Part shown: positions 1 to 64,000 of the stretch, in pieces
How the letters are laid out: every line of letters begins with the position of its first letter
How positions within the stretch are numbered: position 1 is the stretch's first letter
NCBI GenBank assembly: GCA_031278975.1
Contig: JAITJL010000001.1
Location: 21,680 to 85,679, forward strand
Direction of reading: 5' to 3'
Length of the DNA: 64,000 nt
DNA from: Puniceicoccales bacterium
GTDB taxonomy: Bacteria; Verrucomicrobiota; Verrucomicrobiia; Opitutales; UBA9783
Made by a program: the position numbers and the translations under genes
The notes under the pieces: generated by a model
The model's database searches: none
Told to the model about the DNA's origin: nothing
The model's input: only the letters and a program-made list of their open reading frames with translations

Positions 1-939
1 TACGGCAAAACGTCCACATGCGATAGCTTCCGTTTGATCTTGTTTAGAAATGAAATGAGATAAGGGTTGCATCTGCAGTTGACAGGAGTTGATTTGTGCC
101 GGCAAACCTAATTTGTCTTGGACAAGAGCACTCAAATAGTGAGCCGTACTTCCGGAGTACGTACTCAAATCGAGGAATTCGCCTTGATCGTTTACCAATT
201 GGTGATTGGCGACCACGCAGACGTACCCACATGCACCTATTTTTTCTTTGATTAATTCAATACACAACGACTCACTCAGCGGTTGTTCCGGTAGACAAAC
301 TAAAAATGGATTGTCTGAATGGATACCTTGTTTCCATTTGAATAAAACGGTATTCAGGGCAACTCCGGCAGCTACCCAACCGTGCGTACCTCCGGAGACT
401 TCATAGATGCCTACATTCGCTCCCGAGGTGCACAACCAATGATTAAACTCTGACACATGGGCATTTAAATATTTCAAATAACTACCATATCCCAAGCTAT
501 GATCAGCCAACGGTAGTTCATTGACATTGGATTGAGGAATTGCAACTACTTGGAGATCGTAGTGAACACTTTTGGCCGCTTCAAGCAAACAATTCATATG
601 ATTGAGGGCGCTTTGATCGCAAATGCAACCTATGTAACGAATTTCTTTGGATTGTAAATGCTGCACCATCTGACTTGCATCACAGTGCGTAAAATCAAAT
701 GCCATGGATTCGCTTTGCATGGAAAAACCGGCCGTTGATAAAAGCATTTTGGCTGTTTGCTGCGATAAGGCTGCTAAATCTATAAAATGACCTTTTTGCA
801 ATCCTGCAAATCCACCGTACACGCCGTAAATTTCTTCGATAGATTCATGATTTAAAGCTTCCGAAAGAATGCCATACAGCGTTGCATTGCCAACAACACC
901 TGCAATTCCCGATTGCATGATCAATAAATTTCCTGTCAT
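1..939 (-). CDS. Phosphofructokinase-family protein (PPi-PFK/Pfp-like). The 3' end lies outside the window and the canonical catalytic blocks are substituted.
   Basis: Absent from the ORF track because it runs off the window edge. Manual reverse translation from the ATG (complement of 937-939) gives MTGNLLIMQSGIAGVVGNATLYGILSEALNHESIEEIYGVYGGFAGLQKGHFIDL...IRYIGCICDQSALN...VVAIPQSNVNELPLADHSLGYGS...IYEVSGGTHGWVAAGV. This is colinear with the PFK-family blocks (N-terminal nucleotide loop, GGxDS, PKTIDND, MGR). Confidence 0.6.
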   Translation of the reverse strand, partial: MTGNLLIMQSGIAGVVGNATLYGILSEALNHESIEEIYGVYGGFAGLQKGHFIDLAALSQQTAKMLLSTAGFSMQSESMAFDFTHCDASQMVQHLQSKEIRYIGCICDQSALNHMNCLLEAAKSVHYDLQVVAIPQSNVNELPLADHSLGYGSYLKYLNAHVSEFNHWLCTSGANVGIYEVSGGTHGWVAAGVALNTVLFKWKQGIHSDNPFLVCLPEQPLSESLCIELIKEKIGACGYVCVVANHQLVNDQGEFLDLSTYSGSTAHYLSALVQDKLGLPAQINSCQLQMQPLSHFISKQDQTEAIACGRFAV

Positions 940-1148
940 AGGGAGTCAATCTGAAGAAAGAATGTAAGCGTTTCAATATGAAAATTGTATAAGTTTAAAA
1001 CCTCGCTACGGAGTCAACTTATTTTTTTGCTTGTTTCTTTGGGAGCTTTTCCAAGTACGTCGCTCAATAAATATTTACTTTTTACTTGAAAAGGGAATGT
1101 AAAACGTTTCAGCTAGAAGATGAATTATTAGATATAAAAATAAAAGAT

Positions 1149-1418
1149 ATGGTTATTACAGTAGAAACTAAACAATCGATTTTAAAGTCTTTTCAAAAGC
1201 ATGAAAGTGATACCGGATCTTCTGAAGTACAAATTGCTTTATTAACGCAACGCATTACAGATTTGACGGCGCACTTAAAGTTACACACAAAAGATGCCCA
1301 TTCGCGTCGTGGTCTTATTGCTTTGGCAAATCGAAGACGCAAATTGCTTGAATACTTAAAATTGAATAATTTTGAAAAATACCAGGACGTCATTAATCGT
1401 TTAGGATTACGTCATTAA
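1149..1418 (+). CDS. rpsO: 30S ribosomal protein S15
   Basis: The track ORF 1086..1418 contains an internal ATG at 1149 that gives an 89-aa protein, MVITVETKQSILKSFQKHESDTGSSEVQIALLTQRITDLTAHLKLHTKDAHSRRGLIALANRRRKLLEYLK. The S15 signature is present and pnp lies immediately downstream, the classical rpsO-pnp pair. Confidence 0.92.
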   Translation: MVITVETKQSILKSFQKHESDTGSSEVQIALLTQRITDLTAHLKLHTKDAHSRRGLIALANRRRKLLEYLKLNNFEKYQDVINRLGLRH

Positions 1419-1450
1419 TAACTTTATTCTATTAACCAAATAGCAAATTT

Positions 1451-3580
1451 ATGCTAAAGCAAAAGTATTTCTGCAAAGTAGATGGGCTTGATTTGACTTT
1501 TTCAACAGGGTCCATTGCTAAATTAACAAATGGGGCGGTAATCGTTCAATCGGGACAAACGGTCGTTTTTGTGAGTGCAACAATGGCTCCAGAGGTCAGC
1601 GAAAATCAAACTTTTTTCCCTCTCATCGTGGATTATCGAGAAAAATTTTCTGCCGCTGGTCGTTTCCCCGGAGGATACGTTAAACGTGAAGGGAAACCGA
1701 CCGAAAAAGAAATTTTAACCTCACGGTTGTGCGATCGTCCTTTGCGTCCTTTATTTCCAAAAGACTTCCTCAATGAAGTACAAATTGTAGGTCTTTTATT
1801 GGCAGCTGACCTTAACAATGAGCCCGATATACTTATGGTTAACGGTGCTTCGGCTGCCCTTATGTGCTCCAATATTCCTTGGAATGGACCTATTGCTTGC
1901 GTACGTATTGGGCAGGTCAACGGCCAATTCGTTGTCAACCCAACAAATGATCAACAATTTGAGTCCGACTTAGATCTCATTTATGTGGGAAATAAAGAGG
2001 ATGCGTTAATGATAGAAGGTTGCGCGGATCAGTTGCCGGAAGATCGTTTTATAGAAGCGCTTCACTTTGCACATGCAGCTATCCAACCTATCCTAACGGC
2101 GCAAGAAGCGTTGGCCCGTCAATGCAATCCTTCAAAGTTATCTTACGAACCTCGTGTAGTTGCAGATCATGTTGTCGACTTCTGTGAAAAAGCGCTCGGA
2201 GAACGCCTTAAAAACGTCTGGTACAAAACACCTAAGCAACACGTGCAAACGGAAATAAAAAATCTCAAAAAAGAACTTGTTGAAAGTGCCCTGGAGTCGC
2301 AATTATTCGCAGACAAAACTTTGGCAAAAAATGAAATTGATACAGCCTTTGAAAAGTTGCAGGAAAAACTCTGTCGTACCGCTATCCTCGACGAATCGTT
2401 ACGTTTAGATCATCGGCAGGCGGAAGAATTGAGGGAAATTTCTTGTGAGGTGGATGTTTTACCGAAAATTGTCCACGGTTCCGCTATTTTTGAACGCGGA
2501 GAAACCCAAGCACTTGTCAGTGCTACTTTAGGGTCCGGTCGCGATGCTCAGGACTTGGACGGATTAACAGGGGGAGCTCAATCGAAATCATTCATTTTGC
2601 ATTACAACTTTCCTCCTTACTCCGTGGGTGAAGTAGGTCGTTTTGGATTTACCAATCGTCGGGAAATTGGTCATGGAGCGTTGGCAGAACGCTCTCTACT
2701 GCCAATTGTCCCTTCAGAATCGGAATTTCCATATTCTATCCGCTTAGTTTCCGATATCATGGGATCCAATGGGTCAACTTCCATGGCGTCCGTCTGCGGA
2801 GGGGCACTGGCACTCATGGATGCGGGTGTACCTATTTTGGCACCTGTGGCTGGAATCTCTGTAGGTCTTGTTACGGAGTACGATGAAAATCACAAAATTG
2901 AACGTTACCGCCTAATCACTGATATTTTGGGCGAAGAAGACCATTTTGGTGACATGGATTTTAAGATTTGCGGTACGGAAACGGGTATTACAGGTTTTCA
3001 ATTGGATCTAAAGATTGCCGGGTTGCCACTCAACATTATGGCAGAGGCCATTCACCAAAATCGCAGAGCGCGTATGCAAATTTTAGCAATCATGCGTGCA
3101 ACACTTCCTCAATCGCGCAGCAAAATTAGTCAGTACGCTCCACATTTCCAGGATATTCGTATCAATCCGGAAAAGATTGGCGCACTCATCGGACCTGGAG
3201 GTAAAAACATTAAACGTTTAACCGAGACGATGGGATGTCAAATCGACATTTGTGAAGATAATTCCGGAGCAATACGTATCTATGCCAAAAGTGAAGCATC
3301 TCTTAAACAGGTGACTGATGAAATCAGCAGCTTGGACAAGAAGATCGAAGTGGGTAAAACCTATCAAGGTATTGTACGTACCATTAAAGACTTTGGTGTA
3401 TTTGTTGAATGTTTACCTGGACAGGAAGGCATGGTCCATGTCTCGGAGCTTTCGGACTGCAAAGTGCGTCATCCAAGCGATGTATGCAGCGTTGGAGACA
3501 CTATGGTTGTTGTTTGCTTGGGAATTGATGAGCGTGGCAAAGTACGTTTAAGCAAAAAGGCTGCTTCCATCCATCCGTAA
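1451..3580 (+). CDS. pnp: Polyribonucleotide nucleotidyltransferase (PNPase)
   Basis: 709 aa with two RNase PH-like halves ([28 protein letters not shown]; [33 protein letters not shown]). A KH domain ([14 protein letters not shown]) and an S1 domain ([19 protein letters not shown]) sit at the C-terminus. Confidence 0.96.
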
Positions 3581-3633
3581 ATATACGAAGGGTCCTGTTT
3601 GCAAAATGTCTTTTCAACGATTTTGGTCAACGA

Positions 3634-4101
3634 TTGTGTAAACGACGAGGAGAGACTTTCTTGTTTAGAACGGTTGTAGTGATTTTATTTTTTCTGCCCT
3701 ATTGTGCGCACTGCGAATTATTTCGACTGCAAGCGGATGCACCCATTCATGGGTTTAAAATGCCTATGTTTAATGAACGTGGAGAAAGGATCTGGCAATG
3801 CTTAGGCGAACGCGTTCATTATAGATCGGAAGCTAAAATAAAAATTGAGCAGATGTGTATAGAATGGTTTCTCCCCGAAAATGCAAATACGGTAGACATG
3901 ATCATTCGCAGCCCCAAAGCTACCGTATCGTTGACGCAACATCGAGCCGATGGTCGTTCACTGTTGACCGTTACAAATCCAGGATATACTATTCTGGGTA
4001 ACGATTGGACATGGGAGGAAAAACAGCACAATAAAAGTTTTGCCAAAGTCCTTATAAGAAAAAATGCGCATGTCACATTTTACGATAATTTTAAGCCATG
4101 A
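3634..4101 (+). CDS. Anchored periplasmic protein, putative LptC-like
   Basis: 155 aa with an N-terminal hydrophobic anchor (FLFRTVVVILFFLPYCAHC). It sits immediately 5' of, and overlaps by 4 nt, an LptA-like gene followed by lptB. The call rests mainly on position; sequence similarity is not secure. Confidence 0.35.
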   Translation: MCKRRGETFLFRTVVVILFFLPYCAHCELFRLQADAPIHGFKMPMFNERGERIWQCLGERVHYRSEAKIKIEQMCIEWFLPENANTVDMIIRSPKATVSLTQHRADGRSLLTVTNPGYTILGNDWTWEEKQHNKSFAKVLIRKNAHVTFYDNFKP

Positions 4102-4775
4102 AAATGCATTTTTTACTTTCATTCATCCCACTTGGTTTAATGTGCTTGCCGCATATCTATGGTGTTGAACGTACTTCTTCCACGATTATCACAAGCGATC
4201 AAATGGAGATGTTGCGAAAAACCTCTCACAATGAATTTCATTTTTTAGGCCAAGTAAAAATGGAAAGTAAAAATTTTTACGGAGAATGTGACGAATTATT
4301 TGTTTATTCTTTATTAAGCCCACCCAAAACAAGCTTATCACTCCTTCATCGGAGGTATCTTATGAGCATGTGTGGTCCTTGTAAAAAATTAAATCGTAAT
4401 TTTCCACCATGGACGTACGTCCATGGAGATACCTTTTATCCAATCAATGTTTCCGTCGAAGATGCATCTGCGTATAGGTCTATGCCTACCATTGGCCAAA
4501 TTCAAAAAATTATTGCCTACCGAAATGTTTTCTTAGAAACGGAAGATCCCAATACGGGCGAAATAAAACGGGCGCGATCCAATAAGGCTGTTATTTATCC
4601 CAATGAAGGAAAAATGATTCTAACGGAAAATCCCGTTGTCCACTGCTCCCAACAAGGTACATTTATGGGAGAAAAAATCACATTTTTCAAGTACTCTGAA
4701 CATGTTATCGTTGAAAATAATCAACCTCAACAGCGTGCCACAGTTATTTTGTCAGAGGAAAATTTTGACTTATGA
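4098..4775 (+). CDS. LptA/OstA-like periplasmic LPS-transport protein
   Basis: Has a signal peptide. The OstA_N-like pattern is present: IITSDQMEMLRKTSHNEFHFLGQVKMESKNFYGECDELFVY and IIAYRNVFLETEDPNTGEIKRARSNKAVIYPNEGKMILTENPVVHCSQQGTFMGEKITF. Its stop overlaps the lptB start. Confidence 0.55.
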   Translation: MKMHFLLSFIPLGLMCLPHIYGVERTSSTIITSDQMEMLRKTSHNEFHFLGQVKMESKNFYGECDELFVYSLLSPPKTSLSLLHRRYLMSMCGPCKKLNRNFPPWTYVHGDTFYPINVSVEDASAYRSMPTIGQIQKIIAYRNVFLETEDPNTGEIKRARSNKAVIYPNEGKMILTENPVVHCSQQGTFMGEKITFFKYSEHVIVENNQPQQRATVILSEENFDL

Positions 4776-5506
4776 ATTCAACTGTAAATTCGATTTATAC
4801 AGAAAATCTGGTTAAAATTTACGCTGACCGCGAAGTTGTACGTGGGGTTAACATGCACGTCGACGCGGGTGAAATCGTCGGTTTATTGGGGCCCAATGGT
4901 GCAGGGAAAACAACTTGTTTTTACATGATCGTCGGGCTCGTCGCGGCTACAAATGGTAAAGTCTGGTTCCATGGGCAAGAAATTACACAACTTCCCATGT
5001 ACAAAAGAGCCCGTTTAGGGATAGGTTATTTGCCCCAAGAAGCCTCCGTCTTCAGAAAGTTGACCGTTGAAGAAAATATCAGAGCGATTTTAGAAACGCT
5101 TTCTTTATCTAAAAGTGCCATTAAAAATCGTTTGCAAGACGCTTTAGAAGAACTTGATTTAACCAAAGTTGCCAAACAAAAAGCATTTACATTGAGTGGT
5201 GGAGAACGTCGTCGCTTGGAAATTACAAGAGCGCTCATCACAAATCCACAATTCCTGCTTATGGATGAGCCTTTTAGTGGGGTTGATCCGATTAGCGTTC
5301 AAGAAGTGCAGCAAATTATCCGAGATTTAAAATCGAAAAAAATGGGTATTCTCATTACGGACCACAACGTTCGCGAAACGTTACGTGTTGTCGATCGTGC
5401 TTATCTCCTATATGACGGGAAAATTTTATGCAGTGGAACTCGGGAGAATCTAGTGAACGATCCTCAGAGTCGAAAATTTTATTTGGGAGAGCAATTTGAA
5501 TCTTAA
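4772..5506 (+). CDS. lptB: LPS export ABC transporter ATP-binding protein
   Basis: Walker A GPNGAGKTT, ABC signature LSGGERRRLEITRAL, Walker B LLMDEPFSGVDP, and an LptB-like C-terminus (DPQSRKFYLGEQF). Confidence 0.9.
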   Translation: MNSTVNSIYTENLVKIYADREVVRGVNMHVDAGEIVGLLGPNGAGKTTCFYMIVGLVAATNGKVWFHGQEITQLPMYKRARLGIGYLPQEASVFRKLTVEENIRAILETLSLSKSAIKNRLQDALEELDLTKVAKQKAFTLSGGERRRLEITRALITNPQFLLMDEPFSGVDPISVQEVQQIIRDLKSKKMGILITDHNVRETLRVVDRAYLLYDGKILCSGTRENLVNDPQSRKFYLGEQFES

Positions 5507-5514
5507 AAGAAGTC

Positions 5515-6216
5515 ATGTTAATTTCCCCAAAAGCAAATTTATCCGATTTTGAATCTTTGTCGGGGTACAAATTTAAAAATTTAATATTACTGCAGTCAGC
5601 TCTCACGCATCCTTCTTGCTTTCGTGAGGCCCCTTGTCCATTTCCCTTTCAATTTCACTTTCAGCGACTTGAGTTTCTGGGCGATTCCATTTTCAATGCT
5701 ATCTTGTCGCAACAACTATTTCATCTGTTTCCCAAGAGCCGGGAAGGATTTTTGTCAAAAGCACACAGTATTTTAGCCCGCGGAACATTTCTGATACGCA
5801 TGGCTAAAAAACTAAGAATTGTTCAATATCTTCGGATGGAACCCGCCAAAAAAGTGTCTGACTCAATCTTAGAAGATACGGTAGAAGCGCTCATGGGGAG
5901 CATTTTTTTGGACGGAGGCTTCGATCAAGTCAACGCATGTGTACTTGCTTGGTTGGGAAATGTAAAACAATACGTTTATCGCCGGATAAAATCTAATAAT
6001 CCAAAAGGGCAACTGCAGGAAAAATTGGGCAATCAATCAAAACAATTAACCTATGAACTTTTGCAAACACAAGGGCCTCCGCATCGAGGTTTGTTTAAAA
6101 TTGGGCTATATCTGGGCGAAAAGCTGATCGCTGAGGCGGAAGGAAAAAGTAAAAAAGCGGCCGAAGAACAAGCTGCCCTATTGGGACTAAAACGACTCGA
6201 ATGCACCGAAAAGTGA
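5515..6216 (+). CDS. rnc: Ribonuclease III
   Basis: RNase III signature ALTHPS...QRLEFLGDSIFNAILS, with a C-terminal dsRBD (NPKGQLQEKL...GKSKKAAEEQAA). Confidence 0.9.
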   Translation: MLISPKANLSDFESLSGYKFKNLILLQSALTHPSCFREAPCPFPFQFHFQRLEFLGDSIFNAILSQQLFHLFPKSREGFLSKAHSILARGTFLIRMAKKLRIVQYLRMEPAKKVSDSILEDTVEALMGSIFLDGGFDQVNACVLAWLGNVKQYVYRRIKSNNPKGQLQEKLGNQSKQLTYELLQTQGPPHRGLFKIGLYLGEKLIAEAEGKSKKAAEEQAALLGLKRLECTEK

Positions 6217-6290
6217 ATCCCCATAAATAAGTCTTTTGCTTAGCTCTCACCTTGTATGCATCGATGTTTTTATTATTAATTGTCTGATAT

Positions 6291-6749
6291 TCAAGTCACT
6301 TTAACCTTAAACACAGCCTTTTTAACCCGTTGTGGGTGAGCACCGACGTTTAAAGCAGGCATGTGCGCATCCTGGGGACAAAAAATAAGAAACAGGGTTG
6401 CGTCAACCGTTAAAGTATCTACATCGCCCTCTAAAAATACAATGTCTTTTGCGTCATCGTACGTCGACTTAGGTTTTGTATAACCTATGTGCGTATATCC
6501 CATTTTTTCGGAACCGCGAATGACCATTTGAACGTCAATGTAACGACGATGGGCTTCCAATTTTTGCACGCCTTGGGTTGTGTATGCATCGATGTTTACA
6601 AATAGGTTGTCTCCATCGATCATGGGTCGGCCACACGCGAGTTTGTTCAGGTCACTACTTTTTAAAAAATCAAACACACGAATAAAATTTCCATGCAAGT
6701 AAAGATATATTCTAAAGTTTTCAATTTTGTCAATAATCACAGAAGGCAT
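6291..6749 (-). CDS. YhcH/YjgK/YiaL (DUF386, EbgC-like) family protein
   Basis: 152 aa. The block EAHRRYIDVQMVIRGSEKMGY...FLIFCPQDAHMP matches the family pattern as I recall it. Confidence 0.65.
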   Translation of the reverse strand: MPSVIIDKIENFRIYLYLHGNFIRVFDFLKSSDLNKLACGRPMIDGDNLFVNIDAYTTQGVQKLEAHRRYIDVQMVIRGSEKMGYTHIGYTKPKSTYDDAKDIVFLEGDVDTLTVDATLFLIFCPQDAHMPALNVGAHPQRVKKAVFKVKVT

Positions 6750-6897
6750 CTTTATTCAGAAAAACGATCACCAAAAGTTCTTTTTTAACGAAATTTTCCC
6801 TTGAGAACGCAACCTACCTTTATATAATTTTTTTACAGGGCTTAAATGCAAAAAAAATGGCAAGAAATATGCTACCGTAAATGCAAGTAAGTTATTT

Positions 6898-7260
6898 ATG
6901 AAAGCTGCTTGCCTAGAACCAAAGTTAAGCCAATTTATACATTCTGTTCCAATTTCAACAGCACAATGCGTCACTAAAGAAGCTAAGAAAACTTCGGAAA
7001 ACGTATTGGGTACGACAAGTTCTCAATTTACGCAATTCGAGGAATTTATTACCGGTTGTAATGTAGATTCACGGGAAGAAAACGCGAAACAATGTGTCGA
7101 TCAAGTTAGTAAGAGTCAAACAGTCGTACAAAATACAACCCTAGATAAATTAGAGACTGTGCCGGCTACAAAAGAAATTGGAATAGCGTTCGCTTTACTG
7201 CACGAAATGCGTTATAAATTAACGGATGGATTTAAGGAATTGATGCGACTCTCCATCTAA
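6898..7260 (+). CDS. FliE-like protein (flagellar hook-basal-body protein family), orphan
   Basis: 120 aa. The C-terminus EMRYKLTDGFKELMRLSI aligns residue-for-residue with the conserved FliE C-terminus (VRNKLVxAYQEIMRMQ[IV]). An upstream FxxFxxFI...N block is also FliE-like. Confidence 0.45.
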   Translation: MKAACLEPKLSQFIHSVPISTAQCVTKEAKKTSENVLGTTSSQFTQFEEFITGCNVDSREENAKQCVDQVSKSQTVVQNTTLDKLETVPATKEIGIAFALLHEMRYKLTDGFKELMRLSI

Positions 7261-7631
7261 ATCAAGATATTCAGTTCATTCACTAGAAATTTTCTGGTAG
7301 CATTCGTAGGATTTTCGTTCAAGTTTACAGCCTTGGACACAAAAAATAAGTATTAAATGTGGATCTTTTTGCTCAATTTATTGTAAAACAACATTGCTTA
7401 CTAGGTGTTTTTACATTATTGATTAGTGAGCTTCTTTTGTGAAAACAATTTTGATTGGGTTGCAAGTTGACTTACAGAACTGTTACCGCAAATGATCGCC
7501 TTTGCAGTAACCATCAGAACTCCCAATATCGTGTTAATCCTTTCTTACAGTTGATGTTGACAGAAGAACAAAAATGCAAACAGTGGTCATGGATAGCATA
7601 AATTTGTTCAACCTTTGAATATTGCACACGT

Positions 7632-7961
7632 ATGTTAGCGCACACACAGCCTGTTTCCGAGTTAACGCATTTTTCTAACACATCGATATCGCTTATATTG
7701 CAAATAGGTATATTTATGGTCTTTGTGATGGTTGGTACTTACGCTTTTGCCAAGTTTAAACAAAACAAATTCCCACTCAAAGCAAAAAATAAACCTTCTC
7801 AATTATCCATACTAGAAACGTATGCTTTGGGGAATCGGCAATATTTACTTGTCGTTGCGTACAATCAGCAAAAATTTCTCTTGAATGTTCATCCTCATGG
7901 AACCCAATACCTGTGTACTCTAAACAACACGTACGATAAAAAACAGCACGTTCACGAATAA
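7632..7961 (+). CDS. FliO-like small bitopic membrane protein, orphan
   Basis: 109 aa with one TM helix (LILQIGIFMVFVMVGTYAF) and a basic stretch. It then reads LSILETYALGNRQYLLVVAYNQQKFLLNVHPHGTQYLCTL, which matches the FliO core pattern (LxIxxxxxLGxRxxLxVVxxxxxxxLLGVxxxxxxxLxxL). Confidence 0.4.
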   Translation: MLAHTQPVSELTHFSNTSISLILQIGIFMVFVMVGTYAFAKFKQNKFPLKAKNKPSQLSILETYALGNRQYLLVVAYNQQKFLLNVHPHGTQYLCTLNNTYDKKQHVHE

Positions 7962-8177
7962 ACGGACAAATGTTCGTAGCTAGCTGTATATCGGTGGCAA
8001 TCGTATTTACATTGCATGCCGACTAAGTCGTTTGCCTCCAATGATCATCTAACAATATCATCCCCAACCTGCTTAAATCCGTGCATGGTTATTTTGCAAT
8101 CATTTACCATAGCATTAAACTTGACAATCCCTTCCAATTCCAATGTGGATGTTTATTTCTAACTTAAGATTAAATCG

Positions 8178-9011
8178 ATGGAGCACAAAACATTTTTTAC
8201 GCAGCAAGATAATTTCGTAAACATTATAAAGCGACATTTGCCCAATCTAGATGCTAATACCATAAAACATATCAAAACAGGTTGGACAAATATTGTGATT
8301 GAAGCAAGGGATAACAAAGATACCTATTTTTTTCGATTCCCCCGAAACCAGTTTTTTGCCCGTATGATGTTGAAGGATTTTGCATTTTGCTCTTTTATGC
8401 GCGATAAAGTAACTTTTCAATTTCCCGATCTCAAAGTTTTTAAGGATAATGAACGACCTTTCAGCATGCATAAAAAGATTAAGGGCTGGTCATTAACGGA
8501 ACGGTTTAAGCATTTATCCCGGCAAGCTGCAACCAATTTAGCGTACGACGTTGCAAAATTTGTACAAGAACTCAATACAATCAATCCTCAGTCACTTCCC
8601 AAAGCGTGTAACGTGTACCTATCCACCTTCTTGGATGAACTATCCAAAGTCGATGATAATGCGTATGATCTGCATCAACATGACGCGCTACGGTCTTATG
8701 AAAAGGAAGCTCACGTGGTTCATGGAGATCTTAATCCCGGCAACATATTACTCGATGCGAATGATAAAATGATAGGTATTATCGATTTTGCTTTCTCGGG
8801 TGTATCCAACAATCACGTCGACATTGCCCGTATCATAGGCCGTACCAACGATTCTTTTACAGAGGCTATCATCAAAGCTTACCAAGATACTACCGGTAAA
8901 CAAGTCAATAGAAAGCACATCCAAAAACTTATTCAAACGTGGAACTATGTGGAACAACAGTACATCTTGTACATAAAAAATAAACATCCAGACATCATTC
9001 TCCCTTCTTGA
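8178..9011 (+). CDS. Aminoglycoside/choline-kinase-type phosphotransferase (APH family)
   Basis: Catalytic loop HGDLNPGNILLD followed by IGIIDFAFSG (a DFG-like motif), typical of the phosphotransferase enzyme family. Confidence 0.7.
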   Translation: MEHKTFFTQQDNFVNIIKRHLPNLDANTIKHIKTGWTNIVIEARDNKDTYFFRFPRNQFFARMMLKDFAFCSFMRDKVTFQFPDLKVFKDNERPFSMHKKIKGWSLTERFKHLSRQAATNLAYDVAKFVQELNTINPQSLPKACNVYLSTFLDELSKVDDNAYDLHQHDALRSYEKEAHVVHGDLNPGNILLDANDKMIGIIDFAFSGVSNNHVDIARIIGRTNDSFTEAIIKAYQDTTGKQVNRKHIQKLIQTWNYVEQQYILYIKNKHPDIILPS

Positions 9012-9130
9012 GTATGCAATAACGAATATTTTTCTTACGGGACGTTGAATAAAATTAAAACTTAGGAAAAATTTTCCGTGTGTGGAAAATTTTTCCTAAG
9101 TTTTTTGATCTATATGCCGTCTTATAAGGC

Positions 9131-10708
9131 ATGCAAATCAAACATGTTAAACTCGGATTATTGGGATTGCTTGCTTCGCAAGTGGCCGCATTGGCTACAC
9201 CTGCAGACCCCAATGGCCCACTGGTGCAAATTATTGATGGCAAAAGACAAGTGCATCCATTGTTTACACCAGAATTTGTAAAAGAGCTACACTTATTAAA
9301 CAAGCGTAGTTACCGAATTACCCACCGAGGTGAGAACGCCTACGATTATACCCACCCTCACAAACTGAATTCCAACAGGCTGAATAAATTCTCTTACACT
9401 TCAGATATTCTCTCCAATCAAACGGATACTTGGTATTGCCATCGTCCATTTGTTGGGACACATGGTACAAACCGTTTAAGAGGAATCATAGGGTTTTTCC
9501 CACACGCTCACGGTGTTGAAGTGGACTATCCAGGATTTGTTGCCGTTCGACAAGCAACCGATGATGTACCTCCCGTAATAGCGATCGTTTTTCGAGGGTC
9601 TCAGTCGCGCAACTTTCAACCTCTCCACGGTATATTGGGCCCCAGTTGGTTAACCAATTTCTCTGCGATCAAGATGGATTATCCAGAAACTTTAGGTCTC
9701 AATGCAACTTTCCACAGAGGATTTTTGGAAAAGTACTTGGCGGCTCGGCAAAGTATTTTCGGAGACATCAATGACTGTATTCGTCTGATTCCCATTGAAC
9801 AACGACAAGACATCCGCTTTATTATCACAGGGCACAGTCAAGGAGCAGGTATCTGCTTACCCGCAGCTCTCGATATAGTCCATACATTTGGTCCACAAAT
9901 CTTTGGTGAGGCCTTCAACAACATTGAAACTCCTAGATTCTTTGTTTACGCACTATCTGGACCCAATTCTGTGGGCAGCAGCAGCACCAAGCGGTTGTTC
10001 AATGACGTGGTAGGTCGCGACAACGTCATTCGACATTCTAGTATTCTCGATATTGTGACTTATCTTTGCCTTGGTAAACACTATGATCGCTGGCTTTACA
10101 ATGCCATCTTACGTGTAACCGTAGGGATACAAGCTGGGTATACACCTGTCGGACATCTGGCCATTGATGACCTTGCAAATCTCTTACAAAAGGGTTTTGC
10201 ATTTAACAACCAAGTGGATAATCTACGCAACTTTGAAACCATATCTCGCTATTGCTTCAAAGGCTACCACGAAGCCATGCTCACTTATCAACACGGCGCG
10301 TTTCTCAGTTTCTGCTATAAAGGGATTGCAACGTATCACTTCTTGCGAGGAAGTCATGCCATGGGAGGGCTTGTGAATTTCATTGCCATCAATCACTACG
10401 GCAGTCTAAATGCATCTCAGGTGAATCCTACCGAATGTCCAGAAGAAGCCATCGACGATGCGGACAATCATTCCTACTCTTTTGATCCACGGTTACCCGA
10501 ATGTTCGCTGGATAACTGTTTAGAAAGAGGTGCAAACCATAGGGATTTAAGTCTAGGTATGCGTACCTATGTCGATCCAAGTCAGGTCTTTACATCCGTA
10601 CCCGCTGGTTTTGATAGGATAACACTTGACGAAGATTTTAATTTTGAAGCCTTATTTTTGTCAGGACCCAACGCTTATGAAAGCGATGATGAAGACATTG
10701 AAGAGTAG
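9131..10708 (+). CDS. Secreted class-3 lipase / alpha-beta hydrolase
   Basis: Signal peptide MQIKHVKLGLLGLLASQVAALATP. Lipase_3-like VIAIVFRGSQS block and nucleophile elbow ITGHSQGAG. Acidic C-terminal tail YESDDEDIEE. Confidence 0.65.
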   Translation: MQIKHVKLGLLGLLASQVAALATPADPNGPLVQIIDGKRQVHPLFTPEFVKELHLLNKRSYRITHRGENAYDYTHPHKLNSNRLNKFSYTSDILSNQTDTWYCHRPFVGTHGTNRLRGIIGFFPHAHGVEVDYPGFVAVRQATDDVPPVIAIVFRGSQSRNFQPLHGILGPSWLTNFSAIKMDYPETLGLNATFHRGFLEKYLAARQSIFGDINDCIRLIPIEQRQDIRFIITGHSQGAGICLPAALDIVHTFGPQIFGEAFNNIETPRFFVYALSGPNSVGSSSTKRLFNDVVGRDNVIRHSSILDIVTYLCLGKHYDRWLYNAILRVTVGIQAGYTPVGHLAIDDLANLLQKGFAFNNQVDNLRNFETISRYCFKGYHEAMLTYQHGAFLSFCYKGIATYHFLRGSHAMGGLVNFIAINHYGSLNASQVNPTECPEEAIDDADNHSYSFDPRLPECSLDNCLERGANHRDLSLGMRTYVDPSQVFTSVPAGFDRITLDEDFNFEALFLSGPNAYESDDEDIEE

Positions 10709-10719
10709 TTAAAACACAA

Positions 10720-10751
10720 TGAGGCGAATTACACCCTTGTAATTCGCCTCA
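10720..10751 (+). terminator. Perfect 14-bp stem / 4-nt loop hairpin directly after the lipase stop codon
   Basis: tgaggcgaattaca-ccct-tgtaattcgcctca, followed by ctatttcatt. It lies 12 nt after the TAG at 10706-10708. Confidence 0.55.
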
Positions 10752-10890
10752 CTATTTCATTCCATGGGCACCTTAGTTAAAATGTCCAATAAATGTTCCA
10801 TAGCCTGCCGTGCCACTCAATGTTTTTGCGTAACCATAAAAACGCAGATAAACGTTGCAAAAAATAAGCCTAAAACCTTTATTTTAACTT

Positions 10891-11901
10891 ATGCAAACGT
10901 GGCAATTTGTACAGGACTACTTCAATTCAGCGTTACATGGATGGCAAATGCAACAAAGTCTGATTGCATGGGCATTCATTTTTCTCGTAGGCTTTTGCCT
11001 AATTACTTATATTTTTAGGCGCTTAGAGAAAATTAATTTTTTTCAAATCATTCCGTCCAATGATCGTTTAGAACGCATATATTTTATAAAATCCAGATGC
11101 TTTTTACTGTGGTTATTTTTTTCTTTACTGCAATGGAGTGAATGCGCAGGCCTGAATTGTTTTTCAAAACTATTGCGTGGTAGCTCAAGTTTTTGTTTCT
11201 TTTTATTTCTAGGGGAATGCGGCGGGTTAAGCATATTGCTGTTTTTAAAGCAGTTTTCTTCGAAAAATCTCTCAATTTGGGAAAATTTTTTCGTAACGGC
11301 ACAAAAATTGTTGTGGATGGGGTGCGTGATCATTGGCATCATCGTAACGGCCAACAACTTAGGCTACGCCTTGGGAGGACTTTTAACCACCTTAGGTATA
11401 GGTGGAGCCGCCATTGCTCTCGCTTCGCGAGATACGTTTGCTAACCTTTGGGGAACCATTTCCATTTTATTTGACCAACCCTTTAAAGTGGGCGATTGGA
11501 TTGTCGTCGGCGCTAAAGTCTCAGGACAGGTTCAAAGTATTGGACTACGTTCCACACGCCTGATAACGAAAGACGATACTTGTATTTCTATCCCGAATAA
11601 TGTACTCGTTAACGAATGGATTGACAATTGGTCCGATTTCTCAAATTTACATGTTCAGCAGACTTTTCGACTCAATGTCTCCATGTCGGTCGACCAATCT
11701 AGCGACTTTTTACTGAAGGCACGTCAATTTTTGTCCGAGTACAAAAGAGTTGAAAATGCACACCTTTACATCACAGACAATGTAGATGGTACCAACAATG
11801 CCTCCCTAGCTTACATTTTAAAGAATACGAATACGCAAGACGTTCAAAACGTGCAGGAACACATTCAATCCGTTTTAAGATCCTTGTGTTCACATGCGTA
11901 G
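10891..11901 (+). CDS. Mechanosensitive ion channel (MscS family)
   Basis: N-terminal TM helices followed by the MscS core LASRDTFANLWGTISILFDQPFKVGDWIVVGAKVSGQVQSIGLRSTRLITKDDTCISIPNNVL. The exact start codon is uncertain. Confidence 0.8.
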   Translation: MQTWQFVQDYFNSALHGWQMQQSLIAWAFIFLVGFCLITYIFRRLEKINFFQIIPSNDRLERIYFIKSRCFLLWLFFSLLQWSECAGLNCFSKLLRGSSSFCFFLFLGECGGLSILLFLKQFSSKNLSIWENFFVTAQKLLWMGCVIIGIIVTANNLGYALGGLLTTLGIGGAAIALASRDTFANLWGTISILFDQPFKVGDWIVVGAKVSGQVQSIGLRSTRLITKDDTCISIPNNVLVNEWIDNWSDFSNLHVQQTFRLNVSMSVDQSSDFLLKARQFLSEYKRVENAHLYITDNVDGTNNASLAYILKNTNTQDVQNVQEHIQSVLRSLCSHA

Positions 11902-11992
11902 GTACGTATTCGTGCAACGTTGCTACATTCACTAAAATACCTTTATGCTTTGGGGCATATTTTTATTTTTAACGCATACGCACTTTATATAT

Positions 11993-12817
11993 TTACTCGA
12001 CAACGACACCTTCAATATTTGTTGGTAGGGGCCATTTACCGGTTCTAGAAAACGCTTCCCATTTGTCTCTGACGACTTTTTTTGACCAAGTATCCGCACG
12101 AGGTAAATTTTCAAACCCAGTGTAATGAATACCCACGAAATCTATGCCCAACTCTTTGCACAGCTGTCCTACCGACGATACATTTTCTTCCAGATCATCC
12201 ACAAAAAAAATTCTTTCGGGTACGCGATTCAAACGTTTAAGCAGGACGCCTAGACATCGACCTTTACTAAAATTATGCGTCAGTAGAACACCATTTTTAT
12301 AAGCAGGCGCGTATATCCATTTTTCTTTAGACACTTCTAATTCGTCTTCCTGCAAAATCTCTTCAAGCTGGACTTCTGCATAACCTCCAAAAGCCGAACT
12401 AAAATCAATACCTAACTTTTTTAATTGATCTATGCGCCATTGAACAAAATCTTTACCTTCCAGGCTACATACAATTAGAAAGGTTAGAGCCATGTTACAA
12501 ATATTGCGAGCCTGCAAATCTCGAATCGTCTCGGATACGCTTGGATCCATCAAAGTAAACGGCAAGGAACGCCACACGTGATACCAGCGATTTTGCACCC
12601 ATTGTCTATCCTGGACGCCATCTTTCTTTGTGGATCCCAAGCATTCCACACAAAAATCATGCGCGTCTAATTTTAAATATTGCGGATAAAAAACAACATC
12701 GTTTGAATATATCAAAGTTCCGTCCACATCCCAAACAAATAAAGTTTGTGCATCGAAATTTTCACTTAATTTTCGAATCGTAGACCAATAAGCTGTCCGA
12801 ATAATCGTGTACTTCAT
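11993..12817 (-). CDS. HAD-superfamily hydrolase-like protein
   Basis: Motif I FVWDVDGTL (DxDxT) near the N-terminus and motif IV-like IFFVDDLEEN near the C-terminus. Confidence 0.5.
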   Translation of the reverse strand: MKYTIIRTAYWSTIRKLSENFDAQTLFVWDVDGTLIYSNDVVFYPQYLKLDAHDFCVECLGSTKKDGVQDRQWVQNRWYHVWRSLPFTLMDPSVSETIRDLQARNICNMALTFLIVCSLEGKDFVQWRIDQLKKLGIDFSSAFGGYAEVQLEEILQEDELEVSKEKWIYAPAYKNGVLLTHNFSKGRCLGVLLKRLNRVPERIFFVDDLEENVSSVGQLCKELGIDFVGIHYTGFENLPRADTWSKKVVRDKWEAFSRTGKWPLPTNIEGVVVE

Positions 12818-13660
12818 TTAAAATCCTATTAATTTTATTCCCAAAGACTTTGCTTTTTCCGATGCTTGCGTTTGGCTTAAAATGAGCGTTTTCTCACCTT
12901 CTAAGGCTGCCCAAACAATACCTGCCTGCTTCATTTTTTCTAAAGTTCTCAATCCGAATACAGGGACATCAAAGCGAAAATCTTGCTTATTTTTTGCCAA
13001 TTTAATGAACCCCATGGGTTTTTGACAAAGTGTACCCGCACGTTCCAACATGGCGTCCGTACCTTCAAAAGCTTCCACCGCAACAATGGTTCCTTGGCAT
13101 ATAATCAGCCCCTGACCAACATCTAGGGAAGACAAAGTTTTTGCCACGAAGATACCCTGTTGTAAATCGTGCTCCGAAATTTCAACGGCCCTATCACCCA
13201 ATACGATTCCTTTGTCAATTAATTGGTCATCGAGAAAACTTCTTGCATCCAATACGGTAATACCTAATTTTTCAATTTCATGTACAATGCTCCCAAAAAT
13301 AGTGGATGCATTTTTTTCTTTCAGTCTGGCCAACAACCAAACAGCCATCAAATCCAGTTTTAATCCATGAAATAGTTTACTTGGATTAATCTGTCCCGCC
13401 AAAAAAACATAACGTGCCCCTACCTGTTTAAGTATTTTTAGCAATTTACCGATCTGGCCTACATTGAGCGATATCTTTTGAGGTTCCGGAATTTCATTTA
13501 TCCAGCTCTCTGCATCTCCTTCGAACGCAATAATACAAGCGTTTAAACGATGATTAAGGAAACGATGCCAAACAAGTTTTGGATAATCCCCTTTCCCGAC
13601 TAATAAAACTACTTTACCGGTTGGGTCAAAATCTTCAGGTAAAAATTTCGATAAACGCAT
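12818..13660 (-). CDS. lpxI: UDP-2,3-diacylglucosamine pyrophosphatase LpxI (DUF1009)
   Basis: 280 aa. LDVGQGLIICQGTIVAVEAFEGTDAMLERAG and KNKQDFRFDVPVFGLRT closely match the Caulobacter LpxI blocks (LDIGQGAVV...AVEAQEGTDAMLRR; RVDLPTIG) as I recall them. Confidence 0.8.
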   Translation of the reverse strand: MRLSKFLPEDFDPTGKVVLLVGKGDYPKLVWHRFLNHRLNACIIAFEGDAESWINEIPEPQKISLNVGQIGKLLKILKQVGARYVFLAGQINPSKLFHGLKLDLMAVWLLARLKEKNASTIFGSIVHEIEKLGITVLDARSFLDDQLIDKGIVLGDRAVEISEHDLQQGIFVAKTLSSLDVGQGLIICQGTIVAVEAFEGTDAMLERAGTLCQKPMGFIKLAKNKQDFRFDVPVFGLRTLEKMKQAGIVWAALEGEKTLILSQTQASEKAKSLGIKLIGF

Positions 13661-16234
13661 TCAACGTACAACTAGGTTTATTAATTTATGAGGCACGTAA
13701 ATTTCTCTGACGCAAGTTCCTCGCTCCAAATAAGGAAGGACTTTCGGTGCTCTTTTTGCCATTTGGATTATTTGATTTTGGGTATCGTCTGCATTAACCA
13801 AAATTTCATCGCGCACTTTGCCATTTACCTGCACAACCATTTTTATTTGCGATTGAACCCATTTATTTTCCGATAAAGATGGCCATTGAGCTTCCGAAAT
13901 ACTTTTACCTTCCCCCAAGCGTACCCAAAGTTCCTCGGCTATATGCGGTGCAAAAGGTGCCAGTAATTGCAAAAATTTTTGGGCCGTCTGCCGAGAAATA
14001 AATGCTGCCTTTTGCACACCATTGATAAAGATCATGAGTTGCGAAATAGCCGTATTAAAGTGCAAATGCTCGATGTCTTCGCTCGTTTTTTCAATGGTTT
14101 CATCCAGCAAACACTGTATTTCCTTGGAGTCTTCTTGATCACAAATTTTCTTGGAAATCTGACCTTCCGTATCCACGTATATGCGCCAAATTTTTTTCAG
14201 GAATCGGTGTACCCCTTCAATGTTTTGTACGCTCCACGGTTTCGAAGTTTCCAGGGGCCCTAAAAACATTTCGTATAGACGTAAGGTATCCGCACCGTAT
14301 TGGGCAACAATGGTATCTGGGTTTACGACATTTCTTCTGCTTTTAGACATCTTATTACCGTCCGTTCCAAGAATAACACCCGGATGAAACAATTTTGGAA
14401 AGGGCTCTTTTGTATTCAAAACCCCTGTATCAAATAAAAATCGATGCCAAAAACGTGCGTACAGTAAATGCAGCACCGCGTGTTCGGCTCCACCTATGTA
14501 AAAATCAGGTACCCCCCAATAAGATTCTGCTTGCTTATTGACAAGAGTATTTTCCTCATGCGGTGATAAATAGCGTAGATGATACCAACAGGATCCCGCC
14601 CACTGGGGCATCGTGTTGATTTCTCTTGTACCTTCAATCCATGCATCATCCAATTGACCGTCGGCAGAGGCTACTTCACCCGTTTGAACGTTCATCTTCA
14701 CGTTTAACCAAGATCTATGCGCATTTTGTAAAGGTATTGGAGCTTCTCTGGTGGGTTTAAAAGAAGATACATCGGGCAATTGCACTGGCAAATGGGCAGT
14801 CGTTAGAGGTAACGCGCACCATGTTTCTTCTCGCTCCTGATAACTGACCGGTTCTTGAGGTAAAAATTCCTTAAACGGACTATTTTTACAACCAACGATG
14901 CGATGATAATCCACCTGCTTGACCCATACAATGGGGAAAGGTTCACCCCAATAACGCTGCCTGGAGAATAACCAATCATGCAGCTTATACTGTACGGTCT
15001 TTTTGCCCCGACCGATTTTTTCCAGATGTTCTAAAATTTTGTTCTGGGCTTCCTGCGAAGTCAAACCACTAAAGTCACCCGAATGAATCAGCGTACCTTC
15101 ATCGCAAAAAGGTAACGCTTCCATCCCTTTTCCCAAACGTAATACGGGTTTGATCTCCAAAAGATACGTCTGTGCGAATTCGAAATCTCTTTCGTCGTGG
15201 GCCGGTACACCCATGATGGACCCGGTCCCGTGATAAGGCAGTACGTAGTCCGCGATCCAAACGGGAATGCGCGTACCCGTTAACGGATTCAAAACGTATC
15301 TACCCGTAAAGATACCCGATTTACCTTCTGACAGGTCGGTACGCTCCAAATCGCTTTTGGAAGTTACCGACGTACGGTAAGCTTGAATTTCGGCTCGGCG
15401 ATCGTCGGTGGTTAAAAAGTCCACATCCGGATGTTCCGGTGCCAAAGCAATAAATGAAACACCGCAAATCGTATCAGGCCGCGTTGTAAATACTGCCACA
15501 CTGCGGTCGCTTCCTTCTATAGGAAATTCGATGAGGGCACCTTCGGAACGCCCAATCCATAAGCTTTGCTGTCGCTTTGTCGCTTCTGGCCAATCCAAAT
15601 CTTTGAGTCCATCCAAAAGTTTATCGCCGTAACGTGTAATGCGTAGTACCCATTGACGTAATTGTCGGCGCTCTACAGGGAAATTGCCGCGTTCCGACTT
15701 GCCTCCTATCACCTCTTCGTTGGCCAATACAGTTTCCAGCATAGGACACCACCAGACGGGTTTTTCATCCACATAGGCTAACCCATGCTTAAATAGTTGT
15801 AAAAAAATCCACTGCGTCCAACGATAATAACTGGGCCATGTGGTGCTAATTTCACGATCCCAGTCGATGGCAAATCCCAACCTTTGTATCTGACTTCGAA
15901 AATTTTCGATATTTTTCTCCGTATTCATGGCAGGGTGTATACCCGTCGTAATTGCGTGCTGCTCTGCAGGTAATCCAAAAGCATCCCATCCCATCGGATG
16001 GAGTACGTTAAATCCCTTTGCCTTTTTATATCTTCCAAGAATATCTGAAGCCGTATAGCCTTCCGGATGTCCAATATGCAAACCTGTCCCTGAAGGATAA
16101 GGGAACATATCTAAAACGTAATACTTGGGAGCTCTTCCACCCTCTTGCGCTTTGAAAGTCTTTTGTTTCAACCAGAAATCTTGCCAATAATGTTCTATGG
16201 CTTGGAAATCATACTGCGAACATCGAACAACCAT
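13661..16234 (-). CDS. leuS: Leucyl-tRNA synthetase
   Basis: 857 aa. HIGH motif (PYPSGTGLHIGHPEGY), KMSKS motif (GNKMSKSRRNVV), and a CP1 editing-domain block (TTRPDTICGVSFIALAPEHP). Confidence 0.96.
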   Translation of the reverse strand: MVVRCSQYDFQAIEHYWQDFWLKQKTFKAQEGGRAPKYYVLDMFPYPSGTGLHIGHPEGYTASDILGRYKKAKGFNVLHPMGWDAFGLPAEQHAITTGIHPAMNTEKNIENFRSQIQRLGFAIDWDREISTTWPSYYRWTQWIFLQLFKHGLAYVDEKPVWWCPMLETVLANEEVIGGKSERGNFPVERRQLRQWVLRITRYGDKLLDGLKDLDWPEATKRQQSLWIGRSEGALIEFPIEGSDRSVAVFTTRPDTICGVSFIALAPEHPDVDFLTTDDRRAEIQAYRTSVTSKSDLERTDLSEGKSGIFTGRYVLNPLTGTRIPVWIADYVLPYHGTGSIMGVPAHDERDFEFAQTYLLEIKPVLRLGKGMEALPFCDEGTLIHSGDFSGLTSQEAQNKILEHLEKIGRGKKTVQYKLHDWLFSRQRYWGEPFPIVWVKQVDYHRIVGCKNSPFKEFLPQEPVSYQEREETWCALPLTTAHLPVQLPDVSSFKPTREAPIPLQNAHRSWLNVKMNVQTGEVASADGQLDDAWIEGTREINTMPQWAGSCWYHLRYLSPHEENTLVNKQAESYWGVPDFYIGGAEHAVLHLLYARFWHRFLFDTGVLNTKEPFPKLFHPGVILGTDGNKMSKSRRNVVNPDTIVAQYGADTLRLYEMFLGPLETSKPWSVQNIEGVHRFLKKIWRIYVDTEGQISKKICDQEDSKEIQCLLDETIEKTSEDIEHLHFNTAISQLMIFINGVQKAAFISRQTAQKFLQLLAPFAPHIAEELWVRLGEGKSISEAQWPSLSENKWVQSQIKMVVQVNGKVRDEILVNADDTQNQIIQMAKRAPKVLPYLERGTCVREIYVPHKLINLVVR

Positions 16235-16540
16235 TGAGTCAACTAATCAGATACATTTTCTTAAATCAATCTCTAAACATCATAAAAATGTAGACATATT
16301 TTTTCATCATAAATTGAATAGTCAACATCTTATGCACGATTCCGGGAGATGTAAAACGCACATGATTGTTACAAAAAATTGATGACTGCAGCTCAATTCA
16401 CCTCGTCGAGGGGCATCGAGATAGTTTGCACATGTCAACGTAATTTTGGTAATACATCTCGGCATATTGGTCAAGGAACGCTGTAAAATTACCCTAATAA
16501 AACATTGCTTGTTACCGCACGAAATGTAAAATTTTCCCTT

Positions 16541-16876
16541 ATGAATGAGTCAGCCATTATCATTACGGGAGTGCATTTGACGCTCACAGATGCAATGAAA
16601 AATATTGTTACCGAAAAGGTTTCTAAATTATTTAAACACGAGCCCTCCATCGTTCGTGTGCGTGTTGAATTGGTTCAGGATACAAGTAAAAAAGATCAGG
16701 GAGAATTTATGGCCAAAGGGCATATTCAAATCCAAGGACCCGATCTCGTGGTTGCCGTTCATTCAGAAAATTTGTACAAAGCGGTCGATGCCTTAGTTGA
16801 AAAATTACAACGAAAGATTAGACGTCGTTCGCGTTTATTAAAAGTCAGACGAAAGCAAAATCTAATGACTCAATAG
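16541..16876 (+). CDS. hpf: Ribosome hibernation promoting factor (HPF/RaiA family)
   Basis: An internal ATG of track ORF 16505..16876. IIITGVHLTLTDAMKNIVTEKVSKLFKH...VRVRVEL...AKGHIQIQGPDLVVAVHSENLYKAVDALVEKLQRKIRR is the S30AE/sigma-54 modulation protein fold pattern. Confidence 0.8.
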   Translation: MNESAIIITGVHLTLTDAMKNIVTEKVSKLFKHEPSIVRVRVELVQDTSKKDQGEFMAKGHIQIQGPDLVVAVHSENLYKAVDALVEKLQRKIRRRSRLLKVRRKQNLMTQ

Positions 16877-17064
16877 AGCTAACTAAAGTGAATGGTGCGG
16901 GTATAATAGTAGAGAGTAGGTTTTAAGGTGTTTCCGAAAAGTGATACTCGGCAACATGAATCCGTTTTAGACAAGGGTGACCGAGTTGTCAGATCATACT
17001 GGGTAGGTAGCGTTTACATTTGAAGGCCTTAAAAGTCTGTTGTTGAGCTGCGATACACCGAACG

Positions 17065-18027
17065 TTAATAGTTGGATACGTAGGCATTGCCCAGGGCATC
17101 TTCGAAATATAATTTTTTTTCCACGGGATCTATATCGCTCCAAATAACATTTAGGTGTGCATTGACAACATCGCCTATGTGAAAAACTTTTGAATTAATG
17201 ATCAGACAGCTGTCAAAACCTTTGTAGGCAATCCCTTGAATGTGTTGTTGGTAGAGCCAATCACGTATGGAAACGTTGTTACCCATACGAATATGGGGAG
17301 TCTCCTTTTCTTGATTTTTAAATAACGCATCCATGCGCTTCGAGAATTCTTGTCCCGTTTGCGATTCCACAAAATTCTCTTCCTGAGTATCAAAGCCGTC
17401 TCGTATCCATTCTTCATTTAAATGAGCAAACAGGTTATTTGAATCCAGAGGAAGATTATTGAGGTTGAGTTTGGGTTCTTGAGATTGTTTTTCGGATGAA
17501 TCCGTAGGCAATGCATGTTCGTGTTCTTCGTTGACTGCAATCGTTTTTTCAGCTGCGATTACTTTTTCAGTGGGTGGATTGAGTATTTCTCCAGGCGTAT
17601 TTTGTACATTGGAAGATTCGGTTGCCACATAAGCACCGACTTCACGATCTTCAAATATGGTCTCTAGAATTTCATTGGATGCGGTATCCGATAGGAATAT
17701 TTGATAATCGGAAGCGTTCGCGACATATGGGTTGTTCGAGATACCCAAATTACGCTTTTCACGGAGGTAGAAAAAAGTCAGGCCAAGACATGTCATTGAA
17801 AACATGCCTAAAAACATCCATGAAACATTTTTTCGATTGAGCATACTGCGTGCTTCCACAAAAGATGTCGCATTGGAATCATGGAGAGTATCCATCGATT
17901 CCAATTGCGGTAAAACTTCTGGGCCGACAAAAACTTTAGAGGCTTTTTTAGTTGTTTGAGATTTTTTTACGGAATTCTTGATTGTATTCATCGCAGAAGA
18001 TAAGTTCGTTTTGTTGGATTCCCACAA
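17065..18027 (-). CDS. Bitopic membrane protein with a GspB-like C-terminal domain (second copy)
   Basis: Single TM helix (VSWMFLGMFSMTCLGLTFFYL) and an acidic linker. The C-terminus IQGIAYKGFDSCLIINSKVFHIGDVVNAHLNVIWSDIDPVEKKLYFEDALGNAY resembles the GspB/T2SSB C-domain. The track start overlaps the upstream gene by 80 nt; internal ATGs at 17991 or 17895 are alternatives. Confidence 0.4.
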   Translation of the reverse strand: MWESNKTNLSSAMNTIKNSVKKSQTTKKASKVFVGPEVLPQLESMDTLHDSNATSFVEARSMLNRKNVSWMFLGMFSMTCLGLTFFYLREKRNLGISNNPYVANASDYQIFLSDTASNEILETIFEDREVGAYVATESSNVQNTPGEILNPPTEKVIAAEKTIAVNEEHEHALPTDSSEKQSQEPKLNLNNLPLDSNNLFAHLNEEWIRDGFDTQEENFVESQTGQEFSKRMDALFKNQEKETPHIRMGNNVSIRDWLYQQHIQGIAYKGFDSCLIINSKVFHIGDVVNAHLNVIWSDIDPVEKKLYFEDALGNAYVSNY

Positions 18028-19096
18028 ATTTTAGCTTGGGTGACTGTGAGACAAAAGTGTGCGGGTAATATACGTGTCCATTGAGGTTAACTTTGGATGC
18101 ATCCCCATCAATACGTACACTATAAATTTTAATCTGGTGTAACAACGCATAAATGGAATCCAGATGATCTTTGCTGCCCATTTTCTCTTTGGCATGTGGA
18201 TTCGTTTTTACTAGAGGCAGGATAGAAGTGGGACTCGGAGCAACACCTACATCGGATTGGACACCTTGGACCGAATGTAAATGCGTGTTGAGATATCCAT
18301 TAAGGAGTTGTTGTTGGGCTAATACGATAATTTTTGATGTCCCTTCAAATATAGATTCCGTATAATTTAAAAAGCTATGCCACATGGATGTTAACGTTTC
18401 CATTGGATACGCATTCAATGAAATCCAAGAACCTTGGCGGTAAAATTTTTCTAGTGAATTCCGATAGGCCACATACCGTGTGAAAGTTTTTAATGCATGC
18501 AATGTGGTTGATAATCTTTGGGTCACAAGGGGTTGTACTGATTGACAATGGGTGAAGAACTTCAAAAGCTTTGTTTTTATTTGCTCTGTTTTATACAAAT
18601 TCCATGGAGATGGGTCTTTAAGAATTTCTATTGGATGAGGCGATGTTCCTACAGTTTTGGTAAACAGGTTTTTAGACGATGGAATCGCTAGAGGCGATTG
18701 GGCTATTTCAATGACTCTCGAAAATCTACGAGGATTTGGAATTGAGAGGTTATTTGTATGGCTCTTGGTGCGTACTTTGCGAGAAACGTCGGGAGTTGTT
18801 GCAGGTAGTGGTTGAATTTGTGAGTGCGTAGAGTTTAATTCGATGGGTCGTGTGGTAATAGAAATTGTGCGTTTGGAGTCTTTTATGTTTGTAGCTGGTT
18901 TTGGAAAGTAATGATTGCATAGGAAATAGCCACTTAAGACGATGCATACCATGAACAGGATAAAACAAAAGAAGATACCAAGGCGTTTTCGAGACGAATA
19001 TTTAAGAGGTATTGTTCGATAAACGTAAGGATGATGTCTATCGAATAAGAATTGTTCGTATTGTGCATCCTGTAAATTCTTAAATAACCTACTCAT
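17948..19096 (-). CDS. GspB/ExeB-like bitopic membrane protein
   Basis: The N-terminus MSRLFKNLQDAQ resembles the GspB MSxLLxALxxA start. Has a single TM helix (LGIFFCFILFMVCIVLSGYFL). The C-terminus IKIYSVRIDGDASKVNLNGHVYYPHTFVSQSPKLKFVGIQQNELIFCDEYNQEF is GspB-C-like. It lies 4 nt downstream of the exeA-like gene. Confidence 0.45.
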   Translation of the reverse strand: MSRLFKNLQDAQYEQFLFDRHHPYVYRTIPLKYSSRKRLGIFFCFILFMVCIVLSGYFLCNHYFPKPATNIKDSKRTISITTRPIELNSTHSQIQPLPATTPDVSRKVRTKSHTNNLSIPNPRRFSRVIEIAQSPLAIPSSKNLFTKTVGTSPHPIEILKDPSPWNLYKTEQIKTKLLKFFTHCQSVQPLVTQRLSTTLHALKTFTRYVAYRNSLEKFYRQGSWISLNAYPMETLTSMWHSFLNYTESIFEGTSKIIVLAQQQLLNGYLNTHLHSVQGVQSDVGVAPSPTSILPLVKTNPHAKEKMGSKDHLDSIYALLHQIKIYSVRIDGDASKVNLNGHVYYPHTFVSQSPKLKFVGIQQNELIFCDEYNQEFRKKISNN

Positions 19097-19100
19097 AGAA

Positions 19101-19919
19101 TTATGTGGACAAACGCTCTATGTCTTCAATGGCATTACGGATGTCTTTTTTTTCAATTTTGTTGGCTAGACGTGCGTACGCGGATATGAGCGCTTTGTCG
19201 CACAGATGATTGATCACCCTTGGAATGCCTCGCGTGTATTTGTAGATGCGTTTAAAAGCGCCGTAGGTAAATTTTGGGAAACCTGCCTGTTTGGATACAA
19301 GACTCAATCGGTGATTGATGTAATTTTTTGTTTCTTCCAGCGAAAGCGTTGTAAGTTCGTAATAGACTAAGATGCGTTGTTTTAATTGACGTAATTGAGA
19401 TTGATTGAGTTTAAATTTGAATTCGGGTTGCCCTAACAATAAAATCTGCAATAATTTTCGTTGTTCGGTTTCTAAGTTGGATAAAAGTCGAATAGATTCA
19501 AGTAACTCGTAAGACAAATTTTGTGCTTCGTCAATGATGAGTAAAACCTCTTTGCCCTTCTTAATTTTTGAAAGCAAAAAGTCATTTAAGGCGTCCAAGT
19601 GATCATGTTCCGGCAGTTTTGTTACCGGCATCTCTAATTCTTTAAGCATACTGCGGATGAGTTGTTCGGTTGACATTTGACACGAATACAGCCATGCGCT
19701 TTCGAAAATAGAGTTATCCAAAGATTGTAATAGAGTTCTGCATAGCAGCGTTTTTCCACAACCCACTTCGCCCGTAATGACCAAGAAACCTTTCCTTTGC
19801 TCGATGCCGTAGCGCAAGTGCGATAGTGCTTCCTTATGTGCTGGACTTAAGTAAAGAAATTTTGGATCCGGCGTTATGTTAAATGGATGTTCACTAAAAC
19901 CGAAAAATTGCTGATACAT
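19101..19919 (-). CDS. gspA: ExeA/GspA (MshM)-type AAA ATPase
   Basis: MYQQFFGFSEHPFNITPDPKFLYLSPAHKEALSHLRYGIEQRKGFLVITGEVGCGKTLLCRTL is the hallmark COG3267 N-terminus with Walker A. Walker B is LLIIDEAQNL. Confidence 0.75.
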   Translation of the reverse strand: MYQQFFGFSEHPFNITPDPKFLYLSPAHKEALSHLRYGIEQRKGFLVITGEVGCGKTLLCRTLLQSLDNSIFESAWLYSCQMSTEQLIRSMLKELEMPVTKLPEHDHLDALNDFLLSKIKKGKEVLLIIDEAQNLSYELLESIRLLSNLETEQRKLLQILLLGQPEFKFKLNQSQLRQLKQRILVYYELTTLSLEETKNYINHRLSLVSKQAGFPKFTYGAFKRIYKYTRGIPRVINHLCDKALISAYARLANKIEKKDIRNAIEDIERLST

Positions 19920-19986
19920 AACGAAATCTTCCTTTATCTACTTTAATTTTGACTTTTCGTTTTGGCAATGAAAATATAGGTCTTTA

Positions 19987-20346
19987 GTGAAAATTTATAC
20001 AATCTATATCACGCTGTACCGATACCTGTGTCGCCACAAATGGCCTGTTTGTGCACTGGTGATTGCGTTAATTTTTTTAAATATCTGGGGAAAGCAATTT
20101 TTTAAATCCTATCATTTATACCGTTCGTTGCACGATAAAAACTCACTTTTAGTGCAGTGCCTGGAGGCATCTCGTTTGCATTTATCCCAAAAACAGCATT
20201 TTGTACACAAAGTAGAAACACAGGCTAGTTTCAGAGAAAAATTAATTCGGGAACATTTGGGTTTTATAAAAAAGCAGGAATGCGTTATACGGTTTCTGAA
20301 TTCGGAATCCGATGTGGCGAATGCGCAACAAGCTATTCATTTTTAG
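19987..20346 (+). CDS. Putative FtsB/DivIC-like septum-formation initiator
   Basis: 119 aa with a GTG start. Has an N-terminal TM helix (VCALVIALIFLNIW), a coiled-coil stretch, and then EKLIREHLGFIKKQECVIRF, similar to the conserved xxARExLGxVxxGExV tail. Confidence 0.35.
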   Translation: MKIYTIYITLYRYLCRHKWPVCALVIALIFLNIWGKQFFKSYHLYRSLHDKNSLLVQCLEASRLHLSQKQHFVHKVETQASFREKLIREHLGFIKKQECVIRFLNSESDVANAQQAIHF

Positions 20347-20508
20347 ACATCATTGGTGTGTAGACTTTGGTATCGAGGGTATTGCTATGTGTCACGCAAA
20401 TTGAAGGTAAATTAAACGTCTCCCTAAAGCGCTCAATTGCAAAATATCCTCCAAGACCTTTGATACGTTTACATCCTACGCTTCATTTTAAAATTGAAAC
20501 GCAGGGCC

Positions 20509-21684
20509 TTAATTTCTTTTTTGTGCAGAGTTTCCTGTTTTTGTAATTTTATCAAAAATAATTGCCAAGGAACCATTGCCTACAATATTACAGGCGGTGA
20601 TAAAAGGATCAAACAGAATGTACAAAGCCGTAATTAAGCCAAGCATATCCGCGTTAAAACCAAGGTAATTTTGCAGAATCGGCAGCATGACCAAAATGCC
20701 TCCTCCAGGGATGGCCGCAACCGCAAATTTGGCTATAACGAAGTGAATAGCAAATATAAGATACGTTGAAATAGTTGGGAGCTCTTGACCCAAAGAAGTC
20801 AGCATCGCCATCGCTACGAAAGGAATAAAGAAACAATCGCCTACCAGATGTACGTTAACCGAAAGTGGAACAATGATGGCCGCGTTATCCTTATTTTTCA
20901 AATTTGCTTCTGCTGCCTTAATCGAGAGTGGAAGAGCAGCTGCGCTCGACATAGAACCAAATCCGGTGACAACGGCCGGCAGCAAGTTTTTTAGATAATC
21001 GATCCATTGGCCAAAATGAAAACCGGATAAGACGAATAATTGCAACAGCACGTAGCCATAAGCAGAAAACACAAAAATCTCCATGACTACAAGGTACTTG
21101 GATAAAATGAGCAATATCATTTCGTCGTGGTTAAGTTTCAGCGCCGTTCCGAATATAAACAAGGGCATAAGCGGAATTAAAAGCTTGAAAAAACATTTCA
21201 TGAATTTTTCGGTGATTATCGATACCCGTGCATGCAGCTTATTAGATTTCATTAAACTGGATACGATACCTCCCAAAACTCCCGCTAGCAAAGCCAGATC
21301 ATTGGAAATAATGGGGGGTAATGAAAATGAGAAAAGAGGTATAACGCTAGAATTGCCCTGTTGAACAGAAGGAATAACGGATAGTATGCCAATTTTTATG
21401 CAGTAATTGCTGAGCAAATAGGATAGAAGCGTGTTTATAAAATTTGAAAAGCATATCAGTGGAGCAATAAAAATTAAAAATCTTAATGAACCTACACCGA
21501 TTCGTCCAAGAGATGTGTAAAGCAAAGCAAAAATAACTAACGGTAAAACAAAAATGATGCACTCTTTGATGGTAAGACTGAGGGCGTAAAAAAAAGATAT
21601 TATGACATCGGGTAATAAGTGGCCATACAAGGCTGGTAAAACCAACGTAAATAAAAAAATAATGGGCATAATAAACTTTTTCAT
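20509..21684 (-). CDS. Dicarboxylate/amino acid:cation symporter (DAACS/SDF family)
   Basis: 391 aa and polytopic. FGSMSSAAALPLSIKAAE and NVHLVGDCFFIPFVAMAM resemble the GltP/SstT family re-entrant loop motifs. Confidence 0.75.
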   Translation of the reverse strand: MKKFIMPIIFLFTLVLPALYGHLLPDVIISFFYALSLTIKECIIFVLPLVIFALLYTSLGRIGVGSLRFLIFIAPLICFSNFINTLLSYLLSNYCIKIGILSVIPSVQQGNSSVIPLFSFSLPPIISNDLALLAGVLGGIVSSLMKSNKLHARVSIITEKFMKCFFKLLIPLMPLFIFGTALKLNHDEMILLILSKYLVVMEIFVFSAYGYVLLQLFVLSGFHFGQWIDYLKNLLPAVVTGFGSMSSAAALPLSIKAAEANLKNKDNAAIIVPLSVNVHLVGDCFFIPFVAMAMLTSLGQELPTISTYLIFAIHFVIAKFAVAAIPGGGILVMLPILQNYLGFNADMLGLITALYILFDPFITACNIVGNGSLAIIFDKITKTGNSAQKRN

Positions 21685-22247
21685 TTTTATCCGTTTGAAA
21701 AAATACGAGTTAGCGTTGTTGTTGGAGATTAGTGGCGGCTAGACTAAAAGCATCCGCACGCTGAACTTTCGCGGGTATTTTTGGGGGAAATTAACAAACA
21801 AAAACAAGCTGCGATTCAGCACTTACGAATGCCATGCTAGTTCGCAGATAATGAAAAGACAATAACATGAGAGGAAACACCCCATGGCACTTTTGCAACC
21901 CAATCTTCAGTAAGCTAACAACTCTCATATTGTTCACGATATTGCTGTAGAATGACAGTATAATTCATTGATAAAGTCAAGTTAATTTTTAGCAAAACAT
22001 GATTTCGATGCGATGTATAAGTATTGGATCCGGATGTTTTCAAGCAAATATATCTAAGACGTTTTTCCCAAATGCCTCTAGTTTTGTTTATGGTATATGT
22101 TACCACACTTTAGTTTAGAGTAAAAATATCCCTTTCTTTCTATCAACATTTACCTTGAAAATTTGTCCAATAGAACTGCAAGTGCGAATCATTGTTTTCA
22201 TAAAAAACACCTTGAAGGTTGTCTAATTCTTCCCTACGTTAATTGGC

Positions 22248-24101
22248 ATGAAGTCAACGGAAAAGTCGGACTATTTACAACAATTGCGACACTCGGCGGC
22301 TCATGTGCTTGCCGCTGCCGTCGTACGATTGTTTCCAACGGTAAAGTATGACATTGGCCCCTCCATCGATAACGGGTTTTATTACGACTTTGACTTAACG
22401 CACACGTTGACGGTCAGTGACTTGGAAGCAATCGAAACGGAGATGAAACGCATTGTTGCGGCAGACGAACCTTTTGAGCGCATTGAAGTCTCTCGTGAAG
22501 AGGCTGAAGAACAATTTCGACGGTTAGCACAGCCTTACAAATTGGAACGGTTGGCCGATATTCCAAAAGATGAAATCGTTTCTCTGTACCGTAATGGAAA
22601 TTTTCTGGATCTGTGTCGTGGGCCTCACGTTGCGTCCACAAGCTGCATTAAAGCCATAAAGTTGTTAAATGTTGCAGGCTGCTATTATCGTGGCGATGAA
22701 AAAAATAAACAGTTACAACGGATTTACGGAACCGCTTTTGAATCGGAAGAAGCGCTTCGTAGCTACCTTAATCAATTAGAATTGGCCAAAAAACACGATC
22801 ACAGAAAGTTGGGCATTCAACTTAACCTTTTTTACATCGATGATCTGGTAGGGCAAGGACTCATTTTGTGGACCCCCAAGGGAACGCTCCTTCGGCAAAC
22901 GTTGCAGGCATTTCTAACGGAAGAGTTGGATCATCAGGGATACGTTCAAGTCATAACGCCCCACATAGGCAAATTGGATCTATTCAAAACTTCCGGTCAC
23001 TATCCCTACTATAAAGACTCGCAATTTGCCCCCATTTGGAATAGGGACGATTGGAATCACTTACTGAGCGAGACGCAGTCTTACGAAACGTTTAAACAAC
23101 AATTGGATAATAGGGAAAATATAGAGGGTTTTCTATTAAAACCCATGAATTGCCCCATGCACGTGCGTTTATTTGCGTCTCAACCACATTCTTACCGTGA
23201 TTTGCCCGTACGTATGGCCGAGTTTGGAACGGTCTATCGTTGGGAACAATCGGGAGAATTGGGAGGGCTAACGCGTGTTCGCGGGTTTACTCAGGATGAT
23301 GCGCACATTTTTTGCACGGAAGAGCAATTGGCAGATGAACTTGCCGGATGTTTAAAGTTGATTAATATTATCTTTAACACGCTTGGTATGGGCGATTATC
23401 GCGTACGTATCTCGTTGCGTGATCCAAATTCAGATAAGTACATCGGGGATGATCTCTTGTGGGAAAAAGCAGAAGCGGGTTTAAGAGAAGCAGCGCAACA
23501 ATTAGCTAAACCGGCCACCGAAGCCATTGGAGAAGCGGCTTTCTATGGCCCCAAGTTAGATTTTATTGTACGCGACGTCATTGGGCGTGAATGGCAATTG
23601 GGGACCATTCAGATTGATTACAACTTGCCTCAGAGATTCAAAATTGCCTATGTCGGCAAAGATAATCAAGCACACGTTCCCATTATGATTCATAGAGCCC
23701 CTTTTGGATCAATGGAACGGTTTTGCGGCCTACTCATCGAACATTTTGCCGGTGATTTTCCCCTGTGGCTTTCCCCCGAACAGGTACGTATTTTGCCCAT
23801 CAACGATGGTCTGATCCCCTACGCCGACGAGGTCCACGCTCGATTGAAAAAACTTAACATTCGCTGCTCCATAGATGATAAGGCTGAAACACTGGGAGCA
23901 AAGATTAGAAAAGCGGAAATGGAAAAAGTGCCCTACGTCTTCATCATCGGAGAAAAGGAGAAAGAAGCAAGTTCGGTTACCGTACGTTCCCGGTGCCAAC
24001 CAAAGCATGCAGGGACGCATACTTTGGAAAGTGTGCTGCAGCTATTGCAATCGGAAATTGAAGAGCGTGCCTTACCTCAAAAATGCAACAGAGATAAGTA
24101 A
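22248..24101 (+). CDS. thrS: Threonyl-tRNA synthetase (starts at the editing domain; no TGS domain)
   Basis: RHSAAHVLAAAV (the HxxxH editing-domain motif) begins at residue 14. Class II core: KPMNCPMHVRLF, FGTVYRWEQSGELGGLTRVRGFTQDDAHIF, HRAPFGSMERF. An anticodon-binding domain follows. Confidence 0.95.
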   Translation: MKSTEKSDYLQQLRHSAAHVLAAAVVRLFPTVKYDIGPSIDNGFYYDFDLTHTLTVSDLEAIETEMKRIVAADEPFERIEVSREEAEEQFRRLAQPYKLERLADIPKDEIVSLYRNGNFLDLCRGPHVASTSCIKAIKLLNVAGCYYRGDEKNKQLQRIYGTAFESEEALRSYLNQLELAKKHDHRKLGIQLNLFYIDDLVGQGLILWTPKGTLLRQTLQAFLTEELDHQGYVQVITPHIGKLDLFKTSGHYPYYKDSQFAPIWNRDDWNHLLSETQSYETFKQQLDNRENIEGFLLKPMNCPMHVRLFASQPHSYRDLPVRMAEFGTVYRWEQSGELGGLTRVRGFTQDDAHIFCTEEQLADELAGCLKLINIIFNTLGMGDYRVRISLRDPNSDKYIGDDLLWEKAEAGLREAAQQLAKPATEAIGEAAFYGPKLDFIVRDVIGREWQLGTIQIDYNLPQRFKIAYVGKDNQAHVPIMIHRAPFGSMERFCGLLIEHFAGDFPLWLSPEQVRILPINDGLIPYADEVHARLKKLNIRCSIDDKAETLGAKIRKAEMEKVPYVFIIGEKEKEASSVTVRSRCQPKHAGTHTLESVLQLLQSEIEERALPQKCNRDK

Positions 24102-24109
24102 TTAAGAAT

Positions 24110-24145
24110 CAAAAGAGCTGCTTTTGTATGAAGCAAACTCTTTTG
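24110..24145. terminator. Hairpin between convergent thrS and the 24178..24780 gene (possible bidirectional terminator)
   Basis: caaaagagctgctt-ttgtatg-aagcaaactcttttg. The outer 8 bp pair perfectly and the inner 5 bp pair with a one-nt bulge. A T-run lies within the 3' arm. Confidence 0.4.
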
Positions 24146-24177
24146 AATACCGCTCCTGCGAAGCTTGAAGTCAGTTG

Positions 24178-24780
24178 CTATTGCTTAGTTTTCAAGATAA
24201 GATCTTTTTCTCTGTAAGTATTATTTTCATGATCTACATATTCAACACCATCAAAATAAACATTTTTTGAATTTGTTACACTTTGATAACAAGGTTCTTC
24301 ATACAAATAATGACCATCTGGGGTTTGAATGATTGGTGTGTACTTATTTAAACACACAGTAAATAGCGGTGACCCTTTGAAAACTAGATTTCCGTCAGCG
24401 GTGTATCCTGGAGCAGTAGGATATTTCTCACCATCTTCATTGTAGGCATTACGTCCGTCATAATAAACGAAGAACTCAAAATCTGTTGGGAGCTCATAAA
24501 AATAATTCCCTTTAATCTCTTGAACGGTTCGACCGTCTTGAGCCCTAAGCCCATGAGGTGTATCATGTACAGAAGCGTTATCTGCAATTGCTCCCAAATA
24601 TGGATAATCGCTCGGCGTAAAACCGTCTTTATCTTTGCGTGTTGTGGGACAAAATGGATCATCATGCTCCTCTTGGCAATCCTGGCACCACCAAGCATGC
24701 AAACTAATTGCCCCTATAATTATAGCCATGATGCTACTTATTTTAACTATCTTTTGCACGCCACATTTCATGTTTATCAT
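24178..24780 (-). CDS. N-terminally anchored protein, AWWCxxCQxEHxxxxCP family (paralog A)
   Basis: 200 aa. A hydrophobic helix (ISSIMAIIIGAISL) is followed by HAWWCQDCQEEHDDPFCP. It shares further blocks (SVH, VQEI.G, YFDG..(Y/W)VD) with 28479..29129. Confidence 0.55.
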   Translation of the reverse strand: MINMKCGVQKIVKISSIMAIIIGAISLHAWWCQDCQEEHDDPFCPTTRKDKDGFTPSDYPYLGAIADNASVHDTPHGLRAQDGRTVQEIKGNYFYELPTDFEFFVYYDGRNAYNEDGEKYPTAPGYTADGNLVFKGSPLFTVCLNKYTPIIQTPDGHYLYEEPCYQSVTNSKNVYFDGVEYVDHENNTYREKDLILKTKQ

Positions 24781-24876
24781 TATTGCGTGTTTTCAATCCT
24801 GTGTCAAGACTTAAGCAAAATGTATATGAAAAGCATTTACAACACCTTGTAAGCTTGGCTATCTTCTATTTAATTT

Positions 24877-25356
24877 ATGACGAAAGTGGACCTTAATCTC
24901 GTAAAACGAGTGCTCTTAAATGCTTCTCTGGATAATTACCTCTTGGATGAAATCATTAGCGAACTGCAATCGGCAGCCCAAGAGGAAGGGAAAAATGAAT
25001 TACAAAAGTTGGTGCCCATAAAGAGGCAATTTGTTGTATTGGTGGCGGATAATGAGGGTATTCTGTCGGAAAAGGAATGCGTAGGGTGGATTTTACAAAT
25101 ACCAGAGGATGAACCTATGCAATCGGTGGGAGAAAAGTTAACAAAAGTAGCAAAAGCTTTCAATTTAAGTAAGAAAGGCAGAAAATTTCCCGTTGCAACC
25201 GTTGGCGAGACCTGTGAGAATGTTTCGGCTAAAATTTTTAAAGAGCATAAACTTTGGTTGAAAACGAAGGAACCTGTTCTGTTGGTTCCCATCAAGAATA
25301 CTTTATCTCTTAAAGAAGATTCCCAAGAGAAGTCGTATAATGTTTGTAATTTTTGA
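24877..25356 (+). CDS. Hypothetical protein
   Basis: 159 aa with balanced composition. The long antisense ORF 24936..25403 is S/F/C-rich and looks spurious. I recognise no motif. Confidence 0.5.
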   Translation: MTKVDLNLVKRVLLNASLDNYLLDEIISELQSAAQEEGKNELQKLVPIKRQFVVLVADNEGILSEKECVGWILQIPEDEPMQSVGEKLTKVAKAFNLSKKGRKFPVATVGETCENVSAKIFKEHKLWLKTKEPVLLVPIKNTLSLKEDSQEKSYNVCNF

Positions 25357-25454
25357 AAAATTTTATCGTGCCGTAAAAAAATACAAACACTCTTGGTAAG
25401 CATGATCTTAAGACCCCTTATTTTAAGGTTGAAGTTGCAGCAGTTTTTCTACTG

Positions 25455-26723
25455 ATGTTAATCATGCAACATTCATGCAAACAAGCTTATTGGAATTGGC
25501 TGCTCTTATCTGCATTTTTTGCTTACCAATATTTGTTACGCATTTATCCAAGTATTTTTACGGATGAAATTAGGGCAACGTTCCAGTTTTCTGCCAACGA
25601 ATTCTCAACATTGAGTACCTACTGCATTGGCATATACAGTTGTTTACAAATTCCGTTGGGCATCCTGTTGGATAAAATGGGCGTGCGATGGATCATTATC
25701 GCTTCTTTAGGCCTATGCTTGGTAAGCCAATACTTGTTCACGCATACGCAAGTTCAATGGGTTGCCCAATGGGGACGCGTTCTCATTGGGATAGGATCCG
25801 CACCTGCATTTATGGGCGTCGTAAAGGTAATTTCGGATTCTTTTTCCAATAGGCTTTGCGGCATTTTTATAGGGATTACCTGTGTTTTAGGTATGGTGAC
25901 CACCATGGTGGGTAGTCATTGGTTGCGGCAATTGGATGCTACCGGCTTAAGTTAGCAGCAAGCCATCGATAGTCTGTTGTGGATAGGATGTATGCTGTGG
26001 ATCATACTGTTACTTTCTTTGACAACTGTGAACGAAAATCGGTCTGCAAATGCCCCTAAGGGATACACTCGTTTTTGGCCGTCTTTTTGTTCTGTATTAT
26101 TGAATCATAAGGTTTTTTCGTACGCACTTTTAACCGTTGGAACGTGCGCCGTTGTGAATACGGTATCGGGTCTATGGGGGCCTGCTTTTTTAAGTGCCAA
26201 ATACCATCTATCCCCCTTGCAAGCGGTACATTACAATCAAAGCATTTCTGCAGGATTGATGGTGGGCAGTTTTTTGCTACCCACTATATTTAGTGAAGGC
26301 AAAAGAATTTTGCAGGGTATCCGTACGTGTTATCTTATCCTGGTAGGTATTTTTATATGCTTAATCTACGGCTCAGCGTCCATACCTCCTTCCTTATTAC
26401 AAATCGCATTATTTGTAGCTGGCATTGTAGCTTGTGCTGACATTCTTTGTTTTTCATTGACAGCCCAGTTGTCAACGCCAAAAACTTCGGCACTCATCGT
26501 AGGCTGGGTTGATACGATTCACATGCTAGGTTTAGCTTGCCTGCAAGGATTGGTTGCGTTTTCTTTAGACAAACATTGGTCAGGGGTTACGAATGAGCAG
26601 GGCTTAAGAATTTACCAGGCCCGCGACTACGAATTCGCCTTGGGTGTATTATTAAATGTTGTCATTGGTGGCACGGTTATCGTATGGTGTATGCGCAGTA
26701 AAAATCATAATTTGAAAAAATGA
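25455..26723 (+). pseudogene. MFS transporter interrupted by a single in-frame TAG (25953-25955)
   Basis: Track ORFs 25455..25955 and 25977..26723 are in the same frame (both coordinates are divisible by 3). They read ...RQLDATGLS*QQAIDSLLWIGCMLW... Together they give about 12 TM segments, a normal MFS size. Confidence 0.7.
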
Positions 26724-27916
26724 ATGTTGATTTAGTATCGCAATGGGTCTTGTTATCTCAAAATTTGGAGCACTGCGTCGGTGAAACTATGCTTAAAGAA
26801 AAACTCACTCGAGGTCAGGGGTTACGCATAAAATTGGGTGTGGATCCCACACGGCCTGATTTAACGTTTGGGCATTGGGTCGTCTTCAATAAGTTGAAAC
26901 AATTCCAGAATTTGGGACACAAGGTTATTTTCTTAATTGGAGATTACACAACGCGCATTGGAGATCCCAGTGGACGTTCGTGTACAAGACCTGTGTTAAC
27001 CCCGGAGCAGATTACTCAAAACGCAAAAACTTACCTGGACCAAGCATTTAAAGTATTGGATGTAGAAAAAACGGAAGTGCGTTACAACAGCGAATGGTTC
27101 TGCAAAATGAATTTTGGAGATTTGCTAAATTTGGCTCGACAGGTGACGGTGGCTCAACTGTTGGAACGTGACGACTTTGCAAACCGCTACGCCCACAACA
27201 CTCCCATAGTCCTCGTTGAATTTTTATATCCGTTACTACAGGCGTACGATTCGGTTATGTTGCAAGCGGATGTTGAATTGGGAGGGACAGACCAATTGTT
27301 CAACATGTGTTTGGGTCGTCAATTCCAGCGTCTTTATGGACAGAGTGAACAGACTGTCATGTGTATGCCGTTGTTGGTCGGGTTAGATGGAATACGTAAG
27401 ATGTCCAAAAGTTATAACAATTACATTGCATTGAACGAATCTGCAAAAAGTATGTTTGGCAAAATTATGTCCTTGCCCGACGAAACCATGTGGACGTACT
27501 TTCGATTACTGGCCTTAGAACCGGAAGAATCTATCGCCATGCTAAAAGCGGAACATCCGATGGTGGCGAAAAAAGCGTTGGCTGTGAAATTGCTAAAGCA
27601 ATTTTTTACCGAGGCGGAAATAACCGAAGTCAAACATGATTTTGAAACTGTTTTCTCTCAAAAGGGTATACCTCATCAGATCCCCGAATTTTCAAAAAAT
27701 GCTTTAGCACACAACAATTTGATTGATCTCATTGTGGCAACTCAAATGTATGAGGGAAGTAAGAAAGATTTAAAGCGTCTGATAGCGCAAGGGGGCGTTG
27801 AGGTCAATGGACAGAAAATTTTGGATCCAATGGCAAAATTAGAAAACGCAACGCCCTACGTGGTCCGCGTCGGTAAGCATATTTTTTTTAGGGTTGTACC
27901 ATCCATTGAAGAATGA
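26720..27916 (+). CDS. tyrS: Tyrosyl-tRNA synthetase
   Basis: Class I blocks GVDPTRPDLTFGHWV (HIGH region), GGTDQLFNM and KMSKS (IRKMSKSYNN). A C-terminal S4-like domain is present (LKRLIAQGGVEVNGQKI). Confidence 0.9.
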   Translation: MNVDLVSQWVLLSQNLEHCVGETMLKEKLTRGQGLRIKLGVDPTRPDLTFGHWVVFNKLKQFQNLGHKVIFLIGDYTTRIGDPSGRSCTRPVLTPEQITQNAKTYLDQAFKVLDVEKTEVRYNSEWFCKMNFGDLLNLARQVTVAQLLERDDFANRYAHNTPIVLVEFLYPLLQAYDSVMLQADVELGGTDQLFNMCLGRQFQRLYGQSEQTVMCMPLLVGLDGIRKMSKSYNNYIALNESAKSMFGKIMSLPDETMWTYFRLLALEPEESIAMLKAEHPMVAKKALAVKLLKQFFTEAEITEVKHDFETVFSQKGIPHQIPEFSKNALAHNNLIDLIVATQMYEGSKKDLKRLIAQGGVEVNGQKILDPMAKLENATPYVVRVGKHIFFRVVPSIEE

Positions 27917-28478
27917 AAAATCAATTTTCCAAAAACCGTGATATTTTATTAATTTACAGACGTATTTTATTAGAAAAAAGCGAGAAAGAGATATGCCGTT
28001 ATTTAGTGAAAATTTTATGATGTTTTCTCAATTGCGGGATTGTGGAAGGGATACTGTTTTTGTTCTTTTTGAATAATGTGTTGAAAATGTATGTCCTATC
28101 CATTTCACATTTACCATTCAAGAACAGTCTTGATTGAAAATTAGGTAGGAGTTTAGAGGAAGCCTGTGGTTTTTGGGATAAAACAACTCAAAAGTAAAGC
28201 ACATCCATGAATCCACTCTTAACCAAAGTCGAATAGGCAGTTGACCTAAAAATTAAAAGCTTGGCATGAAAATAATATCTCGAGAAAATCCATGTAATGT
28301 TTCAAGAAAAGCTATCGGGAATCTAAAAAAGAACCCCCTGCCTTCTCGGGAAGTAGAGGTTCACCAGAAAAGGTGCAAGGGTTAAAACATGTATAAACAT
28401 ACTCAACGCACAAAGCCCTCAGATTACCTCTTCGACTTCTATGCGATTTACTTAAACTAGATCCAAAGGTTAAGCAAT

Positions 28479-29129
28479 TTACCAATCTAGCAAATTATCA
28501 GGGGCATACCTCTCAGGCATCTCCTCTGGCCCATTGTAAACTTTACCCGTACCTTCATCAACCCATTGCTTACCGTCGAAATAAGCACTGTCCTCGTAAT
28601 TTTCAGTGCAATAACACTTGTACCCATTATACACAAAACGGTCATGAAGCAACTTGACAGACCTAAGCGAAGTATACAACTCACCCGGGATGTAATCAAT
28701 TACAAAATATTCCTGAAACAAATGTTCCTTCACTTGCTCTGACTTGTAAATGATACGATCATCAGCTAGGAGGCCTGCCTGTTGTATGGGCTCACCATTG
28801 CTGTCTAAAGCTTTATTCGCTTCTCCTATAAATATACCAGGAACAATAGTCAAATATACCCATTGACCTGCGATTTCTTGGACTATTCGGTTTGTGGGCG
28901 TTCTATAAGTTTCATCCATCGGACCATGAACGGAAGTACCGTCGGGCGTACGTCCTACTAACGGAAATGTGGTAGGATCCGTATCCCTCACCTCCCCCAT
29001 TGCGGGACAGACTTTACCTGCATGTTCCATCTGACAATAATTACACCACCAGGCATTTAAGGTGATCACACCCATTACACCTACCGTCACAAGACTCGCT
29101 TTTATAAACGTACTCGTTGTTTTTTGCAT
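28479..29129 (-). CDS. N-terminally anchored protein, AWWCxxCQxEHxxxxCP family (paralog B)
   Basis: 216 aa. A hydrophobic helix (ASLVTVGVMGVITL) is followed by NAWWCNYCQMEHAGKVCP. The Cys/His spacing is the same as in 24178..24780, and the later blocks are shared. Confidence 0.55.
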   Translation of the reverse strand: MQKTTSTFIKASLVTVGVMGVITLNAWWCNYCQMEHAGKVCPAMGEVRDTDPTTFPLVGRTPDGTSVHGPMDETYRTPTNRIVQEIAGQWVYLTIVPGIFIGEANKALDSNGEPIQQAGLLADDRIIYKSEQVKEHLFQEYFVIDYIPGELYTSLRSVKLLHDRFVYNGYKCYCTENYEDSAYFDGKQWVDEGTGKVYNGPEEMPERYAPDNLLDW

Positions 29130-29280
29130 ATATTATTTTTATTTAAAATTATACAATATAGAATTATCAATAATCTACTCTTTATCAAGTTTATTTGAAG
29201 TATTTTCTAAAGCAAACTCTTAACTGAGTTCAAAATGCTGGCATGTCGGTATGTTATTCATAAAACTTTTCCCTATTTAT

Positions 29281-29460
29281 CAATACCTGTTTTAAAACTT
29301 CTGTTCATTGCCTCCTAGCTTTTCACATTTTCCTACTTCTCATCCAACTCTCTTTCCTTCACCTCCAATCGATACTCCATGCTCTCCTTAAACGATACCT
29401 CTCTCTATTTTCTCTTTGTCCTATCTACCTCCTTCAATACTTAATAAACTCAATAAAAAA
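29281..29460. other. G-depleted, CT-rich low-complexity tract on the + strand (purine-rich on the - strand)
   Basis: I count 8 G in 180 nt, including a 52-nt G-free run (29319-29370). The minus strand carries several GGAGG/AAGGAG motifs. The tract lies in the spacer between divergent genes 28479..29129 (-) and 29501..30544 (+). Confidence 0.7.
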
Positions 29461-29500
29461 TGAATTGCGTTTTTGGGGATAAACGCTAAAAAATTTTGCA

Positions 29501-30544
29501 ATGTTAAAAACTTTATTCCGAAGGCTTTTAGCTACCTGGCAGGGGAAGTTATCGGTGCTGATACTGACCACTTTGTACGGAGTAACTTCGTTAGCCCCAC
29601 TGTTAGCGCCTTACGATATTAGTCAGCAGCACTTACAATTTTCTTTTCATCCACCCATGACTTTAAAATGGTTTCAAAATGCCCTGTATTATAGAACCTA
29701 CGTTAGAGCCAAACTACCTTCGGTGCAATACACACCAACGCAAACTTATGTGCCTATACAGTGGTGGGTACCGTGCAAAACTTACCATGTCTTGGGATGT
29801 ATTCCCTGTAGTCATAAATTGTTTGGAGGCGACGAACGGTATCCATTTTTTTTGCTCGGGACAGATAATTTGGGGCGCGATTTTTTTTCTCGATTACTCT
29901 TTGGAGGACGTATTTCTTTGAGTATTGGTCTTGTGGGTGTTTTGATCACACTTTGGATAGGATGTTTTGCAGGTTGCATAGCAGGTTTTTTAGGCGGTTG
30001 GTGCGATTTTCTCACGATGCGGTGTGTCGAGTTTTTGATGGCCATTCCAAGTTTGTACTTGCTATTGGCTTTACGTGCATCCATTGGGATGCATTTTAGT
30101 TCATCAATGGCATATTTTATGATTGTGACCATCTTAGCTTGCATTGGATGGACCAAAATTGCTCGCGTTGTTCGAGGTATGGTTGCTGGATTGAAAACTG
30201 CCGCTTTTGTACAAGCTGCACAAGCAATGGGGCAAAGTACATTGCAAATTTTTTTAAAGCATTTTATACCCAACTTAGCCAGTTATTTACTCACTGCAGC
30301 TACCCTATGTATACCCAGTTACATATTGTACGAAGCGGCTTTAAGTTTCTTGGGTATCGGTATTCAGGAGCCTAGTACTTCTTGGGGATTAATGCTAAAA
30401 TATTCGCAGGAAGATCTCAAAGTTTTTACGCTTAATCTTTGGTGGCTTTTACTCCCGGGTATTGGTATTTCCTTAACAATTATTGCCTTCAATCTGCTTG
30501 GAGATGCTTTACGCGATAGCATGGATCCTAAATTACACACGTAA
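29501..30544 (+). CDS. Peptide ABC transporter permease (OppC/DppC type)
   Basis: BPD_transp_1 EAA-like loop (YEAALSFLGIGIQEPSTSWGLML), about 6 TM segments, and an OppC-type N-terminal extension. Confidence 0.8.
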   Translation: MLKTLFRRLLATWQGKLSVLILTTLYGVTSLAPLLAPYDISQQHLQFSFHPPMTLKWFQNALYYRTYVRAKLPSVQYTPTQTYVPIQWWVPCKTYHVLGCIPCSHKLFGGDERYPFFLLGTDNLGRDFFSRLLFGGRISLSIGLVGVLITLWIGCFAGCIAGFLGGWCDFLTMRCVEFLMAIPSLYLLLALRASIGMHFSSSMAYFMIVTILACIGWTKIARVVRGMVAGLKTAAFVQAAQAMGQSTLQIFLKHFIPNLASYLLTAATLCIPSYILYEAALSFLGIGIQEPSTSWGLMLKYSQEDLKVFTLNLWWLLLPGIGISLTIIAFNLLGDALRDSMDPKLHT

Positions 30545-30550
30545 AATAAA

Positions 30551-31378
30551 ATGGAACCACTCATTGCTGTCAAAGATTTGGATATTGCTTTCCTTCAACA
30601 GGGAGTTAGAACGCATGTTGTCAAAGATATTTCGTTCGACATATTTCCCCAAGAGGTTTTAGCCATCGTCGGAGAAAGTGGCAGTGGAAAATCGGTTACG
30701 GCACTTTCAATCATGCGACTTTTACCACCTCCGCCCTATTGTACAATCATGGGTACAATTACTTATGAGCAACTCAATGTTTTGAAATTGACAGAAAAAC
30801 AGTTGCGTAAGATTCGTGGGGCAGGGGTTGCCTATGTTTTTCAAGAACCTTCTACTTCTTTCAATCCCGTATTCACGATCGGTTATCAAATTGCAGAAGC
30901 CATTAGATTGCACTTGGCGGACGTTGAGGATGTAAAAGCGTACGCCATTCAGCTCCTATGCAAAGTAGGCCTGGATGGACAACACTGTTATGGGGCTTAC
31001 CCGCATGAGCTTAGCGGAGGGATGCAGCAGCGTGCTATGATTGCCATGGCATTGGCGTGTCGTCCTAGAGTCCTTATTGCCGACGAACCTACAACAGCCT
31101 TGGATGCGACTATTCAAAAGCAAATTATTGAATTGTTAAAGCACCTGCAACGCACCGAAAAATTAACGATTGTCTTGATCACGCATAATTTCGGTATTGT
31201 GAGACACTTTGCACAGCGCGTAATTGTCATGTCTCGAGGAAAAATCGTAGAACAAGGGCTGTCGGAACAAATTGTAATGCATCCACAGCATCCGTACACG
31301 CAAGCTTTGATAGCGTGCATCCCTACCCTAGGTCAACGCAAAGAACGATTGAAGACCATCGACTATTCGGCATTTTAA
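30551..31378 (+). CDS. Peptide ABC transporter ATP-binding protein (OppD/DppD type)
   Basis: Walker A GESGSGKS, signature LSGGMQQRAMIAMAL, Walker B LIADEPTTALD, and the C-terminal oligopeptide-ABC motif HPQHPYTQALI. Confidence 0.85.
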   Translation: MEPLIAVKDLDIAFLQQGVRTHVVKDISFDIFPQEVLAIVGESGSGKSVTALSIMRLLPPPPYCTIMGTITYEQLNVLKLTEKQLRKIRGAGVAYVFQEPSTSFNPVFTIGYQIAEAIRLHLADVEDVKAYAIQLLCKVGLDGQHCYGAYPHELSGGMQQRAMIAMALACRPRVLIADEPTTALDATIQKQIIELLKHLQRTEKLTIVLITHNFGIVRHFAQRVIVMSRGKIVEQGLSEQIVMHPQHPYTQALIACIPTLGQRKERLKTIDYSAF

Positions 31379-31455
31379 TCGCCATGCTAGAAAAAGCTAC
31401 AGGCTTCATGCCGCTTGAAAAACAAATTCAAGCAGATATTGTTAAGCATGGATGT

Positions 31456-32352
31456 TTAATAATACAAATAAGCATCAAATTGAAGTTGATGACGAAACCA
31501 AGTGTTTTGCTTTTTGATCAATTGGCAAGTATTGTGAACAATTTGCTCTTCAAGGGTGTACAAATCTTGTTTTGATTGTCTTGTTTGCGTCAAAAATCGT
31601 ATCGTTTCTCGATATCCAATGGTCAAGGCGGTGGGTGTATTCTCCAATAAATAATTGTTTTCTAGTAAGAAACGTACTTCTTCAATAAGACCAGCCAAAA
31701 GCATACATTTTGTTCTTTTTCGCACGCGCAGCTTTAACAATTCTAGTGGCCACATGATGTAGGTAGTATATTTTGGTATGTGCGCAAAAGGTGTTTGCAT
31801 CCGTTCAAAGTTTTTGTGCAGTGCATGCAAAGGTAATCCTGTTGTTAAACAACGCAGGAGGGCTTTTTTCACTTTTCTCAAATTGCAGATATCCAAAGAA
31901 TTTGGAAGGCCTAAAGGGTTGAGTGTTTTGAGTTTTTTTAAAATAAAATCGACTCCCATTTGTTTTTCCCATCTGTTGATTTCTCGCATGACAGACGGAT
32001 TGTCTTCGTGTTCATCTACCACTGGAGTCAGAAAACTTTTTAAATAAAACCCCGATCCGCCAACAACGAGGACATTGTGGTTACGTGAAAAAATTTCTGA
32101 AACGCAGCGCTGTGCGTAAGTAAAGTAATTTTTTATCGAAAAGTATTCGCTGGGATAAACTAAATCAATGCCCCAATGGGGAACGCATGCCTGTTGCGCT
32201 TTCGAAGGTTTTGCGGTGCCAATATCCATTCTTTTGTAAAAAGCAGAAGCATCGCAAGACAAGATTTCACACGCATGTTGTATTGCGAACGCAAGCGCAT
32301 AATCCGATTTTCCTGAGGCGGTTGGCCCCGCCAAAATGTATAACATCTTCAC
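31456..32352 (-). CDS. miaA: tRNA dimethylallyltransferase
   Basis: P-loop ILAGPTASGKS, then DIGTAKP and VVGGSGFYLKSF blocks typical of MiaA. Confidence 0.88.
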   Translation of the reverse strand: MKMLYILAGPTASGKSDYALAFAIQHACEILSCDASAFYKRMDIGTAKPSKAQQACVPHWGIDLVYPSEYFSIKNYFTYAQRCVSEIFSRNHNVLVVGGSGFYLKSFLTPVVDEHEDNPSVMREINRWEKQMGVDFILKKLKTLNPLGLPNSLDICNLRKVKKALLRCLTTGLPLHALHKNFERMQTPFAHIPKYTTYIMWPLELLKLRVRKRTKCMLLAGLIEEVRFLLENNYLLENTPTALTIGYRETIRFLTQTRQSKQDLYTLEEQIVHNTCQLIKKQNTWFRHQLQFDAYLYY

Positions 32353-32356
32353 AACA

Positions 32357-32863
32357 TCACAGAGCTTTGATCAACTCAAGGTACACGTGTGCACTCTCTT
32401 CGATGCAACGCATATCTTGATTCGTCAAAGTGCGTACCACTTTTCCAGGAATACCTGTAACCAGAGAGTAAGGTGGAATGATCTGATGTTGTGTAACCAA
32501 TGTATGGGCGCCAATAATACAATAATCGCCAATGCGTGCTCCATCCAATAGCGTGGCGTGCATACCGATTAAGCAATGATTGCCCACATGAGAGCCGTGA
32601 ACAATGGCTCCATGGCCCACCGTTACGTATTGTCCAATCACAACATCGTACTCAAGACTTACGTGTACAACGACATTTTCTTGTATGTTAGACCCTTGTG
32701 CTACGGTAATTTTATTTAAGTCACCACGTAACACAGCGTTAGGCCATACACTGCACAGAGCTTCTAGGTGGACATTGCCTGATACGATGGCCCGTGGAGA
32801 TATAAATGCTTTTGAATTAAAATTAGGTTGACATTGTTGATGCTGCAAAAAAAACTTCTGCAT
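32357..32863 (-). CDS. Gamma-carbonic-anhydrase-like hexapeptide-repeat protein (YrdA/PaaY family)
   Basis: 168 aa left-handed beta-helix pattern. VWPNAVLRGDLNKITVAQGSNIQENVVVH...VGHGAIVHG retains the three His positions of the family. Confidence 0.8.
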   Translation of the reverse strand: MQKFFLQHQQCQPNFNSKAFISPRAIVSGNVHLEALCSVWPNAVLRGDLNKITVAQGSNIQENVVVHVSLEYDVVIGQYVTVGHGAIVHGSHVGNHCLIGMHATLLDGARIGDYCIIGAHTLVTQHQIIPPYSLVTGIPGKVVRTLTNQDMRCIEESAHVYLELIKAL

Positions 32864-32947
32864 AAGTAAAAAAATTATTCTTTACATAAGTAGTCGACAT
32901 CATTAAAAGAAGCATGCTTCGTAAATAAAGTCAAATAGTTATTTGTA

Positions 32948-34231
32948 TTGAACGCTGAAGAAAATATCCTTGAACAATTCCAGGCACTTCAATTAGGGCC
33001 TGTGTGGACAGAAAAGAGTCGCAAAACTATTGCATCCACTAACGGTACAAAGACAAAAAAAGCCTCTATTATTAAGGAGAAGCAAGCCGCAATAGCAAAC
33101 CGTGTAAGTTCGTCCGTAAAAGCATTAGAACAAGTTATTGATATTAATTTGCGTCCCGAAGAAAGTGCCTTAAAAGTCCTTATAAATACGCTACGAAGTT
33201 CTTGTAAAACTTACCAATTGTTTCCCTTAATTCACTTGTTTCTCGAAAAGGAAGATAGGTTTTTTATCGTTCTTAACGGCCGACAGAGTTCTAGTTTTAA
33301 AGGATTTTATGTGGTGTCAAAAAAGATTCCTTTTCTTTCAATGGAGGGAGCTTTGGATTACGTTGTACACCAAAATTGGGCGCAGTATTTTAAGGAAGAA
33401 TGTGTAGTGTTGGAAAAACCTAAAGGGAACTTTCAATCGGTCAATCGATGCGGTATAACGGGGGCCTTGCTGGGACCTCCCAATTATCACTTATACGCCG
33501 ATTTGTTAAGAGAGCATTATGAAGGCAATTTGAAAGGGCGTTGCGCGTACGAGTCATTTCTTTCTCAGATAAAAAATGAACGTACGGCAGAAGTTGTGGA
33601 AGCATGGTTGACCTGCATGACTCAAGGTCGACGTTTTCGACTGTTGGCAGATCCAGAAGTTTGTTTCATGTCCAAGGAAGCTGCTAAAAAATATTTACTT
33701 GAAAATTCCGATTTGAACTTAACAAAAAAAGTTTTTCGGGTAAAACTTACAGTTTCTGACGTCGGTAAAATTGTTGATTTTGACTTAAGAAAAATGATCG
33801 AAAAATTTTTAAACGACGAAAAAAAATTGCCTGTTAAAACGGCAAATTTTTTTAGAGGTCGCCTGCATTATGCAGGATTTCACATTTATAAGAAAGGGCG
33901 CAATGGTATTTCTTACGTCTGTGCTATAAAACGGAAAATACGCAATACAACGACACAATTTTCGGAAAGCGTAAGCAAATTAATTGAGGTGATTGAAAAA
34001 TACGAAGGTAAAATTACGATCTTTGAATTACCCAAAGTATTTTTTAACGTTACGGATAGTGCTTGGGAAGCCGCTGTAGATCCAAGATCTGCGAGAGAAT
34101 TTAAGTCCAATCTATCTTGGCTCATTAGGGAAGGATACGTTACGGAATTTGAAGATAATACTTTGTACGTCTCACCGGTGCAAAATTTACAGAAATCTAT
34201 TCTTACGAGTGAAAAAGAAAAAGTGCTTTAG
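32948..34231 (+). CDS. Hypothetical protein (427 aa, soluble, Lys-rich)
   Basis: A long ORF with a TTG start in the track and protein-like composition. I can name no motif. It stands alone between a 84-bp and a ~500-bp spacer. Confidence 0.5.
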   Translation: MNAEENILEQFQALQLGPVWTEKSRKTIASTNGTKTKKASIIKEKQAAIANRVSSSVKALEQVIDINLRPEESALKVLINTLRSSCKTYQLFPLIHLFLEKEDRFFIVLNGRQSSSFKGFYVVSKKIPFLSMEGALDYVVHQNWAQYFKEECVVLEKPKGNFQSVNRCGITGALLGPPNYHLYADLLREHYEGNLKGRCAYESFLSQIKNERTAEVVEAWLTCMTQGRRFRLLADPEVCFMSKEAAKKYLLENSDLNLTKKVFRVKLTVSDVGKIVDFDLRKMIEKFLNDEKKLPVKTANFFRGRLHYAGFHIYKKGRNGISYVCAIKRKIRNTTTQFSESVSKLIEVIEKYEGKITIFELPKVFFNVTDSAWEAAVDPRSAREFKSNLSWLIREGYVTEFEDNTLYVSPVQNLQKSILTSEKEKVL

Positions 34232-34625
34232 TATTTTCTCACACATTGAGCAAAAGCAACAAATCTTATTTTGAAAAGTAGGATCTTGTGATTAATTTCA
34301 GGCTCAATACTGTTAAAGATGGTGTTTTTCGAGGTACAGCGAGTGTATTTACCTTAAAAACTAATTACCCTTGCGACTTTTTGGTATAGTTACCATTCTT
34401 ACTTGTGCACTGATCTATGTATTCCGGACGATTGTTTTGTTGATTACCTAAAGCTTAATTCATTCCATCTATACGTGTTCCTTATGTGGACTACGTATAA
34501 AATAACTTTTATCTAATTTTCGGACTTTGGAATAATTTTTGTTTACAAAAACACTCTTCTGAAGTTAGTACATAGAAATATCATTGTAGGCTATGACTAC
34601 TACAGAACTTTATGCTGCTAGATAA

Positions 34626-37262
<2,637 letters not shown>

Positions 37263-37264
37263 CC

Positions 37265-39688
37265 ATGCACGTAGAAAAAGAATTTTTAATAGATACCAAC
37301 GTCGACGATATCATGAAGTCGGCTTACATCGATTATTCGATGTCTGTGATCGTTAGTCGTGCACTCCCCGACGTACGTGATGGTTTGAAACCGGTACATC
37401 GCCGCATTCTGTATGCCATGTTGCGGGAAGGCCTTTTGCATAATCGTCCTTTCGATAAATGTGCGGGTATCGTTGGAGAAGTACTGAAAAATTATCACCC
37501 CCATGGGGATAGTTCCGTGTACGATGCGCTCGTCAGAATGGCCCAAGGATGGGTTATGCGTTATCCTCTGGTAGATCCACAGGGGAATTTTGGTTCCATT
37601 GACGGAGACTCTGCCGCCGCTTATCGTTATACCGAATGTCGATTGAAGGATATTGCCGAGGAATTACTCAAAGACATTGATGAGGACACGGTTGATTTTA
37701 CGGCCAATTATAAAGAAAGCACGGTGGAACCCGTTGTACTACCTTCCGCTTTGCCCAGCTTATTGATGAATGGATCTACGGGGATTGCGGTGGGTATGAC
37801 GACCAATATTCCTCCGCATAATTTAAAAGAATTGCTGGATGCGCTTTTTATTTTAATTGATCGCCCAGAAGCGAGCATAGAAGATATTTTAAAAGTGATT
37901 CAGGGCCCCGATTTCCCAACGGGAGGTACGGTGGTTGGGTTAGAAGGCGTTTCCCATTATTTGAGAACGGGGCGTGGCATCATTCACGTACGCGGTGAAG
38001 CGCACTGCGAAGATTTGGGGACCGGAAGAGAACAAATCATCATCACAGAAATTCCCTACAACGTAAATCGTGCAAATTTGGTAACAAAAATTGCCGAACT
38101 CGTGCAACAGAAGGGTTTGACTGAAATTAGCGACATACGCGATGAATCGGACGAAAATACACGGGTTGTCATTGAGTTAAAACGAGGTGAGGTTTCTCGG
38201 GTTGTTCTAAATAAATTATTTAAAATGACGCCTTTGGAATCTTCTTTTGGTGTAATTTTGCTGGCCCTGGATCGGCAACGGCCAAAGCAGATGAACATTA
38301 GGGAAATGTTGGAATGCTTCCTTGAGCATCGTCGCGAAGTCGTAACGCGCAGGACTCATTTTCGTTTGGAGAAAGCCGAAAGTCGTTTACATATTTTGGA
38401 AGGTTACAAAATTGCCTTGGATCATTTGGATGATTTTGTACGCACGATTCGTTCATCGGCTTCCCGAGATGAAGCCAAAATTGCTCTGACTACTCAATTT
38501 CAGTTAAGTGATCTGCAAGCGGATGCAATTTTAGAGTTACGGTTATATCAATTAACGGGACTTGAACGCGATCGCGTTGACGCCGAATATTTAGAATTAT
38601 TGAAGATCGCGGAAGAATTACGTGCTATTTTGGCCAACGATACCAAATTGTTGGAAGTGATTAAGGATGAATTGCTGGTCTTAAAAAAACGGTATGGGAA
38701 CGAACGTAAAACGCGTATTACCCCTGCCGAATCTGAATTTAGATTGGAAGATGTCATTGCCAACGTGGGATGTATCATTACGGTAACGCATAATGGTTTC
38801 ATCAAACGTACCGACATTAGTTCTTACCGTTCTCAAAAACGTGGTGGTAAGGGTGTTGTAGGCGCAGGGCAATACGATGACGATTTCATAGAACATTCTT
38901 TTACAGCGAGTACGCACGATTACATTTTATTCGTGATGCAGAATGGTCGTTTGTACATCAAAAAAGTGTACGAAATTCCAGAAGGTTCCAGAATAGCCAA
39001 GGGACGCGCTTTAATTAACGTTCTCGAGTTGCAGAAAGGCGAAAAAATTGCCGCCATGCTGTGTATTAAGGATTTTAGTGATGCCTATTCTTTGGTGATG
39101 GCAACCCAGAAAGGCATCGTTAAAAAGACGGTTTTATCGGCCTACCGGAATTGTCGCGCATCCGGGCTCATTGGTATGAACATCGATGATGGCGATTTGA
39201 TTATTGGTGCAGACATTACGAATGGGAATGACGATTTGATTTTAATCACTTACAAAGGTATGTCCATCCGATTTAGCGAAATGGACTGCAGGGATCAAGG
39301 GCGTGCCACACGCGGTGTAAGGGGTATCCGTTTACGCGATGGTGACTTCGTAAAAGCTTTAATTGTTGTAAATGACCACAGTACACTGCTCATTGCCGGA
39401 ATAAAAGGGCAAGGGAAACGCTCTGAATTTTCAGAGTACCGCTTACAACAAAGAGGCGGCATTGGCGTGATCGCCATTAAGACGCACGGTGTTGCAGGCG
39501 CCATCGCCGTTGACGAGAAAGACGAAATGATGCTGTTCACGAAATCTGGACAAGCAGTTCGAAGCCCAGTTCGAGATGTTCGTGTCATCGGTCGAACCAC
39601 GATGGGCGTGCGCTTAATTAATTTGGCTAAGGACGATACCTTAATAGGCATCTGCAAAGTGGTCGAAATTGAATCGACAGAAGCCTGA
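37265..39688 (+). CDS. gyrA: DNA gyrase subunit A
   Basis: YIDYSMSVIVSRALPDVRDGLKPVHRRILYAM, HPHGDSSVYDALVRMAQ, and active-site AAYRYTECRL. C-terminal beta-pinwheel repeats are present. The start is 2 nt after the gyrB stop. Confidence 0.95.
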   Translation: MHVEKEFLIDTNVDDIMKSAYIDYSMSVIVSRALPDVRDGLKPVHRRILYAMLREGLLHNRPFDKCAGIVGEVLKNYHPHGDSSVYDALVRMAQGWVMRYPLVDPQGNFGSIDGDSAAAYRYTECRLKDIAEELLKDIDEDTVDFTANYKESTVEPVVLPSALPSLLMNGSTGIAVGMTTNIPPHNLKELLDALFILIDRPEASIEDILKVIQGPDFPTGGTVVGLEGVSHYLRTGRGIIHVRGEAHCEDLGTGREQIIITEIPYNVNRANLVTKIAELVQQKGLTEISDIRDESDENTRVVIELKRGEVSRVVLNKLFKMTPLESSFGVILLALDRQRPKQMNIREMLECFLEHRREVVTRRTHFRLEKAESRLHILEGYKIALDHLDDFVRTIRSSASRDEAKIALTTQFQLSDLQADAILELRLYQLTGLERDRVDAEYLELLKIAEELRAILANDTKLLEVIKDELLVLKKRYGNERKTRITPAESEFRLEDVIANVGCIITVTHNGFIKRTDISSYRSQKRGGKGVVGAGQYDDDFIEHSFTASTHDYILFVMQNGRLYIKKVYEIPEGSRIAKGRALINVLELQKGEKIAAMLCIKDFSDAYSLVMATQKGIVKKTVLSAYRNCRASGLIGMNIDDGDLIIGADITNGNDDLILITYKGMSIRFSEMDCRDQGRATRGVRGIRLRDGDFVKALIVVNDHSTLLIAGIKGQGKRSEFSEYRLQQRGGIGVIAIKTHGVAGAIAVDEKDEMMLFTKSGQAVRSPVRDVRVIGRTTMGVRLINLAKDDTLIGICKVVEIESTEA

Positions 39689-39955
39689 TGCAAATGATAA
39701 AATAATTTTATAAATGTCGCAAGTTTTATATTATTTAATACCAATATATTTTTTTGTACTTTTATAGCTATTTACGTCGGTCAATGTCTTACGGAGAAAA
39801 TTCCATACGTTGTACATCTGTACGATCTTTTACAAGCCCATAACATGGAAAGTCATGCCAAGACTTTTCTTATTCGTATGGGAAAAATTGTTGTTACAGT
39901 ACTTACGTTATTGACTTAAGGTAAAATAATATGTGCAATTGGCAAATGTTTTTTT

Positions 39956-40030
39956 GCCCGTATAGTGTAACGGTCAGCACGGTAGGTCCTCATCCTACAA
40001 ATCGCAGTTCGATTCTGCGTACGGGTGCCA
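39956..40030 (+). tRNA. tRNA-Glu (anticodon CUC by my hand fold), encoded CCA, atypical C at position 33
   Basis: Hand fold of 75 nt: acceptor GCCCGTA/TACGGGT (G1-U72 wobble); D stem GTGT/GCAC; anticodon stem GTAGG/CCTAC with loop TCCTCAT; 4-nt variable loop AAAT; T arm CGCAG-TTCGATT-CTGCG; then G-CCA. U11-A24, U13-G22 and the 4-nt variable loop fit tRNA-Glu. A T-run follows. Confidence 0.75.
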
Positions 40031-40452
40031 GTTTTTAACTAAGCTAAAGGGACGAAGGACAGGTGCATTGTTTTTTTTAGTAGCTACAAATGCGCTTCCC
40101 CAACAATCCACTCTTTTATCGACACGACTGTAAATCGACGTCCCGGTTAACACCCAAGTTAAAGGTGAGGATTTGCGTTTGATGGCATTAATTTTTTGAT
40201 AGGTGTTGTCACAATATTCAGGAAGTTGCATTGGAGTTTACATGTCTGAGATATGGGGAAAAATACTCTCACGGCATCGGAAAACAACAGAGAAAGTTGA
40301 GCTATTCCACTCGAAGAAACCATATTAAACTACCGAAACATACGATTTACATACATTTCCATTAAGCCTACTAGAATCTTCTTTCTCGGCTTTGCTTTAA
40401 CTTCCAACATTTTTAATGAAACAATGATAGAAGTTTGTTAAAAACTTTTCCT

Positions 40453-40923
40453 TCAGGAAAACGTAGGTGCAATTGTAACGGTTTGCTTGGGAGTGAGTAT
40501 ATAATTTTCGCCCTCACACCATTGGACATCGTTAATGAGTAGCTTAAATGTTATCGGTTGCCGTAGGTCGCATTCCCAGCACCAGTAATCGGTGTCTAAA
40601 TTTTGTAAGGCAATTCCTTTATCCCAACTTAAAGAAGCGCCTTCGCCGCGAATGAAGAGGATATTTCCCCAACCAATATTGGCAGTTACTTGAATACGTG
40701 CTTTATTTTTTTTAGCACTCGTACGAGAACGTTTAGGTTTGGTGGGAATATGCGCAGATTCTGTGCAGGCGCAAGCTTTTGATGCACATGCACATTTTTC
40801 TAAAAAAGGAGGATGTTGTAATTTTTTTGACATATTGCAATAATTTTTATTTAGTTTACGCATTTTAGGCTTACTGTTCAAGCTATAAAGTAAAAAAATT
40901 TCTCGCTGACGCATATTTTTCAT
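40453..40923 (-). CDS. Small CBM20-like (starch/glycogen-binding) domain protein
   Basis: The C-terminal ~90 aa, IQVTANIGWGNILFIRGEGASLSWDKGIALQNLDTDYWCWECDLRQPITFKLLINDVQWCEGENYILTP, follow the CBM20 pattern (VxFxV...GxxxxxxGxxxxLGxWd...W...KxxxxxxxxxWExGxN). The N-terminus contains CACASKACAC. The real start may be the internal ATG at 40833. Confidence 0.5.
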   Translation of the reverse strand: MKNMRQREIFLLYSLNSKPKMRKLNKNYCNMSKKLQHPPFLEKCACASKACACTESAHIPTKPKRSRTSAKKNKARIQVTANIGWGNILFIRGEGASLSWDKGIALQNLDTDYWCWECDLRQPITFKLLINDVQWCEGENYILTPKQTVTIAPTFS

Positions 40924-41013
40924 AATTTACTTGTCAAAAAAAGAGATTATCCGTAAATAAACAATCTTTATCAATTAATTTTAGTTGTTGCAATTTAAGG
41001 ACATTAACAAATC

Positions 41014-42540
41014 ATGAATGAGACAAACGGAGAACCGGAATTTTCTAAATTAAGACGCATATTTTTCCCCGTTCATCGGTATGAATTGAAAAAAGTTATT
41101 CCCATGGGAATGATTTTTTTCTTCATATTATTCAATTACACCTGCTTAAGGAATATTAAAGATTCTCTGGTTGTTACCAATACGGGTGCAGAAGCACTCT
41201 CTTACTTAAAGTTGTTTTGCGTAACACCCTCCGCCATCATATTTATGCTTTTGTACGCCAAAGCGAGCAATATTTTAAGTAACGAAAAATTGTTTTACGC
41301 CACTCTTTCACCTTTTATTTTATTTTTTGGATTGTTTGCGTTTGTCATTTACCCCAATCGTGGATGGTTTCATCCAACTGCAGCAACGATTGCAAGTTGG
41401 CAAGTCCAGTTACCTATTTTACATTGGCCACTCGCTTTGCTTGGCGTGTGGAGTTACAGCGTATTCTACGTTTTGTCAGAATTATGGGGAAGCGCACTAC
41501 TATCTTTATCCTTTTGGCAATTTGCAAATCAAGTAACACGCGTTTCTGAAGCCAAACGCGTCTACGCTTTTTTTGGTTTAATGGCCCAATTTTCCCTATT
41601 GTTTTCGGGTGTCTTGGGAGATTATTTTTCAAATATTTCGGATAAAGTAAGCCCTGATGTAGATCCATGGCAGATTTCCCTTAATTGGCTTATGGGTACC
41701 GTTGTTTTATTCGGTATCGTTACCATGTGTATTTACCGATGGATCTATAAATACGTTTTGACCGACAAACGTTTCTACGATAAGCCAGAGTTGCCAGGAG
41801 TCAAAAAGGGGAAGAAAAAAGCTGGACTCATTCAAAGTTTGAAGACGATCTTTACGTCGCCTTATTTAGGACTCATTGCCATGTTGGTCATTTGTTATGG
41901 GATCAGCGTCAACGTCATTGAAGGTTTATGGAAAAGTCAGCTGAAGTTACAATATCACAACGAAAATGATTACAACACGTTTATGAGTCGTTTTACGATA
42001 TTAACGGGACTTGCTTCCATCGTTATGTTAATTGTTGGAGGAAATATACTACGCATTTGCCGTTGGGTGGTCGCAGCAATGTCTACACCGGTTGTATTTT
42101 TGGTGGGTGGTACCATTTTCTTTTCATTTGTTTTATTTCGTCAAGAATTGACAGGTATATTGGTTCAGTGGGGCACCAATCCGGTTACCATGGCCGTATT
42201 TTTGGGGGCAACGATTGTGATTGCATCCAAATCCACCAAATATGCTTTGTTTGATCTAACAAAAGAAATGGCCTACATCCCCTTGGATGAAGAAATGAAA
42301 GTTAAAGGTAAAGCTGTCGTAGATGTTGTAGGGGGTCGTTTGGGTAAATCGGGAGGTGCTTTCATTCAAGTTGCTTTATTTTCTATTGTAAGCAGTTTAG
42401 CAGGCGTAAAAGCAACCTATTATCAAATTGTCCCTTACGTATTTGCTTTATTTATCTTGGGGTGTATTGTGTGGATTTTATCCGTAAGCGCTTTGGGGAA
42501 ACGTGTGGAAAATGCTAACAGAGAAGCGGGAGAGGCTTAA
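41014..42540 (+). CDS. tlc: ATP/ADP (nucleotide) translocase, TLC/NTT family
   Basis: 508 aa and polytopic. The N-terminus LRRIFFPVHRYELKKVIPMGMIFFFILFNYTCLRNIKDSLVVT is the hallmark TLC-family block. KSTKYALFDLTKEMAYIPLDEEMKVKGKAVVDVVGGRLGKSGGA is also family-typical. Confidence 0.9.
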   Translation: MNETNGEPEFSKLRRIFFPVHRYELKKVIPMGMIFFFILFNYTCLRNIKDSLVVTNTGAEALSYLKLFCVTPSAIIFMLLYAKASNILSNEKLFYATLSPFILFFGLFAFVIYPNRGWFHPTAATIASWQVQLPILHWPLALLGVWSYSVFYVLSELWGSALLSLSFWQFANQVTRVSEAKRVYAFFGLMAQFSLLFSGVLGDYFSNISDKVSPDVDPWQISLNWLMGTVVLFGIVTMCIYRWIYKYVLTDKRFYDKPELPGVKKGKKKAGLIQSLKTIFTSPYLGLIAMLVICYGISVNVIEGLWKSQLKLQYHNENDYNTFMSRFTILTGLASIVMLIVGGNILRICRWVVAAMSTPVVFLVGGTIFFSFVLFRQELTGILVQWGTNPVTMAVFLGATIVIASKSTKYALFDLTKEMAYIPLDEEMKVKGKAVVDVVGGRLGKSGGAFIQVALFSIVSSLAGVKATYYQIVPYVFALFILGCIVWILSVSALGKRVENANREAGEA

Positions 42541-42763
42541 CACACCCCAATTGGCATTCAAGCCATGGCATGTTCAAAGAGGGGAAGTTCATTCTTTATA
42601 TGCAAAATCAAGGATTTTTGACGCCTTAAAAGGTTTTAAGGGTTATGCTTGGAGAATAAGTTATTCTTTAGTGCCTACTTCCCCATTTAAACTGCGATTA
42701 TTTTGGCTATAAGCTTCATTTTTATGTTGAGCAAAAATTGGAGACTTATTTAATGTAAAAAGG

Positions 42764-43300
42764 ATGACGGTGACAACATTAGGGTATGTGGTAAGTGTTT
42801 TGTTGGTTTTTTTTGGGATATTTTTCAATTTAAATGCTTCGCAATTGGGTATAAATCTCTGCCGTTTATTGCGGAATAATTTTTTTGGAATAAGCATTTT
42901 TTTACTGGGAGCCTTGTGGTTTTTGTGGCACGTAGGTCACTTGTCCGAAGCAGATTTTGGCCAATACAAACATTGGTTAATTCTCTTATTCGTTTGCGTG
43001 TTTGGGGCCTGTTGCGTGTATTGGCAAGATTGGCTCGCCGTACGTGGCATTGCCCTCATAGCAATTTTAACCATGCATCCGTGCCTATCGGTTGGCTATA
43101 TGCAGCTACATCCGGTTCGTCCTTGGCTTTCGCTGTTATTTTACGTCGTGATTGTGATGGCCCTCTTTTTGGGAGTGTACCCTTACCGCATACGCGATTT
43201 TGTTGCATGGTCCTGCAAACAACTATTTGCATGGCCTATACGACTGATAGGACTGGCAAGTTTTGCCTATGGGATATTCATTCTTCATTACCTGCGCTAA
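42764..43300 (+). CDS. Hypothetical polytopic membrane protein
   Basis: 178 aa with about 5 hydrophobic segments and no recognised motif. Its stop lies 1 nt before the gmk ATG. Confidence 0.45.
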   Translation: MTVTTLGYVVSVLLVFFGIFFNLNASQLGINLCRLLRNNFFGISIFLLGALWFLWHVGHLSEADFGQYKHWLILLFVCVFGACCVYWQDWLAVRGIALIAILTMHPCLSVGYMQLHPVRPWLSLLFYVVIVMALFLGVYPYRIRDFVAWSCKQLFAWPIRLIGLASFAYGIFILHYLR

Positions 43301-43301
43301 A

Positions 43302-43889
43302 ATGAAAAGAAAGGATTTATTACTTGTTTTGACGGGAACATCGGGTAGCGGAAAAACAACCTTGTGCACACGCCTCCTAAAAAGTTTTCCTAACGTTGAT
43401 CGCGTTACTACAACGACGACGCGCCTACCGCGCCAGGGAGAAGTACATGGTGTAGATTATTATTTTTCTACTCAGGAAAATTTTTCCATGGGTATTGAAA
43501 AAAATGCGTACTTAGAATATTCAAAGGTTTACGATCACTACTATGGGCTTTCTAAAGAAGCGGTTGAGCAATCAAGTAGCGCAGGTAAAGATTTAGTTTT
43601 GTGCGTAGACGTACATGGGGCACAGACGTTAAAAAGACACTTTAATGCCACACAAAACGACCGTCGACTGATTTGTGTGTTTGTTAGCCCATCCAGTCTT
43701 ACGGAATTAAAGAATCGTTTGACTAATCGCGGAACCGACGATGTATGGACGATCCAAAAACGCCTTCAAACGGCTGAAAAAGAGTGGGCAACTTTACCTC
43801 AATTTGATTATTATCTGTGCAGTCAAGACAAAGAGTCCGATTGGCAATCTTTGCAGCATATTTATTTTGCAGAGAAAATGCGTATTTAA
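43302..43889 (+). CDS. gmk: Guanylate kinase
   Basis: An internal ATG (43302) of track ORF 43263..43889. P-loop LTGTSGSGKTTL, then TTTTRLPRQGEVHGVDYYF and YLEYSKVYDHYYG. Confidence 0.88.
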   Translation: MKRKDLLLVLTGTSGSGKTTLCTRLLKSFPNVDRVTTTTTRLPRQGEVHGVDYYFSTQENFSMGIEKNAYLEYSKVYDHYYGLSKEAVEQSSSAGKDLVLCVDVHGAQTLKRHFNATQNDRRLICVFVSPSSLTELKNRLTNRGTDDVWTIQKRLQTAEKEWATLPQFDYYLCSQDKESDWQSLQHIYFAEKMRI

Positions 43890-44299
43890 GCAATGTTTTC
43901 AATGTAAACCTCCGTGAGTCGTTGATTATTTGGAATAAATAATTGAGAAAGATTGAAATAGGCTATCCCCATTTTCCCTAACAAAGAATCGCGCGAGCAT
44001 GTTAGGATAATTTTTCCATTTTCACTAAAAACGCAACGGCCTTGTGGATCCACAACGATAGAAATGACAGAATTTGGATCATTGCGAAATTCGTTAAGTA
44101 AAGGGTCCGTATGTATGCCTTCCAATAACTCCGCTTTCATTTTGTTGAAAGTTTCTTTTGCACAACCTTTTCTCGACAACCGATTGAGAATTGCGCTAAG
44201 ATTAAGCGTACAAGTTTCGATACTTCGTATTTTGTTTAACGTTTGCTCAAGCAACGAAGTCCCGATATTGGATAATCCGCTGATAATTAAAGGATGCAT
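43886..44299 (-). CDS. Hypothetical protein
   Basis: 137-aa ORF that converges on gmk with a 4-nt overlap. No recognised motif. Confidence 0.4.
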   Translation of the reverse strand: MHPLIISGLSNIGTSLLEQTLNKIRSIETCTLNLSAILNRLSRKGCAKETFNKMKAELLEGIHTDPLLNEFRNDPNSVISIVVDPQGRCVFSENGKIILTCSRDSLLGKMGIAYFNLSQLFIPNNQRLTEVYIENIA

Positions 44300-44439
44300 A
44301 CTGGCATACGTAGCATTTATCGTGCCAACTTCTAGATAAACGCTTCAATTTGAGAATAAAATGTGGGTAGCTTGTAAGGGGAACGAACAAGTAAAATGTA
44401 TTGAAGTGCAATGAACCTTATATTACATTTGAAAAAGAA

Positions 44440-44516
44440 TGGCGCACCTCGAGGGAGTTGAACCCCCAACCTTCTGATCCGTAGTCAGATGCTCTATCCA
44501 ATTGAGCTAGAGGTGC
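44440..44516 (-). tRNA. tRNA-Arg (anticodon ACG), encoded CCA
   Basis: The reverse complement is GCACCTCTAGCTCAATTGGATAGAGCATCTGACTACGGATCAGAAGGTTGGGGGTTCAACTCCCTCGAGGTGCGCCA. It folds as a canonical cloverleaf with anticodon loop CTACGGA. Confidence 0.92.
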
Positions 44517-44791
44517 TCAGACACACAAAACATACTTATTGAAGCTTATGCAAATGCTGCGTCAACAAAAATATACCTTGAAATGTGAATAATAGACAAA
44601 AGTCGTATACATCTTTACGTCGCAAAAACCAAGCACATGTTTTGTTGAAAATGTTATTTTTGTCGGAAAAGTTATGATCTCATATTCAATGGATATTGGA
44701 TAGAACAATCATAAATGCTTCTTTTTAGCTATTTTTAAAAGGTAGTAAACGGATGCTTGCGAGTGATTTGAATATTGCATAATTCTTTGAT

Positions 44792-46078
44792 TTGTGCACA
44801 TTGAGATGCAATATGATTTGGATGTATAGAGTGTGTTTCTGGCCCATTTTTTTCTGTTTGTTACCTTATCATTTCTGGCGCATGTTTAAACGCGGTGGGT
44901 ACAGCACCTGTTGGTGGCATCGTTTGGGATTTGTCCCTAAAAATACGACCCAGATGCCAACCATTTGGCTACAGGCGGTGAGCGTTGGCGAAATAGAAGC
45001 TTTATTTCCTCTATTGACCGAATTAAAGCGTCGCAACATTTGCATCTATTTAACAACGACAACCTCTACAGGTTTTCAAATCGCACGCACGCGCTATGCT
45101 GATCTGGTACAATATATTGCCTATTTCCCACTCGATTTTTGGCTCTTTAATCGTACTGCTTGGCAACGTATCCATCCGATGTTAGCCGTCCTAATGGAAT
45201 CGGAATTATGGCCCGAACATTTACACGCAGCGCAGAAAAGAAACGTTAAGGTCTTGCTTATCAATGGACGCTGTTCAGATCGTTCTTTTAATTATTATAA
45301 AAAAATACCTCGGATAAGTAGGTGGTTGTTAAGCTATGTGGCAACAATTTTAGCAGCGAGTACTCAAGATCGGCAACGATTGATAACGTTGGGTTTCCCG
45401 AATGACAAGATTGTGGATGTAGGTAATTTAAAAATAGATGCCGCCGTAGCTAGACTAAATACGGTGGACAAAAACGACATCCAAAGAGAACAATTGGGAA
45501 TGCAATGGACGCATGCACGTATCCTTTTGGGAGCCTCAACGTGGCCTGGTGAAGAACAATTTTTGATAGAGTTATTCTTAGAAGCAAAAGAACATTGTCC
45601 TTCTTTGAAACTTATTTTGGTACCCAGGCACGTGGAACGTGCTTATGAAATTGTCAATTTATTGAAATGTTACACATCCGAATATACATTGAGATCTCAA
45701 TTGAAAAAAGATGCCGACGTATGTTTGGTCGATACGACGGGCGAACTGAACCAGTTTATTCGTTTGGCTGATTTTGTGTTTATCGGTAAAAGTTTACCCC
45801 CCAATCAAGGAGGGCAAACACCCATCGAGGCGGCTGTTGCAGGCAAACCCATCGTGTATGGACCTCATATGCAAAATTTTAGGGCTATTTGTCAAAGTTT
45901 AGAACAAATTGAAGGAGCCGTAAGATGTTCTACCAAAATCGAAGTGCAGCAGTGTTTACTTTACTGGATTCATCAACCTCATGCAGCCTATACTTTGGGA
46001 CAACGTGCGCAGGCATGGACCCAATGCAATTGTGGCGTTACGCAACGTATTCTAAAACATATCAATTTGTACGTTTAA
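44792..46078 (+). CDS. waaA: 3-deoxy-D-manno-octulosonic acid (Kdo) transferase
   Basis: IWLQAVSVGEIEALFPLLTELKRR (HAxSxGE-type block), ESELWPE, and C-terminal GGQTPIEAAVAGKPIVYGPHMQNF. The start may be the internal ATG at 44816. Confidence 0.88.
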   Translation: MCTLRCNMIWMYRVCFWPIFFCLLPYHFWRMFKRGGYSTCWWHRLGFVPKNTTQMPTIWLQAVSVGEIEALFPLLTELKRRNICIYLTTTTSTGFQIARTRYADLVQYIAYFPLDFWLFNRTAWQRIHPMLAVLMESELWPEHLHAAQKRNVKVLLINGRCSDRSFNYYKKIPRISRWLLSYVATILAASTQDRQRLITLGFPNDKIVDVGNLKIDAAVARLNTVDKNDIQREQLGMQWTHARILLGASTWPGEEQFLIELFLEAKEHCPSLKLILVPRHVERAYEIVNLLKCYTSEYTLRSQLKKDADVCLVDTTGELNQFIRLADFVFIGKSLPPNQGGQTPIEAAVAGKPIVYGPHMQNFRAICQSLEQIEGAVRCSTKIEVQQCLLYWIHQPHAAYTLGQRAQAWTQCNCGVTQRILKHINLYV

Positions 46079-46245
46079 TGCATTTTTTAATACAGACTAT
46101 GTTGCATACAACATTTTGATATTTATTTTTCTTAACCTCGAACATTTTTAATTCCTTCATATGGAGGGTTCAAAAATTTTTAAATAATTTTTTAACGCAA
46201 CAAAAAGCTTTTCAACGATTGATACTTTGGTGTAGTAAAAAGTCT

Positions 46246-47595
46246 ATGTTTGAATCATTATCCGAACGATTATCTCAAGTTTTTTCAAAATTATCCCGTA
46301 AAAAAAATTTAACGGAAGAAAATATAACAGATGCTCTCAATAATATTAAAACAGCTCTATTGGCCTCTGACGTTTCTTTTCAAATAGTACGAGATTTAAT
46401 TGCAGAAGTGAAGCATGCGTGCATCGGACAACGTGTCTTACAAAATATACAACCAGGCCAGCAAGTCATTAAAATTGTGTACGACAAGCTGGTTACGGTT
46501 CTAGGCGGAGAATTAGCCGCATTAAGTGACAAAAGGCCCTTGAATATTTTGTTGGTTGGCTTGCATGGTGCCGGAAAAACGACAAGCTGCGCAAAATTAG
46601 CCCAATTCTTAAAAAGCGCTGGAGGGCAACCCGGTTTGGTTGCTTGCGACATTTATCGTCCCGCCGCCATAGAACAGTTAAAAATACTCGGCCACCAGAT
46701 TAATGTGCCTGTCTTTGCTTACGACCATTGCGATGCTCTAACCATTGGCCAAAAAGCTCTCAAAGCATCTGCAGAAGCCGGTTGTACGGTGCTTATCTTT
46801 GATACCGCAGGTCGTCTGCAAATGGATTCACCTTTGATCGAAGAAGTTAAACAACTGAAAACGCTTATTCAGCCTGAAGAAATCTTATTAGTTGTGGACA
46901 GTGCATTGGGACAAGAAGCCGTAAACGTTGCAAAAACATTTAATGATGCCCTACAGTTAACAGGCCTTATTTTGACTAAATTAGATGGTGACGCGAAGGG
47001 AGGTGCGGCATTATCCATGAAAAGAGCTGTTAATATTCCCATAAAGTTTGCGGCTATTGGGGAAAAATTGGGAGATTTTGAGAAATTTTATCCCGATCGG
47101 ATGGCCAGTCGCATCCTCGGCATGGGAGACATCGTGTCTTTGGTTGAAAAAGCCCAAACTGAAATAGGAGATGCGGCTTTTGATCAAATCGCCCATCGAG
47201 CTTTTGAAGGAAACTTTACGATAGAAGATTTCTTAACGCAATTGCAGCAAATGAAAAAGTTAGGATCTGTGACCGGATTGGCAAAATGGTTGCCAGGCGT
47301 CCCCACTTTTAAAGCCAGTGAACAACAAGAGCGTGAATGGAAGCATATCGAAGCAATCATTTTATCCATGACTGTACAGGAACGAAAAAATCCTTGTTTG
47401 TTAAATTCTACATACCGCCGTTTGCGCATTTCAAAAGGTGCAGGGTTGCCTATTTCGGAGTTTAATCGCTTTTTAAAGCGCTACCAAACCATGAAGAAAA
47501 TATTTCAAAAGTTTCGTAAAGCGGACCCCTCACAACTACAAGGTATATTTCAATCGTTTCATAATGGGCAGTTCTTGAGCGGCAAGAAGGATTGA
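46246..47595 (+). CDS. ffh: Signal recognition particle protein Ffh
   Basis: An internal ATG (46246) of track ORF 46219..47595. MFESLSERLSQVFSKL..., GLHGAGKTTSCAKLA, DTAGRL, TKLDGDAKGGAALS, and an M-domain (LGMGDIVSLVEKA...). Confidence 0.94.
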   Translation: MFESLSERLSQVFSKLSRKKNLTEENITDALNNIKTALLASDVSFQIVRDLIAEVKHACIGQRVLQNIQPGQQVIKIVYDKLVTVLGGELAALSDKRPLNILLVGLHGAGKTTSCAKLAQFLKSAGGQPGLVACDIYRPAAIEQLKILGHQINVPVFAYDHCDALTIGQKALKASAEAGCTVLIFDTAGRLQMDSPLIEEVKQLKTLIQPEEILLVVDSALGQEAVNVAKTFNDALQLTGLILTKLDGDAKGGAALSMKRAVNIPIKFAAIGEKLGDFEKFYPDRMASRILGMGDIVSLVEKAQTEIGDAAFDQIAHRAFEGNFTIEDFLTQLQQMKKLGSVTGLAKWLPGVPTFKASEQQEREWKHIEAIILSMTVQERKNPCLLNSTYRRLRISKGAGLPISEFNRFLKRYQTMKKIFQKFRKADPSQLQGIFQSFHNGQFLSGKKD

Positions 47596-47604
47596 AAACA
47601 ATTC

Positions 47605-48099
47605 ATGAGACATTTATTACGCATTGTACCGACGCGCTGGATTTTAAACTGCGCTACGTTAGGTCCAATCGGTTATGTGGGTAAAATGCCGGGGACTTTG
47701 GGTAGCTTTATAGGTTTAATTTACTATACGTTGTTGTTTCATTCTTTTACACTCGCAAACTATTTATTAGGCTGCTTGGCAAGTTTTTATCTAGCTTGCG
47801 TTATCTGCAACGAAGCCGAAATTATTCTGCGTAAAAAGGATCCATCCTGCGTCATTTTAGACGAGATGGTTGCAATGCCGTTTTGCTTTATCGGGATGCA
47901 AGAGGTGATGCAACAATATCCCGTCTGGCTGTTCATGTTGTTAGGATTCACTTTATTTAGAATTTTTGACATCCTTAAACCTTTAGGCATAAAACGGATA
48001 CAAACCTTAAAAGGCGGATTAGGTATCGTCTTGGATGATGTGGTGGCCGCACTCGTTGTTTGTATTATTTTACACGTCCTATTTTGTGTCATCTTGTAG
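47605..48099 (+). CDS. pgpA: Phosphatidylglycerophosphatase A
   Basis: GPIGYVGKMPGTLGSFIGL and FRIFDILKPLGIKRIQ...GLGIVLDDVVAAL are PgpA family blocks. Confidence 0.85.
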   Translation: MRHLLRIVPTRWILNCATLGPIGYVGKMPGTLGSFIGLIYYTLLFHSFTLANYLLGCLASFYLACVICNEAEIILRKKDPSCVILDEMVAMPFCFIGMQEVMQQYPVWLFMLLGFTLFRIFDILKPLGIKRIQTLKGGLGIVLDDVVAALVVCIILHVLFCVIL

Positions 48100-48424
48100 C
48101 TCTGTTTGTACCGTTAAGAGCTCCTACCCCGTATTTACTTAAACGTTTTAAAAGAGGGTTATCACATACCTTGCCTTATTCGATAGAAAAATATGCAACT
48201 TCCGCAGAGGCGCTGTAATACCTGGAATGAAAGCGTATTTTATAATCTCAAAAGCGTACATATGCGATGAATTTTTTATGGAATATGGATGAAATTAAAG
48301 CGTAAGCTTAAATCCAAAGCAAAAGGAAATCCGATAACACGCTTAAGTTTTTTGGCACAGTCGCTTCCAAGCAGATCATTTCCGTGAATATCTAATTTCA
48401 AGCGCCTAGAATTTGTCATATCAA

Positions 48425-49108
48425 TTATTCCAAGAAACCTTCTTGCCTAAAAGAATATACTTTGTGTTGGCCGACAATTATATGATCTAAAAGTCTTAGA
48501 GAAATGATTTCTCCCACATATTTTAAAGTTTGCGTAAGTTGCAGGTCATTTTGTGAAGGAGAAGGATCTCCCGATGGATGGTTATGCGCAATCACAATGT
48601 GTGAAGCCCCACGTTTTAGGGCCGAACACATAACCTTTCTTGGATAGACAACCGTTCGATTTACGGTACCCTCTTCCAATCGCTCAATTCCATCATCCAT
48701 AAGCCGATAGTGTTGATCTAGGTACGCAACTTCAAAAACTTCGTATGTGAGACTTCTCAAACGTAACTCCCAGAAATTAACAAGTTCTTCGTTGTTTTTA
48801 AACAGAGGTCCACGTTTAGTTCTCTCTTGCAAATAATAAGCAGCCAATTCTTTGAGGATAGATAAACACGTTGCCGCACTTTCTCCTAATCCTTCAATAG
48901 CCTCAATAGATTCGTGGGAAGCATCCAATACCCGCCCTATGGACCCAAACTTACCAAGTAAGGCTTTTGCTTGAGGTTTTACATCTTTGCGCGGTATGCA
49001 CAAAGTTAACAATAATTCTAATATTTCATGATCCGAAAATCCCTGGAGTCCACTTTTACGGAAACGTTCTCGCAAGCGAGCACGGTGTCCCTCCGAATGA
49101 GTCGTCAT
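48425..49108 (-). CDS. radC: RadC-family (JAMM/MPN-like) protein
   Basis: N-terminal HhH region (GHRARLRERF...SDHEILELLL) and the JAMM motif AHNHPSGDPSPSQNDLQLT. Confidence 0.88.
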   Translation of the reverse strand: MTTHSEGHRARLRERFRKSGLQGFSDHEILELLLTLCIPRKDVKPQAKALLGKFGSIGRVLDASHESIEAIEGLGESAATCLSILKELAAYYLQERTKRGPLFKNNEELVNFWELRLRSLTYEVFEVAYLDQHYRLMDDGIERLEEGTVNRTVVYPRKVMCSALKRGASHIVIAHNHPSGDPSPSQNDLQLTQTLKYVGEIISLRLLDHIIVGQHKVYSFRQEGFLE

Positions 49109-49523
49109 ATAGATTCAACAATTGCCATAAATAATTTTTTACCTCTGTCCACACATTTGTGCGTACGCGCATGTAAGTCCTACTATTTTTAACTTGAGAG
49201 ACGCAATAGAGTTTTGTTGCCTTCAGATGGGAATCAGCATCCAACACGCTAAACAATGTTTGCATCCGATTTTGGGTGGGCCTCTTATCCAAAACACCTG
49301 CACACAATCTTTGCAATTTTAAAACTTTGAGAAGGGGTCCATACGTACCGTTCTGAGGTCCCAACATGGACTACGATTTCAAGATCCAAGTTTGCTTTCT
49401 GCAATCTTAAAATTTGAAATTCGCAAATGGATTGCCATAAAAGCTGTTCAAAAGATGCGCGAGTTAAATATGATGATAGTAGAAAATACAAATCTTGCGT
49501 TTCACGTTTTTGCATGCTAGATT

Positions 49524-50255
49524 TTGGCCATGCAACATCACACTTTACCCTGCGAGCTAATGATTTCTTTAGATTGCATAACGGATAAAGAGGCGTTTGA
49601 TTTCTTGTCAAAAATTGGTCACAATGTGGAATGGGTACGTGTTACAAATCAACTATTTTTCCCTTATGGAGTAGCCTTACTTCAACAGTTAAGCAATTAC
49701 GGATACAAGATTTTTTTAGACATCCGACTTTCGGATACGCCGCTATCGATGGCAGCGAGTATTTTAAGTCTACACCATCAACCTATCGACCAGATCAGCG
49801 TTCAACTCATCCAAGGATTACCTTCACTGCAGTTTGCTCAAACTGCCCTCAAACAATCTTTACCGAATGCACAACTAGTTGCAACCACTCTTTTATACCA
49901 CCTGCATCGTTATGAAACTTTGCCAAAAATTTTTAACCATTTGAGCAAAAATTTAATGAACTATTATTACCGACTGGCCGTAGCTGCAAAAATTTATCAC
50001 GTTATGTGTACGGCTTACGAGTTTCCATTTTTGTTAAAACACTTTGGCGCGCACTTTACCTACACAATTTACGGTAGCGAATTGAATGAGACACAGGAAC
50101 GGTATCCATTTTTTAAAATGGCTAAGCGTGGTGCAAAAACGCTTATTCTGGGAGAATCATGCCTTAAACAGAAGGACCCTGAAGCGTATATTCTTAAAAT
50201 TCGTGAAGAAATCGCCCAGGCATTGGTTACTTCAAGCGAGATTTATACGGTGTAA
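49524..50255 (+). CDS. Orotidine-5'-phosphate decarboxylase-like protein with substituted catalytic motifs
   Basis: LMISLDCITDKEAFDFLSKIGHNVEWVRVTNQLFFPYGVALLQQLSNYGYKIFLDIRLSDTPLS is colinear with PyrF (vvALD...KvG.elf...G...v..L...g..iFLDlKfhDIPnT). However, DxKxxD reads DIRLSD, and the PGIR and GRP blocks are not recognisable. Confidence 0.55.
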   Translation: MAMQHHTLPCELMISLDCITDKEAFDFLSKIGHNVEWVRVTNQLFFPYGVALLQQLSNYGYKIFLDIRLSDTPLSMAASILSLHHQPIDQISVQLIQGLPSLQFAQTALKQSLPNAQLVATTLLYHLHRYETLPKIFNHLSKNLMNYYYRLAVAAKIYHVMCTAYEFPFLLKHFGAHFTYTIYGSELNETQERYPFFKMAKRGAKTLILGESCLKQKDPEAYILKIREEIAQALVTSSEIYTV

Positions 50256-50509
50256 GACCTATTTTTAGTAGTTTGTGCTTTTAAAATACGTCTTCGCAAG
50301 GTTGTACTACCATATTTCACGCTTGGCGAAGGTGATTCAGCGATCATGAAACCTTTCCAAAGCACGTAATCTTTGAGTACAACATCACAGAGTAAATATC
50401 CATACATCATTTGGGAAAGCTTTGCAAGCAACCATTGTCCCTTCAAGTAACGAAAAGACACCCACACCTTGATGGCCATTCGTCCGCTGGTGCTTTCTGA
50501 AATTTCTAT

Positions 50510-51184
50510 TTAATTGGCTTGTGGGATAAAAATTTTGTCACCCACTTTGACTTGTTTTGGATCGGAAATTTTGTTAGCAGCTCGGATATACTCCGTACGC
50601 GAATTAAGTCTTTGCGCAATGCTTGCCAACGAGTCTCCAGATTTAATTTCGTACATGATACCCGTTTGGGGGTAATAGTCCGCAGGCGTATTGGCCACTT
50701 GTTCCATTTGCATAATCTTGTCAAAACCCTCTTGCATTTGCTGTGCAAGATCTTGAATGCGTTCATTGACCTGCGACAAGATCTTCAATTGGCATCGCTC
50801 GCACACTTGTTGCACCTGATCTTGAGAAGAAACGCATCGCTGTTCAAATTCAGCATATTTTTTCAAAAAGTCTTCGTATTGCGTTTTCATGGTTGTACAT
50901 TCCGACTGCAACGCGCTTAATTCTTCGATCTTAGTGGCCAACGAAAGGTAATTTTTCTGCAAATCTTCTAAAGCAGCCACTTTTTTCTGTAACTCTATAT
51001 TATTTGCCACGATGCGTTCTTGTTCTGCACCTATGCGTTTTACTTCTTGCGTCAACAAATAAACCTCTTCAGTCAAAGAAGACAATTGACGTTGAGGTGT
51101 TTGGATAACTCCCCAGCTGACGTTTAAACAGCAAATGTTTAGAATAAATACAAATAAACACCTCATACTCTTATTGTTTGACAT
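50510..51184 (-). CDS. Secreted coiled-coil protein with a C-terminal LysM domain
   Basis: Signal peptide (MRCLFVFILNICCLNVSWG), a long heptad-rich middle region, and a LysM domain YEIKSGDSLASIAQRLNSRTEYIRAANKISDPKQVKVGDKIFIP. Confidence 0.7.
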   Translation of the reverse strand: MSNNKSMRCLFVFILNICCLNVSWGVIQTPQRQLSSLTEEVYLLTQEVKRIGAEQERIVANNIELQKKVAALEDLQKNYLSLATKIEELSALQSECTTMKTQYEDFLKKYAEFEQRCVSSQDQVQQVCERCQLKILSQVNERIQDLAQQMQEGFDKIMQMEQVANTPADYYPQTGIMYEIKSGDSLASIAQRLNSRTEYIRAANKISDPKQVKVGDKIFIPQAN

Positions 51185-51319
51185 TTTTTGTAAAAGTCAA
51201 AATTTATAGTAAAAAATGTAAGATATACAGCGTTCATTTATTACCTAACACAGAATCAACACGGACACCGATAGCCGATTTTTTGTAACCATTCTTGGGT
51301 TCAAAAAATTGCTTTTCGA

Positions 51320-52408
51320 TTAGGCTTCCAGGGCGTCATCTCGGCTTTCCGAAAAAGCACCTTTTGCAAGCACCATACCTCCCGATACACGCACTTTGTC
51401 TATAATGGCTTGCGTGGCTTCTTCCATTACCGCTGGATTTTCTTTTAAATAACTTTTGGCGGCTTCGCGACCTTGACCAATCAGATTACCTTTGTAGGCA
51501 ACCCATGCTCCTTTTTTCTCAAAAATCTGATGTTCGATGGCTAAATCAAGCACGGAGGACGCTTGCGATATTCCCTCATCATACATGATATCAAACTCAC
51601 ATTCCGTAAAGGGAGGTGCCACTTTATTTTTAACCACCTTCAACCGCGTTCTGTTGCCCACAACGCGACCCATCGTGTCCTTCAGTTGTCCAACGCGACG
51701 AATATCCATGCGAACGGATGCAAAAAACTTGAGTGCCCGTCCACCCGTGGTCGTTTCTGGACTACCGAACACAACACCAATTTTTTCACGGATTTGGTTT
51801 GTAAAAATACAAATGCATTTTGATTTGTTAATAACGGATGTTAGGCGGCGCATCGCCTGACTCATCATGCGGGCTTGCAGGCCAACATTGGTATCGCCCA
51901 TTTGACCGCTCAGTTCGGCTTTCGATACCAAGGCAGCCACAGAGTCAACGACAATAACTTCAATGGCACCCGAACGGATAAGCGTTTCCGCAATATTGAG
52001 CGCATCCTCGCCACTTTCGGGTTGAGAAACGATCAAATTGTCCAAATCAACACCCACAATTTTTGTATAACGGGGATCCAACGCATTTTCCACATCGATA
52101 AAAACAGCCCGCCCACCTTTCTTCTGAACTTGGGAGATAATGCTAAGGCATAAAGTTGTTTTACCCGAAGATTCCGGACCAAAAATTTCGCAAATACGGC
52201 CTCTGGGAAGGCCGCCTACACCGAGCGCAAGATCAATTGCCAGAGAGCCCGTCGAAATGACGGATACATCCATTTTTGCCGTACTCCCCATGCGCATGAT
52301 GGCTCCATCGCCAAATTGTTTATTAATGGCAGCAATAGCCAGTTCCAGTGTTTTATCCTCAATGTGCAGTTCTCCCGGCTTTTTGACCGTTGCCTTGTTA
52401 GTTTCCAT
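51320..52408 (-). CDS. recA: Recombinase A
   Basis: [97 protein letters not shown]. Confidence 0.97.
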
Positions 52409-52443
52409 AAATTATTGATTAAAAAATTGCCTAAACCAATTCA

Positions 52444-53577
52444 TTAGTTTTTTTTTACACTTTTTCCAGAAACATCCGTTTGTTCTCCCAGTGAGATGGC
52501 GAAAGCTTCCAAGCATTTACGTTGTTCCCGTGTCAACTTTTTAGGGACAGTGATCGCAATGTGTACCAGCAAATCGCCCATTTTTGTGCCATAAGTTGCC
52601 CTTTTATCCAGTTGTGGCATACCATATCCCTTGAGTTTAAATATGGTATTCGGTTGGGTACCCGCAGGAATTTTTAAAGTTGCTTTGCCGGTTAAAGTTG
52701 GAATTTCAATGTCACCGCCTAAAGCTGCCAAAGTGAATGAAATATCCTGATAGTACAGTAGATCTACACCATCACGTTGAAATAAGTCGTGTTTTTTAAC
52801 AAAAACAACCACGTATAAGTCGCCCGATAATCCCCCTAAGGGTCCCGTTTCTCCTAGACCCGAAAATCGCAATTTTGAACCCTCGTTAATACCTGCAGGA
52901 ATCTTTGCTTTAACCTGTGTTTTGTTAATTTCTAAACCTTTCCCATGGCAATAGGGGCAAGGGTTTTCGATAATTTTCCCCGCACCGTGACACTGAGGGC
53001 AAGTGCGACTCATGCTAAAAAAGCCTTGCGAGGTGATAATTTGGCCACGTCCACGGCATTGAGGGCATACTTTAGGCTGCGTTCCAGGCTTACACCCATT
53101 CCCATTACAATGCGAGCACGGTATGTGGCGCTGGTATTCAATCGTTTTGGTAACGCCACTTGCGGCTTCTTCGAGGGTAATTTCTAAATCATAACGTAAA
53201 TCTGCACCTTGTGATTCACTTTTATAACCTTGATGACCTCCAAAAAAGCTTTCAAAAATACCCCCACCTCGACTTCCAAAAACTTCTCTAAATACATCGA
53301 ATGGGTCACTGAATCCACCTTGCGCACTTGAGGAACCACTGCCAAAACCACCTTCAAAAGCCGTATGACCATATTGATCATAGGCAGCTCTTTTGTTGGA
53401 ATCCCTTAAAATTTCGTATGCTTCGGAAATTTGTTTAAACTTTTCTTCGGCCTCCTTATTCCCCGGGTTTTTATCCGGATGATATTGAACGGCCTTTTTG
53501 CGATAAGCTTTTTTGATCTCTTCTGCAGAAGCTTGCCTGGAAACACCTAATAATTCGTAATAGTCTTGTTTGCCCAT
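52444..53577 (-). CDS. dnaJ: Chaperone DnaJ
   Basis: An internal ATG ([12 protein letters not shown]...) of track ORF 52444..53589. J-domain with YHPDKNPG, a G/F-rich linker, and four CxxCxGxG zinc motifs ([32 protein letters not shown]). Confidence 0.95.
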
Positions 53578-53592
53578 TTTTGCTCTCATCTT

Positions 53593-54183
53593 TTAATGAT
53601 CATTAGGAGACTCTTCAGGCATTTTGCCTTTAGAAACCACGACGCTAGCTGGACGTAGTAATTTGTCGCCCAAACAATATCCATTTCTAACGGTATGCAC
53701 CACATATCCCTCGAGAACAGAATCGTTGTGGCAGGTTGATACGGCTTCATGGAGATGGGGATTAAAAGGTTCTCCCTTGGGTTCTATGGATGCAACCCCC
53801 AATTTATCCAAGCTTACTTTAAACTGCTGCAATATCATTTGAAGCCCGTTGGCAACGTCTGCGGAAAGGCCACTCTGTTCAGCATTTATTAATCCTATCT
53901 GGAATGCATCAAAAACGTTAATAATTTCACCGAGAACGGATTGTATGGTAGACAAACGTAAACCTTCTTTATCTCTTATAAAACGTTTACGTGCATTGTC
54001 TAGATCAGCCCGTGCCCGTAAAAATTGATCTTGTAAATCATTACACCGTTGTTCCAGTTCTGCAAGCTTTGCTTTCAAAATATCCGTTTCGTTAACGGGA
54101 ATATCGGTTGCACTGTCAGCTTGTGGTTCTGCCATACTTTCTACATTTCGATTTATATCTGTACCCTGTTCCATAAGTACCAA
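53593..54183 (-). CDS. grpE: Nucleotide exchange factor GrpE
   Basis: Coiled-coil LKAKLAELEQRCNDLQDQFLRARADLDNARKR and C-terminal beta-domain FNPHLHEAVS...VVHTVRNGYCLGDKLLRPASVVVS. Confidence 0.9.
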   Translation of the reverse strand: MVLMEQGTDINRNVESMAEPQADSATDIPVNETDILKAKLAELEQRCNDLQDQFLRARADLDNARKRFIRDKEGLRLSTIQSVLGEIINVFDAFQIGLINAEQSGLSADVANGLQMILQQFKVSLDKLGVASIEPKGEPFNPHLHEAVSTCHNDSVLEGYVVHTVRNGYCLGDKLLRPASVVVSKGKMPEESPNDH

Positions 54184-54494
54184 TGAATGCTTCTTAAATA
54201 TTTATATATTGTTTAACAAATATTTTTCCTATACGTAATCTGTGATTTAAACTCTTTTGCAAACACTGCAAGTATTTTTAAAAATTTCTTTGCGTGCTGC
54301 CATAAGACAAGGCAATGTAGCGCAAAAACAAACCAAATTGCAAGAAAGTTTTAGGGCTTGAAAAAAGGTCTTGACTTATTTTCCCCAATTATCCTTGGGG
54401 AAATTCAACTATAATTTTTATGGCAACGTTACAAACCGGTATTTGTCATTTATGACAAAAATGTCAGTCACGTTAGTTCAAAACTCAATAATAC

Positions 54495-55334
54495 CTATTT
54501 TTCAGCTTTCCGTATGCTTTCTGTCTTCCGTGGAAATTCTGGAAAATTGTAATACACATCTCTATCTTTGATGAGGTACGTATCCCTGATGTTGTAGATA
54601 TGTTCTTTGCAATCATCCATCGATTGAAATTTATTCCACACGATTTTGAAGGCATTTGCATTTGTTATGTACCATGATAATCCTGCTTGCATGGTACTAC
54701 AATCAGCCCAACCGAGCGTATTTTCAAAGTCGAACCCAGTCCCACTTTTCCTAAAAGGTACATAGGTAAACCGATCTCCTTTATACAAATGATTCGGCAA
54801 AAAACAACGGATATTTCCAGCAGGAACCGTATTGTCCGAACCATTCGGCGGAAACTCGTTAAAAATCAAATAATAGTTGCGACACGCTTTTACCACGCAT
54901 TCAATATTGTATACGCATTCGTTGAGGCGAAAATCTTCCGTGGCTTTTTTAAACCCCGGAACGGCGATGGTGGCCAGAATCGCCACAATGCACAGCGTTA
55001 CAACGATTTCGATGAGCGTAAAACCGTTACGGTTTACGGATGTGGATGAATACTTCGGTGCTCGGCCAAGTCCAGACGTCCGGAGAGGAACCGACTCAGG
55101 ATATCTTGCTGCTTGACAAGGTCGGAGAAACCTGTTTTGGCTTAGGGAGGAATGCTCCAATGCTCGGCTAGATATCGGCGCCCGGAGGGAAATCGATGTT
55201 CCAGAACACCTCGCCGCTTGACCTGGAACCGACTTAGGACGCTCTGTCGCAGTTAAACAGTCAGATGCCTTGGCGTCTCGATGAAAACCGTTTCGACTTG
55301 GGGATGGACATTTTAACTCCTGGACTGGCCTCAA
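54495..55334 (-). CDS. Prepilin-type N-terminal cleavage/methylation-domain protein (pseudopilin/pilin-like). The 5' end is anomalous and it may be a pseudogene.
   Basis: The class III signal core G|FTLIEIVVTLCIVAILATIAVP has its Phe(+1) codon at 55020-55022, so the mature part is 54495..55022. The 104 in-frame upstream codons contain no ATG or GTG. Only TTG at 55334 and TTG at 55160 are available, implying 104- or 46-aa leaders. Confidence 0.55.
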   Translation of the reverse strand: MRPVQELKCPSPSRNGFHRDAKASDCLTATERPKSVPGQAARCSGTSISLRAPISSRALEHSSLSQNRFLRPCQAARYPESVPLRTSGLGRAPKYSSTSVNRNGFTLIEIVVTLCIVAILATIAVPGFKKATEDFRLNECVYNIECVVKACRNYYLIFNEFPPNGSDNTVPAGNIRCFLPNHLYKGDRFTYVPFRKSGTGFDFENTLGWADCSTMQAGLSWYITNANAFKIVWNKFQSMDDCKEHIYNIRDTYLIKDRDVYYNFPEFPRKTESIRKAEK

Positions 55335-55651
55335 TCTTCGATGAGGGTCTCAATCCTCGACGAAATTCTAATGCCTGGATTGGTCCTAACCTTCGACCAG
55401 GTTCTGAACTCCGGTTCAGTTTCAATACCTGGCTTCGCCTAAATCTTCGATGGGATCCTGACCTTTGATTGGGTTCCAACCCTTGGCTCAGTCCCAACCG
55501 TTGAACTGGCTTTAGATCCGAGATCAGTCCAAATCTTCGGTAGGGTTCCACTCCCCGGTTCGGTCTCAACCCTCGACGAAATTCTAATTCCCGGCTCGTT
55601 CCTAATTCCGAAGCTGGTCCCAATCTTTGACCGGAGTCCTCTAACTTCGGA
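55310..55651. repeat. Phased degenerate tandem array, 19 units of 18 bp (consensus about GGTYCYAAYCYTCGRNNN), G+C-rich
   Basis: Units read in register: attttaactcctggactg, gcctcaatcttcgatgag, ggtctcaatcctcgacga, aattctaatgcctggatt, ggtcctaaccttcgacca, ggttctgaactccggttc, ... ggtcccaatctttgaccg, gagtcctctaacttcgga. The 36-mers at 55346-55381 and 55562-55597 are 31/36 identical and sit exactly 12 units apart. Confidence 0.8.
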
Positions 55652-57357
55652 ATGCTATTGGCAACTAAGCGCTTAGCTGTCTTGGGTCTTCACTACTAAA
55701 TTAGTATAGCCTTTCCTTACTACCTCTGTCAAGGGCTTTTTGGGGGATTTCATAAAGTTGTTCGGAGGGTTTTCATGGATTTTGGAAACAAATCTTCTGT
55801 TATTCGGAGGTTTTTAGGTCGTTCAATGCAACGGCCGGAGCATGTTCATCTTACGGCAAAACCGAGTCGCGTGTTAAATAACTAAAACCCTCGGATGCAG
55901 TGTGGATGCACCGCTGCGCTCATTACAGAGGAACACTAGCAAACGGTAAAATCATAAGAAAATACCTTCGAAAATTCCTCAGTTATGACGAAAATGATGC
56001 AGTTGCGGCAAAACTATGTTCAAAAACCCAAGTTGGTGGTGGTAAAGCTTATGCGGTTCTCCGGGATATATGCGTTTATATCTAACTTCCCGGAGAATTT
56101 CCAAAAGCTTATATAAGACTATCTCATCCAAATGAATTAAGGACCTATTTACACTTAAAACATGCATTTATAGGTTAAATTTTACGGTGCATTGCCTATC
56201 TATGGCATTATAACACCTTGCAAAAGTTATTTCAAAGCCTCGTTACGCTCCATCCACATGCCACCCTACGTCGGATATTTCGCCGGGCATAGACGTATTG
56301 GCGTAAAATTCCATTGGGTTCAATGAAGGGTAGGACTTAGTTCCATCAGAAAGATCAAATAGGGTCAATGGTGCAAACACCGAATCTCATGTCGAACAAC
56401 GATCCATCGGACGCCTCGTGAATATAACCTCTGTACTCGCCGAAGTTACAAGCATTATAGCAGGCATGCAAGCCGTGAGATAGCATCTTCAAAAGCCTCG
56501 ACTGCAAGCTAAGATGACGAAGACAATGTTATCTCGGCAAAAGCCGGATTCATAGACTTAGATTGCAGTGATAAACCCGATTACAAATAAGTTGCCAAAC
56601 GAAAACGAAAGTTTTCCATTCTACGGATGCATTCAATGAACCTTCATCTATACAAACCAACTTTACCAAATTTTTAAAGGCGGTATGCCGCTTTGTTTCA
56701 TGTTACATTTCCTACGCTTGTATGTACTCATTGCATCGTTCCAAGAGATATCCAAAACCATCGTCCGGATATCAACAGACGCTCGATTGCCTTTCGACGG
56801 CGTTTATTAAAGAGCAACAGCGCGTATAGTACCCCAATTTCGAGTATGCGTTATATTCCTTTATCCACGACCCGTTTCCCTACTCCTATCCAAGAATCTA
56901 TTGAGAAACAATAGACGCAAATCGTTGTGTAATCAGATAATACGCTCGCACGTGCCTCGGTTATCCTTGGTTATAACGCGCATCTGTTTGTAGCAGTGCA
57001 TACACTTGCTTCAACGAGATACTTTCACAGCTAAAGTATGTTTTTTCTCTATGGATACTACCTCAAGAAAAGTACACAGAACAAGACGGAAGCCCCTCTA
57101 TTTAAGACAAGTATACCCCTAATAAGAATTAAAATAGTCTACTTTATTTTTGGAAGATTCCTTCAACAGGTTACATAAAACTTAAGTTTTAAAGCTAAAG
57201 TTTTATAAACATTTTGGGGATCACTTTACTTAAAAATAAAAGCTTTTGGATTTATATCAGGATTCTATTGTGCGTTATTAGAAGATGTATTGAGTTGGTA
57301 ATATTACAGCAAGAGAAAGTATTGCAAAACATCTATGATGCGTACTTTGGTTTTTGG

Positions 57358-58326
57358 TTATTGAAAACGTGTTAAAATTTTTGATGGGAAAAGTTCATTG
57401 ATACTTTGGTCGGTATGAATACGAGTAATGGCTTCGGCAAACAGTTGTGCGATCGATAAAACCGTGAAGGAAAATTTGCCTAAATTTTGAGATTGAACAG
57501 GTAGCGTATCGGTTGTAATGAATTCGTCCAATCCACTTTGGGCTATTTTCCCCAAAACATCTTGGCGTGTAACGGGATGCGTAATCATCGCAATAACACG
57601 TTTTGCGCCTGCTTGTTTAAGCAATTGGGTGGCTGCTATCAGTGTGTTTCCCGTATCGGATATATCATCCACCAAAATGACATGTTTTTTTTGGGCTTCT
57701 CCAATGATATTTAAGACTTCTACCTCGTAAGCACTTTTACGTCGTTTTGCAATCATTCCCACCGAACATTCCAGGAAGTCTGCGTAGGCAATTGCCCGTT
57801 TAACACCGCCCAAATCTGGAGAAAATACAGCCCAGGAAGCTTGTGGATGCGCTTGCTTCAGGTATTCAAAAAAAACTGGACTTGCATACAAATGGTCTAC
57901 CGGTATATCAAAAAACCCGACGATTTGCTGCGCGTGCAAATCCATTGTCAAAATGCGATTTACTCCGGCGGCAACAAGCAGATTTGCGACTAATTTTGAC
58001 GTAATGGGAACGCGAGGCTTATCTTTCCTATCTTGTCGTGCGTAAGCATAAAAGGGAATGACGGCCGTAATACGGCTTGCGGATGCACGTCGAGCCGCAT
58101 CAATCATGACCAATAGTTCCACAAGATGGTGATTAACGGGACTCGCAATGGATTGCACTAAAAAAACATCTGCACCTCGAATGTTTTCTTGAATTTGTAC
58201 AAAAGTTTCTCCATTTGGAAACGAATTAACCAAGGCATGTCCCAGTTTAATTCCCAAATGTTCACAAATATTTTTGGCCAGAGTAGGGTGAGCATTTCCA
58301 GAGAAAATTTTAATCTTTGCGTTCAT
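57358..58326 (-). CDS. prs: Ribose-phosphate pyrophosphokinase
   Basis: IKIFSGNAHPTLAKNICEHLG, VIPFYAYARQDRK, MDLHAQQIVGFFDIPVDHL, and the PRPP-binding loop VILVDDISDTGNTL. Confidence 0.93.
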   Translation of the reverse strand: MNAKIKIFSGNAHPTLAKNICEHLGIKLGHALVNSFPNGETFVQIQENIRGADVFLVQSIASPVNHHLVELLVMIDAARRASASRITAVIPFYAYARQDRKDKPRVPITSKLVANLLVAAGVNRILTMDLHAQQIVGFFDIPVDHLYASPVFFEYLKQAHPQASWAVFSPDLGGVKRAIAYADFLECSVGMIAKRRKSAYEVEVLNIIGEAQKKHVILVDDISDTGNTLIAATQLLKQAGAKRVIAMITHPVTRQDVLGKIAQSGLDEFITTDTLPVQSQNLGKFSFTVLSIAQLFAEAITRIHTDQSINELFPSKILTRFQ

Positions 58327-59404
58327 CTTTACTGAGAAAACATGCTTTTGTGGTATCGGTTGTCAAATAAGCAAATGTTTTTTCCAAGTTGTCTACACGT
58401 CTGAATAATTCCGGCAATCGGCGTTTTAATGCATCAATACGGTGAGCTAACATGTAAGAAAGCGTCGGGGTACCCCGTACAAAACTATTATCTTCCAAAT
58501 CGTGATTTACGCCCGATTGAGCTCCAATCATCACGTGATTACCAACACATAAGTGCCCTGTTAAACCCGCTTGCCCTCCAATAACGGCGTAATCACCGAT
58601 CGTTGTGCTTCCGGAAATACCCACAAAAGCAATAATGAAACAGTGCTTGCCAATCACCACGTTATGACCAATCTGTACCAAATTATCAATTTTTGTGCCT
58701 TCGCCAATGCGTGTTTCATTAAAACGTGCCCTATCTATTGTCGTATTTGCACCTACATCAACTTCATCTTCCAATACAACACGTCCCAGTTGCGGCGACC
58801 GCTTATGGCATCCATTTTCCGTTTCGTACCCGTAACCTTCGGATCCCAGAACAACGCCGGCATCGATAAAGCAATTGCGTCCAATTTCTGTGCCATCCAA
58901 AATAGAACAATGGGGGCGAATGAATGTTCCTCGTTTAACGAAAACTTCTTCTCCAACCACAACATGTGCCTGTAAACAGACACCTTCCTCAATGATTGTA
59001 TTGGGTCCAACAACGCACAGAGGTCCCACGTAGGCTCTGGGAGAAATCTTTGCGCTTGGATCAACGATAGCTGTAGCATGCATACCCGTAGGTATAGGTT
59101 TTTTGCATTGCAGTTCAATGTCTCGGCAGATAGCATCCAGTGCTTTGGATGGATTTTCTACCATAAGCAAAGCTTGTCCCGGATGTGGAGAGCCTACATA
59201 AGATTCAGGTACAAGAATAAGCGACGCTTTAGAACCGAATACCTCTGCTTTGTATTTCTGATTGCCTAAAAAAGAAATGTCACCTGTTTTCGCTTTATTT
59301 AAACTGGCAATTCCGGTAAAAACATCCACATTCAATTTGCCTTGAATTTTTGAAGGATTTACTAATTCAATGATACGATTTAAAGTGTAATGAATAGTAA
59401 ACAT
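58310..59404 (-). CDS. lpxD: UDP-3-O-acylglucosamine N-acyltransferase
   Basis: LpxD N-terminal domain (GDISFLGNQKYKAEVFGSKASLILVPE), a long hexapeptide-repeat beta-helix, and a C-terminal helical tail. It lies downstream of skp and bamA. Confidence 0.9.
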   Translation of the reverse strand: MFTIHYTLNRIIELVNPSKIQGKLNVDVFTGIASLNKAKTGDISFLGNQKYKAEVFGSKASLILVPESYVGSPHPGQALLMVENPSKALDAICRDIELQCKKPIPTGMHATAIVDPSAKISPRAYVGPLCVVGPNTIIEEGVCLQAHVVVGEEVFVKRGTFIRPHCSILDGTEIGRNCFIDAGVVLGSEGYGYETENGCHKRSPQLGRVVLEDEVDVGANTTIDRARFNETRIGEGTKIDNLVQIGHNVVIGKHCFIIAFVGISGSTTIGDYAVIGGQAGLTGHLCVGNHVMIGAQSGVNHDLEDNSFVRGTPTLSYMLAHRIDALKRRLPELFRRVDNLEKTFAYLTTDTTKACFLSKDERKD

Positions 59405-59417
59405 GACGTTTTTTTAC

Positions 59418-60017
59418 TTACTTGTGTGCACTGGAGATCTGTTGAGAAACGGGTTTATTTGCAATTTCAATAACTTCTTTGGTTAAATCATACTCTGGTT
59501 TAGTATACAAAACACCCATGCCTGCTGAATTTAAAATAAAATCTGCACCTTTTTGTTTTGCCAGATTAGCAATGTGCGCGTTCAGTTCTTTGAAATGTTC
59601 CGATAGAACAGCCTGCCGTTTTTGAGTCAGATTATCGTCTTTGTCTTGACGAAACTGATTGATCTCAATTTCTTTTTTATGTAAATTTTCACCTTCCGCA
59701 TTTAATTCTGCGTGTATTTTCTCTTTGGCTTGTTCATCCAGAGCTACACCGTCGTTCAACTTCTTTTGCAGAGATTGTATCTTTTCGATGATGTTTCTCC
59801 CTTCCTGCATCATCTTTTCAATTTCATCTTGAACTTGTTTTGTGAGTATTTCAAAGCTGTTGCGCGCTTCTTTACCTTTATAAAAGTTTTCGTAAACTTC
59901 TGCCATATTAACAGTATAAATGGTATACTGAGGATCCTTGCTTTCGGCAATTGTGTTTAACACGGAAGCGGATGTAACGACTATGCTGAGTCCGATACGT
60001 TTTATCAATTGGTTCAT
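59418..60017 (-). CDS. skp: Periplasmic chaperone Skp/OmpH family
   Basis: 199 aa with a signal peptide and a long Lys/Glu/Gln-rich coiled arm. Positioned between bamA and lpxD. Confidence 0.75.
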   Translation of the reverse strand: MNQLIKRIGLSIVVTSASVLNTIAESKDPQYTIYTVNMAEVYENFYKGKEARNSFEILTKQVQDEIEKMMQEGRNIIEKIQSLQKKLNDGVALDEQAKEKIHAELNAEGENLHKKEIEINQFRQDKDDNLTQKRQAVLSEHFKELNAHIANLAKQKGADFILNSAGMGVLYTKPEYDLTKEVIEIANKPVSQQISSAHK

Positions 60018-60035
60018 ATTTTTGTCCTACGAGTT

Positions 60036-62393
60036 TTAAAAAGAGACCCCAAAATGGTACGAGATATGAGGGGCTTTTTTCTTATTATAGTTGTCTGTTT
60101 TTAAAGGAAAAGCAAAATTTAGACAAAAAGGTGCTCCCAAGATGTGTAAGCGAACGCCTATCCCCCAGTCACAATTGTATCCAGAAGTTTTCCAACAAAA
60201 AGTTTTTTCGTTAACGAATCCTACATCGAAAAAGCCCACCAAACGAACAATGGAATGTACTTTCGCAGAATACTCTACTTTTGAAAATGCAAAGCTTTTA
60301 CCCCCCAGGGGGTCATGAAATTTATCCTGCGTTTTAGGTCCGACCTCTCTTAAATCAAACCCGCGTAAATTATCGGGGCCACCTAAGAATTCTCGCTCAA
60401 ATAAAGGAACATCCTTGCCGCCAAATCCTCTTACGGTACCTACTTTCCCTCCCACCAAAAATGTTTGTTCGCGTTCAGGGGTAACCAAAAGCCATTTTGC
60501 TGCGGTAAAATGTGTTCTCATATAATTTGTTTGTCCACGACAGGGACCTCCCGCCAATTGATTATCCCATTCCAAATAAGAACCTTCGGTAGGATAAAGG
60601 AAATGATCGCGCGTGTCGCGTTCCATAGAAAAACCAATTTTAGACAAGCTGCGTTTGCCACGTTCTGCCCAAATGGCACTTGATACATGGTCTTGCTTTA
60701 CATCTTTTAAATTGAACTCTTCAATGCGATAATAAAACTTACCTTGTACTTGCTCAAATAATCGTTTCCACAAGTAGATTTCAGTCCCGAGGTGTTGCTC
60801 CGTATAATTATCGCTGGTATATTTGTTAACCGTTCTGAAGACGTTAAATCCAAATCTCAATTCCCTATCAAATAGCCAAGGTTCTTCAAAAGATAGGTTA
60901 ATTTCGTTGGAATATTTGCCTAAGCTTGTTCCCAATTGAAATTTTTGCCCGGCGCCCCGAAAATAGTTGCCCGTATTTTTATAGTCAAAATTGTTTTGGC
61001 TCAACGTGACGCCTACGGTCATTTTTTCTTCGCTATTGAAGCCTCCAGAAAAAAATACACTGCCCGTTTTGGCTTCTTCCACGCTTATTTTTAAATTTTT
61101 TTGATGCGGTGTATTAGTATCTTCCGGTAAAATGGACACAGCATTGAAAAATCCCGTATTGAGCAGACGTTGTTCGGCCTTTTTCATGCGTACGCGATCG
61201 ACGATATCACCCGGAGCTAAGTTGGTTTCACGCAAGATAACGCGTGCTTGTGTGTTAATGTTGCCGGTAATGTAAATGGAATTAATTTTTGATTGGATAC
61301 CTCTCTGTACTGTAAATTGTAAATCAAAGGATTTCCCATCTACCCAAAGTCGTTTTACCTGAACTTCTACATCTATATATCCATAGCATCCATAAAAATC
61401 TCTCAATTTTTCGCATGCTAATTCGATTTTTTCCGGAGAACAAACGTCACCTTCTTTTAAACCTGTGATGTGAATGAGGTGTTGCGGGTTCAAAGCATCA
61501 TCCGTTGTTAATTGGACAGAATGAATCGTGTAACGTGTGCCCTCTTCGATGGGAATTGTAATACGTATTTGCGTTTTGCTTTTTTCTAAACGTATTTTCT
61601 GCGCACGGACGCTCACATCCAAAAACCCCCTATTTTGGTAATACTCTGCAATCCGATCCAAATCGTGCCGTAATTGATCTTTTTTGTAAACCCCCGTATT
61701 CGTTAGCCACGCTAACCAATCCCACGTTTTTGTGGATATGATCGATAAAAGTTCTTTTTCCGTACAGGCATGAATGCCTTCAAAGTGAATGGCTTGCAGT
61801 CGATAACGAAATCCTTCTGCGATCAAAAATTGAACATCCCTGTACCCCGAAAAATCTTGCTGACCTGAAACGATTTGTACACGTGCATCACAGTATCCTT
61901 TGGACTCATAAAAATGTAACAAACGTTGACAGTCGTTGCGCAACTTTAATTCGTCCAAAGGCTGATTACTGCGGCTTTTTATCTCACTTAATAGGGCATT
62001 ATCCCTTAAGCGTCGGTTGCCTACAAATTCAATTTTTCGAATTTTAGGAAGTATGTGCAGGCAAACTTTGATATCGAAGCCATCGGCTGTTTCATTTTCT
62101 TGGAGTATTTTTATGCTATCGAACCATCCTGTTTTATAAAGGCGTTTAAGCGCGGCATCCACTTGCGTTTTGTTGCAAGTTTGCCCTTCTGCAATACCTA
62201 AATGCGTACGAATAAAGTGAAGCGTTACGTGTTTCGGACCCGAGCATTCAATGTTTATTTTTCCGATAGTCCCTGCCTGCCATGCAGTTTCTTGACAAAA
62301 AGCTACATAGGTATGTGCAAACAATAATGCGAATGCTTGACAAAAAGTTTTAGTTCTGCATCTCTTCATAAATTTCTCCCGTATAATTTTCAA
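60036..62393 (-). CDS. bamA: Outer-membrane protein assembly factor BamA (Omp85)
   Basis: 785 aa with a signal peptide and POTRA-like repeats (IRKIEFVGNRRL..., IHFEGIHACTEKEL..., IYITGNINTQARVI...). The C-terminal beta-barrel carries LFEREFLGGPDNLRGF and ends in F. The start probably lies at the internal ATG (62369). Confidence 0.9.
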   Translation of the reverse strand: MKIIREKFMKRCRTKTFCQAFALLFAHTYVAFCQETAWQAGTIGKINIECSGPKHVTLHFIRTHLGIAEGQTCNKTQVDAALKRLYKTGWFDSIKILQENETADGFDIKVCLHILPKIRKIEFVGNRRLRDNALLSEIKSRSNQPLDELKLRNDCQRLLHFYESKGYCDARVQIVSGQQDFSGYRDVQFLIAEGFRYRLQAIHFEGIHACTEKELLSIISTKTWDWLAWLTNTGVYKKDQLRHDLDRIAEYYQNRGFLDVSVRAQKIRLEKSKTQIRITIPIEEGTRYTIHSVQLTTDDALNPQHLIHITGLKEGDVCSPEKIELACEKLRDFYGCYGYIDVEVQVKRLWVDGKSFDLQFTVQRGIQSKINSIYITGNINTQARVILRETNLAPGDIVDRVRMKKAEQRLLNTGFFNAVSILPEDTNTPHQKNLKISVEEAKTGSVFFSGGFNSEEKMTVGVTLSQNNFDYKNTGNYFRGAGQKFQLGTSLGKYSNEINLSFEEPWLFDRELRFGFNVFRTVNKYTSDNYTEQHLGTEIYLWKRLFEQVQGKFYYRIEEFNLKDVKQDHVSSAIWAERGKRSLSKIGFSMERDTRDHFLYPTEGSYLEWDNQLAGGPCRGQTNYMRTHFTAAKWLLVTPEREQTFLVGGKVGTVRGFGGKDVPLFEREFLGGPDNLRGFDLREVGPKTQDKFHDPLGGKSFAFSKVEYSAKVHSIVRLVGFFDVGFVNEKTFCWKTSGYNCDWGIGVRLHILGAPFCLNFAFPLKTDNYNKKKAPHISYHFGVSF

Positions 62394-63765
62394 ATCTTGT
62401 AAAATGTTTTAAAAATACGAGTGGGATAATACCTACGGGTCCATTGCGTTGCTTTGCTATAATCAATTCTCGAAGTACGCAGGTGTCATTAAGGTTTTCT
62501 TGCACATTTGTATCCTCTTTTATTTTTTTGGATAACAGCAATACCAAATCTGCATCCTGCTCTATGGCACCCGATTCTCGTAAGTCGGACAGCCGTGGTT
62601 GACGGCGTTCCTTTTCCGACTCACGGTTTAATTGGCTGAGAACGAGTACCGGTACGTTGAGTTCTTTAGCCATGGCTTTGAGTCCTCGCGAAATTTCTGC
62701 AATCTGCTGTTCTCTAGGGGCCTTAGGATCAGCACCCGCAATGAGTTGCAAGTAATCGATGACAATAAATCCCAGGTTGCATTGCACTTTAATTCTTCGT
62801 GCCTTAGCGCGCATTTCTAAGATGGTTATATTGGTGGATTCATCGATCCACAGAGGTGCTTTTTTAATTTCAGATGCCGTAGATGCCAAGGTTTGGTAGT
62901 GTTCTTTACGCAAAAATCCTTCCCTTAATTTGCTCATGTTGATACGCGCTCGTCCGCATAACATGCGCATGGCGAGTTGCTCTGCACTCATTTCCAAGCT
63001 AAAAAATAGAGTTGGAATGGGGCAAAAATCTTTTTTCTTGGTACCTAAAACGGCAGCCTCGGCAATATTGAGAGCAAGCGCCGTTTTCCCCATGGAAGGA
63101 CGCGCCGCTAAAACAATCATTTCCGTGCGATGAAGTCCAAAGGTTAGGGTATCTAAATCGTCGAATCCTGTACTTACGCCGCTGATAGAACCTTTAGCGG
63201 CCAATAGCCGTTGGACGGTATTGACCGCCTTTGACATGGATACTTCAATGGGAGCTGCCGTTTCCGCAACACGATCTTCACCAATTTCCAGTACCTTGTG
63301 TTCAACATCTTCCAAAAATTGATCTATATCGACGATTCCACCGTACGCGGAATCCAACCCTGTCAAAAAAAAGCGTACGAGCCGCCGTGCAAGTTCCAGT
63401 TCTTTGACTTTTTTTGCATAGAACGTTAAATGTGCCGGTGTTTCGATACGATTGTTAACTTCGTTTAAATAGGCATATCCACCGATACGATCCAATTTCC
63501 CGCACGTTTTAAGCTGTTCTGCAACCGTTAGTTCGTTGATGGGAGAACCTGCTTCGTAAAGACCTAGGCACACTTTATAGATTTCAGCGTGTGACGGAAT
63601 GTAGAAAGAATTTGGAGAAATTTTAATATCGATACACTTCGTTAAGCTATCCTGGCCACCTTCCAGCATGCATGCTGCCAACAGTGCCTGTTCATAGTCT
63701 ACACTGTACGGAGGTTCCCGAAAATTCTCTTTGGATTTTGAATGGCTTGATGCTTGATCCGTCAC
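62350..63765 (-). CDS. dnaB: Replicative DNA helicase DnaB
   Basis: GTG start. PPYSVDYEQALLAACML, Walker A ARPSMGKTALALN, FSLEMSAEQLAMRML, IVIDYLQLI, SQLNRESEKE....LSDLRESGAIEQDADLV. Confidence 0.95.
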   Translation of the reverse strand: MTDQASSHSKSKENFREPPYSVDYEQALLAACMLEGGQDSLTKCIDIKISPNSFYIPSHAEIYKVCLGLYEAGSPINELTVAEQLKTCGKLDRIGGYAYLNEVNNRIETPAHLTFYAKKVKELELARRLVRFFLTGLDSAYGGIVDIDQFLEDVEHKVLEIGEDRVAETAAPIEVSMSKAVNTVQRLLAAKGSISGVSTGFDDLDTLTFGLHRTEMIVLAARPSMGKTALALNIAEAAVLGTKKKDFCPIPTLFFSLEMSAEQLAMRMLCGRARINMSKLREGFLRKEHYQTLASTASEIKKAPLWIDESTNITILEMRAKARRIKVQCNLGFIVIDYLQLIAGADPKAPREQQIAEISRGLKAMAKELNVPVLVLSQLNRESEKERRQPRLSDLRESGAIEQDADLVLLLSKKIKEDTNVQENLNDTCVLRELIIAKQRNGPVGIIPLVFLKHFTRFENYTGEIYEEMQN

Positions 63766-63822
63766 ATTACTTGAAACATAAATCGTATGTATACGAAGAT
63801 GTTGTTAAAACGTTAAATATAA

Positions 63823-64000
63823 TCATCTAATTGGATTTTCGGAGACTACTTCTACCGACAAATCTAAAATAATTTCTTTGTGCAAGCGTATCTGAAAAGT
63901 ATGACGCCCTAAGGTTTTGACAGGATGTGGCAAACGAATAAAACTTTTTTCCAATTCAACACCTTCTTCCTTAAAACGTTTCCACAAATCTGTGGAAGAT
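63823..64000 (-). CDS. rplI: 50S ribosomal protein L9, C-terminal part (5' end outside the window)
   Basis: Not in the ORF track. Manual reverse translation gives ...SSTDLWKRFKEEGVELEKSFIRLPHPVKTLGRHTFQIRLHKEIILDLSVEVVSENPIR* (stop at 63823-63825). The pattern (I.L...IK.LG.H.v.v.LH.ev...l.v.V) and the rplI-dnaB synteny fit L9. Confidence 0.65.
   Translation of the reverse strand, partial: SSTDLWKRFKEEGVELEKSFIRLPHPVKTLGRHTFQIRLHKEIILDLSVEVVSENPIR

Follow-up and report, generated by a model that had tools for sequence, protein, structure and literature searches.

fliE and fliO as apparent survivors of an ancestral flagellar operon in termite-gut Puniceicoccales

The basal bodies of Buchnera aphidicola are encoded by about two dozen retained genes, including fliF, fliG, fliPQR, flhAB, and genes for the rod and hook. 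In the reduced flagellar sets of insect endosymbionts, what has been retained is believed to be used in export and not in swimming. Chlamydia, a non-flagellated PVC bacterium, carries orphan homologs of flhA, fliI, and fliF, together with a complete non-flagellar type III secretion system (T3SS) that is thought to interact with its orphan flagellar proteins. In model organisms, FliO aids the assembly of FliP, and FliE sits on FliP/FliR. There is also a nanotube proposal, which is disputed. It describes a "CORE" platform in Bacillus subtilis, made up of FliO, FliP, FliQ, and FliR together with FlhB and FlhA (PMC6456723).

Here, we describe an isolated pair of fliE and fliO genes in a metagenome-assembled genome (MAG) of Puniceicoccales/Opitutales from kalotermitid termite guts. 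The window, meaning the whole stretch of DNA that was analyzed, is 64 kb long, and the clade's MAGs appear to come from the study published as PMC11257099. The window encodes a TLC ATP/ADP translocase (607 bits) and contains a disrupted gene for an MFS transporter, both of which support the initial impression of a host-restricted genome. Judging by the translocase, members of the clade appear to be ATP-importing symbionts of the termite gut, and the immediate host is probably a gut flagellate. The neighbors originally proposed for the pair, a YhcH/DUF386 gene and an APH-family kinase gene, were both verified with Pfam, and the flanks are syntenic across all species of the clade. Because of these syntenic flanks and because the GC content of the locus (37.6%) is near the window value (~40%), we rejected horizontal transfer of the locus.

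The first gene of the pair, at 6898..7260 on the + strand, encodes a protein of 120 aa. FliE was its best match in both the Pfam and TIGRFAM libraries, with an alignment extending to the C terminus, and both scores fell below the curated cutoffs: 16.1 bits against PF02049 (cutoff, 22.4; E = 0.013) and 19.6 bits against TIGR00205 (cutoff, 30; E = 8e-4). Such scores could be read as a sign that the two open reading frames (ORFs) are chance look-alikes, nonhomologous to FliE and FliO. The same could be said of the structural searches, as no PDB match was found for FliE or FliO in sequence-profile searches with both clade alignments, and Foldseek against the PDB returned no matches for the AlphaFold2 (AF2) model of FliE and chance matches only for that of FliO. 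Transitive profile searches, however, do reach FliE. A profile built from the eight clade FliE sequences and run against 1.84 billion proteins found eight others of 115 to 157 aa (E values from 1.5e-9 to 9e-4), all of which score 59 to 95 bits on PF02049; a 3,722-aa repetitive protein that was also matched was set aside as spurious. Comparison of clade FliE with an independently collected FliE alignment by hhalign gave a probability of 96.3% (E = 1.5e-9), and tblastn with the FliE of a flagellated relative found the window ORF (E = 4e-12; 38% identical).

The second gene, at 7632..7961 on the + strand, encodes a protein of 109 aa that scores 32.4 bits against PF04347 (gathering cutoff, 22; E = 9.8e-8) and 36.5 bits against TIGR03500, the latter under the equivalog cutoff of 55.25. 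NCBI also annotates this ORF as FliO. Over 110 aa, 39% of its residues are identical to those of the FliO at the end of the operon of the nearest flagellated relative (E = 8e-20), and the match is collinear from start to end, including the starting LAH. In addition, the clade FliO profile matches FliO ORFs in seven FliI-anchored loci. In the AF2 model, a transmembrane (TM) helix at residues 9 to 46 is followed by a four-stranded beta meander at residues 59 to 97, with a pLDDT of ~80 in both, and a basic stretch, KFKQNKFPLKAKNK, follows the hydrophobic segment. The original prediction had named PF02049 and PF04347 as the profiles by which the two ORFs should be recognized; this held for PF04347 and the FliO ORF, and PF02049 stayed below its cutoff for the FliE ORF. 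The coordinates of both ORFs proved exact. With the end-to-end match of FliO to its counterpart in the relative, and with a flgC-fliE junction conserved upstream (see below), we consider a chance resemblance extremely improbable. We regard ORF 6898-7260 as a true, if divergent, ortholog of the flagellar rod-base/export-gate adaptor FliE and ORF 7632-7961 as a true ortholog of the export-gate assembly protein FliO, in both cases by sequence comparison.

The divergence of FliE is unevenly distributed. The clade proteins are 36 to 38% identical to those of the relatives, and the identity of 38% to the relative is below that of GrpE (53%). The C-terminal helix (residues 93 to 120) closely matches that of the relatives, and conservation is also seen in the N-terminal block EAKKTSENVLGT; in the clade alignment, both termini are kept and the middle is variable. 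Through an 8-aa deletion, all eight clade sequences lack the G-x-(S/T)DNLHQ segment that precedes the last helix and is conserved as G-x-SDNLHQ in all canonical relatives. The AF2 model of FliE has an overall pLDDT of 58.7 and is poor beyond the C-terminal helix, where residues 91 to 120 exceed 90. Salmonella FliE has the same layout as the constraint seen in the clade, with functional N and C termini and a tolerant spacer between them; its C-terminal helix contacts the export gate and the rod, and its export requires FliF and FliP (PMC8546590).

The history of the locus can be read by comparison with flagellated relatives. In the nearest of these (L009/L095), RecA, DnaJ, and GrpE are 86%, 68%, and 53% identical to those of the window and occur in the same order. 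Its flagellar operon runs flgB-flgC-fliE-fliFGHIJ-x-x-flgDE-fliLMN-fliO, with fliO last, and a second relative (L011/L096) has the same complete operon, again with fliO at the end. fliE and fliO are genes 3 and 16 of this operon, and the clade keeps their order and orientation. The distance between them is 362 to 391 bp across the five clade species, compared with ~10.4 kb and 12 genes in the relatives. The original prediction had expected FliO to sit inside fliN-O-P-Q-R, an order that we did find in one comparison locus (L027: fliN-fliO-fliP-fliQ-fliR). For this lineage, the expectation was wrong: fliPQR lie outside the fliO-terminated operon of the relatives, and in neither of the two is fliO followed by fliP. 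The gene after clade fliO is the APH kinase gene and not fliP, and since neither close relative has fliP in this position, its absence beside fliO is ancestral and not a loss; for the same reason, a downstream fliP is not family defining in this lineage.

Remains of the operon are still visible upstream of fliE. Although flgC and fliF are now missing as neighbors, the 3' end of flgC and the flgC-fliE spacer remain recognizable, as far from the fliE ATG as in three relatives, at 6840..6897 (+ strand), which aligns with the flgC-fliE junction in three flagellated relatives (L095, L096, and L094) and marks the upstream deletion boundary. The flgC stop codon is mutated in the clade (AAG AAA), and no flgC ORF is left. 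This stretch includes the sigma-54-type promoter motif TGGCAAGAAATATGC (GG-N10-GC) at 6858..6872 on the + strand, 40 nt upstream of the fliE ATG. The motif is invariant in all five clade species within a variable intergenic region. It shares 14 of its 15 positions with three relatives, in which the motif likewise lies 40 to 41 nt from the fliE ATG; in L095 and L096 the counterpart is TGGCAAGTAATATGC, 41 nt upstream of fliE. In the three relatives, the motif overlaps the final flgC codons, ATT GGC AAG TAA. On the strength of the motif, TGGCAAGAAATATGC may act as a sigma-54-dependent promoter. Across the window, TGGCA-N7-TGC turns up 8 times, where 1.97 occurrences would be expected. The Sigma54_activat family had no match in the window, and one relative encodes an NtrC-type activator ~5 kb downstream of fliO. 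A sigma-70-like site at 6801-6828 (11 of 12 matches) was not conserved in the sister species and was dropped.

Between the two genes lies a noncoding spacer at 7261..7631 (no strand assigned), which would be the scar of the fliF...fliN deletion. It had been described as a 370-bp ORF-free gap; it measures 371 bp and indeed lacks a conserved ORF, and six-frame translation gave no hidden gene. Its DNA identity between species (74 to 83%) is comparable to that of other intergenic regions, so we do not regard it as unusually conserved. A structured RNA was also rejected (fold z = 0.29, with an unfavorable covariation term), no terminator was predicted in the spacer, and a weak promoter-like site at 7467-7496 was dropped. 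Indels of 1, 2, 4, 10, 15, 17, and 26 nt separate the species here, many of them frame breaking. As for the suggestion that the gap could be decayed sequence, 7261-7631 showed no detectable trace of a flagellar protein, with no FliF, FliM, or FliN pseudogene trace at E <= 10, and no similarity was demonstrable between the 3' end of fliN and the sequence upstream of fliO. The spacer thus behaves as a noncoding deletion scar, and of the 16 genes of the ancestral flagellar operon, fliE and fliO appear to be the only ones left here.

Survivors of a deleted operon might be stranded leftovers, that is, nonfunctional relics or young pseudogenes that are intact in appearance only. The DNA identity of fliE between species, 77 to 83% compared with 88 to 93% for the housekeeping neighbors, would fit such a fate. 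The pattern of substitution does not. dN/dS is 0.24 for fliE and 0.13 for fliO at a dS of ~0.6, and purifying selection was significant in every pair tested (Fisher P <= 1.5e-5). By region, dN/dS in fliE is 0.31 at the N terminus, 0.23 in the middle, and 0.12 in the C-terminal helix, and it falls to 0.08 in the beta domain of fliO. All eight FliE and six FliO sequences of the clade are intact, with no stop or frameshift among the 14, and indels within the two genes are all in frame, while the adjacent spacer gained its many frame-breaking indels over the same period. The invariant promoter motif likewise speaks against relics, which we consider very unlikely. As both genes are kept intact by selection, we take them to be working genes and not decaying debris. 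The original prediction had offered two readings: the pair might be all that is left of a dismantled flagellar locus, or it might belong to a reduced export apparatus and have been retained as part of it. The first holds for the origin of the pair, given the relatives' operon and the retained 3' end of flgC, and fails for decay, since both genes are under selection; because they are not decaying, the export-apparatus reading is the better candidate for their function.

Whether the rest of a flagellum is encoded elsewhere bears directly on what that function could be. The pair had been described as having no further flagellar or T3SS genes nearby, and Pfam and tblastn searches likewise found none within the 64-kb window. 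From 17 kb to the end of the window, Pfam scans of all remaining ORFs with a length of 110 aa or more found no flagellar or T3SS family; genes at 1.4 to 16.9 kb (ORF 1086-1418 not among them) were identified via Pfam and the recorded matches of orthologs in L002/L003. When all + strand ORFs of nine complete flagellar loci were compared with the window by tblastn, the fliE and fliO ORFs were the only matches, and in four sister species the corresponding syntenic loci gave no additional flagellar match. Neither fliP, fliQ, fliR, flhA, flhB, fliF, and rpoN nor any sct gene was seen in the ~75 kb surveyed (the window, L097, and L093), out of a genome that is probably near 1 Mb. A profile search of genome contigs with the FliO alignment returned four sister MAGs only. 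A metagenome scan with the FliI alignment, the loci from which served as independent flagellar operons for comparison, yielded only loci at 44 to 60% identity among the matches listed; as the relative's own JGI contig (L010 record) was not among these, the scan is uninformative on FliI in the clade.

Conceivably, the clade continues to assemble a full flagellum or basal body, with fliF...fliN and flgBC moved and the regulon scattered. Some intracellular bacteria (Midichloria and marine chlamydiae) retain full flagellar gene sets, the relatives' regulon is already split, and both the purifying selection and the retained flagellar-type promoter motif would be in keeping with such an arrangement. 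To move exactly 12 internal genes, however, would take two precise breakpoints and an insertion at another site; one deletion is simpler. The ~75 kb surveyed shows no other flagellar gene, and FliE no longer has a motif that all canonical relatives conserve. We therefore consider a scattered but complete regulon unlikely.

The reading that we favor, with a probability of roughly 60%, is that fliE and fliO are true orthologs and operon survivors, retained for a FliPQR/FlhBA export gate encoded elsewhere; retention for this gate is our best guess. The common ancestor of the clade would have lost flgBC, with a breakpoint that falls within flgC's 3' end, and also the 12 genes from fliF to fliN (~10.4 kb). 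The deletion would have left fliE and fliO ~370 bp apart, downstream of the old fliE-proximal promoter, and the two would now be transcribed as a single unit from the sigma-54-type promoter. Because the gate is encoded at a separate locus in the relatives, it would have escaped the deletion. FliE and FliO would still act at the FliPQR/FlhBA gate, and what the clade operates would be a pared-down flagellar type III export device and not a motility organelle. Counting against this is that, with fliF to fliN gone, the gate would have no MS-ring housing, no C ring, and no ATPase.

Alternatively, FliE and FliO could be the last flagellar genes in the genome, with a new job that involves no type III export gate; they may, for example, act as a small membrane protein and its soluble partner. 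Selection has persisted through ~0.6 synonymous substitutions per site after the neighbors were lost, the sequence and architecture of FliE are altered (the 8-aa deletion and 36 to 38% identity), and the pair now has as its same-strand company genes for the APH-family kinase and for a secreted class-3 lipase that evolves fast. A new job is harder to reconcile with the parts of the proteins that have been kept, as the FliE C-terminal helix, which makes the gate and rod contact in Salmonella, is the most conserved and nearly canonical, and the FliO beta domain is the strongly constrained region noted above. We also know of no FliPQR-independent function of either protein. On balance, such a change of role seems doubtful. 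A bolder proposal, to which we give only a low probability, is that these genomes may contain no other flagellar structural genes, fliE and fliO having been kept together with their ancestral sigma-54-type promoter for a function that needs no MS ring, C ring, ATPase, or rod. In one version, a minimal gate of FliO, FliPQR-FlhBA, and FliE may form a membrane export or exchange channel of an intracellular symbiont; in the other, the role may be wholly independent of type III export.

Taken together, the clade offers a clean and datable case of flagellar operon dismantling with intact relatives for comparison. Of the two breakpoints, one maps into flgC at its 3' end and the other can be confined to the 371-bp spacer; the result is common to five sister species. 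The two genes kept are those members of the operon whose products, in model organisms, have a direct action on the FliPQR gate. Should gate genes persist where those for the ring, motor, and rod do not, the clade would offer a candidate for a naturally occurring minimal flagellar export gate, with both the phylum and the kind of host being new; if the gate genes are gone, FliE and FliO must have an unrecognized function.

In comparison with canonical proteins, clade FliE resembles that of Salmonella in its size, in a C-terminal helix ending ...RNKLxxxxxELMRMxx, and in its functional termini and tolerant spacer (PMC8546590). It differs in the absence of G-x-SDNLHQ, in an N to H/Y change in EMRNKL, and in scores below the curated cutoffs. 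Clade FliO has the canonical combination of one TM helix and a small beta domain. Both clade genes, unlike canonical fliE and fliO, lack their usual neighbors.

The likeness to Chlamydia lies in the PVC superphylum, a presumably intracellular life, the ATP/ADP translocase, and a small number of flagellar genes that stand alone, apart from any flagellar cluster. The chlamydial orphans, however, correspond to the export engine, ATPase, and MS ring, whereas those of the clade are the rod-base adaptor and the FliP chaperone, and in the clade no sct genes were seen in the ~75 kb surveyed. As with CORE, a FliO-containing subset of the export gate is proposed to work without the rest of the flagellum. 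FliE, however, is not a part of CORE, a flgB-fliF deletion is reported not to be deficient there (PMC6456723), and no CORE partners were observed in the ~75 kb surveyed of the clade. Buchnera differs from the clade in that the clade operon has no MS-ring, C-ring, ATPase, hook, or proximal-rod genes and only fliE and fliO have been seen; the phylum, Verrucomicrobiota, and the host setting, the termite gut, are different as well. What the clade and Buchnera would share is a host-restricted, shrinking genome in which the motility genes are lost and part of the flagellar type III machinery is kept under selection.

We began with the gene at 7632 to 7961 (forward strand; 109 aa), for which PF04347 (FliO) scored 32.4 bits against a threshold of 22, in agreement with the original prediction of a FliO-like protein; the stricter TIGR03500 equivalog cut-off was missed. 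FliO from a flagellated relative (contig L095, paired with L009) is 39% identical to the window protein over its whole length (E = 8e-20), and the two are collinear from a common LAH start to the end. Within the clade made up of the window species and four sister termite-gut species, FliO of the window and the Neotermes MAG is 6 residues shorter at the C-terminal end than in the other three species (L002, L006, and L007), and window FliO also lacks 3 residues near the N terminus. On the Glyptotermes contig, the JGI gene calls miss fliO entirely and place an opposite-strand ORF there (L097, 1657 to 1926).

The 120-aa ORF at 6898 to 7260 (forward strand), likewise singled out earlier as FliE-like, had FliE as its top match in Pfam and NCBIfam, with alignments reaching the C terminus, but scored below both cut-offs (16.1 versus 22.4 bits and 19.6 versus 30, respectively). 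A word-indexed search with this ORF returned only eight homologues (73 to 100% identical), every one of them in a Puniceicoccales MAG or a JGI metagenome. These eight sequences were made into a profile and searched exhaustively against 1.84 billion representative proteins, which gave ten matches: one clade member, one long repetitive protein that we treated as spurious, and eight others of 115 to 157 aa, aligned through the C terminus (E = 1.5e-9 to 9e-4), all unambiguous Pfam FliE proteins (59 to 95 bits). FliE ORFs gathered independently, by position in loci found through FliI, matched clade FliE in hhalign with 96.3% probability (E = 1.5e-9), and tblastn of the relative's FliE against the window gave E = 4e-12. 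The C-terminal helix is nearly canonical (QEIGIAFxLLHEMRHKLTDGFKELMRLSI in the clade versus QEAGIAFTLLLEMRNKLxEGFKELxRMSI), and an N-terminal block is common to the clade and its verrucomicrobial relatives (EAKKTSENVLGT versus AAKQNLAEVLGT); an 8-residue deletion in the clade takes out the otherwise conserved G-x-SDNLHQ segment. Structure models and fold searches for both proteins added little. From these comparisons we conclude that the ORF is a divergent FliE orthologue, failing the curated score test and passing the homology tests. The missed cut-offs might be expected of look-alikes, a reading that the homology makes extremely improbable; both fliE and fliO belong to known families.

The closest canonical FliE proteins are in metagenome contigs. 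The organism of L009/L095 is a fairly close relative: RecA, DnaJ, and GrpE are 86%, 68%, and 53% identical to those of the window, in the same gene order. Its operon runs on one strand as flgB-like, flgC, fliE, fliF, fliG, fliH, fliI, fliJ, two ORFs without assignment, flgD, flgE, fliL, fliM, fliN, and fliO, its last gene; an unknown ORF comes next, then a class-I aminoacyl-tRNA synthetase and then a DksA-like gene. All 16 genes recur in a second relative (L011/L096), where fliO is also last. In a more distant, Pfam-checked locus (L027), fliPQR follow fliO. Thus, fliO was ancestrally the operon end in this lineage, with fliPQR elsewhere, and the fliN-O-P-Q-R arrangement assumed earlier does not apply here. 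Near these operons, L009 carries a CesT-family chaperone gene (4049 to 4483, reverse strand) ~5 kb upstream, and in L096 (12184 to 15936, forward strand) three ORFs come straight after fliO: an unknown one of 659 aa, a TPR-like one, and one with a faint match to the translocator SseC. These genes hint at a possible link between this flagellar operon and cargo of the effector type.

In the relatives, fliE and fliO are genes 3 and 16, their order and orientation matching those of the window pair, and are separated by 10.4 kb and 12 genes versus 362 to 391 bp in the five clade species. One internal deletion therefore explains their adjacency, and because the spacers can be aligned among all five species, it is older than their split.

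The upstream boundary is also preserved. A sigma-54-type motif, TGGCAAGAAATATGC (6858 to 6872, forward strand), with the GG-N10-GC spacing of sigma-54 promoters, lies 40 nt before the fliE ATG and is invariant in 5/5 clade species amid variable intergenic DNA. In L095 and L096, TGGCAAGTAATATGC stands 41 nt before fliE, where it overlaps the final flgC codons ATT GGC AAG TAA, and the same motif occurs at the flgC-fliE junction of a third relative (L094). The clade thus keeps the flgC end together with the spacer between flgC and fliE, the old stop codon having mutated, which together with the shared gene order favors the proposal that the pair are remnants of a dismantled flagellar locus. As coding constraint on the motif is gone, its invariance argues for a working promoter. 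The same pattern lies upstream of flgB in L095 and L096, and the window is enriched in TGGCA-N7-TGC, with 8 occurrences versus 1.97 expected. The fliE-fliO spacer has neither a predicted terminator nor a conserved promoter; co-transcription is plausible. A second good motif, TTGGCACGATAAATGCT (44313 to 44327, reverse strand), lies 13 nt upstream of a 137-aa ORF without a Pfam family (43886 to 44299, reverse strand), which may belong to the same regulon as fliE.

The 371-bp spacer itself behaves as a non-coding scar. It holds no ORF conserved between species, its indels are 1, 2, 4, 10, 15, 17, and 26 nt long, and its identity to sister species (74 to 83%) is inside the range of other intergenic regions (58 to 92%). 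It gave no indication of a structured RNA: Rfam was without a match, folding energy was not in excess (z = 0.29), and covariation was absent. The suggestion that it is decayed sequence is consistent with this behavior; no traces of FliF, FliM, or FliN were detected at E ≤ 10.

In contrast to the spacer, fliE and fliO are alive as genes. ORFs are intact in 8/8 FliE and 6/6 FliO sequences, and all their indels are in-frame, the one exception being an earlier stop codon in two species, which leaves FliO 6 aa shorter. Across the five species, fliE has a Nei-Gojobori dN/dS of 0.24 and fliO one of 0.13 (dS ~0.6 to 0.7), compared with 0.05 to 0.24 for adjoining genes, and the synonymous excess is significant in every pair tested (Fisher P = 1.5e-5 to 1e-16). 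Since the deletion predates the five-species split, the pair has been maintained throughout clade diversification. This record makes young pseudogenes very improbable. Within FliE the lowest value is that of the C-terminal helix (0.12), and within FliO that of the beta domain (0.08). The FliE constraint layout is that of Salmonella FliE, in which, according to PMC8546590, only some 20 residues at the start and some 30 at the end are mutationally critical and the middle is a spacer. We put the origin and selection steps of this explanation at a probability of roughly 0.85 to 0.9.

The flanks are as first described: a YhcH/DUF386 gene upstream on the opposite strand (6291 to 6749, reverse) and an APH-family kinase downstream (forward), both confirmed by Pfam. 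The former is absent from the Neotermes cubanus MAG (L003), where rnc is directly followed by fliE, so the upstream flank is itself variable within the clade. After the kinase comes a class-3 lipase (9131 to 10708, forward) with a Sec-type signal peptide; its change is fast for this locus (dN/dS 0.24; 60 to 91% aa identity between species), a pace that would be in keeping with secretion and action on the host.

The pair also stands alone, as had been proposed. From 17 kb on, Pfam scans of every other window ORF of 110 aa or more gave no flagellar or T3SS family, with a second, relaxed-threshold scan for those without a match; the genes found are for housekeeping, envelope, and transport. Genes at 1.4 to 16.9 kb were assigned via Pfam matches and recorded matches of L002/L003 orthologues, and ORF 1086 to 1418 was outside these scans. 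At 17 to 20 kb lie an AAA_22 (ExeA-like) ATPase and two neighbors of no known function. With every forward-strand ORF of nine complete flagellar loci, jointly covering flgB to fliR, as tblastn queries, FliE (6976 to 7257) and FliO (7638 to 7946) were the sole window matches, and the same query set found no other flagellar genes at the syntenic locus of any of the four sister species. None occurred in the next ~9 kb of the Gx481 contig. A scan of genome-collection contigs with the FliO alignment gave the sister loci as its sole matches. A scattered but complete regulon would be in keeping with fliPQR lying elsewhere in this lineage, but we consider it unlikely, as no other flagellar genes were seen in ~75 kb of clade genomes surveyed.

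TLC-family ATP/ADP translocases are a hallmark of energy-parasitic intracellular bacteria, and the window encodes one (41014 to 42540, forward; PF03219, 607 bits). Two consecutive forward ORFs (25455 to 25955 and 25977 to 26723) match the MFS_1 profile, the first its N-terminal and the second its C-terminal half, which looks like a transporter gene that a stop or frameshift has split and points to continuing gene decay. With both features present, host-restricted is a fair term for this genome. GC content is ~40% throughout. Between a pilin-like gene and prs, a stretch of ~1.7 kb (55620 to 57357) with no ORF of at least 75 aa, no Rfam match, and no tandem repeat may be decayed sequence. The reverse-strand ORF at 54495 to 55334 has its prepilin methylation motif (N_methyl) at residues 101 to 124, so its true start is probably further downstream; a homologue lies ~2.5 kb upstream of grpE-dnaJ-recA in L009. 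Clade proteins are named "MAG: ... [Puniceicoccales bacterium]" in NCBI, and the sister MAGs are Ncb351_bin56, Cc175_bin121, Cd354_bin116, and Gx481_bin184. As listed in supplementary data to PMC11257099 (Mies et al. 2024), their sources are kalotermitid gut metagenomes, the termites being Neotermes cubanus, Cryptotermes cavifrons, C. dudleyi, and Glyptotermes sp. That article describes a large small-genome Verrucomicrobiota clade and putatively endosymbiotic Opitutales, including the endonuclear Ca. Nucleococcus, in which nucleotide transporters are ancestral (PMC11257099); the window translocase fits this ancestry.

As for function, FliO assists FliP ring assembly, as known from Salmonella work. 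By the roles of FliE and FliO in Salmonella, the two survivors are those genes of the operon whose products have a direct action on FliPQR, which is encoded at another locus in the relatives and would not be touched by this deletion. Our best explanation is that a stripped-down flagellar export gate persists in the clade and is still served by FliO and FliE, a tentative step to which we give slightly less than even odds. No gate gene was seen in the ~75 kb surveyed, and, to our knowledge, a gate without FliF, C ring, and ATPase has no precedent; both count against it, as does the dependence of Salmonella FliE export on both FliF and FliP described in PMC8546590. We regard a new, gate-independent function as unlikely, though somewhat less so than a scattered regulon.

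Retention of this kind is known. Buchnera endosymbionts retain partial flagellar gene sets, and Chlamydia, an intracellular PVC bacterium, retains orphan flagellar genes. Compared with these, what is new in the clade is the retained pair, FliE and FliO, together with a deletion that can be reconstructed against intact relatives, a preserved putative promoter of sigma-54 type, and the lineage itself, Verrucomicrobiota of lower-termite guts.

Follow-up and report, generated by a model that had tools for sequence, protein, structure and literature searches.

A frameshifted pilin-like gene and its putative giant repeat-built leader in Puniceicoccales

The pilin-like open reading frame (ORF) studied here, which begins at a TTG codon and carries a class III signal far inside it, is probably the downstream part, separated by a frameshift, of a longer pilin-like gene of the Puniceicoccales with a giant leader built from repeats. 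For the clade as a whole we propose, more tentatively, that leaders of 100 to over 400 residues, made of fast-evolving hexapeptides and duplicated modules, may be translated and then removed or kept at G/F (the slash marking the cleavage point), and that repeats of 7-8 nt may tune or switch their expression. Throughout, the window means the whole 64-kb stretch of DNA that was analysed; all positions refer to it.

The pilin-like frame and its upstream start codons

The frame and its parts lie on the minus strand, as follows.

54495..55334, minus strand: pilin-like ORF of 279 aa with a TTG start, taken from the ORF list
54960..55034, minus strand: class III signal core NRNG/FTLIEIVVTLCIVAILATIAV, from PF07963, TIGR02532 and the family alignment
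54498..55022, minus strand: mature pilin-like domain, from dN/dS, an AlphaFold2 model and Foldseek matches to pilins

The signal core had been called perfect from the letters alone, and this was confirmed by two profiles, both scoring above their curated cut-offs on the 279-aa ORF: Pfam N_methyl PF07963 (25.3 bits, cut-off 21.2, residues 101-124) and TIGR02532 (28.2 bits, cut-off 16.3, motif residues 101-125). Gly occupies -1, Phe +1 and Glu +5, a hydrophobic helix of some 20 residues comes next, and G, F, T, L and E were invariant among the 18 aligned family sequences. G/FTLIE occupies 55025-55020 of the minus strand, with the Gly codon at 55025-55023 and the predicted cleavage point between 55023 and 55022.

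By codon-level comparison with the orthologs, the mature domain is under purifying selection (dN/dS = 0.22-0.38). It was also predicted to fold as a pilin of the 'lollipop' type, that is, a long N-terminal alpha-helix with a beta-sheet head; in the AlphaFold2 model of the mature part (pLDDT 83.5) the helix spans residues 7-58 and is followed by the strands of the head. The top Foldseek match in the PDB was 9iuf_A, with a probability of 0.99 but E = 7e-3 and a TM-score of 0.46, and the further PDB matches (PilE, C. difficile PilA1 and CofA) were all type IV pilins. The NCBI name for the relatives, 'GspH family', should be taken as a label, since the NCBIfam equivalogs gspH (21.3 bits vs a cut-off of 80) and gspG (26.5 bits vs 88.85) scored far below their cut-offs, the N-terminal motif being the sole part that matched. 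The first-pass annotation had proposed a search for the prepilin peptidase; a motif search for G-x-G-D-x-K in the six-frame translation of the 64-kb window retrieved none. In one relative the pilin gene adjoins a GAF-T2SSE ATPase gene.

Upstream of the Gly, the pilin frame extends over 108 open codons as far as a TGA at 55352-55350. As had been read from the sequence, these codons include no ATG and no GTG, and TTG occurs only at 55334 and 55160 (positions -103 and -45 relative to the Gly); the 104 codons reported then were counted from the first TTG. A short hydrophilic leader with an initiator just before the Gly was thus absent from the window pilin. NCBI places the start of the gene at TTG 55334 (279 aa), while the JGI call is of 163 aa, and the 104-aa and 46-aa leaders that the two internal TTG codons would give are possible fallback starts. 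The protein of the source MAG is listed as MDR2396306.1. The leader part has 53% G+C vs 40.7% for the whole window, in keeping with the G+C-rich upstream sequence described earlier, except that 55081-55140 holds 31 G+C in 60 positions and not 32. The 1.6 kb upstream, free of listed ORFs, yielded no Pfam and no tRNA matches.

Long open frames and leader modules in the family

The close homologs were all proteins from metagenome bins of Puniceicoccales (Verrucomicrobiota), with isolate names such as Ncb351 and Cd354 that we take to be those of termite-gut MAGs. Many of them covered more than 90% of the 279-aa query, indicating that the 'leader' is common to the family, and only 24 of the 1.84 billion representative proteins searched matched at E <= 1e-10, indicating that the family is small. 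A scan of genome and metagenome contigs was dominated by generic GFTLIE pilins, with L001 and L002 as the only true relatives, and a 395-aa leader used as protein query recovered, among the matches listed, only its own gene and P0002. No contig came up for the JGI protein P0001 when it was looked up exactly, and no copy of the octamer tract described below was found in viral contigs.

A comparison with orthologous loci, recommended in the first-pass annotation, revealed long upstream frames and intact ORFs joining array and pilin. The in-frame open codons upstream of GFTLIE numbered from 92 to at least 399 across ten to 11 loci, including the following.

L167: 92 open codons upstream of GFTLIE
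L163b: 115 open codons
L163a: 129 open codons
L162: at least 133 open codons, reaching the contig end
L165: 139 open codons
L164: 184 open codons
L161: 244 open codons
L001: at least 321 open codons, reaching the contig end
L166: at least 399 open codons, reaching the contig end

Summed over ten loci these amount to 1864 in-frame codons, which are stop-free by construction, because each stretch was taken to end where the first in-frame stop, or the end of the contig, was reached; in the other five frames, the same DNA held 46-119 stops, indicating that the open runs at every locus go far beyond chance. An unusually long leader, one of the explanations put forward earlier for the missing start, therefore holds for the family, whose frames traverse the array over lengths that reach at least 399 codons. 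NCBI calls on the relatives' contigs were of 316, 381, 539 and 561 aa. The gene callers disagreed badly, both for the window (163 vs 279 aa) and for the relatives (250-255 vs 539-561 aa), so that pilin inventories of such MAGs are unreliable.

A common order was observed in the loci: a promoter CCTTGACA-17/18-TAnAAT, then ...TGTGAAGACC, a simple repeat, a conserved box and a TTG, followed by the hexapeptide array, K-x-P-S-V-x-R-N-G-F and TLIE. Of the 9 checkable loci, 7 have the conserved TTG and two (L162 and L001) have TGG in its place, and NCBI uses the equivalent TTG as the start in relatives (MGADRE..., MGAGRG...). The leaders are strongly basic, that of L166 having 80 K+R vs 39 D+E. A positive-inside rule has been described for prepilin leaders (PMC10191384), and the basic leaders found here fit it. 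Paralogs with ordinary short leaders, such as MRALGRGGFTLIE, exist too, indicating that members of the family can dispense with the long leader.

The window carries the following elements upstream of the pilin, all on the minus strand.

55703..55732, minus strand: sigma-70-type promoter TTGACA-18-TATACT, 11/12 positions matching
55677..55693, minus strand: GTG (55693-55691) and the imperfect heptamers AAGACCC AAGACAG, a simple-repeat remnant
55624..55674, minus strand: conserved 5' box AAGCGCTTAGTTGCCAAT...GAGGACTCCGGTCAAAGA, from comparison with relatives
55621..55623, minus strand: conserved TTG, opening a 120-aa ORF (55261..55623)
55280..55623, minus strand: array of about 19 degenerate 18-nt units, encoding hexapeptides x-L-x-P-x-R/Q and forming the body of the 120-aa ORF
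55284..55295, minus strand: upstream junction copy cgaaacggtttt (RNGF), end of leader module 1
55249..55278, minus strand: 'HRD box' AGACGCCAAGGCATCTGACTGTTTAACTGC, a degenerate copy of the 5' box, in frame, at the start of the second module

The promoter is part of a CCTTGACAGAGGTAG...TAnAAT block common to L161, L163a, L163b, L164, L165 and L167. Transcription is predicted to begin at 55694-55697, directly before the 5' GTG. The frame of this GTG ends after 6 codons, and the conserved TTG 55623 is most likely the start of the ancestral long ORF. The 18-bp repeat array noticed earlier proved to be real, though degenerate: autocorrelation gave peaks at 18/19, 36, 54/55 and 72 nt, and about 19 units could be phased by hand between 55641 and 55280, while Tandem Repeats Finder reported nothing over the array region and Rfam had no match in the array and leader region. 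No transcription terminator was found. The 5' box could form a hairpin with GAGGA in its loop, directly upstream of TTG 55623; it was pairable in 87.5% of cells, and its covariation was matched by 186 of 500 shuffles. A hairpin that might hide the ribosome-binding site before the TTG was not adopted, since its covariation, which did not exceed that of the shuffles, lends it no support.

A near-copy of the signal junction had also been noted upstream, and it is indeed present, although at 55295-55284, one base away from where it had been placed, and about 264 bp rather than 263 bp from cgtaacggtttt at 55031-55020. The origin of this copy was clarified through the relatives. The 5' end of L163b aligned with the HRD box of the window (score 25, reached by 0/500 shuffles) and with a second HRD box in L161 (score 46), and L161 has, after its first junction, an entire second module (score 113). 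The 5' box of the window compared directly with its own HRD box gave no significant score, the homology being clear only by way of L163b and L161. Given the homology between the HRD box and the transcript 5' end, the repeated junction is the boundary of two tandem leader modules, each running from the transcript 5' box through to RNGF; in the second module of the window, the array has been largely lost.

Several features bear on whether the array is translated. Unit spacings other than multiples of 18 were multiples of three (24, 30, 60, 78, 84, 102, 201, 264 and 414), the exceptions being pairs that cancel, together with the window (19) and L165 (269). One stop codon was observed in 71 phased units vs 9.4 predicted from position-wise base frequencies, and the entropy of the non-anchor slots was 1.29, 1.47 and 1.67 bits at codon positions 1, 2 and 3, the third being the most variable. 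Spacings in threes, stop avoidance and third-position variability suggest that the array is translated. By codon usage, the proposed frame scored best of the three in 7/7 stretches, mature-domain control included, with scores near zero or negative in the leader and +0.18 in the mature domain; the leader has 50-53% G+C in a 41% genome. The spacer between window and L162 (80% identity) differed at 12, 14 and 15 sites by codon position, with dN/dS of about 0.6 in all three frames, and it appears to be under no constraint at the amino-acid level. The leader frame would thus be kept open while its sequence is almost free, which fits a disordered leader that is discarded.

The near-neutral rate of the spacer and its lack of codon-position bias could also mean that array and 5' box form an untranslated RNA or DNA regulatory leader, the pilin being made from TTG 55334, TTG 55160 or a non-canonical codon, with the composition of the repeat as the mere cause of the long open frame. 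We regard this as unlikely. The RNA of 55270-55700 does fold slightly better than shuffled sequence (z = -2.4), GGA occurs 16 times vs 8.8 +/- 2.4 expected, the 5' repeat units of 7 and 8 nt are not multiples of three, the frame is broken in the window and in L165, and the NCBI start is TTG 55334. Yet an untranslated leader would not be expected to keep its non-18 spacings in threes or to avoid stops in one frame, nor to leave that frame open through the non-repeat boxes of every locus, and it would leave the phase with the pilin over 1.2 kb unexplained; moreover, Rfam gave no match, hairpin covariation was not above controls and no A(N)GGA motif of the CsrA type was present. With this motif absent and the coding signs clear, a CsrA sponge formed by the GGA-rich array was rejected as well.

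Insertions in the copy of the window

Lesions were called from a three-way nucleotide alignment of the window with the syntenic orthologs L161 and L162 (pilin-grpE-dnaJ(-recA)), which revealed three changes restricted to the window.

55335..55353, minus strand: 19-nt unit with one extra base, window only
54498..54502, minus strand: A-run of five A vs four in the orthologs, window only
55086..55187, minus strand: 102-nt in-frame tandem duplication, absent from L161 and L162

The 120-aa array ORF is one base (+1) out of phase with the pilin ORF, and the site of the extra base reads GACCCTCATCG in the window vs GATCC-AATC in L161 and AACCG-AATCG in L162. Owing to the extra A, the C-terminus ...KAEK-stop replaces the ...AENRYY-stop of the family and the conserved NRYY is lost; without it, the ORF would run to the TGA at 54487-54485. 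The 102-nt duplication lies inside the spacer and holds the second TTG, 55160 (score 26, reached by 0/500 shuffles). When both single bases were deleted, a 378-aa ORF was obtained from TTG 55623, ending in ENRYY and consisting of a 200-aa leader (40 K+R vs 14 D+E) and a 178-aa mature pilin. The two insertions found only in the window explain why no canonical start lies near the Gly. Loss of the 5' end by insertion or recombination, as suggested earlier, is correct in that one base has been inserted, but the promoter, the TTG and the array are all still there.

The frame of the window copy is disrupted relative to intact orthologs, as in a pseudogene. L162 has a lesion of its own, a 5-nt duplication that differs from those of the window, and in L165 the frame is broken between array and pilin, indicating that decay is recurrent within this pilin family; from the breaks in the window and L165, frame breaks seem to be tolerated, at least briefly. 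The dN/dS values of the mature domain imply that inactivation, if any, was recent, or that the gene is still used. The window copy is most likely a young pseudogene or a gene weakly expressed from the internal TTG 55334, and as a broken member it is a less interesting case than the family to which it belongs. Programmed frameshifting was also considered and discarded: a +1 shift would be needed in the window and a -1 shift in L165, the sites differ, and the orthologs need none.

Both insertions lie at error-prone sites (an A5 homopolymer and a repeat array), the mature domain is still under purifying selection, and the two-base deletion restores a complete ORF with its ENRYY end, so they could be sequencing or assembly errors or minority alleles, in which case the gene would be intact in the cell, with a 378-aa precursor and a 200-aa leader. 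This seems quite improbable, given that six large housekeeping ORFs of the window (PNPase, LeuRS, GyrA, GyrB, BamA and DnaB; 470-870 aa) are intact, which implies a low indel error rate, that a pair of errors so close together (within 1.1 kb) would be uncommon, and that the 5-nt duplication of L162 and the break of L165 show real decay in the family.

The reading we prefer, a frameshifted member of a long-leader family, would work as follows. In intact relatives the frame would begin just past the sigma-70-type promoter, likely at the TTG about 75 nt into the transcript; at some loci the GTG at the 5' end would be in frame too and would be followed by the simple repeat of 7-8 nt. The frame would then pass through the hexapeptide array, and often through at least one further, degenerate copy of the leader module in tandem, to end at G/FTLIE, giving a basic, repeat-built extension of some 70 to over 400 residues. 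The basic extension would presumably remain in the cytoplasm while the hydrophobic helix enters the membrane with its N-terminus inside, and prepilin peptidase would cleave after the Gly; leader sequence would matter little as long as the frame is open. In the window, the insertion at 55353-55335 would split the array ORF that starts at TTG 55623 from the pilin ORF, and the A-run insertion at 54502-54498 would remove the C-terminal NRYY.

Simple repeats and comparison with known systems

The tract that follows the 5' GTG in relatives consists of (AAGACCTC)n, with n = 1, 2, 10, 12 or 14, or of at least four copies of (AAGACCC). Perfect octamers (10 in L164, 12 in L169 and 14 in L167) come directly after the GTG; in L167 and L169 this codon shares the frame of the pilin, and in L164 it is off by one unit. 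With 1-2 copies left, as in the window, L161, L163a and L163b, the GTG is not in the pilin frame and begins a short ORF of only 7-10 codons. In the distant relative L168, a promoter is followed by an ATG and by CCGCAAT repeated about 15 times, in frame with GFTLIE, which is, as far as sequence can tell, the classic layout of a contingency locus. A perfect non-triplet tandem tract, as expected of contingency genes, was found in L164, L167, L168 and L169 but not in the window, and phase variation is plausible for the pilin family. With two imperfect heptamers, the tract of the window is too short to slip, and since the tract is followed by a second conserved start, TTG, the repeat may adjust the level of expression instead of turning it on and off.

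These repeats are also the main ground for supposing that the window copy is kept off and expressed through a change in its DNA, whether by slippage of the repeat, by recombination between the RNGF copies or by serving as a silent donor cassette like pilS of Neisseria, a reading to which we give very little credence. Relatives do carry the perfect tracts of 10-14 octamers after the 5' GTG, in frame in L167 and L169 and off by one unit in L164, as well as the in-frame ATG and heptamers of L168, and the tandem leader modules share the same RNGF end junction. In the window, however, neither frameshift lies inside the shortened tract, and with the DNA between the RNGF copies deleted, the pilin would still be out of frame with TTG 55623. 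The pilS copies of Neisseria lack a promoter and the conserved N-terminal coding region. The window gene resembles them in that its pilin coding sequence lacks a start it could use, but differs in having a promoter, a 5' box, the N-terminal helix and a complete leader module, being disabled by point indels only; it does not have the make-up of a silent cassette, and it is the only such gene in the window, where no second pilin copy was found. The earlier suggestion that expression depends on rearrangement consequently finds no support for the window copy.

In its signal and predicted fold, the window pilin is like type IV pilins and the pseudopilins of type II secretion systems (T2SS) (PF07963 / TIGR02532). 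Prepilin leaders usually have 5-30 residues, and those of T4b pilins and of S. sanguinis have about 15-30. Leaders of the latter two kinds have been termed 'much longer' or 'very long' (PMC10191384). In contrast to the short leaders described for type IV pilins, the extension of this family would measure about 70 to over 400 residues, is repetitive and apparently starts at TTG or GTG. No description of a giant repeat-built prepilin leader was found in the searchable literature, and this family feature, which rests on the analysis of metagenome assemblies, appears to be unusual. If true, it would make class III signal peptides about ten times larger than is now accepted and would represent a new class of them together with a new arrangement for pilin phase variation. 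It would also raise the questions of how SRP/Sec and prepilin peptidase handle a basic, disordered N-terminus of 200-400 residues, whether the released leader has a role in the cytoplasm, and what drives the rapid turnover of arrays and simple repeats in a lineage associated with the gut.

In Streptococcus gallolyticus, the pil1 locus combines phase variation of a leader peptide with attenuation (PMC3894217). Most loci of the present family are like pil1 in that a short upstream frame of 7-10 codons, opened by the GTG, terminates within the conserved box, just before the possible hairpin. The pil1 system, however, controls a sortase-type pilus by means of a terminator, whereas here no terminator was found and the hairpin appears unsupported; the likeness to pil1 is no more than an analogy. 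In the opa genes of Neisseria, CTCTT repeats in the leader-coding region constitute a simple-repeat contingency locus. The relatives are like opa-type loci in carrying 7- or 8-nt repeats after the 5' start, the copy number of which sets the frame with the pilin; unlike opa-type loci, the window has a decayed tract and a second conserved TTG downstream of it.

Annotation and C terminus of the pilin gene

The window pilin gene (54495-55334, minus strand) is a single gene that was annotated differently by two pipelines, as proteins P0001 and P0219. The JGI call was of 163 aa, started at a GTG within the hydrophobic helix and was labelled 'hypothetical protein', whereas the NCBI call was of 279 aa and started at the TTG at 55334. 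For the pilin relatives, the calls of the two pipelines were up to 300 residues apart.

Nearly all members of the pilin family carry ENRYY immediately before the stop codon (window 54485-54502; family alignments A1 and A2), and this motif possibly serves at the C terminus as a signal for sorting or assembly. In the window pilin, ENRYY was lost through the frameshift in the five-A run (A5).

Repeat tracts and leader module in related pilin genes

At five loci of related pilin genes, the 5'-proximal start codon was followed at once by a perfect simple-repeat tract, and the tract copy number determines which frame the 5' start codon (GTG or ATG) opens. A third tract variant, (ACCGAGAC)n, was observed in P0220.

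Tracts directly after the 5'-proximal start codon
L164:2757-2840, (AAGACCTC) x10
L167:3001-3115, (AAGACCTC) x14
L169:23-121, (AAGACCTC) x12
L001:3-95, (AAGACCC), at least x4
L168:319-425 (more distant relative), (CCGCAAT), about x15

Some leaders also included a further conserved, non-repeat module read in the pilin frame, ...FFGAVRCIRPGVAHTPPFSGK.(L/V)QEQ.K.PS...NGF (L164:3001-3174, L163:4446-4568 and L165:2932-3105), which was not present in the window.

Other loci

Window 55760-57357, between pilin promoter and prs: 1.6-kb stretch, no ORF >73 aa
Window 56235-56207, minus strand, inside that stretch: strong promoter-like site, TTGAAA-17-TATAAT
Window 17065-19096, minus strand: two same-strand ORFs of 320 and 382 aa, 80-nt overlap
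L166:2244-4451, adjoining the pilin gene: 735-aa T2SS/T4P-type ATPase (T2SSE), N-terminal GAF domains

Pfam, tRNA and Rfam searches of the 1.6-kb stretch all came back empty. The stretch might be the remains of a gene or a non-coding element; its proximal 300 bp are conserved at a syntenic ortholog (L161:1-350). Neither of the overlapping ORFs had a Pfam match, and they could represent a single frameshifted gene or two uncharacterised genes. The position of the GAF-domain T2SSE ATPase beside the pilin gene in L166 suggests that the assembly machinery of the Puniceicoccales lineage may be regulated.

Follow-up and report, generated by a model that had tools for sequence, protein, structure and literature searches.

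A degenerate 18-nt repeat array upstream of a Puniceicoccales pilin-like gene as a probable part of a long translated prepilin leader

At the contingency loci of Neisseria, the CTCTT repeats of opa and the poly-G tract of pilC are simple repeats that lie in regions coding for leader peptides. The class III leaders of prepilins described so far are 6–26 aa long, start with Met, stay in the cytoplasm and are cleaved after a Gly (PMC4471445). The pil1 locus of Streptococcus gallolyticus combines 5-nt GCAGA repeats with a short leader peptide and a premature terminator (Danne et al. 2014, PMC3894217).

We analysed a 64,000-nt stretch of DNA from a Puniceicoccales bacterium (hereafter the window), in which a pilin-like gene on the minus strand is preceded by an array of degenerate 18-nt repeats. 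A first-pass annotation had proposed that this array was a destroyed repeat-protein gene, an insertion of foreign DNA or a slippage-prone contingency element controlling the pilin gene. Our preferred reading, to which we assign a probability of roughly 0.6, is that the array is the repeat part of the pilin's own translated long leader, and that one extra base disconnects the copy in the window.

The pilin-like protein

The minus-strand region 54495..55025 codes for a prepilin cleavage site and a mature type IV pilin-like protein of ∼175 aa, with the Gly codon GGT at 55025-55023, the following TTT at 55022-55020 and the stop codon at 54497-54495. The cleavage/N-methylation motif G-F-x-x-x-E is present as RNG/FTLIEIV (55034-55002), and the cleavage site is followed by a hydrophobic α1-N helix of ∼20 residues (FTLIEIVVTLCIVAILATIAVPGF). 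The protein matched PF07963 with 25.3 bits (cut-off 21.2) and TIGR02532 with 29 bits (cut-off 16.3), and in phmmer its residues 1–64 matched the PilE/PilA structures 8p3b, 5kua and 2hi2 (E ∼5e-6). The pN/pS ratio of the mature pilin was 0.43 in frame compared to 0.92 and 2.0 off-frame. We observed 64 homologs, and all the named ones are from Puniceicoccales.

A short leader of 6–26 aa from a start codon was not found in front of this protein. No ATG, GTG or TTG is present within 49 codons upstream of the Gly, and the first in-frame start gives the window pilin a leader of 103 aa. Other members of the pilin family have leaders of 8–14 aa that start from ATG or TTG. A pseudo-copy of the prepilin cleavage motif, SRNGF-HRD, is located at 55275..55298 (minus strand) and is not followed by a hydrophobic helix; the pseudo-copy and the real motif are linked by the direct repeat D4 (55284-55306 and 55020-55042). 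The cleavage-like motif PSVSRNGFHRDTKTSDRLIA recurs in the proteins P0002 (twice), P0003, P0006, P0007, P0010, P0023 and P0033.

Neither a prepilin peptidase nor an assembly ATPase or platform protein was seen among the window ORFs scanned; a T2SSE-type ATPase gene adjoins the related pilin copy in locus L084. A profile search of the genome contigs with the pilin alignment was overwhelmed by matches of unrelated pilins to the generic GFTLIE pattern, exact-protein look-ups of P0053, P0063 and P0001 gave no record, and a literature search for Puniceicoccales plus pilin found no papers. The gene callers have handled these genes inconsistently: they were cut inside the transmembrane helix, extended to an arbitrary TTG or GTG, or split in two.

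Periodicity and open frame of the array

The array occupies 55310..55651 and consists of ∼19 degenerate units, which on the minus strand have the form [CGA/CAR][RGR][TTR][GRA][CYN][NNY]. The 19 phased units that had been reported at 55310-55651 proved to be real: their mean pairwise identity was 44% compared to 25.5% in the shuffled controls (z ∼24), and autocorrelation of the region gave peaks at lags 18, 36, 54 and 72 (z 5.8–8.3 relative to shuffles). These peaks persisted against shuffles of codon triplets. Across the whole 64-kb window the 342-nt array ranked first for 18-nt phasing, and the unit was found nowhere else in it. Extra signals at lags 19 and 55 appeared because one spacing, that between the units at 55327 and 55346, is 19 nt instead of 18. 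Tandem Repeats Finder (TRF), run over 54–57 kb, did not report the array even at score 30, as the units are too degenerate; the periodicity is therefore shown by the autocorrelation and the phased-identity tests.

Several other descriptions of the array were borne out as well. The stretches 55346-55381 and 55562-55597 form a higher-order copy (31/36 identical, 216 nt or 12 units apart), which our repeat finding lengthened to 44 nt at 86% identity (family D3). The G+C content is above that of the surroundings (31/60 in 55381-55440), being 50% for the whole array compared to 40.7% for the window. The array is not CRISPR-like, as its units abut head to tail and spacers are absent. Its length varies between orthologs, with ∼17–19 units in the window and ∼10 plus 15 in L001. 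An Rfam scan of the whole window matched only two tRNAs and left the array unmatched. We also considered a long hairpin between the GGA-rich segment 55060-55310 and the TCC-rich array, and rejected it on the minimum free energy folds of 55030-55700, which were no more stable than those of shuffled sequences (z-scores of +0.37 and +0.62 for the two strands).

Both the open frames that had been pointed out exist, a start-less one on the plus strand (55443-55673) and an ORF on the minus strand (55261..55623). The latter, referred to below as the hexad ORF, has 120 codons, reads as (R/Q)-x-L-x-(P/L)-x hexapeptides and ends at the TGA at 55263-55261. The suggested hexapeptide-coding origin of the 18-nt period is thus supported. 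The earlier view that no frame here is a convincing gene has to be given up, as this frame is homologous to N-terminal extensions that are fused to pilin in relatives, and it is significantly free of stop codons. As a control we used column permutation, which preserves the composition of each unit column. The hexad frame of the window contains 0 stops compared to 4.0 expected (P = 0.002), and across the loci 0 were seen where 3.3–18.2 were expected, P(0) being ≤ 0.01 in every locus, the window included. In places, the arrays have two fairly open frames out of the three. In the CCN/CTN codon of the unit the third base is fully random and the first two bases are constrained; averaged over the unit, third codon positions do not have the lowest information content.

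The hexad ORF of the window is homologous to P0065, which is a separate upstream leader ORF. A HMMER search with the hexad ORF against 1.84 billion representatives returned P0065 and two unrelated low-complexity proteins only, a word-index search with the P0002 leader gave no match at E up to 0.01, and no Pfam family matched ORF 55261-55623 or the plus-strand frames at E up to 0.1.

The non-repeat part of the leader (B module; 55026..55274, minus strand) is open in the pilin frame only. Relative to L002 it carries a 102-nt (34-codon) insertion, and it has the internal direct repeats D7 and D8. Its pN/pS ratio was 0.64, compared to 0.61 and 0.70 off-frame. As these values are alike in all the frames, the B module shows no residue-level constraint, and residue-level selection is therefore unusable as evidence of coding. 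We also asked whether the B module had degenerated from a copy of the 5' coding part of the pilin gene and rejected this, as no similarity extended past the overlap of the query regions.

Promoter, related leaders and the extra base

A σ70-type promoter is located at 55732-55703 on the minus strand (-35 element TTGACA at 55732-55727, spacer of 18 nt, -10 element TATACT at 55708-55703), and it matches the consensus at 11 of 12 positions. Its sequence, CTTGACAGAGGTAG, occurs only once in the window, and the promoter is kept in L001, L083, L085 (two copies) and L208. The block upstream of it (55808..55862, minus strand) showed 78% identity over 55 nt with L001 274-326 in blastn. The array lies downstream of this promoter and inside the pilin's own 5' leader, which agrees with the earlier tying of the array to the pilin gene. 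A search of metagenome contigs with the 14-mer promoter core gave at least 120 chance matches, and none of those listed had a leader or a pilin. We found no terminator-like site on the minus strand between 54300 and 56100.

About 9 nt past the -10 element is the conserved motif GTGAAGACC (55685..55693, minus strand; alignment A2), which probably lies at the transcript's 5' end. Three other pilin copies have a tract of 7- or 8-nt repeats, of which this motif forms the first unit. The GTG of the motif shares the pilin frame in L083 and L206; in the window, the frame of this GTG stops after 6 codons. Further downstream is a perfect 12-nt palindrome, CTAAGCGCTTAG (55665..55676), with AGCGCTTAGT kept in alignment A2. 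The palindrome gives one TAG among the stops that close both the non-leader frames just past the transcript start. An RNAalifold consensus of five leaders contains an imperfect hairpin, CCGAAG...CUCCGG (55631..55650, minus strand), with the Shine-Dalgarno-like GAGGAC in its loop; this hairpin is weakly supported, as it has only one compensatory pair.

After the in-frame stops at 55699-55691, the next canonical start is the TTG at 55621..55623 (minus strand). TTGG is invariant at this position in the five-locus alignment, and P0002 (JGI) and P0032 (NCBI) are annotated as starting at the homologous TTG. The spacing between GAGGA and the TTG is 13 nt, which is long for a Shine-Dalgarno site. No ATG is present anywhere in the examined leaders. 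From these sequence features, we regard the TTG as the probable candidate for the start codon of the leader.

We examined eight related leaders, two of them from the syntenic pilin-GrpE-DnaJ position, the other six belonging to further pilin copies. All eight are open for 67 to at least 399 codons in phase with the G/FTLIE prepilin motif, and their pilin frame contains 0 stops compared to 2–35 in the other frames; this in-phase count is biased, as five of the eight loci were found through protein matches that included the extension. The 18-nt repeats coding for (R/Q)-x-L-x-(P/L)-x hexapeptides are present in five of the eight, namely L001 and L002 (syntenic pilin-GrpE-DnaJ[-RecA]), L084, L085a and L085b, where the 18-nt periodicity has z-scores of 4.7–9.5. 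Five of the related contigs break off, either within the leader or at the pilin 5' end.

Leader and pilin are fused in frame in 8/10 leaders. The out-of-phase ones are those of the window and of L208/L209. In L208 the TGA of the hexad ORF overlaps the pilin ATG (gtgTGATGcgt), and the independent assembly L209 is identical here. As these leaders are out of phase, the leader may sometimes act as a separate upstream ORF. In three related copies TRF detected perfect tracts at the start of the leader, consisting of 14.4 copies of 8 nt in L083, 18.4 copies of 7 nt in L206 and at least 14.2 copies of 8 nt in L207, with unit matches of 99–100%. These are contingency tracts of the classic frame-setting kind, from which we infer on/off phase variation. 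The leaders in phase with pilin, together with the stop-free hexad frame, suggest that the array is most likely translated, with its amino-acid sequence barely constrained.

In the window copy, a single extra base at 55340..55342 (near 55341, minus strand) gives rise to the 19-nt spacing and moves the hexad units out of the leader frame and into the pilin frame. It separates the hexad ORF (55623..55261) from the pilin ORF (55334..54495), and the hexad ORF runs into its TGA because of this frameshift. The canonical units RRLRPV, QELKCP and SPSRNG continue past the extra base in the pilin frame, and the leaders of L001, L002 and L084 are continuous at this position. The last stop of the pilin frame is the TGA at 55352-55350. 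The first canonical start in this frame is the TTG at 55332..55334, the Leu codon of the next hexad unit, from which the ORF 54495..55334 runs; in the ortholog L002, P0003 is annotated as starting at the same position. The stop of the hexad ORF is 73 nt beyond TTG 55334, and no start codon is present near this stop. The array had been described as lying immediately 5' of the pilin gene. It is indeed upstream and its proximal end reaches into the beginning of the longest pilin ORF, but the pilin is on the minus strand and its first mature codon is ∼290 nt away.

The context of the extra base, CCCTCAT, is not a long homopolymer. As the large housekeeping ORFs are intact across the window, widespread indel error is unlikely. 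The independent contig L210, which has the window's DnaJ, is uninformative on the extra base because it breaks inside the pilin gene. Since the extra base breaks the frame, the window copy would be off, decaying or started from TTG 55334.

Interpretation and comparison with known systems

The preferred reading may be put as follows. The Puniceicoccales pilin gene family would be expressed from a conserved four-part cassette. Its parts would be a strong σ70-type promoter; a short conserved 5' segment made up of GTGAAGACC, the palindrome by which the wrong frames are shut off, and the hairpin with GAGGA; a start codon that is probably TTG; and a Met-free, basic, Pro/Leu/Arg-rich stretch of 18-nt units and duplicated modules that runs in frame into ...SRNG/FTLIE. 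The leader would be translated, its residues would hardly matter, and an open frame would be the sole requirement. Prepilin peptidase would then discard the long basic extension, which should be topologically tolerable because class III leaders stay cytoplasmic and are cut after the Gly. In the three related copies with perfect tracts, the copy number of the tract would set the reading frame. The 18-nt arrays, on the other hand, appear to be diverged in-frame repeats, which would lengthen the leader and could not switch the frame. The window copy would be locked off or newly decaying, unless its pilin is initiated at TTG 55334.

Of the first-pass proposals, one is only partly right and another fits related copies instead. 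The idea of a destroyed repeat-protein gene captured the disconnection, caused by a single-base insertion, but the array is a part of the pilin leader and not an independent gene. The idea of a slippage-prone contingency element fails for this array, which has 18-nt units only 44% alike and was not reported by TRF, and it applies to the three related leaders with perfect 7-/8-nt tracts.

Other readings of the locus were weighed against these data. The hexad ORF could be a functional separate upstream ORF that controls the pilin gene through termination-reinitiation coupling, opening of the mRNA or an attenuation-like mechanism, the out-of-frame state of the window then being the working one. 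The TGA-ATG overlap in L208/L209 is a classic coupling arrangement, the hexad ORF of the window is stop-free and overlaps the start of the pilin ORF, and the leader-peptide repeats that control S. gallolyticus pil1 offer a precedent (PMC3894217). We nevertheless consider this unlikely, as 8/10 leaders are fused in frame, nothing resembling a terminator was found on the minus strand of the leader, and the leader ORF of the window closes 73 nt beyond TTG 55334 at a stop that has no start codon near it. Moreover, the hexad register there runs on seamlessly in the pilin frame, which resembles a recent insertion in a once-continuous ORF. We hold it to be quite unlikely that the array is an untranslated regulatory element, with units in the 5' UTR that bind a protein (CsrB-like titration) or act as DNA sites, and with open frames that are a by-product of repetition. 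Such an element would fit a leader that lacks residue-level constraint and a canonical ATG, has GGA in many minus-strand units and two fairly open frames in parts of the array, and is out of frame with pilin in the window. It would not account for the depletion of stops in one specific frame despite fixed column composition, nor for an open frame in phase with pilin in eight related leaders, their non-repeat modules included. The random fourfold-degenerate site is also a coding-like signature, the folds are no stabler than shuffled ones on either strand (z +0.4, +0.6), and an Rfam match is absent.

For the window copy alone, the frameshift could be an artefact of assembly or consensus calling, or a variant present in a minority, the true gene being an intact fusion. 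One extra base alone divides two ORFs that are open on both sides, and repeats do break short-read assemblies, as the five related contigs ending in the leader or the pilin 5' end illustrate. However, the base is outside any long homopolymer, the long housekeeping ORFs are intact across the window, and a second out-of-frame locus was assembled identically from two samples; we give an artefact little credence. Least credible is that the array is foreign or unrelated DNA, either inserted or left from the wreck of an independent repeat-protein gene, and we regard this as very improbable. Its G+C content (50% compared to 40.7% for the window), the lack of a Pfam match and the confinement of hexad ORF homologs to the Puniceicoccales lineage would be in line with such an origin. 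Against it, the promoter-leader-pilin cassette, its 18-nt periodicity included, occurs in two relatives at the syntenic pilin-GrpE-DnaJ-RecA locus and also in other pilin copies, where the array lies between the conserved promoter and the cleavage motif and in relatives is fused in frame to pilin, and no mobile-element features were seen. The first-pass suggestion of inserted foreign DNA is not supported.

Returning to the translated leader, we tentatively propose a more general picture, which we put forward as a possibility rather than as our expectation. Puniceicoccales pilins would have giant Met-free hexapeptide-repeat prepilin leaders (70 to >400 aa), started at TTG by the conserved promoter and cut off in the cytoplasm by prepilin peptidase. 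Their sole selected property would be an open frame, and the leader would act as a frame-sensing spacer for 7-/8-nt switching, 18-nt expansion and module duplication. To produce pilin, the window copy might on this view even depend on a +1 ribosomal slip at CCC_U (55347-55344), just past the last pilin-frame stop. Giant leaders, if real, would form a new class among the class III signal peptides and exceed all described ones in length by one to two orders of magnitude. If the leaders are translated, the accepted range of prepilin signal peptides (6–26 residues) would need widening, and the leaders would illustrate a simple route to stochastic on/off control of a whole surface-filament gene family, in which a disposable coding spacer, cytoplasmic and prone to repeats, separates the start codon from the signal peptide. 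The organism has an ATP/ADP translocase, which marks an intracellular life, and variable expression of pilin could therefore bear on the dealings of a verrucomicrobial symbiont with its host. On the practical side, the annotation of long-leader pilin genes is inconsistent and the repeats break short-read assemblies.

The locus resembles the known class III signal peptides in its G/F-T-L-I-E motif and hydrophobic α1-N helix, and in a hydrophilic, basic, Gly-ended extension that would stay cytoplasmic by the known topology. It differs from them in that the extension of the relatives is 67 to at least 399 codons long, Met-free and made of hexapeptide repeats, with a candidate TTG start. Leaders of 100–400 aa would lie well beyond the 6–26 aa known so far, which speaks against the preferred reading. 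As in Neisseria opa and pilC, a family of surface-protein genes is present in multiple copies and repeats intervene between start codon and signal peptide, and the perfect 7-/8-nt tracts of L083, L206 and L207 (14–18 copies) would set the frame in the same manner. The disruption in the window, unlike those, is a point insertion and not a change of copy number; slippage of its units would be rare and frame-neutral, because 18 nt is a multiple of 3 and the units are only 44% alike. The likeness to S. gallolyticus pil1 consists of repeats in a probably translated upstream leader of a pilus gene, which is a separate ORF in the window and in L208, whereas the window lacks a predicted terminator and the leader of most relatives is fused to pilin. 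With CsrB/RsmZ sponge RNAs (∼18–22 GGA repeats) the array has in common its size of ∼340 nt, its ∼19 repeats and the GGA in many minus-strand units; unlike them, it has no Rfam match and no excess structure, is contiguous with a protein-coding gene, and in the window carries its GGA in the Gly/Arg/Glu codon column of the frame that is kept open. Finally, the left-handed β-helix hexapeptide-repeat transferases (PF00132) share the six-residue period, and a true hexapeptide-repeat protein, LpxD, is encoded nearby (58310..59404, 97.8 bits). The motif of the window, in contrast, is (R/Q)-x-L-x-(P/L)-x and not [LIV]-G-x4, and the Arg/Pro/Gly-rich leader is probably disordered.

The 18-nt array and its pilin-like gene

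The array at 55310-55651 is the hexapeptide-coding repeat part of the exceptionally long leader of a minus-strand type IV pilin-like gene, and this leader is conserved in relatives. Autocorrelation of the array peaked at lags of 18, 36, 54 and 72 nt (z 5.8–8.3 relative to shuffles), the 18-nt lag was still the top signal after codon-triplet shuffling, and the mean pairwise identity of the 19 units was 44%, compared to 25.5% in shuffles (z ∼24). No other stretch of the window is phased at 18 nt as strongly, and the unit occurs nowhere else in it. Autocorrelation and phased identity thus bear out the periodicity claimed in the first-pass annotation. Also recovered were its higher-order copy (31 of 36 positions identical, at a distance of 216 nt), its G+C values for the array and two open frames, ORF 55261..55623 on the minus strand and the start-less 55443-55673 on the plus strand. 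CRISPR is excluded, in agreement with that annotation. Tandem Repeats Finder reported no tandem array here because the units are too diverged; those at 55327 and 55346 are spaced 19 nt, not 18. On the minus strand the unit reads [CGA/CAR][RGR][TTR][GRA][CYN][NNY], giving the hexapeptide (hexad) (R/Q)-(R/G)-L-(G/E/R/K)-(P/L)-x. The left-handed beta-helix hexapeptide family was excluded as the identity of the array. Protein homology searches found no relatives of the hexad ORF outside the lineage.

The pilin-like ORF (54495..55334, minus strand, 279 aa) carries a prepilin N-methylation motif at codons 101–124 (PF07963; TIGR02532), and solved structures of PilE and PilA match it over the N-terminal helix. 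Cleavage falls between GGT and TTT (55025-55020, minus strand), and no ATG, GTG or TTG is present in the window within 49 codons upstream of this site. Upstream of the array on the same strand lies a near-consensus sigma-70-type promoter (TTGACA, 18 nt, TATACT; 55732-55703; 11 of 12 positions match), and no terminator-like site was predicted on the minus strand within the leader. The neighbours of the gene are grpE-dnaJ-recA on one side and prs-lpxD-skp-bamA on the other. A stretch of ∼1.5 kb (55870-57358) separates the cassette from prs (57358..58326, minus strand); its ORFs do not exceed 62 aa and it does not resemble the related loci, so it may be decayed sequence or a feature of an unrecognised kind.

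Conservation of the leader cassette in related loci

The 279-aa ORF has 64 homologs, every named one from Puniceicoccales (Verrucomicrobiota) metagenome-assembled genomes, and these fall into three groups. Many have ordinary leaders of 8–14 aa, e.g. MKCSKVGALSRGG↓F (the arrow marks cleavage). About 20 have long Met-free N-terminal extensions that share hexapeptides with the minus-strand ORF of the window (DLKPKQ, RLEPSQ, GLRPSQ and others) and in which a pseudo-cleavage motif, PSVSRNGF-HRDTKTSDRLIA, recurs. Another eleven carry truncated annotations that begin within the transmembrane helix, among them the window gene itself (P0001, 163 aa).

We compared the DNA of nine related leaders. Two of them, from L001 and L002, belong to syntenic orthologs (pilin-GrpE-DnaJ[-RecA]); the pilin copies of L083, L084, L085 (two genes), L206, L207 and L208 lie elsewhere in their genomes, and L208 recurs unchanged in a second assembly, L209. 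Lag 18 ranked first or second in each of the hexad-type leader segments examined (z 4.7–9.5). Five independent contigs (L002, L084, L206, L207 and L210, each at position 1) break off within the leader or at the 5' end of the pilin gene, a pattern that fits a multi-copy repeat disrupting short-read assembly.

Both the five-locus alignment and the locus sequences show that the promoter is kept. A conserved GTGAAGACC motif follows ∼9 nt after the −10 box, and just past the transcript start sits a conserved AAGCGCTTAG palindrome (55665-55676), which places a stop in one of the two frames other than that of the leader. A hairpin-like segment, CCGGAG...GAGGAC...CUCCGG, is also conserved. The leader then continues with TTGG, the 18-nt units, an SRNGF-HRD pseudo-site, a non-repeat module and the true SRNG↓FTLIE site. 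TTGG is invariant across loci; its TTG is the first canonical start in the window (55623), and the homologous codon is the annotated start of two related proteins, P0002 and P0032. RNAalifold of the five leaders (55612-55693, minus strand, and homologous segments) paired CCAAY with RUUGG around an inner hairpin with GAGGA in its loop; one compensatory pair only weakly suggests that this pairing would sequester the candidate TTG start. Compared with L002, the non-repeat module of the window carries an extra 102 nt (34 codons), inserted with the reading frame preserved. This part of the module (55060-55250, minus strand) contains internal direct repeats, 55087-55101/55225-55239 (93%) and 55097-55117/55202-55222 (76%).

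Probable translation of the leader and state of the window copy

The pilin-phase frame is free of stops in 8/8 related leaders (67, 73, 112, 122, 126, at least 133, 241 and at least 399 codons), a count that is biased, as 5/8 of the in-frame loci were found via extended protein hits, and for which the GF positions of L206 and L207 were corrected by eye. The other two frames hold 2–35 stops. When each of the 18 unit columns was permuted independently, with column composition kept, the hexad frame was expected to contain 4.0 stops in the window, 9.3 in L001, 18.2 in L084, 3.3 in L085a (one of the two L085 genes) and 5.3 in L002. None was observed in any of the five (P(0) from <2e-4 up to 0.01). 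Because the permutation expects stops, openness of the hexad frame is not a by-product of repetition, the window array included. In the CCN/CTN codon column the third base is fully random (A4 G5 T3 C3) and the first two are constrained, and in the TTR and CAR/CGR columns most of the variation is between synonymous purines. The leader is thus probably translated, with the TTG as candidate start. The long leaders of L001, L084, L085, L002 and the window contain no Met codon (e.g. 0 in at least 399 codons of L084).

The mature pilin is under frame-specific purifying selection (pN/pS 0.43 in frame vs 0.92 and 2.0 off-frame); the non-repeat leader module is not (0.64 vs 0.61 and 0.70). Leu-codon neighbours gave weak evidence for residue-level selection. 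From these sequence comparisons, we concluded that selection would act on the openness of the leader only, not on its sequence.

Stop depletion and the in-phase open frames disfavour an array that acts as untranslated regulatory RNA or as a set of binding sites, as do the lack of excess fold stability and of any Rfam match. The first-pass annotation had proposed inserted foreign DNA or a destroyed repeat-protein gene as possible readings; foreign DNA, and the wreck of an independent gene, are contradicted because the cassette is conserved both at the syntenic loci and at other pilin copies. A functional separate upstream ORF, on the other hand, stays a live rival to a leader joined to the pilin, because of the arrangement in L208. 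There the hexad ORF and the pilin are in different frames, and the TGA of the hexad ORF overlaps the pilin ATG (TGATG, ∼3018-3024), a translational-coupling arrangement; L209 shows the same overlap, so two independent samples gave identical assemblies.

In the window copy, a single additional base disconnects the leader from the pilin. The hexad ORF runs from TTG 55623 to a stop at 55261; the pilin frame becomes open past TGA 55352-55350, its first start is TTG 55334, and the two frames differ by +1. Past the extra base, at ∼55341, the hexad register runs on in the pilin frame (...RGLRPS / RRLRPV QELKCP SPSRNG F...), and the corresponding ORF is continuous in L001, L002 and L084. Assembly error is not the most likely explanation, because the base lies outside any long homopolymer and the long housekeeping ORFs of the window are intact. 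The copy is either switched off or freshly decaying, or expressed from TTG 55334, where P0003 (the ortholog in L002) is also annotated to begin, or dependent on a +1 slip. Speculatively, such a slip would occur at CCC_U (55347-55344) and link the hexad and pilin frames. The CCC_U site is two codons past the last pilin-frame stop (TGA 55352-55350, minus strand).

Short-repeat tracts and known systems

In three related leaders, GTGAAGACC is followed at once by perfect tandem repeats of a short unit, which replace or precede the hexads: AAGACCTC × 14.4 (8 nt) in L083 (3004-3118), AAGACCC × 18.4 (7 nt) in L206 (8-137) and AAGACACC × at least 14.2 (8 nt) in L207 (1-114), which runs into the contig end. 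In L083 and L206 the GTG of GTGAAGACC keeps the pilin frame across the whole tract, and wrong frames hit TAG and TAA within the palindrome just past it. We infer that these are candidate phase-variation tracts that would switch by slipped-strand events, a contingency architecture in a leader-peptide coding region. The window array, raised earlier as a possible slippage-prone contingency element, is not itself a slippage switch; candidates for true ones lie at the same place in these three copies.

TLC-family ATP/ADP translocases are a hallmark of obligate intracellular bacteria. A full-length one (41014-42540, plus strand, 508 aa; PF03219, 607 bits) suggests that this organism is an endosymbiont or energy parasite.

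A literature search found no paper on this Puniceicoccales pilin family, and the finding would gain interest if the giant leaders were shown to be made and processed. Neisseria opa and pilC are well-known cases of repeat-tract control of surface proteins in leader-peptide coding regions. In Streptococcus gallolyticus, pil1 is controlled via attenuation by a repeat-containing leader peptide (PMC3894217). Prepilin leaders are described as 6–26 aa long, stay cytoplasmic and are cut after Gly (PMC4471445); this topology allows the long basic extension seen here, but such a length is unprecedented.
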